A DNA stretch of 20,209 nt from a virus (lineage: Duplodnaviria > Heunggongvirae > Uroviricota > Caudoviricetes): positions 1 through 20,209 of IMG/VR virus record IMGVR_UViG_2671181012_000014; one strand, given 5' to 3'. This document shows positions 1 to 20,209 of the stretch, piece by piece. The notes under the pieces were generated by a model. That model did no database searches. It worked only from the letters and a program-made list of their open reading frames with translations, and was not told the DNA's origin. Position numbers and translations under genes: made by a program. How positions within the stretch are numbered: the first letter of the stretch is position 1; each line of letters opens with the position of its first letter.

Positions 1-840
1 TTCTCCCAAACCAAGGTATGCGAGAAGACCAGCTACATCCTTTCCACTCAAATGAGTCAGCGTCTCATCCAGTGGCTGCTTACCTGACAGCGCATTGTTA
101 ATGGTGGTACTGAATTTCGGGTCATTGTTAATGGCTGCGGCAATTTCTTTCAGTGTGTCCAGCGTGGCTGGCGCACCGTTAATCAGAGCGGTAATAGCGG
201 CCTGAACAAACGCAGTGGTCGCAATCCGCGTGGTGTTATTTCCTGCGGCAGGCGTCGGCGCTTTTGGTTCTCCGGTAAATGTCGGATTATGTTTCTGTGC
301 ATACTGGGTATGAGGATCCAGTGCGGCAATGTGGTTTCTCATCTGTTCATCCACATACAGCCTTAATTCCAGGACTTCATCATCCACGTATTTACGGGTC
401 GCCAGTACCACCGACGGGTCGATTTTCAGCGTGATGGCTTCGGTATTCGTGACAACCAGAATCATGCGGATAGTCTGGGTACGACCACTGCCTTCCTGCA
501 ACTGCGGTTTGTACGTTTCCGGGCAGTTCGCCACCGCAATGAGTACGCCTTCATCATCATAAAGCCCAATCTCACGGATCCAGAATCCGCCCTCGTTCTC
601 AGGGATGATTTGCTCCGCAATAATCTGGCTCTGGTTGTTCGGGTCAACACTCAGAAGATTCAGCGGCGCGATGCGTTTCTGGTTAATCAGTTTTGTCTGT
701 GCCGGGTCTGGTGTCGGCAAGACACCATTCGCATCACCAACGGCCATTTGCGTCAGATTCAGCTTACTGCCGAGCATCGTCGCGTTAGCCAGCCGTGCAG
801 CGCCCTGATTAGTCAGAATGGCGTAGTATTTCACTGTCAT
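1..840 (-). CDS. H: Tail fibre protein gpH, N-terminal part (gene continues beyond window start)
   Basis: Open frame on - strand from ATG (revcomp of cat 838-840) running off position 1; my translation starts MTVKYYAILTNQGAARLANATMLGSKLNLTQMAVGDANGVLPTPDPAQ..., the conserved N-terminal domain of P2-type tail fibres. ATGA start/stop overlap with gene I. Not in ORF track because it is truncated by the window edge. Confidence 0.8.
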   Translation of the reverse strand, partial: MTVKYYAILTNQGAARLANATMLGSKLNLTQMAVGDANGVLPTPDPAQTKLINQKRIAPLNLLSVDPNNQSQIIAEQIIPENEGGFWIREIGLYDDEGVLIAVANCPETYKPQLQEGSGRTQTIRMILVVTNTEAITLKIDPSVVLATRKYVDDEVLELRLYVDEQMRNHIAALDPHTQYAQKHNPTFTGEPKAPTPAAGNNTTRIATTAFVQAAITALINGAPATLDTLKEIAAAINNDPKFSTTINNALSGKQPLDETLTHLSGKDVAGLLAYLGLGE

Positions 841-1448
841 GCGTTTACTCTCAGGTTATCAATTAAATGAATGGCCGAGGCCGGGAAATAATCCCCTCCG
901 ACAATAATGGCCTCCGGGGTGTAGGGATAAACCGTCAGGGCGTCGCCGTGATAGCATCCCGCACCGGCAAAAATGTTGCCGGTTGTACTTAAACTGATAG
1001 CCAGTCCCGTCAGATGGCGGCTTGCCGGTTTTGCATCAGCAACGAGGCGCTCCAGCTCCTGATACATTTCCTCGGTAATACCCTGCTCAAGCACGCCAAC
1101 AACGATACGGAACGTCCCCGGCTCCTCGTTGAGTTGCCACCACTCCCTCACCTCAATCAGATAGCCGAGCGGCTCCACCACACGCCGGATTGCGCCTATA
1201 GTGCCCTTATGGCAGTGAATGAAATACGCATCGCGGATAACAGTGCGTTTTGTCGCTTCCGGCCACTTATCATCCCAGCGGTCAACCGAAAATGACCACG
1301 CCAGCCACGGCAGCAGATTTGCCGGGCAGGTGTCCGGGTTCCACAGCTCACGAATACTGACCGGCGTTTTTTCAATTTCCGCACAGGCTTTTGCGGCGGC
1401 GACTTCAAGCGGTGATGAGCCGGTCGGCAGCAGTCGCGAATCACTCAT
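837..1448 (-). CDS. I: Baseplate assembly protein gpI
   Basis: 203-aa ORF (MSDSRLLPTGSSPLEV...) in P2 V-W-J-I-H order; start overlaps J stop, stop overlaps H start (operon coupling). Confidence 0.8.
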   Translation of the reverse strand: MSDSRLLPTGSSPLEVAAAKACAEIEKTPVSIRELWNPDTCPANLLPWLAWSFSVDRWDDKWPEATKRTVIRDAYFIHCHKGTIGAIRRVVEPLGYLIEVREWWQLNEEPGTFRIVVGVLEQGITEEMYQELERLVADAKPASRHLTGLAISLSTTGNIFAGAGCYHGDALTVYPYTPEAIIVGGDYFPASAIHLIDNLRVNA

Positions 1449-2349
1449 CCGGGCCTCCCGTCACGACGCTGTATTCGGTACAGAAAGACGCCTGCGTACT
1501 GTTGAGCACAATGTCAGCCAGAGGTGCAGTCAGTTCGACACGCTGCACGCCTTCCACATGCAAGGCGGCATAAATGGCAGACAGACGGATGTCGCGCCCA
1601 AGCCGGTGCTGTGCCGTGATGTACGCTTCCAGTTTTTTCACGGCAGCAGCGCGGATGGGTTCGCTTTCGGGACCAGGGTAAAGGTAAAGCGTGGCGTTTA
1701 TCTGGTATTCAACGATGGCGGCAGACTGCACGGTCACGCGGTCGGCCACCGGCCTGACGTCCTCGCCATTAAGGGCGTTACGCACCACAGCCAGCAGGTC
1801 TTCGGATGCGACGCCGTTATTTTCACGTGACAGCACAGAGATGGTGACACAGGCAGGAGACGGACTGGTGACAGAGATATCTGCGACACGCCCGTCGGCA
1901 CTTCGACCATGATACTGATAGGCTCCCACTGACCCGGCGACGCTTAAGCCCTCAAAAGCCTGCTGAATACGCAGACGATAATCGGTGTCAGATTCCATCA
2001 CTGCCGGTGTCGGCGGGATAGTCGAATCATCTGCCGGGGTGATAATCAGGCGCGTGGTGTTGTAATTGGCACCAATCACATCAAGGTCATTACCGGCGGC
2101 ACAAGCCAGCATCACCGCCCGTGCGGCCTCATTCACACGCTGACGCCAGATAAGCTCACGATAAGCATTTTCCTCCAGCAGTTTGACGAGAGGCTCGGAT
2201 TCCAGCGTCAGGGTACGGGCGACCGCCTCCTGCTGGTCTTCCGGGTAAAGGGAAATCAGTGTCGCCTTGCGTTCGGCAAGAATGGTTTCAAAGTCCAGCT
2301 CCTCGACCACATCCGGTGCGGGTAGCTGGTTCAGGTCGATAATCGGCAT
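1441..2349 (-). CDS. J: Baseplate assembly protein gpJ
   Basis: 302-aa ORF (MPIIDLNQLPAPDVVEELDFE...), same size and position as P2 gpJ between W and I. Confidence 0.85.
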   Translation of the reverse strand: MPIIDLNQLPAPDVVEELDFETILAERKATLISLYPEDQQEAVARTLTLESEPLVKLLEENAYRELIWRQRVNEAARAVMLACAAGNDLDVIGANYNTTRLIITPADDSTIPPTPAVMESDTDYRLRIQQAFEGLSVAGSVGAYQYHGRSADGRVADISVTSPSPACVTISVLSRENNGVASEDLLAVVRNALNGEDVRPVADRVTVQSAAIVEYQINATLYLYPGPESEPIRAAAVKKLEAYITAQHRLGRDIRLSAIYAALHVEGVQRVELTAPLADIVLNSTQASFCTEYSVVTGGPDE

Positions 2350-2353
2350 GGTT

Positions 2354-2701
2354 TCAACTCACAGGGATGGTTAACGAAAGTGGCTGGCCGGTGTCGTTGT
2401 GCTGGCCGGTCAAAGTGACAGTCATTCGCCCGTCAAAACTGCGCTCAGTGGTGACGGATGACAGGGTTACGCGGGGTTCCCATTTCAGCACCGCCATGTA
2501 ACAGGCGACCTTAATCTGCAACTCAAGCGCCGGGGTCTGCGGCTGGTCAATCATTGACGCCAGCAACGAGCCGTAATCACGACGCATCACCCGTGAGCCG
2601 ACGGGGGTACGCAGGATATCGCCGATACTCTGGCTGATATGCTCAAGGTCAGTGACAGTCAGGCCATCACTGCGATTCATTCCGAGATAACGCGCAGTCA
2701 T
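2354..2701 (-). CDS. W: Baseplate protein gpW (gp25/GPW family)
   Basis: 115-aa ORF, size and position of P2 gpW; stop overlaps V. Confidence 0.8.
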   Translation of the reverse strand: MTARYLGMNRSDGLTVTDLEHISQSIGDILRTPVGSRVMRRDYGSLLASMIDQPQTPALELQIKVACYMAVLKWEPRVTLSSVTTERSFDGRMTVTLTGQHNDTGQPLSLTIPVS

Positions 2702-3333
2702 AGAGGTCCCCCGGTTGTGCCGCCGCTGTCGCCGGGGTGTTTATGGGTATGCAGTACCTTACCGTTTGATGAGAGCTCACCGCCGGTGTGTTCAATGTTG
2801 CCGCGCATCGTCCCGCCCTTCTGCACTTCCAGCGTGCCGGTAATCAGCCTGTTGGTGCAAACCACCTCCGGTGTGTCCAGGGTGACGCGGGTTGATGCTT
2901 TCACCATGACCACCGGCACCGTGGCAGTAACAGAATCAGAAGCCGTCACGCTGGCCGTTTTAATTCCGCTTACCGTGAGTGCACTGGTTTCAGGTTCATA
3001 TTCAATCACCGCCCCGTCAGGGAAACGGATATGCAGGGCATCAGACGACGCAGACGGCGCGGGGTTATCGCCGGAATAAATCCCCGGCAGAACGAACGCC
3101 GTGTCGAGTTCACCGCCCACGGCCAGAATCAGCACCTGTTCCCCCACGGAAGGTGCCCACCATGTGCGCGAACGTCCGGCGCGATGGGTCAGCCACTGAA
3201 GCCAGTCAGTGCACATGCCGCCGGTCTGCACACGGCAGCGACCGGCGTTAAGGTCGGTTTCGACGATAATGCCGGTGCGGATCATGTTGCGCAGTGCGCG
3301 CGCGAGTTCCTGAATATTTGCGAGAGTGTTCAT
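2698..3333 (-). CDS. V: Baseplate spike/assembly protein gpV
   Basis: 211-aa ORF (MNTLANIQELARALRNMIRTG...), size and position of P2 gpV, first gene of the V-W-J-I-H late operon. Confidence 0.8.
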   Translation of the reverse strand: MNTLANIQELARALRNMIRTGIIVETDLNAGRCRVQTGGMCTDWLQWLTHRAGRSRTWWAPSVGEQVLILAVGGELDTAFVLPGIYSGDNPAPSASSDALHIRFPDGAVIEYEPETSALTVSGIKTASVTASDSVTATVPVVMVKASTRVTLDTPEVVCTNRLITGTLEVQKGGTMRGNIEHTGGELSSNGKVLHTHKHPGDSGGTTGGPL

Positions 3334-3399
3334 AACGGGAAGGATGCCGCCGGGTCATACCGGCGGCAATGTGACGATGAGGTGTCGGGAATGGCACAA

Positions 3400-3852
3400 C
3401 TAACGGTCGAGGTGAGCCAGAATAATCTCTTCAATCATCTGCACATCCTCACCGGTAAAGCCGAGCAGAGGACGCGCCGGATAATCAATTTTCTTACCGT
3501 CTTTCCGGTTTTCTTCCGACAGACCGAACTGATGCACACTGGCGATTTTCGGCGACTTCCCGCCGTAAAATCCCATTGATGCCTGCTCCGGGCTGGCGCG
3601 GATATGCAAAAAACGACTGGTAATAAGTTTCGCAAACATTTTTCGCTTAACGCGACCGGTCTTTTTTCTGGCGCTCTGCTGCTGGCGTGGCACGTAGGGT
3701 GTGCCGTCCGGGGCTTTCTGTGCCATCACCCGACGCTGCTGACTCTGCCGCAGACGTTTCGCCAGTTCGGCACTCAGTCGTCGACGCCCTGACGGTGACA
3801 GCGACTCAATCAGTCCGGTCAGCCGGTCTTCAAAACGCTTAAACTCATTCAT
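3400..3852 (-). CDS. S: Tail completion protein gpS
   Basis: 150-aa ORF (MNEFKRFEDRLTGLIESL...), size and position of P2 gpS; start overlaps R stop. Confidence 0.75.
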   Translation of the reverse strand: MNEFKRFEDRLTGLIESLSPSGRRRLSAELAKRLRQSQQRRVMAQKAPDGTPYVPRQQQSARKKTGRVKRKMFAKLITSRFLHIRASPEQASMGFYGGKSPKIASVHQFGLSEENRKDGKKIDYPARPLLGFTGEDVQMIEEIILAHLDR

Positions 3853-4312
3853 CCCACTTGCTCACCAGTTCGCCATTGATATAAAGCTCCATCGGGCGGG
3901 TGACCGGCTCCGGCGGCGTGGGTTCCGGGATATTCTTCACATGCAGTGCGCCGTCGACCTCACTGACCAGCGTGCGCTCGGTCAGCATCAGGCTGATGCT
4001 GATATCAAAGCTGCTGTCATTGTTGATGTCTGCATAAAACGTGAAGCCCTTTTTCTGGCCTTCGTCGGTGGTCATGATGTCGGGCTGATTTTCCCGCAGC
4101 CACGCCAGCACCGGCACGATGAGCAGGTCAAAATCACCGGTAAAGTCGGTCACAATGACATTGAGCGTGTAACGCTTTTCAAATGACATCGACGTCGCCA
4201 GTGTGGAGGCAATACTCCCGTTATCCACGAATATCCGCAGCATCTCTGGACTGGTTTTCAGCACCGTGACGGCATCAGTCAGCGCCCTGCGCAGGCTGTC
4301 GGGTTTGAGCAT
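3845..4312 (-). CDS. R: Tail completion protein gpR
   Basis: 155-aa ORF (MLKPDSLRRALTDAVTVLK...), size and position of P2 gpR downstream of the lysis genes. Confidence 0.75.
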   Translation of the reverse strand: MLKPDSLRRALTDAVTVLKTSPEMLRIFVDNGSIASTLATSMSFEKRYTLNVIVTDFTGDFDLLIVPVLAWLRENQPDIMTTDEGQKKGFTFYADINNDSSFDISISLMLTERTLVSEVDGALHVKNIPEPTPPEPVTRPMELYINGELVSKWDE

Positions 4313-4565
4313 CGTTTTCGTCCTGACAGTGTTTAATCATTTTTACCTGGCTGGCACAGCGCGCCAGCGCGTTCTCAAGCTGCCGGATATCGGCACTTAA
4401 ATCGCCGTTCTTCTCCGGGTCACTGCCCGGCATCGGGCAAAGACTCACTTTCGGGCAGGCGTTGTGGACAATCACTGGCGTCGGCGCAGGCCGGGCGCTG
4501 GTGCAACCGGCGCACAGCATCAGGCAGGTCAGCACCGTACCAGCGGCGAAAATCTTCGTTTTCAT
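4275..4565 (-). CDS. lysC: Rz1-like outer-membrane lipoprotein spanin (o-spanin, LysC-like), embedded out of frame in lysB and running into R
   Basis: Internal ATG (revcomp of cat 4563-4565) gives MKTKIFAAGTVLTCLMLCAGCTS...: signal peptide plus lipobox LCAGC, Pro-rich mature part. Lies in a different frame inside the Rz-like gene and overlaps the 5' end of R by 38 nt, the classic embedded spanin architecture. ORF-track frame starts further upstream at 4682. Confidence 0.7.
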   Translation of the reverse strand: MKTKIFAAGTVLTCLMLCAGCTSARPAPTPVIVHNACPKVSLCPMPGSDPEKNGDLSADIRQLENALARCASQVKMIKHCQDENDAQTRQPAQGAD

Positions 4566-4845
4566 TAAGTAACCTCGTGATGGTTTTCTCGCGCAGTGCT
4601 TCACGCTTCGCGGCGTTCTCCAGTTCCTGACGCAGTACCACCTGCGCCAGCTCGTTTTTGTCTGCCCTGGTGAGCGCAACATGAAGCTGATTTTTCAGCA
4701 TGGTGATGGTCGTCAGCTGTTCACTGGCGACGTTATTCGCCCTGTCCAGCGAGGCGCGCAGGCTGGCATTTTTGTGTTTCACCAGAAACAGACCGGCCAC
4801 CGCCAGCGATAACAACACGACCAGCACAATCATCAGCTTTGACAT
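4420..4845 (-). CDS. lysB: Rz-like inner-membrane spanin (i-spanin, LysB-like)
   Basis: 141-aa ORF with N-terminal TM segment (MSKLMIVLVVLLSLAVAGLFLV) followed by a charged coiled-coil-like region; position after lysA in the lysis cassette. Confidence 0.75.
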   Translation of the reverse strand: MSKLMIVLVVLLSLAVAGLFLVKHKNASLRASLDRANNVASEQLTTITMLKNQLHVALTRADKNELAQVVLRQELENAAKREALREKTITRLLNENEDFRRWYGADLPDAVRRLHQRPACADASDCPQRLPESESLPDAGQ

Positions 4846-5258
4846 AGTTCCCGCCCCTCAAAACGCTGACGGCAGGCCGTACGTATCAGCCGGAAGAACA
4901 CCGACGCCACGAGGTAAATCAGCGCAGTAAAAATCCACCCGGCAGCGACCAGCGAGATAAACGTCGCCACCATCACCACCAGAGCCGCCGCCCGTCTGCG
5001 CCACGGCACCGGCTGCAAAAACAGCGACGCGACAATCTTCACGGCCAGCGATTCCGGCGGCAGCTCCCGCCCGTAGCGTTCCAGCACATACTCAGTGGCA
5101 TACACGCCGACACCACCGGCAACCACACAGATAACCGTCGCCAGAATCGCCCAGGCGGCGACAAAATTGACGGCCACGCTCTGCGGGTAAATCAGGGACA
5201 GTGCCAGCATCAGCGCCAGCGACACGTTCAGCATCAGTGAAATGGATAATTTCTTCAT
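4833..5258 (-). CDS. lysA: LysA-like membrane protein (lysis timing accessory)
   Basis: 141-aa ORF with several hydrophobic TM segments; position between endolysin K and lysB as in P2. Confidence 0.7.
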   Translation of the reverse strand: MKKLSISLMLNVSLALMLALSLIYPQSVAVNFVAAWAILATVICVVAGGVGVYATEYVLERYGRELPPESLAVKIVASLFLQPVPWRRRAAALVVMVATFISLVAAGWIFTALIYLVASVFFRLIRTACRQRFEGRELCQS

Positions 5259-5272
5259 GGTGTTTACTCCGT

Positions 5273-5770
5273 TTAAGCCGGTACGCCGCCAGCGGTACGC
5301 CAGACGGTGACCAGTTTTTCCAGTGAATGCTCACGCTGACCGTAACCGGCACCCGGCAGGGACGCCCAGATATTGCGACAGCGTGAAATGGCGCGCTCAA
5401 TGCGTCCCGCCCGAATGTCATCCAGTGCACCGCGTTCGCGGATCAACTGAATGGCAAGTCTGTCCTGTGACAACGGACTGAAATCCGGCAGGGCAAGCTG
5501 TTTGCGGTAATGCGGCCAGAACAGGTAAAGCTGCTGATAGCGACCGGAGGCCGTGGATTTTTCACCGCGACGGTTAAACACCTTCGCCGGTCGGCCATGT
5601 GCGAACGGGTGGTCACTGTAGTCGGTGAAAATTTCCGGCTTCCCGTCCAGTCCGGTGACTATCACGTCATAGCCCCGGTTTTTCGTCAGCGGATGGTTTG
5701 CCGTCCCTTCGGACACGGCCAGCATGTCGAGAAAGGCGGCGATATTCTGATGCGTGTTAATAACCGGCAT
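5273..5770 (-). CDS. K: Endolysin gpK (lambda R-like muramidase/transglycosylase family)
   Basis: 165-aa ORF; motifs AFLDMLAVSEGT, GYDVIV, FTDYSDHP, GRYQ, YRKQL, ERGAL, CRNIWASLPGAGYGQ align by eye with phage lambda R endolysin as I recall it. Stop overlaps holin start (TAATG). Confidence 0.85.
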   Translation of the reverse strand: MPVINTHQNIAAFLDMLAVSEGTANHPLTKNRGYDVIVTGLDGKPEIFTDYSDHPFAHGRPAKVFNRRGEKSTASGRYQQLYLFWPHYRKQLALPDFSPLSQDRLAIQLIRERGALDDIRAGRIERAISRCRNIWASLPGAGYGQREHSLEKLVTVWRTAGGVPA

Positions 5771-6051
5771 TACGGTTTCCCCCTGCCCTTAAAGCGGCGC
5801 TGAATGGCAATCTCAATCACCTGATAACCGGCGATACCCAGCATGGAGCCGATGCCGCACACCGCAGGCAGTGACAGGTCAGGAAACTGCACCAGAACAA
5901 CACCGGCAACCATCGAGACAAAACCACCGAGCAACATGCGCCCGATAAACAGACGCGGGGTGATGGGTTCACCACCGGCAAGCACCTTGCCGACAACAAT
6001 CAGCACTCCAATCATAAAAAGCGACAGGACGCTTTTTTCTTCTGCTGTCAT
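5770..6051 (-). CDS. Y: Holin gpY
   Basis: 93-aa ORF with multiple TM segments and charged C-terminus (QRRFKGRGKP), directly upstream of endolysin; GGGAG Shine-Dalgarno before the ATG. Confidence 0.8.
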   Translation of the reverse strand: MTAEEKSVLSLFMIGVLIVVGKVLAGGEPITPRLFIGRMLLGGFVSMVAGVVLVQFPDLSLPAVCGIGSMLGIAGYQVIEIAIQRRFKGRGKP

Positions 6052-6054
6052 GCG

Positions 6055-6258
6055 TTACTCCCACAGATTGACAGTTTCAGCCACGGGCGCGGTCTGAACG
6101 TCGGGCAGTTCGACGGCGGTGCCGTGCGGCAGCACCGCGCCCAGTTCAGCCAGTCCCGGATTTGCGGCGAGCACGGTCTCAACCACGCCCTCAGTGCGCC
6201 CGTAATACCGGACACAAATGGCGTCGAGCGTGTCGCCCTGTAGCGCAAAGGTCTTCAT
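6055..6258 (-). CDS. X: Tail protein gpX (LysM-like)
   Basis: Internal ATG at 6258 gives 67-aa MKTFALQGDTLDAICVRYYGRTEGVVETVLAANPGLAELGAVL..., matching P2 gpX as I recall it. TGATG overlap with L stop. The ORF-track extension to 6327 overlaps L and is not used. Confidence 0.8.
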   Translation of the reverse strand: MKTFALQGDTLDAICVRYYGRTEGVVETVLAANPGLAELGAVLPHGTAVELPDVQTAPVAETVNLWE

Positions 6259-6767
6259 CAGATTTGACTCACGATGCAGCGCGGCTTGTCCTGGATACGC
6301 GCCACTGCCCAGCGCATATCCCGCCACAGCTCATCAATGGTGCTGTCAATGCTGTCGGCCTTCTTGTCGCCTTTCGCACTGGCATCCACACCGCGATAAC
6401 GTTCATAAAGCGACGCGGTCGCCATCGCACACACGGCGCGCTCGTAGTAAAAAACTTTGATGCTTTCACCGTCGATGTCGTCCGCCGGGACGTCCGCCAG
6501 ACGCGTAAAACCGGCGGCAATTTTCTGTTCGCGGTACTCGTACAGCTCCGCATTCGTCTCCGCCATGCCTGACTTGATGGCCTCACGCAGACGGGCGGGG
6601 GCGACGGTCTGCTCAAGGCGCATACGTTCCCGGACGCGCTTCGGGTCGATATCGGGAAAAAAGAACGTGTTTTTAATCACCGGCTCGTCGCCTGCCGGTT
6701 GCGGGATGACCACCGTACCCTCACCGGACACGGGAGCCTCCTTTCGCGGAATAATCAGCGTCATCAT
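6258..6767 (-). CDS. L: Head completion/stabilisation protein gpL
   Basis: ATG at 6767 gives 169-aa MMTLIIPRKEAPVSGEGTVVIPQPAGDEPVIK..., matching P2 gpL size and sequence from memory. The ORF-track start at 6827 is an upstream extension. Confidence 0.8.
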   Translation of the reverse strand: MMTLIIPRKEAPVSGEGTVVIPQPAGDEPVIKNTFFFPDIDPKRVRERMRLEQTVAPARLREAIKSGMAETNAELYEYREQKIAAGFTRLADVPADDIDGESIKVFYYERAVCAMATASLYERYRGVDASAKGDKKADSIDSTIDELWRDMRWAVARIQDKPRCIVSQI

Positions 6768-6866
6768 GACTACCTCTGAAAAGTCGGGCGGTGGACGCCG
6801 GTGCAGTGTCAGGTGATTCACCCTCACTGACCGGCGTGCCGCCCTGGCGCGGGGCGCATTCGGTTG

Positions 6867-7610
6867 TTAACTGGCTTTCTTTTTCGGGCGTCCACGTTTT
6901 GCCGGTGTCACGCTCCGGATCTTACGCGGGGCGCGGGTGGCCGCTTTGGGCTGCGGCTCCGGCTTCGGTTTCAGCTCCCGCTCCAGTCGTTCAATCTCTT
7001 TTTTGACGCCTGCCTGACAGTCGAGCTGTGTCGCACGTTGCAGGTGAGCCAGCGCACCGGCGGCATCACCACCGTCACGCAGAAACAGACCGGTGATTTT
7101 GTGCAGCTTTGCGCGCACTTCATCAGGCATGTCAGCCGTGGCGGTCAGTTCAAGGGTCTCCGTCAGCAGGCGGGTATCCACAGACTCACCGGCAGCGTGA
7201 GCGCGCATGGCCGCGAGCGCCACCTCCTCGGTGAACATGTACGGCGGGGTGCGGCGGTGTTTACCCGGCATGGTCAGACCGTACTTCAGGGCATAACGGG
7301 CAATCTCCAGCGCACCGGCAATATCGCCGGTATCCAGACGCCACAGCATGACCGTCATCAGAATGTCATCCTGTGCACCTTTGCCCTGCTCCAGCACGCC
7401 GTTCACCCACGGCAACCAGAACGGCAGCAGTTCGCGCTTTTTCGCGGCCTTAAGCTCTTTTGAATAAATCGCTTTCAGTGTGCGCTGGTCTGCGGCGAGC
7501 TTAACCAGCATCTGCTCATAGACAGTTGCATGTCGCAGCGGGGCGGCTTCCCGCTGCGCGGTCATCGCTGCCGAGACCCGCATCATGTGGCGCTGTGCGG
7601 GACTCGTCAT
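6867..7610 (-). CDS. M: Terminase endonuclease (small) subunit gpM
   Basis: 247-aa ORF with very basic C-terminal tail (KRGRPKKKAS), size and position of P2 gpM. Confidence 0.8.
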   Translation of the reverse strand: MTSPAQRHMMRVSAAMTAQREAAPLRHATVYEQMLVKLAADQRTLKAIYSKELKAAKKRELLPFWLPWVNGVLEQGKGAQDDILMTVMLWRLDTGDIAGALEIARYALKYGLTMPGKHRRTPPYMFTEEVALAAMRAHAAGESVDTRLLTETLELTATADMPDEVRAKLHKITGLFLRDGGDAAGALAHLQRATQLDCQAGVKKEIERLERELKPKPEPQPKAATRAPRKIRSVTPAKRGRPKKKAS

Positions 7611-7613
7611 CGG

Positions 7614-8687
7614 TTACGCTCCCGGCTCTGCGGTCGCCTTAGTCGGTGTGGAGAAATCACCGACCTTAATTTTTTCCACCAGGCAACCGGCGGCGTAGTC
7701 TTCCACCACGTAATCAATATTCATTGACTCGTAGTTCTCCACGCGGTCGAGTTTCGGGTTTTCCTCAATCACGCGGCGATGGCTGTCATCCATGTAGTAG
7801 ATGGACAGGTTTTCCAGCTTCGTGATGAGCATCGCATCCGCCGGGAAGTACGGGACGCGTACCGCCGGCAGGTTGCCGATGCGTTTCTGGCTGATGATGA
7901 CGTCAGCGGCCAGCATCTCGCTGTTGTCCTGCTCCTTGTTGACGATGGGGAAATACTTGTCCGCCAGTAGCTGACGCCCCACAATCACCACAAGGTCAGG
8001 GTCTTCCTGATACCACGGCTCAATCAGGTTGTTGGTCGCATCCATCACCAGTGCGTCAAGGCTGGCATAATCACCGCCCTTACCCACGCGGATGACCTCA
8101 GAGGTCGTGTGACCTTCCTCGTCAGTGACCTTGCTCATCACGCGCGCCGGGGCTTCATTGCGGTATTTCTGCAGCCAGCCGACCGCCACATCCTGCAGCA
8201 TCGGATTGCTGCTGCGGTCAGAGGTTTCGGCACGCCTCACGCCGTTAAAACCGGCCATGATTAAATCAAGGGACTGGCGTTTGATAATGGCGTTACGGAC
8301 ACGGAGCTGGAAATCCTGATAACGCGCCCACAGGTCCAGCGTTTTGTAGCGGATATAAAAATCGAAGTTAATCTGGTCGCATTCGTACTTGTTTGACGCC
8401 AGCTTCGAGAAGTCCTTCGGCTGACGCTCGGTGCCACCGGCGGTGTCGGTGGTGCTGGCGATGGAGCCGGTGACACCGATGCCAATTTTTTCCCCTTTCA
8501 TTTCGCTGACCGGCACAATGTTGATGCGGGTCAGAAAGTCAGAGGACTCCTGCATGGTGTTCATCAGGGTCTGGGTGACCGACGGTTCAACGGTGAATTT
8601 TTTCGACACATCACCGGCGTCGATGCCGTTCAGTTCGGCAACACGGGACAGGTAGGCATTAAATTTAAAGCGGGTTTCCTGGCGCAT
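7614..8687 (-). CDS. N: Major capsid protein gpN
   Basis: 357-aa ORF (MRQETRFKFNAYLSRVAELNG...), size and position of P2 gpN between O and M. Confidence 0.85.
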   Translation of the reverse strand: MRQETRFKFNAYLSRVAELNGIDAGDVSKKFTVEPSVTQTLMNTMQESSDFLTRINIVPVSEMKGEKIGIGVTGSIASTTDTAGGTERQPKDFSKLASNKYECDQINFDFYIRYKTLDLWARYQDFQLRVRNAIIKRQSLDLIMAGFNGVRRAETSDRSSNPMLQDVAVGWLQKYRNEAPARVMSKVTDEEGHTTSEVIRVGKGGDYASLDALVMDATNNLIEPWYQEDPDLVVIVGRQLLADKYFPIVNKEQDNSEMLAADVIISQKRIGNLPAVRVPYFPADAMLITKLENLSIYYMDDSHRRVIEENPKLDRVENYESMNIDYVVEDYAAGCLVEKIKVGDFSTPTKATAEPGA

Positions 8688-8745
8688 AGTTTTTCCTGAA
8701 ATTAAGGGTTAATCGTGAAGGTTTTCCCGGACTGACTGACGCCGG

Positions 8746-9600
8746 TTAGCAGTTCGTCATCAGGGCGTCACCGCCACCGCCGGTGGCTTTACTGCGGCGC
8801 TGCTGGGTCAGACTTTCGGTGTGGTCGAGACTGTTTTTCAGGCGGGTGAATGCCTGACTGGTTTCATCCGCCCTGTCAGCCACATCCTGCTTAAGTGCGG
8901 AAAAGGCGGTTTCCATCTCAGCGAGGCGCTGCTCAGTGGCGCTCAGTTTTTCCTGCACATGTTCAGCAACAGCGGTCACCGCTTCATGCACGTCATTCAG
9001 ACGGGCGTCATCGCTGGCCTGTTTGCGGCCAAAAATGGACTTCACCTTTTCGGTCAGGGCGGTGAACACGGTTTCAGGCAGGTCTTCAAATTCCAGCTCA
9101 ACGGGCGTTGCCACTGAAATCAGGTTTTCAGGGCTTAATTTGAAGCGGTTCAGGGGGTTGTGTTTTGCCGTGCGGCAGAATTCCAGGTATTCCGTGCCGA
9201 GGCTTGCCGGGTCATCGGTGACGGCCAGCCCCACCAGATAACACTTGCCGGTGTTGGCAAAGTTCGGCTGAATTTCCATTGAGGTATAGACCTTCTGCGC
9301 GGCCTTGTTCATCGCGATAAGGTCATCGGTCGGGGTGATTTTCGCAAACAACGCCCATTTGCCTTTCAGCGCCGAATCGTCGTCAATCTTTTCGGCCTTC
9401 AGTTCGGCCACATCGCCATAACGTTTAAAAATACCGTCAGGCAGGATGCCGCGCAGATGTTCCAGGTTAATGCGGCAACCATAGACACGCGGGTCAAAGG
9501 TTTCGGCCATTTCCTGAATATCCTGCGCACTGATGACACGCCCGTCACAGGTGTCACCCTCAACGCCGATACGAAAGAATTTTGAGACTTTTTTTGCCAT
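8746..9600 (-). CDS. O: Capsid scaffolding protein gpO
   Basis: ATG at 9600 gives 284-aa MAKKVSKFFRIGVEGDTCDGRVISAQDIQEMAETFDPRVYG..., matching P2 gpO size. The ORF-track start at 9666 is an upstream extension into the promoter region. Confidence 0.8.
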   Translation of the reverse strand: MAKKVSKFFRIGVEGDTCDGRVISAQDIQEMAETFDPRVYGCRINLEHLRGILPDGIFKRYGDVAELKAEKIDDDSALKGKWALFAKITPTDDLIAMNKAAQKVYTSMEIQPNFANTGKCYLVGLAVTDDPASLGTEYLEFCRTAKHNPLNRFKLSPENLISVATPVELEFEDLPETVFTALTEKVKSIFGRKQASDDARLNDVHEAVTAVAEHVQEKLSATEQRLAEMETAFSALKQDVADRADETSQAFTRLKNSLDHTESLTQQRRSKATGGGGDALMTNC

Positions 9601-9773
9601 TGTCAGGAGTCCTGAATAGTGATTAGAGGAGTCACATGTCGGCATCAGTTTCCCGACGATGCGCATCCTCCGCCATCAGTCCCGGATGGCTTATCACTGA
9701 CACAACAGCACCTTAGCGAATCGCGGGACGCGACTCAGTAGCCTTGCCGTGTATTCATCACGGCGAGGTATTC
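9601..9773. promoter_or_regulatory. Divergent late promoter region (P_O leftward for O-N-M-L, P_P rightward for P-Q)
   Basis: 173-bp non-coding spacer between divergently oriented O and P, as in P2 where Ogr-dependent late promoters sit here. Contains a partial dyad GTCGG-N10-CCGAC (9638-9657) and an ACAACA element (9702-9707). The textbook TGT-N12-ACA motif was not found exactly. Confidence 0.5.
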
Positions 9774-11546
9774 ATGACCATCACCACAGACACCACTCTT
9801 TTACACGACCCGCGTCGTCAGGCGGCGCTGCTGTACTGGCAAGGGTTTTCCGTGCCGCAGATTGCCGCCATGTTGCAGATGAAACGCCCGACGGTGCAGA
9901 GCTGGAAACAGCGCGACGGCTGGGACAGCGTTGCCCCCATCAGCCGTGTCGAAATGAGTCTGGAAGCGCGGCTGACCCAGCTCATCATCAAACCGCAGAA
10001 AACCGGCGGTGACTTCAAGGAAATTGACCTTCTGGGACGCCAGATTGAACGACTGGCACGGGTCAACCGTTACAGTCAGACCGGCAACGAGGCAGACCTT
10101 AATCCGAACGTCGCTAACCGCAACAAAGGCGGGCGGCGCAAACCGAAAAAGAATTTTTTCAGTGACGAGGCCATCGAAAAGCTGGAGCAGATTTTCTTTG
10201 AGCAGTCTTTCGACTACCAGTTGCACTGGTATCGCGCCGGGCTTGAGCACCGCATCCGCGATATCCTGAAATCCCGCCAGATTGGCGCAACGTTTTATTT
10301 TTCCCGCGAGGCGCTGCTGCGCGCCCTGAAAACCGGTCATAACCAGATTTTTCTGTCAGCCAGTAAAACGCAGGCGTATGTGTTCCGCGAATACATCATC
10401 GCCTTTGCCCGTCTGGTTGACGTTGACCTGACCGGTGACCCGATTGTCCTGGGCAATAACGGCGCAAAACTGATTTTTCTCGGCACCAACTCCAACACCG
10501 CACAAAGTCATAACGGCGACCTGTACGTCGACGAGATTTTCTGGATCCCGAATTTTCAGGTACTGCGAAAGGTGGCATCAGGTATGGCCTCACAGAGTCA
10601 CCTGCGCTCGACCTATTTCTCCACCCCGTCCACGCTGGCGCACGACGCCTATCCGTTCTGGTCCGGTGAACTGTTTAACCGGGGACGCGCCAGCGCCGCC
10701 GAACGCGTGGAAATCGACGTCAGTCATAACGCACTTGCCGGAGGTCTTCTCTGTGCGGACGGCCAGTGGCGGCAGATTGTCACCATTGATGACGCGCTGA
10801 AAGGCGGCTGCACGCTGTTCGACATTGAGCAGCTCAAACGTGAAAACAGCGCCGACGATTTTAAAAACCTGTTCATGTGTGAATTTGTTGACGACAAGGC
10901 GTCGGTGTTCCCGTTCGAGGAGCTGCAACGCTGCATGGTCGACACGCTGGAAGAATGGGAAGACTATGCACCCTTTGCCGCCAATCCGTTCGGCTCCCGC
11001 CCGGTATGGATTGGTTACGACCCGTCACACCGTGGCGACAGTGCCGGATGCGTGGTACTGGCACCGCCGGTGGTGGCCGGTGGCAAATTCAGAATACTTG
11101 AGCGTCACCAGTGGAAAGGCATGGACTTTGCCACCCAGGCTGAATCCATCCGCGAACTCACCGAAAAATACAACGTCGAATACATCGGTATTGATGCCAC
11201 CGGCCTCGGTGTCGGCGTGTTCCAGCTCGTGCGCTCGTTCTATCCCGCCGCGCGCGACATCCGCTACACGCCGGAAATGAAAACCGCAATGGTGCTCAAG
11301 GCAAAAGACGTCATCCGCCGTGGCTGTCTGGAATATGACGTCAGCGCCACCGACATCACCAGCTCGTTTATGGCTATCCGCAAGACCATGACCAGCAGCG
11401 GACGCAGTGCCACCTATGAGGCCAGCCGCAGCGAGGAAGCCAGCCACGCCGACCTCGCCTGGGCGACCATGCATGCCCTGTTAAATGAGCCACTCACCGC
11501 CGGTATCAGCACCCCGCTGACATCCACCATTCTGGAGTTTTACTGA
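9774..11546 (+). CDS. P: Terminase large (ATPase) subunit gpP
   Basis: ATG at 9774 preceded by GAGGT; 590-aa MTITTDTTLLHDPRRQAALLYWQGFSVPQIAAMLQ..., size of P2 gpP. The ORF-track start at 9744 is a TTG extension. Confidence 0.85.
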   Translation: MTITTDTTLLHDPRRQAALLYWQGFSVPQIAAMLQMKRPTVQSWKQRDGWDSVAPISRVEMSLEARLTQLIIKPQKTGGDFKEIDLLGRQIERLARVNRYSQTGNEADLNPNVANRNKGGRRKPKKNFFSDEAIEKLEQIFFEQSFDYQLHWYRAGLEHRIRDILKSRQIGATFYFSREALLRALKTGHNQIFLSASKTQAYVFREYIIAFARLVDVDLTGDPIVLGNNGAKLIFLGTNSNTAQSHNGDLYVDEIFWIPNFQVLRKVASGMASQSHLRSTYFSTPSTLAHDAYPFWSGELFNRGRASAAERVEIDVSHNALAGGLLCADGQWRQIVTIDDALKGGCTLFDIEQLKRENSADDFKNLFMCEFVDDKASVFPFEELQRCMVDTLEEWEDYAPFAANPFGSRPVWIGYDPSHRGDSAGCVVLAPPVVAGGKFRILERHQWKGMDFATQAESIRELTEKYNVEYIGIDATGLGVGVFQLVRSFYPAARDIRYTPEMKTAMVLKAKDVIRRGCLEYDVSATDITSSFMAIRKTMTSSGRSATYEASRSEEASHADLAWATMHALLNEPLTAGISTPLTSTILEFY

Positions 11547-12580
11547 TGAGCAAGAAAAAAGGGAAAACACCGCAACCTGCGGCAAAAACAATGACCGCCA
11601 GCACCCCGAAAATGGAAGCATTCACCTTTGGCGAGCCGGTGCCGGTACTCGACCGCCGTGACATTCTGGATTACGTTGAGTGCATCAGTAACGGCAGATG
11701 GTATGAGCCACCGGTCAGCTTTACCGGGCTGGCAAAAAGCCTGCGTGCTGCCGTGCATCACAGCTCCCCGATTTACGTCAAACGTAATATTCTGGCTTCA
11801 ACATTTATCCCGCATCCGTGGCTTTCCCAGCAGGATTTCAGCCGCTTTGTGCTGGATTTTCTGGTGTTCGGTAATGCGTTTCTGGAAAAGCGTTACAGCA
11901 CCACCGGTAAGGTCATCAGACTGGAAACCTCACCGGCAAAATATACCCGCCGTGGTGTGGAAGAGGATATTTACTGGTGGGTGCCGTCCTTCAACGAGCC
12001 GACAGCCTTCGCGCCCGGCTCCGTGTTTCACCTGCTGGAGCCGGATATTAATCAGGAGCTGTACGGCCTGCCGGAATATCTCAGCGCCCTTAACTCTGCC
12101 TGGCTGAATGAGTCGGCCACGCTGTTCCGCCGCAAGTATTACGAAAATGGCGCACATGCCGGATACATCATGTACGTCACCGATGCCGTGCAGGATCGCA
12201 ACGATATCGAAATGCTCCGCGAAAACATGGTGAAGTCGAAAGGCCGCAATAACTTTAAAAATCTGTTTCTCTATGCCCCACAGGGGAAAGCCGACGGCAT
12301 TAAAATTATCCCGCTCAGTGAAGTGGCGACGAAGGACGATTTTTTTAATATCAAAAAAGCCAGCGCCGCTGACCTGCTGGACGCGCACCGCATCCCCTTT
12401 CAGTTGATGGGTGGCAAGCCGGAGAACGTCGGGTCACTGGGAGATATTGAAAAAGTGGCAAAGGTCTTTGTCCGCAATGAGCTTATCCCGTTACAGGACA
12501 GGATTCGGGAAATAAACGGCTGGCTCGGTCAGGAGGTCATCCGCTTTAAAAACTACTCACTGGACACTGACAACGGCTGA
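11546..12580 (+). CDS. Q: Portal protein gpQ
   Basis: 344-aa ORF (MSKKKGKTPQPAAKTMTAS...), size of P2 gpQ; TGATG overlap with P stop; last gene before cos. Confidence 0.85.
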   Translation: MSKKKGKTPQPAAKTMTASTPKMEAFTFGEPVPVLDRRDILDYVECISNGRWYEPPVSFTGLAKSLRAAVHHSSPIYVKRNILASTFIPHPWLSQQDFSRFVLDFLVFGNAFLEKRYSTTGKVIRLETSPAKYTRRGVEEDIYWWVPSFNEPTAFAPGSVFHLLEPDINQELYGLPEYLSALNSAWLNESATLFRRKYYENGAHAGYIMYVTDAVQDRNDIEMLRENMVKSKGRNNFKNLFLYAPQGKADGIKIIPLSEVATKDDFFNIKKASAADLLDAHRIPFQLMGGKPENVGSLGDIEKVAKVFVRNELIPLQDRIREINGWLGQEVIRFKNYSLDTDNG

Positions 12581-12585
12581 ACATC

Positions 12586-12607
12586 GCCGCCTGCGGGCGG
12601 CTTTTTT
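12586..12607 (+). terminator. Rho-independent terminator downstream of Q
   Basis: GCCGCC (12586-12591) / GGCGGC (12596-12601) 6-bp GC stem with tgcg loop, followed by TTTTTT (12602-12607), 6 nt after the Q stop codon. Confidence 0.75.
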
Positions 12608-12749
12608 ACAACCCGCCATCACGCCCTCACACGCTCACCACCGCACAAAACAGCCCGCAGACACACCAACGCCCCGGCTAACAATCTAAACGCCATCACG
12701 ACGCGCTCAGACGCTGAAAAAATAAAATCAGCACCACCGCCAGCGCGCA

Positions 12750-12768
12750 GTGCTTTCTCCGCCTCGCC
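12750..12768. other. cos site (19-nt cohesive-end sequence of P2-type phages), internal to the prophage
   Basis: Minus-strand sequence GGCGAGGCGGAGAAAGCAC (revcomp of 12750-12768) differs at one position from the P2 cohesive end GGCGAGGCGGGGAAAGCAC as I recall it; located immediately beyond portal gene Q as in P2. Confidence 0.7.
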
Positions 12769-12907
12769 CGCCCGCTTCATGGGGCGCTTTTGATGCAATT
12801 GCATGATAGTTCTGGTAGCGTGCCCCTCTGACACCGCAGAATCATAAAGGTCTATTTTGACGCATGCAAAACCATGCACCTAATGTATGCATAGCATCTC
12901 TTACATA

Positions 12908-13633
12908 TTATGAGACTAATTTGCACAGCCTAGCTATCGATGGGCAGTGTACTTCGAGTGGTTTAATTTCCACATGTTCAATTGTTTCCCAAAGAAATCT
13001 GAACTCTTTTTGATCTGAATAAATATCCTTAGGTTTAACAAAACCTATTGGTCCTGGAATAGGCTCAAGTCCTGTAAACTCTCGTTTATCATAAATCACT
13101 GCGCCCATTTTCGCGCTTTTCAGTCGGATAATTTTATTGAGCGCTTCTGTAACCTCCTCAAAGAAAATACTTGGATAGGCTATCTCTACACAGTAGTTCC
13201 CGAAGGTACTATTCAATTTGGAAGGATTAAATTCTTTTGTAGTACATAATACAAATGCATCCTTAATTGAGTAAAAGCTTTTGCCCTGACCAATGCTTAC
13301 GTTAGAGCACCCTTCACCAATCCCGATCCCAAGACGTGAACACATTTCTACGAAACCAGCATCTGAACTGCCACCACTTATGTTATCAACACTGTAAGAG
13401 TGCATGGCTTCACCTCTATCACCTTGTAGAGGGTCTTCATATGCTCGGCACGTTTCAAGAGTGCTCAACCATACTTTTCCGTCACATAATGCCTCTGCGT
13501 GTATTTTTTCCTTGAAGAATCTATAAACCGGTCTAATAGGTTCATCTTTAGTGAGTATTTTAGAATTCATTTTTATATTTACTTTCGGAAAAGTTTCTTT
13601 TCGTTCTTTTTTTAGACGGCTTTTTCGTCCCAT
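12908..13633 (-). CDS. Hypothetical protein, low-GC cargo gene in the cos-proximal hotspot (position of tin/old in P2); candidate anti-phage defence or superinfection-exclusion gene
   Basis: Only long ORF in a ~37% GC island flanked by ~55-60% GC phage genes. Stop fixed at 12908-12910; start ambiguous: ATG at 13633 (241 aa, MGRKSRLKKERKETF...) or 13570 (220 aa, MNSKILTKDEP...); the ORF-track GTG at 13774 lacks an RBS. No motif I can assign to a known family. Confidence 0.6.
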   Translation of the reverse strand: MGRKSRLKKERKETFPKVNIKMNSKILTKDEPIRPVYRFFKEKIHAEALCDGKVWLSTLETCRAYEDPLQGDRGEAMHSYSVDNISGGSSDAGFVEMCSRLGIGIGEGCSNVSIGQGKSFYSIKDAFVLCTTKEFNPSKLNSTFGNYCVEIAYPSIFFEEVTEALNKIIRLKSAKMGAVIYDKREFTGLEPIPGPIGFVKPKDIYSDQKEFRFLWETIEHVEIKPLEVHCPSIARLCKLVS

Positions 13634-13789
13634 GCTTTCAGTCTCGTACTTGCAGAAAATTTGGTAACCCGTACCGTAAAATACCTGTAAACAAGCAAAT
13701 AGCACAACATACAAAAGGTTTTTAACTTCTAGAAATATAGGCCAACAATCAAACATTAACGTATAAATACGCACACCATTTGGTTAAAT

Positions 13790-16048
13790 TCACGACCATC
13801 CATCATCAGTCGGAAAGTTAAATTTTTTACTATCATAAATTATGGTTGTTCCACGCGCCAGTACGTCGAGTTCCCATCGTTCAGGTGTAACCCCAGCCTG
13901 CATTAAATCTAATCGAATTTTCTTTATACGATCTCTTTCATATTTACTCATTCTGGCTGATGGCGCTTGCTCGCTGGTTTTGAGCGGCGCATTGCTTCTT
14001 TGCTGCCGATGTTTGCGCGTTGCGCCAGCTTTTAACGCCCCGTTAAGCACCTTCACGACGTCCGGCTCATTCCAGCCAATAACCCCGCGCTCAATCAGCT
14101 TTAACACCGCTGCGGCTTGCTCTGAAGGTGTGGGAGCCGGTAACGAAGTATCACTGCTGGCAGGCTTTCCACAGTTATTGACAGGACTCCGAGGCGCGGC
14201 GATGCCGCTTTTTAAAGTCAAAGGCTCCACGACCGGAACTTTCGGCACAATGCGCCAGTCCGTCGTTCTGGTGATATGAATATGACGCGCGCCGAGATGC
14301 GGCGCGTAAATGCCGACCACTCTCTCGACTTCTTCCTCGTACTCGTTAACGTCATCCGACGGGCTACGGGCGACTCTGACAGTCTGGCAATCGCGCGGAA
14401 CATTTGCCCCACCCTGCGCACTGATATACAACGCAAAATCGCCACTGTCTGCGGCAGCGCGTGCAGCCTCGACGCGTTCGTCAAACTCATCAGCAATGCT
14501 GACGCCGCGAGGCAATTTGCGTAGTTCACGGTAAGCCCCCATTGTCGGCAGACCAACCGTTTTAAATTGCGGGATGCGCCACGTTGACGCCCATGCAGTA
14601 ACAGCCGCGGCAGTATCTTTCAGAGGTCTGCCGGTATCGTTATCGAGCTGACCATCCAGTGCATAGCCGTCGATGTTTTTTGAGATGTATTTCGCGATAT
14701 ACCCCGCAGCACCGCCCCGATTAAGGTGTTTTGCCTGAAAACGGTTTCGCGCGGCTCCTCTTTCGTCGCCATCCTCTTTGAGCGCATAGCGACGCATGAT
14801 TTCAATAATCTGGTTACGCTGGCGTGGATTACAAAAAAGCATCATATGCCAGTGCGGCGTTCCGTCGTGGTGTGGTTCAACAACACGCAAACCGTAGACC
14901 TGTAAATCATTATCCTTGAATGCCGTGCGCATCAGGCTCCAGATACGGCAGAGATAACGCTGCGCATCCTTTGGATTAAATGCCTCATCGTTCCAGCCGT
15001 GATTAAGCTGCACGGTTTTACTTTCGCCTTTTCCGACCTGACGTGTCGGGTGATACTTTGACGGCGCGGTCAGCGTGATAAACATCCCCACATCACCCTC
15101 TGCAGCGGCGTAACGCTCAATACCGGCAATGGTGTTCATCAGCTCCATCCGGCGAATTTCAGGATTAGAAATACTGCCCATCACCTTACTGATAAGGTCG
15201 ATGCGCTCGCCGGTTTCCCTGTTTTCAAGGTCACACGATTTAAGAAATTCCAGATTTGCCTGGCGGCGTGCACGCACATCACGAATGGCATGTTTACTGG
15301 CATAAGGAGAACGGTCTTTATTGACTTCCCCGACAGCTATCAGTAACGCCTCATGCCAGCGCATACGCTGGCCTTTAAGCTGATGAGTCCACCACTCATC
15401 GTTAAACAGGCGGGCAATGGCAGAATATGCCTGCCTCGTGGTCATCTGCCCTTTACGGTATTTTTTCCAGTAAAGCGGGGAAATATTGAAAGCACGTGCA
15501 GCGCCAGCAACATGACCATACAGATGCGCCTGCGCCTCATCCGTAAACAGCGATTCTTTTTCGCCATGCGCATCCACCCAGGCATCGCAGAGTTCCTCAT
15601 ACATCATGAAAAGCTGCGATGAGATACGGGCGGCAAACTTTTTCAGCTCCTTGTCATTCATCCCCGGCAGACGCGCATAATGGTCACGCTCTGCCAGAAA
15701 CAGCAACGACGCGTCGGTGTTCATTTCATGGCGCTGATTCACACGCTCAATGCGCGGCCATAAACGACGCTGAAAAGTGGATGTGAGGAAATAAAACCCG
15801 TGTACCGGGCTTTTATTGCGCCGGATGTAGTCATAGCGTGAAGTAAACAGCGAGCGCAAAAAGTAAGGCAGGCGGTTAATCGTGGATAAAACACCTTGCA
15901 CCTGACGCATCTCGTCACGTGTAAGGGGTCTTTCGCGCCCGACAGCCTCGCGTGGCGCGTTCCATGCATAAGCACCGGTAAACGCCTTACCGGTGCCTGC
16001 GGCAAATGCTGACGGAGGGACAAAACGCCCGGAGGCTTTAACGGCCAT
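13790..16048 (-). CDS. A: Replication initiation protein gpA (rolling-circle initiator/nickase)
   Basis: First ATG at 16048 gives MAVKASGRFVPPSAFAAGTGK..., ~752 aa, size and position of P2 gpA. The ORF-track start at 16090 is a TTG extension. Confidence 0.85.
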   Translation of the reverse strand: MAVKASGRFVPPSAFAAGTGKAFTGAYAWNAPREAVGRERPLTRDEMRQVQGVLSTINRLPYFLRSLFTSRYDYIRRNKSPVHGFYFLTSTFQRRLWPRIERVNQRHEMNTDASLLFLAERDHYARLPGMNDKELKKFAARISSQLFMMYEELCDAWVDAHGEKESLFTDEAQAHLYGHVAGAARAFNISPLYWKKYRKGQMTTRQAYSAIARLFNDEWWTHQLKGQRMRWHEALLIAVGEVNKDRSPYASKHAIRDVRARRQANLEFLKSCDLENRETGERIDLISKVMGSISNPEIRRMELMNTIAGIERYAAAEGDVGMFITLTAPSKYHPTRQVGKGESKTVQLNHGWNDEAFNPKDAQRYLCRIWSLMRTAFKDNDLQVYGLRVVEPHHDGTPHWHMMLFCNPRQRNQIIEIMRRYALKEDGDERGAARNRFQAKHLNRGGAAGYIAKYISKNIDGYALDGQLDNDTGRPLKDTAAAVTAWASTWRIPQFKTVGLPTMGAYRELRKLPRGVSIADEFDERVEAARAAADSGDFALYISAQGGANVPRDCQTVRVARSPSDDVNEYEEEVERVVGIYAPHLGARHIHITRTTDWRIVPKVPVVEPLTLKSGIAAPRSPVNNCGKPASSDTSLPAPTPSEQAAAVLKLIERGVIGWNEPDVVKVLNGALKAGATRKHRQQRSNAPLKTSEQAPSARMSKYERDRIKKIRLDLMQAGVTPERWELDVLARGTTIIYDSKKFNFPTDDGWS

Positions 16049-16313
16049 ATGAGCCAAAAGCCTCTGAACAACGCTTGCTGAGTTGCTCAACCTGCGCGTT
16101 TAAATCAGCAAAAGACTTTGCGCTTCCGGTCAGAATATCGTGATGCATCAGGCCGGAAACGAGCTGGCTTAATTTCGGGTAATAACCAATCACCGACAGC
16201 CATTCCTGACCGGCGTTTTTACCGCTTTCCGCTCTCTTTTTCTCGTGGAGAATAAACTGAAAGCTGTCACTGGTAACGACATAACGTTCGCCAATTTCGA
16301 TACGAATACTCAT
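16038..16313 (-). CDS. Small hypothetical phage protein (P2 orf83-like, by position)
   Basis: 91-aa ORF immediately upstream of A with overlapping stop/start; ~55% GC; the assignment rests on synteny with P2 orf80-83 only. Confidence 0.55.
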   Translation of the reverse strand: MSIRIEIGERYVVTSDSFQFILHEKKRAESGKNAGQEWLSVIGYYPKLSQLVSGLMHHDILTGSAKSFADLNAQVEQLSKRCSEAFGSYGR

Positions 16314-16534
16314 GCCATTCTCCGGTAATGCTTGTTTTTTGCTTCAAAGACTGACTGGCAGGAAACACAACGCGTGGCTGACGGATAAGCCGCACGACGG
16401 GCAGCAGGTATTGGCGCGTCACACTCTTCGCAAACCAGCGAAGAAACACCGCAATGCTTTACCCTTGCCGCGTTAATCTGGCGCTCCAGTAATTCAGCCT
16501 GTTGTTCCTGAATAAAATCTACGTTGTCCGGCAT
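16310..16534 (-). CDS. TraR/DksA-family C4 zinc-finger protein (P2 orf82-like)
   Basis: 74-aa ORF with four cysteines arranged C-x8-C-x2-C ... C-x2-C (HCGVSSLVCEEC ... RCVSCQ) near the C-terminus, the TraR/DksA-type zinc-finger pattern; position between B and A. Confidence 0.65.
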   Translation of the reverse strand: MPDNVDFIQEQQAELLERQINAARVKHCGVSSLVCEECDAPIPAARRAAYPSATRCVSCQSVFEAKNKHYRRMA

Positions 16535-16836
16535 TACCAGCTCCTTTTGTCGTTAAGTTTTTTAAATTCATCAGCGCAATAGCTGGCAATTTCTGTCGTT
16601 AATTTCGTCAGTTCATCCACGGAGGAGATTTGCTTGTGAAATACAGCGCGTTTAACAAGTAAATTGACCACATCAGACAGGAGATTTAATTCGTTCTGAT
16701 AAATCGCGATAACAGACTCAGTTATTTCGCGTTTTTCTTTATCAAGACCAAGTTGAATAAGAGATAAATCGCCATTTTTCATAACGGCGATTTTTAAGGC
16801 GTTATTCAGTAATACAACTGAACGAGAACAGGACAT
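16534..16836 (-). CDS. Small hypothetical protein, lower-GC (P2 orf81 position)
   Basis: First ATG at 16836 gives a 100-aa ORF ([26 protein letters not shown]...), with TGATG overlap to the upstream ORF. Local GC is ~40%, below its neighbours. Confidence 0.5.
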   Translation of the reverse strand: MSCSRSVVLLNNALKIAVMKNGDLSLIQLGLDKEKREITESVIAIYQNELNLLSDVVNLLVKRAVFHKQISSVDELTKLTTEIASYCADEFKKLNDKRSW

Positions 16837-17060
16837 CAAAGCACCTCCCCGCGAGACAATCCGATATTATGAAATTTTTCCGACTCCTGACTGAGCAGCT
16901 CGACTATCTCCACGCGGGATAACTCCGCCTTTGTGATGTGGCGAATCATGGCGTCAAGATGAGAAGAAAAGCGCGTCGCAGCGTCGGCCTGTGCTTCGGT
17001 TCTGGCCTGTTGCAGCAGTAATGCGTATTTACCGCACTGATTTTCAGAAACTGTATGCAT
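16836..17060 (-). CDS. Small hypothetical phage protein (P2 orf80-like, by position)
   Basis: 74-aa ORF with GGAGA Shine-Dalgarno 7 nt upstream of the ATG at 17060. Confidence 0.5.
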
Positions 17061-17123
17061 GACTTTCTCCAGGCAAAAAGAAGCCCCGCACGATTAAGTG
17101 CGTTAAAAACTCTGGTTAATTAT

Positions 17124-17624
17124 TTAATGCAGATATTGCTCTGGTTTTACCGACGTCAGAATTGTCGGTGCATACTCAAACAGGCTGAATAATTCACGTA
17201 ATGCACGGAATAAAGCATCACGCCAGTAACATGATTCTTCATTAATTCGCCAGTATGGCTGGTTGAATTCTTTTTCAGTCAATCCGGCATGCATAAATAA
17301 AGTACGACGCTGACTGACTGTTAAAAAACTAATATATGCATACTCACTTGCGCCAACCTGACGGCGTTTTGAGAATGCCCCACGCAATTCATCAATTGCA
17401 CAAACCAGCCGTTCACGTTCGACGTCGTTCATTTCTTCAAAACGCATCGTTGCGTGACGCTGTTTTAACTGCGCATGGAAGCAAACCGTTAGCCGTTCGC
17501 GTTCCATCATCTGATTATAATAATCACATGTATCCTGCCAGCGAGGGACGGCCAGATGCTTGCCAATTATCCGGCGCATAGCTGCTGGCTGTTTTTCAAC
17601 GAGATTGAGCGTCATCACTGTCAT
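17124..17624 (-). CDS. B: Replication protein gpB (helicase-loader-like)
   Basis: 166-aa ORF (MTVMTLNLVEKQPAAMRRIIGKHLAVPRWQDTCDYY...), size and position of P2 gpB downstream of cox/orf78. Confidence 0.8.
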   Translation of the reverse strand: MTVMTLNLVEKQPAAMRRIIGKHLAVPRWQDTCDYYNQMMERERLTVCFHAQLKQRHATMRFEEMNDVERERLVCAIDELRGAFSKRRQVGASEYAYISFLTVSQRRTLFMHAGLTEKEFNQPYWRINEESCYWRDALFRALRELFSLFEYAPTILTSVKPEQYLH

Positions 17625-17791
17625 TTCCAGACCCTCCGGCTTTTCAGAAAGGTCAGAGCCTTTTTTAACGGACTCTGTTTTTTGGTGCGGATAATGATTC
17701 CCTTACGCCCCTTACCATGGGTGATGGTGAAGTCAATCGCCCTGGGGCTTTCGTTACGCAATAACTGAGCAATACAACGAGGCTCATTCAT
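17621..17791 (-). CDS. Small hypothetical protein (P2 orf78-like)
   Basis: ATG at 17791 preceded by AAGGAG 7 nt upstream; 56 aa (MNEPRCIAQLLRNESPRAIDF...). The ORF-track start at 17815 is GTG. Confidence 0.55.
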   Translation of the reverse strand: MNEPRCIAQLLRNESPRAIDFTITHGKGRKGIIIRTKKQSPLKKALTFLKSRRVWK

Positions 17792-17801
17792 ACGGTTCTC
17801 C

Positions 17802-18077
17802 TTAACGTGGTTCACCGAGACCTAACCACATCAACCAGCCGTCACGAATCTCTTTAGGACGGCTTTCATAAGCCAGTTTTAGTCCGTTATTCCATGCCGG
17901 AAGGTATACCCAATATTCACCAGCACGCCCCGATACTGACTGAGGGTCAGTAATCTCAATAACTGGTAATTTCCCTTTCTCAATCATGCCCCTTACAGCT
18001 CTTGGAGTTTTACCAATGAGTTTTGCAAACTCCTGATAAGGCACGGCATCAGTCACGCTTACAAGCTGTCTATTCAT
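17802..18077 (-). CDS. cox: Cox (excisionase / Pc repressor, directionality factor)
   Basis: 91-aa ORF (MNRQLVSVTDAVPYQEFAKLIGKTPRAVRGMIEKGKLPV...), first gene of the early operon, divergent from C; P2 Cox is 91 aa. Confidence 0.8.
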   Translation of the reverse strand: MNRQLVSVTDAVPYQEFAKLIGKTPRAVRGMIEKGKLPVIEITDPQSVSGRAGEYWVYLPAWNNGLKLAYESRPKEIRDGWLMWLGLGEPR

Positions 18078-18198
18078 CTGCTACGATTCTCCCTTAGTGC
18101 TTCTAATGGCTCCTAATGGCTAATTATTGCCTAAAAGGATAACTCCAGAAGCACAACATTTCACACCATCAGCAAGAAATTACGCAATCGGAGTAATT
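18078..18198. promoter_or_regulatory. Lysis-lysogeny switch region (Pe/Pc promoters, operators)
   Basis: 121-bp spacer between divergent cox and C; contains tandem 10-bp direct repeats TTCTAATGGC / TCCTAATGGC (18101-18120) followed by AT-rich TAATTATTGCCTAAAA, consistent with operator repeats flanking a -10 element. Confidence 0.6.
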
Positions 18199-18498
18199 AT
18201 GTCAATAGACGTTTCGGAGAAGTTGAAGCTAATCCGTGAATCTGAAAGGTTAAACCGTAAAGAATTCAGTGAATTAACTGGTGTAGCCTACAGCTCACTT
18301 TCGAGCTATGAGAGCCGGTCAAAAAACGCTGGAGTTGAAGCCATAATGAAGGTCTTACAACATCCTAGATTTACTAAATATACTTTGTGGTTCATGACTG
18401 ATCAGGTAGCTCCAGAAGCCGGGCAAATTGCGCCCGCTCTCGCACACTTTGGGCAAAACGAAACAACGTCGCCCCACTCCGGTCAAAAGACTGGTTAA
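18199..18498 (+). CDS. C: Immunity repressor C
   Basis: ATG at 18199 preceded by GGAGT; 99 aa (MSIDVSEKLKLIRESERLNRKEFSELTGVAYSSLSSYES...FTKYTLWFMTDQVAPE...), helix-turn-helix-like N-terminus; P2 C is 99 aa. The ORF-track start at 18127 is an extension. Confidence 0.8.
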   Translation: MSIDVSEKLKLIRESERLNRKEFSELTGVAYSSLSSYESRSKNAGVEAIMKVLQHPRFTKYTLWFMTDQVAPEAGQIAPALAHFGQNETTSPHSGQKTG

Positions 18499-18613
18499 CA
18501 ATTTATCGTGAATATATTCATCACAAGTGCCTACTATTGGTGGCTAAATTTCAGCCACCACGAAAAAAGCGATTAGTAGTAGCAAAAAAAAGTACCACTC
18601 GGAGGGTTTTCTG

Positions 18614-19627
18614 ATGGCAATCAAAAAACTCGATGATGGTCGATATGAAGTGGACATCCGCCCTACTGGACGTAATGGAAAACGCATCCGTAGGAAGTTT
18701 GATAAGAAAAGCGAAGCTGTCGCTTTCGAAAAATACACGTTGTACAACCACCACAATAAAGAATGGCTATCAAAACCAACAGACAAACGACGTCTGTCGG
18801 AACTGACACAGATCTGGTGGGATTTAAAGGGTAAACACGAAGAGCATGGGAAATCTAATCTTGGAAAAATTGAAATCTTCACAAAAATAACGAATGACCC
18901 ATGCGCATTTCAAATCACGAAATCCCTTATCAGCCAGTACTGCGCCACCCGAAGAAGTCAGGGTATTAAACCTTCGAGTATCAATCGTGATTTAACATGT
19001 ATTAGCGGCATGTTTACAGCCCTGATTGAAGCGGAGTTATTCTTTGGTGAGCACCCTATCAGAGGGACAAAGAGGCTTAAGGAGGAAAAACCAGAAACAG
19101 GCTATCTCACACAGGAAGAAATTGCCTTACTGCTTGCAGCACTTGACGGCGACAATAAAAAGATTGCGATTCTTTGCCTGAGTACAGGAGCACGTTGGGG
19201 AGAAGCAGCTCGTTTGAAAGCAGAAAATATCATCCATAACCGCGTCACGTTTGTTAAAACGAAAACAAACAAACCACGCACCGTCCCGATCTCAGAGGCT
19301 GTTGCCAAAATGATCGCGGATAACAAACGAGGTTTTTTATTCCCTGATGCTGATTACCCTCGCTTCAGACGAACAATGAAAGCAATAAAACCGGATTTGC
19401 CAACGGGGCAAGCCACACATGCACTAAGGCACAGCTTTGCCACTCATTTCATGATTAATGGAGGAAGTATTATCACGCTACAACGGATACTAGGTCACAC
19501 GCGGATTGAGCAAACTATGGTTTACGCTCATTTTGCGCCAGAGTACCTTCAGGACGCCATTTCTCTTAATCCGCTAAGAGGTGGTACTGAGGCCGAGAGT
19601 GTCCACACAGTGTCCACAGTAGAGTAA
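18614..19627 (+). CDS. int: Tyrosine integrase
   Basis: 337-aa ORF with GGAGGG Shine-Dalgarno; C-terminal catalytic signature HALRHSFATH ... LGHTRIEQTMVYAHF (R..HxxR..Y); P2 Int is 337 aa; adjacent to att core. Confidence 0.9.
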   Translation: MAIKKLDDGRYEVDIRPTGRNGKRIRRKFDKKSEAVAFEKYTLYNHHNKEWLSKPTDKRRLSELTQIWWDLKGKHEEHGKSNLGKIEIFTKITNDPCAFQITKSLISQYCATRRSQGIKPSSINRDLTCISGMFTALIEAELFFGEHPIRGTKRLKEEKPETGYLTQEEIALLLAALDGDNKKIAILCLSTGARWGEAARLKAENIIHNRVTFVKTKTNKPRTVPISEAVAKMIADNKRGFLFPDADYPRFRRTMKAIKPDLPTGQATHALRHSFATHFMINGGSIITLQRILGHTRIEQTMVYAHFAPEYLQDAISLNPLRGGTEAESVHTVSTVE

Positions 19628-19706
19628 CGTTTAAGGGCTTTCAGTGGTAATTTATGCCGCTCAAACCCGCATAGTACCGTTGAAAGCCCCTACTGGTGAC
19701 ACCCTA

Positions 19707-19733
19707 AATCTCCCTTACACGGGCTTATTTTTT
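19707..19733. other. Phage attachment core (attL of the integrated prophage)
   Basis: aatctcccttacacgggcttatttttt is the reverse complement of AAAAAATAAGCCCGTGTAAGGGAGATT, which I recall as the 27-bp P2 att core; located 80 bp downstream of int; the sequence to its right is AT-rich host-like DNA. Confidence 0.7.
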
Positions 19734-19891
19734 ATGCATAAGCCCTATCCCTGGTCACCGTCTTCCATTGACCACATCGATAGAATCTCCCTTCATAGCA
19801 CGATGCCTTTCACGTAACGTCATCGTGCTCGCACAGGTTCCGGCTAAGCACAACCAGAACGCGCATGTTTGACGCTTACCAAAAAATATTC

Positions 19892-20209
19892 TCACTCTCC
19901 ACATTTGAATGTCAGACGAGCGACGCCATGTAATCCTGCACCTTCTGTCTTCAGGTCAACTATCTGCATTTTTTTGCCCTGAGTAACACAGAAATGGGCT
20001 GCATCATTTTTTACTATATTTTCTGCACCAGATATTCTGCCCCTGGCTAAAGAAGCTTCGGCTTCGGTGTAGTATTGGTTATCGAGTTTACGCTGAATAT
20101 TACTTTTATATGCAAGACCAAATTTACCGATACTTGTCTCATCATTATGCACAGCACAACCAGACATAATAAAAATACTAATTAATGATATTGCAGCTAT
20201 CTTTTTCAT
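19892..20209 (-). CDS. yegR: Host small lipoprotein (possibly YegR-like), outside the prophage
   Basis: 105-aa ORF starting exactly at the window end: MKKIAAISLISIFIMSGCAVHN... has a signal peptide and lipobox (MSGC). The yegR assignment is from memory of the E. coli K-12 locus where a cryptic P2 remnant (ogrK/yegZ) abuts yegR; symbol confidence is lower than the CDS call. Confidence 0.55.
   Translation of the reverse strand: MKKIAAISLISIFIMSGCAVHNDETSIGKFGLAYKSNIQRKLDNQYYTEAEASLARGRISGAENIVKNDAAHFCVTQGKKMQIVDLKTEGAGLHGVARLTFKCGE

Follow-up and report, generated by a model that had tools for sequence, protein, structure and literature searches.

The attL junction of phage P2 at the Escherichia coli chromosomal site locI is a known and common object, and it is the described system closest to the region analyzed here. 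Yu, Bertani and Haggard-Ljungquist (1989) are said to have described P2 attL at locI, and Barreiro and Haggard-Ljungquist (1992) reportedly described both locI and the phage remnant that K-12 carries. P2 strongly prefers locI in E. coli C, while K-12 is refractory. The phage is not SOS-inducible and is not induced by DNA damage, so mitomycin C, proposed in a preliminary description of this DNA, is poorly suited to a test for excision.

More broadly, the junction belongs with integration events at the 3' ends of RNA genes (tRNA, tmRNA, sRNA), in which the target gene is rebuilt at one junction, a displaced copy of its end is left at the other, and successive insertions and their remnants pile up at the same site. 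Phage 186, for example, integrates in tRNA-Ile and Fels-2 in ssrA. The locus described below shares these traits and differs in two respects: the target is the terminator of an Hfq-dependent sRNA (CyaR), and the attR-like scar of a putative older remnant appears to serve as the present attB. The CyaR RNA has been given as the insertion site of Wphi2 in E. coli W, of ogr-D' in K-12, and of P2*B in E. coli B (PMC3032704), and the sdsR locus has likewise been described as an attachment site (PMC3333887).

The attL of phage lambda offers a mechanistic parallel. In both systems a heterobivalent integrase contacts arm-type sites as well as the core, and a filament of a small winged-helix directionality factor lies between them; this comparison of Cox with Xis has been drawn previously (PMC3936717). 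The two differ in architecture, as lambda has Xis and Fis sites between its arm-type and core sites, whereas the cox boxes of P2 are 9-mers of mixed orientation. In P2, unlike lambda, the sites for the directionality factor are on the int-proximal arm and IHF acts on the opposite arm, and Cox doubles as a repressor of Pc. Cox filaments bend the arm, drive excision, and block integration (PMC3936717).

The att core and the 3' end of cyaR

The DNA analyzed here (the window) is a stretch of 20,209 nucleotides from IMG/VR record IMGVR_UViG_2671181012_000014 (Caudoviricetes). It comprises about 20 kb of prophage, and the attR of its own genome lies outside it. Near its end, the region 19628-19891 is very probably the int-proximal attL junction (P' arm, core, and bacterial flank) of a P2 (Peduovirus) prophage integrated at E. 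coli locI. With similarly high confidence, we equate locI with the 3' terminus of the cyaR sRNA gene; yegQ/cyaR lie on one side of it and yegR on the other.

The 27-bp att core AATCTCCCTTACACGGGCTTATTTTTT occupies 19707-19733 (plus strand), is present in a single copy in the window, and is identical to the attP core of P2 (AF063097); the Int core feature of the P2 record maps to 19706-19733. Nucleotide homology to P2 runs to position 19734, with 99.2% identity over 18600-19734, while prophage-free E. coli genomes align from 19707 on. Phage sequence thus gives way to chromosome inside the 27-bp core. Each sequence feature of a P2-type attL at locI for which we tested is present, namely the core, an adjacent int gene, the arm sites, the Cox region, and the homology switch. 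The preliminary description had proposed a perfect P2-type core marking the boundary of a P2-type prophage, and both the switch (19707/19734) and the integrase (336 of 337 residues shared with P2 Int) bear this out.

The same junction is widespread. Among 5426 complete E. coli genomes, 817 contain this P'-core-yegR junction, as expected of the recurrently used integration site that had been suggested. The host flank matches 5418 of the 5426 genomes, the best at 99.5% identity, and a database search identifies the flanking gene, previously described only as resembling yegR, as RefSeq yegR. Strain 504838 (NZ_CP025856) served as a proxy lysogen: a 221-nt junction query (19580-19800) is 100% identical in this genome, and identity is 99.1% over 18369-20209. 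This lysogen has two perfect core copies, and its attR reads cyaR-core-P arm-ogr.

The decayed ogrK-yegZ (D') element of K-12, to which the preliminary description had compared this junction, does occupy the same site in the same orientation. There the order is cyaR-core-P arm-ogrK-D'. The fusion point of D' is core position 10, and after it comes the flank that the window shows from 19716 onward. The two elements differ in what was retained, as K-12 has lost everything from D through the left third of the attL core, while the int-side end is intact here.

The core is also the last 27 nucleotides of the CyaR sRNA gene, comprising its terminator loop, 3' stem, and U-tail. The Rfam model RF00112 (CyaR_RyeE) scores 100.7 bits both in K-12 and at the empty site, with a match ending in ...AAUCUCCCUUACACGGGCUUAUUU, and attB in the empty site reads cyaR-core-ATGCATAAGCCC... 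In the window, a search for full-length CyaR (RF00112, 85 positions) returned no hit at the gathering threshold. We therefore dropped the possibility of a CyaR gene within the window, which contains only the last 27 nt of that gene. The core here lacks the 5' half of the CyaR stem and is preceded by the phage P' arm in place of the CyaR body, which identifies 19707-19733 as the displaced 3' end of the gene. That the core coincides with the end of cyaR, and that the flank beyond it is probably itself phage-derived (see below), are observations that did not figure in the preliminary description.

These features suggest how integration would proceed. P2 Int would exchange strands within the 27-bp sequence common to attP and the end of cyaR, and a functional cyaR would be restored at attR from the copy brought by the phage, leaving 19707-19733 as the displaced end. 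By analogy with the proxy lysogen, in which the same structure is found, we infer that a working cyaR has been rebuilt in this way at the attR of the present strain. The 3' stem of CyaR reads ACACGGGC in E. coli and in the P2 core, versus ACGCAGGC in Escherichia sp. E1V33 and E. albertii, a distribution consistent with the E. coli gene end having been supplied by a phage.

The integrase-proximal arm and its Cox region

Judged from the sequence, the cis-acting elements of P2 attL are all present and essentially identical to those of P2. The int gene (18614-19627, plus strand) reads toward the core and encodes the P2 integrase, a heterobivalent tyrosine recombinase with the Pfam domains Int_N and Phage_integrase. 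Its product is 99.7% identical to P2 Int, the core is identical, and the chromosomal site is the same; the P' arm has the same two arm-type repeats, and the Cox site is a single base off that of P2. No difference was found in the att module, and the divergence from P2 is instead in the immunity region. The C immunity repressor (18199-18498, plus strand; 99 aa, with an HTH_3 domain) is 65% identical to P2 C, and Cox (17802-18077, minus strand; Pfam Phage_Cox, 143.6 bits), the excisionase and Pc repressor, is 84% identical to P2 Cox. As the order of C and int is that of the P2 record, C is predicted to be co-transcribed with int from Pc, and by its sequence it is a heteroimmune variant.

The P2 record contains experimentally derived protein_bind features, which we carried over to the window with an offset of 17999. 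The Int P' arm (arm-type) binding region transfers to 19593-19619 (plus strand). A direct repeat, AGTGTCCACA, occurs here at 19598-19607 and 19609-19618, over the last codons of int, and two perfect TGTCCACA sites (19600-19607 and 19611-19618) lie under the P2 "Int P' arm" feature. The tandem AGTGTCCACA repeat fits the published arm-type consensus tgTGGaCa (PMC3448106).

The Cox binding region transfers to 19617-19690. Seven matches to the cox box TTAAA(G/C)NC(A/C) at 7 or more of 9 positions occur in these 74 nt, versus 2.5 per 100 nt across the window, and two of them match at 8/9. The region holds five to six cox-box-like 9-mers in both orientations; the attP of P2 has been described as containing six cox boxes facing two ways, with the same consensus (PMC3936717). 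Based on this near-identity to P2, Int and Cox would be expected to bind within 19593-19690.

Both inverted repeats of the preliminary description are present where it had placed them, as is the partial core copy discussed in the next section. The first of these repeats, IR1 (19635-19689), is a 9-bp inverted repeat formed by GGGCTTTCA (19635-19643) and TGAAAGCCC (19681-19689) with 37 nt between them, and it extends imperfectly to 18-nt arms (19632-19649 and 19675-19692). It had been tentatively assigned to Int-arm or IHF architecture, a proposal that did not hold. IR1 lies wholly inside the Cox footprint (19617-19690), its arms are TGAAAGCCC on opposite strands, each matching the cox-box consensus at 8/9 positions, and no IHF consensus is present; for these reasons its sequence identifies it as two opposed putative cox boxes, and so as part of the Cox architecture. 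A search of 19560-19900 for the IHF consensus WATCAANNNNTTR with at most one mismatch gave no match. The IHF site and a second pair of Int arm sites are located on the other arm (P) in the P2 record, which in a prophage is at attR, and we dropped an IHF site in the attL arm as a candidate.

The repeats in 19628-19891 are modestly above chance. In 5000 mononucleotide shuffles of this interval, two or more perfect inverted repeats of at least 9 bp with a gap of at most 60 arose with P = 0.007, and one or more direct repeats of at least 10 bp within 120 bp with P = 0.02. No intrinsic terminator (stem plus T-tract) was predicted on either strand of 19400-20209; IR1, the second inverted repeat (IR2, see below), and the core hairpin were accordingly discarded as canonical terminators.

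A different function for IR1 is possible, if unlikely: its main role may be in RNA, where a stem-loop at the 3' end of the C-int message would stabilize or regulate int mRNA, besides or instead of IR1 forming part of the Cox DNA site. The RNA is predicted to fold into a stem of about 21 bp that starts 8 nt past the end of int; the fold has -26.1 kcal/mol and z -4.3, and 0/200 shuffles reached it. In Klebsiella phage ST16-OXA48phi5.4, whose Int is 80% identical, the equivalent of IR1 is a perfect 13-bp inverted repeat, and the two left-arm differences between it and P2 (AC versus GT) preserve RNA pairing, in P2 only through G-U, while breaking the symmetry of the DNA. However, this comparison involves only two distinct sequences. 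A scan of IMG/VR for relatives of IR1 returned only loci with 99-100% identical Int, and in seven P2-type modules with an Int about 50% identical the arm could not be aligned and a hairpin did not occur consistently. The entire IR1 interval is within the experimentally mapped Cox site of the P2 record, the cox boxes alone, with both arms at 8/9, account for its symmetry, and no U-tract follows it, so it is not a terminator. We therefore retain the reading of IR1 as a pair of opposed cox boxes.

With IR1 read as Cox architecture, excision can be outlined as it is understood for P2. Int would bridge the two arm-type sites (19598-19618) and the core, Cox would polymerize on the boxes in 19617-19690 and bend the DNA, and IHF would act on the opposite arm, at attR. 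This outline assumes, by analogy, that a Cox only 84% identical to that of P2 acts on attL boxes of the P2 type. Among the differences in Cox are T25P, G26R, R30G, and D33E, and positions 25, 26, 30, and 33 have been probed in the Cox structure paper (PMC3936717).

Alternatively, the junction could belong to a defective, immobile prophage in which the att elements are present but out of use, a reading to which we give little weight. Only half of the element is visible, the related lysogen 504838 has an internal stop in the baseplate gene V, and P2-type boxes are here combined with a Cox that departs from P2 Cox at DNA-facing residues. Yet the int, C, cox, B-like, and A open reading frames are all full length, both att cores of the proxy lysogen are perfect, and the core and P' arm in the window have not decayed relative to P2. 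The view of this region as an attL with intact cis-acting elements is thus preferred.

For annotation, these results set the prophage boundary to the base. They also show the core copy to be the displaced terminus of CyaR rather than an sRNA gene, and place the inverted repeat within the Cox site.

The flank adjoining the core

Past the core, the chromosomal flank itself resembles phage DNA. Alignment with the P arm of P2 delimits a P2-type P-arm relic at 19734-19783 (plus strand), immediately adjacent to the core. In this alignment ATGCATAA of the flank pairs with ACGTACAA of P2 attP, a 16-bp gap follows at the P2 IHF site, and beyond the gap are CTGGTCAC and an identical CATTGACCACATCGA, which holds the second P-arm Int site of P2. 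The relic has thus lost the segment containing the IHF site, and of its arm-type sites one is decayed and one is intact (TGACCACA, 19769-19776). The local alignment score is 38, versus 13.8 +/- 2.3 for shuffled sequences, none of which (0/5000) reached it. As prophage-free genomes have the relic too, it belongs to the fixed sequence of attB in E. coli. In E. coli AST85 the IHF part of the relic is undeleted, while the others have lost it. The only phages found to carry sequence of the host flank are prophage-derived records that include host DNA (ON470606, AY639599).

At the distal edge of the relic, the 10-mer AATCTCCCTT (19784-19793, plus strand) repeats the left end of the core. The preliminary description had regarded it as a partial second core copy; the 10-bp match stands, but it is not a conserved core copy, as the position has five alleles in ten E. 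coli sequences (AATCTCCCTT, AATCCTCCTT, AATACTCCTT, -ATCCCCCTT, and AATTCCCCTT). The 10-mer is most likely a coincidental, allele-specific match, because it is polymorphic, the sequence beyond it is unlike the core or the arm, and the second core of the putative ancient element described below is placed near yegS.

It would take a nested or tandem earlier integration, followed by a deletion ending inside the core, for the 10-mer to be the remnant of a second att core, and we consider this quite improbable. The 10-mer agrees with the core's left end at 10/10 positions (P about 0.02 in this sequence) and sits at the very point where P2 P-arm homology ends, and deletions ending inside the core do happen at this locus, as the mid-core fusion of D' in K-12 demonstrates. 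Nevertheless, K-12, BH100N, ECMA0423, and AST85 match the 10-mer at only 7-8 of 10 positions, what follows it resembles neither the remaining core nor the P arm, the corresponding position in P2 is occupied by spacer and the ogr terminator, and a decayed core copy beside yegS already accounts for the second core of the ancient element. Coincidence remains the favored explanation of the 10-mer.

A second inverted repeat, IR2 (19797-19829, minus strand), is formed by AGCACGATG (19797-19805) and CATCGTGCT (19821-19829) and extends to 14-nt arms with a 5-nt loop. It is situated 63 nt downstream of the yegR stop codon and is not followed by a U-tract. In most E. coli this hairpin has an 11-bp perfect stem, which is weakened here by a G>T change at 19815. 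The minus-strand RNA is predicted to fold at -15.6 kcal/mol (z -2.3) for the window allele and at -20.8 kcal/mol (z -4.7) for the common allele. IR2 is a conserved hairpin that, on these predictions, may be a structure at the 3' terminus of yegR mRNA.

The yegR island as a putative ancient P2-like remnant

The yegR gene (19892-20209, minus strand; the window ends at its start codon) encodes a predicted lipoprotein of 105 aa, annotated in RefSeq as "protein YegR" or "lipoprotein YegR". A Pfam search with YegR returned no family, and no YegR homologues were found in phages beyond records that include the host flank. The gene is part of an AT-rich island of about 0.8 kb, with a GC content of 0.40 versus 0.50-0.54 in neighboring genes.

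In most Enterobacteriaceae, yegS adjoins cyaR without such an island. Scanning species-representative genomes with a cyaR pattern yielded 120 Enterobacteriaceae loci, for which distances to yegS were obtained by tblastn. In 65 of the 120, the yegS start is 74-144 nt past the CyaR U-tail (85 nt in the sister species Escherichia sp. E1V33), whereas in E. coli it is 873 nt after cyaR. Among the 120 loci only E. coli has the island with yegR, and E1V33 lacks it.

The far side of the island, upstream of yegS and outside the window, carries a second relic. In AST85, a homologue of the P2 P' arm is found there, followed by a decayed core, AATTCCCCATCCTTGAACTGATTTTTTAT. Within this relic are counterparts of the two arm-type sites, of the stop codon of int, and of the cox-box region. 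It aligns to the P2 P' arm and core with a score of 92 versus 15.7 +/- 2.3 for shuffled sequences (0/3000 as high), and by BLAST it is 74% identical over 121 nt (E = 7e-14). Directly past it comes the flank that abuts cyaR in E1V33. In the common E. coli haplotype this P' relic is reduced to about its last 55 nt, which are only weakly significant alone (score 24, 15/3000 shuffles); the strong evidence for the P' relic is provided by the long form, a haplotype carried by 23 of 5426 genomes. Similarly, the displaced ancestral core is clear only when the rare AST85 haplotype is compared with P2, whereas comparison of the sequence upstream of yegS in the common haplotype with the cyaR end of E1V33 gave a score of 10, which is not significant.

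The island is therefore framed by a core and P-arm-like sequence at one edge and by P'-arm-like and core-like sequence at the other, and relatives lack it. Residual phage coding sequence (int, ogr, D) was not detected in the island: a tblastn search with Int, directed at an int relic, found nothing, and the Pfam search of YegR was equally negative. Taken together, the sequence comparisons give good support to the view that the island is what is left of an ancient P2-like prophage after gutting, and we hold the evolutionary part of this view to be highly probable. In the simplest reading, a single ancient P2-like prophage would have inserted at cyaR and later been gutted, leaving an attR-like scar (a perfect core with the P relic), yegR, and an attL-like scar (the P' relic with a decayed core). 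Modern P2 would then enter at the first of these, the attR-like scar.

The reverse origin, in which P2 took up host DNA beside cyaR (e.g., by aberrant excision) and the flank is original host sequence, is disfavored to the point of being scarcely credible: phage att regions at RNA genes do carry host-derived gene ends, and the core itself is a segment of cyaR, but the yegS-side relic holds functional phage elements (the end of the int reading frame with its stop codon, arm-type sites, and a cox-box region) with no int gene upstream of it, the island is missing from E1V33 and from the 65 of 120 species loci in which yegS directly follows cyaR, and prophages in Citrobacter, Buttiauxella, Trabulsiella, and others have this type of P-arm sequence after cyaR.

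With the island read as a prophage remnant, the structure of the attB region as an ancient scar is the only part of this analysis that may be undocumented. A literature search, with key primary P2 att papers outside its reach, found no link between yegR and a prophage remnant. The scar is of modest evolutionary interest. A P2-like fossil of about 0.8 kb, with yegR inside it, apparently sits between cyaR and yegS in nearly every E. coli genome, and K-12 would hold two generations of P2 remnants in tandem, while the strain sampled here would hold a third, intact element.

One may speculate further that locI is itself an ancient attR-like scar, yegR its domesticated cargo, and the 3' half of CyaR phage-supplied, and that the decayed arm tunes the use of the site by P2; as a joint reading this is tentative, and on balance we doubt it. 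The tuning, by an arm in which the IHF segment is deleted and one Int site (19769-19776) is kept, is pure conjecture. If true, it would help to explain both the strong preference of P2 for locI and the refractoriness of K-12, where the same core adjoins a complete P arm. Should the relic arm indeed affect the efficiency of integration, locI would be a natural case of a prophage scar conditioning later integrations.

Mosaic composition of the prophage

The prophage is a mosaic that joins an Int and att identical to those of P2 to a diverged C and Cox. Its C protein (window 18199-18498) is only 65% identical to that of P2, and Cox (17802-18077) is 84% identical, with changes that include T25P, G26R, R30G, and D33E. 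Alanine mutants of P2 Cox at positions 25, 26, 30, and 33 keep partial activity (PMC3936717). There are also fewer consensus cox boxes in the Pc region of the prophage (18055-18369) than in that of P2. Together, the Cox changes and the reduced number of boxes at Pc raise the question of whether the specificity of this Cox still fits the boxes in attL.

We also identified a 288-aa ORF on the minus strand (12908-13774) that has no matches in Pfam or PADLOC. It is flanked by the portal/cos end on one side and by replication gene A on the other, which in P2 is where old/tin lie, a known cargo and defence hotspot.

Inverted repeats around the att core

The inverted repeat at the Cox site, with 9-bp arms at 19635-19643 and 19681-19689, is predicted to form a strong stem-loop as RNA directly behind the int stop codon (19628-19696; z -4.3). 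The repeat is more perfect in the Klebsiella phage ST16-OXA48phi5.4 (L132 1447-1490), where 13 of 13 positions pair and Int is only 80% identical. An 8-bp inverted repeat lies across the boundary between the core and the P-arm relic (19721-19745), and consists of GGGCTTAT in the core and ATAAGCCC in the flank, the latter straddling the gap left by the missing IHF-site segment; its predicted RNA fold is weak (z -1.9).

The yegR island

The island of about 0.8 kb that separates cyaR from yegS, and that holds yegR, has a relic of a P2-type P arm on one side and a relic of a P' arm with a decayed core on the other. Based on this bracketing, yegR appears to lie inside an ancient, gutted P2-like prophage. 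The relics occur at 1528-1595 and 2464-2591 in E. coli AST85 (L130, NZ_AP043644), at 2525-2575 and about 3274-3333 in STEC719 (L002), and at about 3740-3805 in K-12 (L003). These positions fall just past the right end of the window, which itself includes the P-arm relic at 19734-19783. The long relic haplotype is found in 23 of 5426 genomes.

In the AST85-type haplotype, the CyaR terminator stem has GCCTATGT in place of GCCTGTGT in its 5' half (L130 1486-1496), which introduces an A-C mismatch when this half is paired with the 3' half of P2 type. Two records filed as phage, ON470606.1 (about 32004-32649) and AY639599.1, contain chromosomal yegR and its flank, and are thus prophage-derived sequences with host DNA attached.

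Insertions at the 3' end of cyaR

We surveyed 120 species-representative loci around cyaR (L005-L124). In eight Enterobacter loci (L010, L060, L061, L096, L098, L099, L104, and L117), a conserved sequence that differs from the E. coli island begins at the CyaR U-tail and resembles the end of a reverse-strand gene, which suggests another element at the same site.

Across the survey, yegS directly follows cyaR in 65 loci and is absent from the 8-kb locus in 24, while 31 carry insertions of 0.2-4.4 kb. The exact P2 core is present in only nine of the 120 loci. Kluyvera is represented among these, and there the pairing between the core and the 5' stem GCCCGTGT is perfect. A P2-type P arm is found immediately 3' of cyaR in 12 species, among them members of Citrobacter, Buttiauxella, Trabulsiella, and Huaxiibacter as well as E. 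albertii, and in these 12 the core matches the stem allele of the cyaR gene at that locus. Throughout the Enterobacteriaceae, cyaR is a hotspot for insertions at its 3' end.
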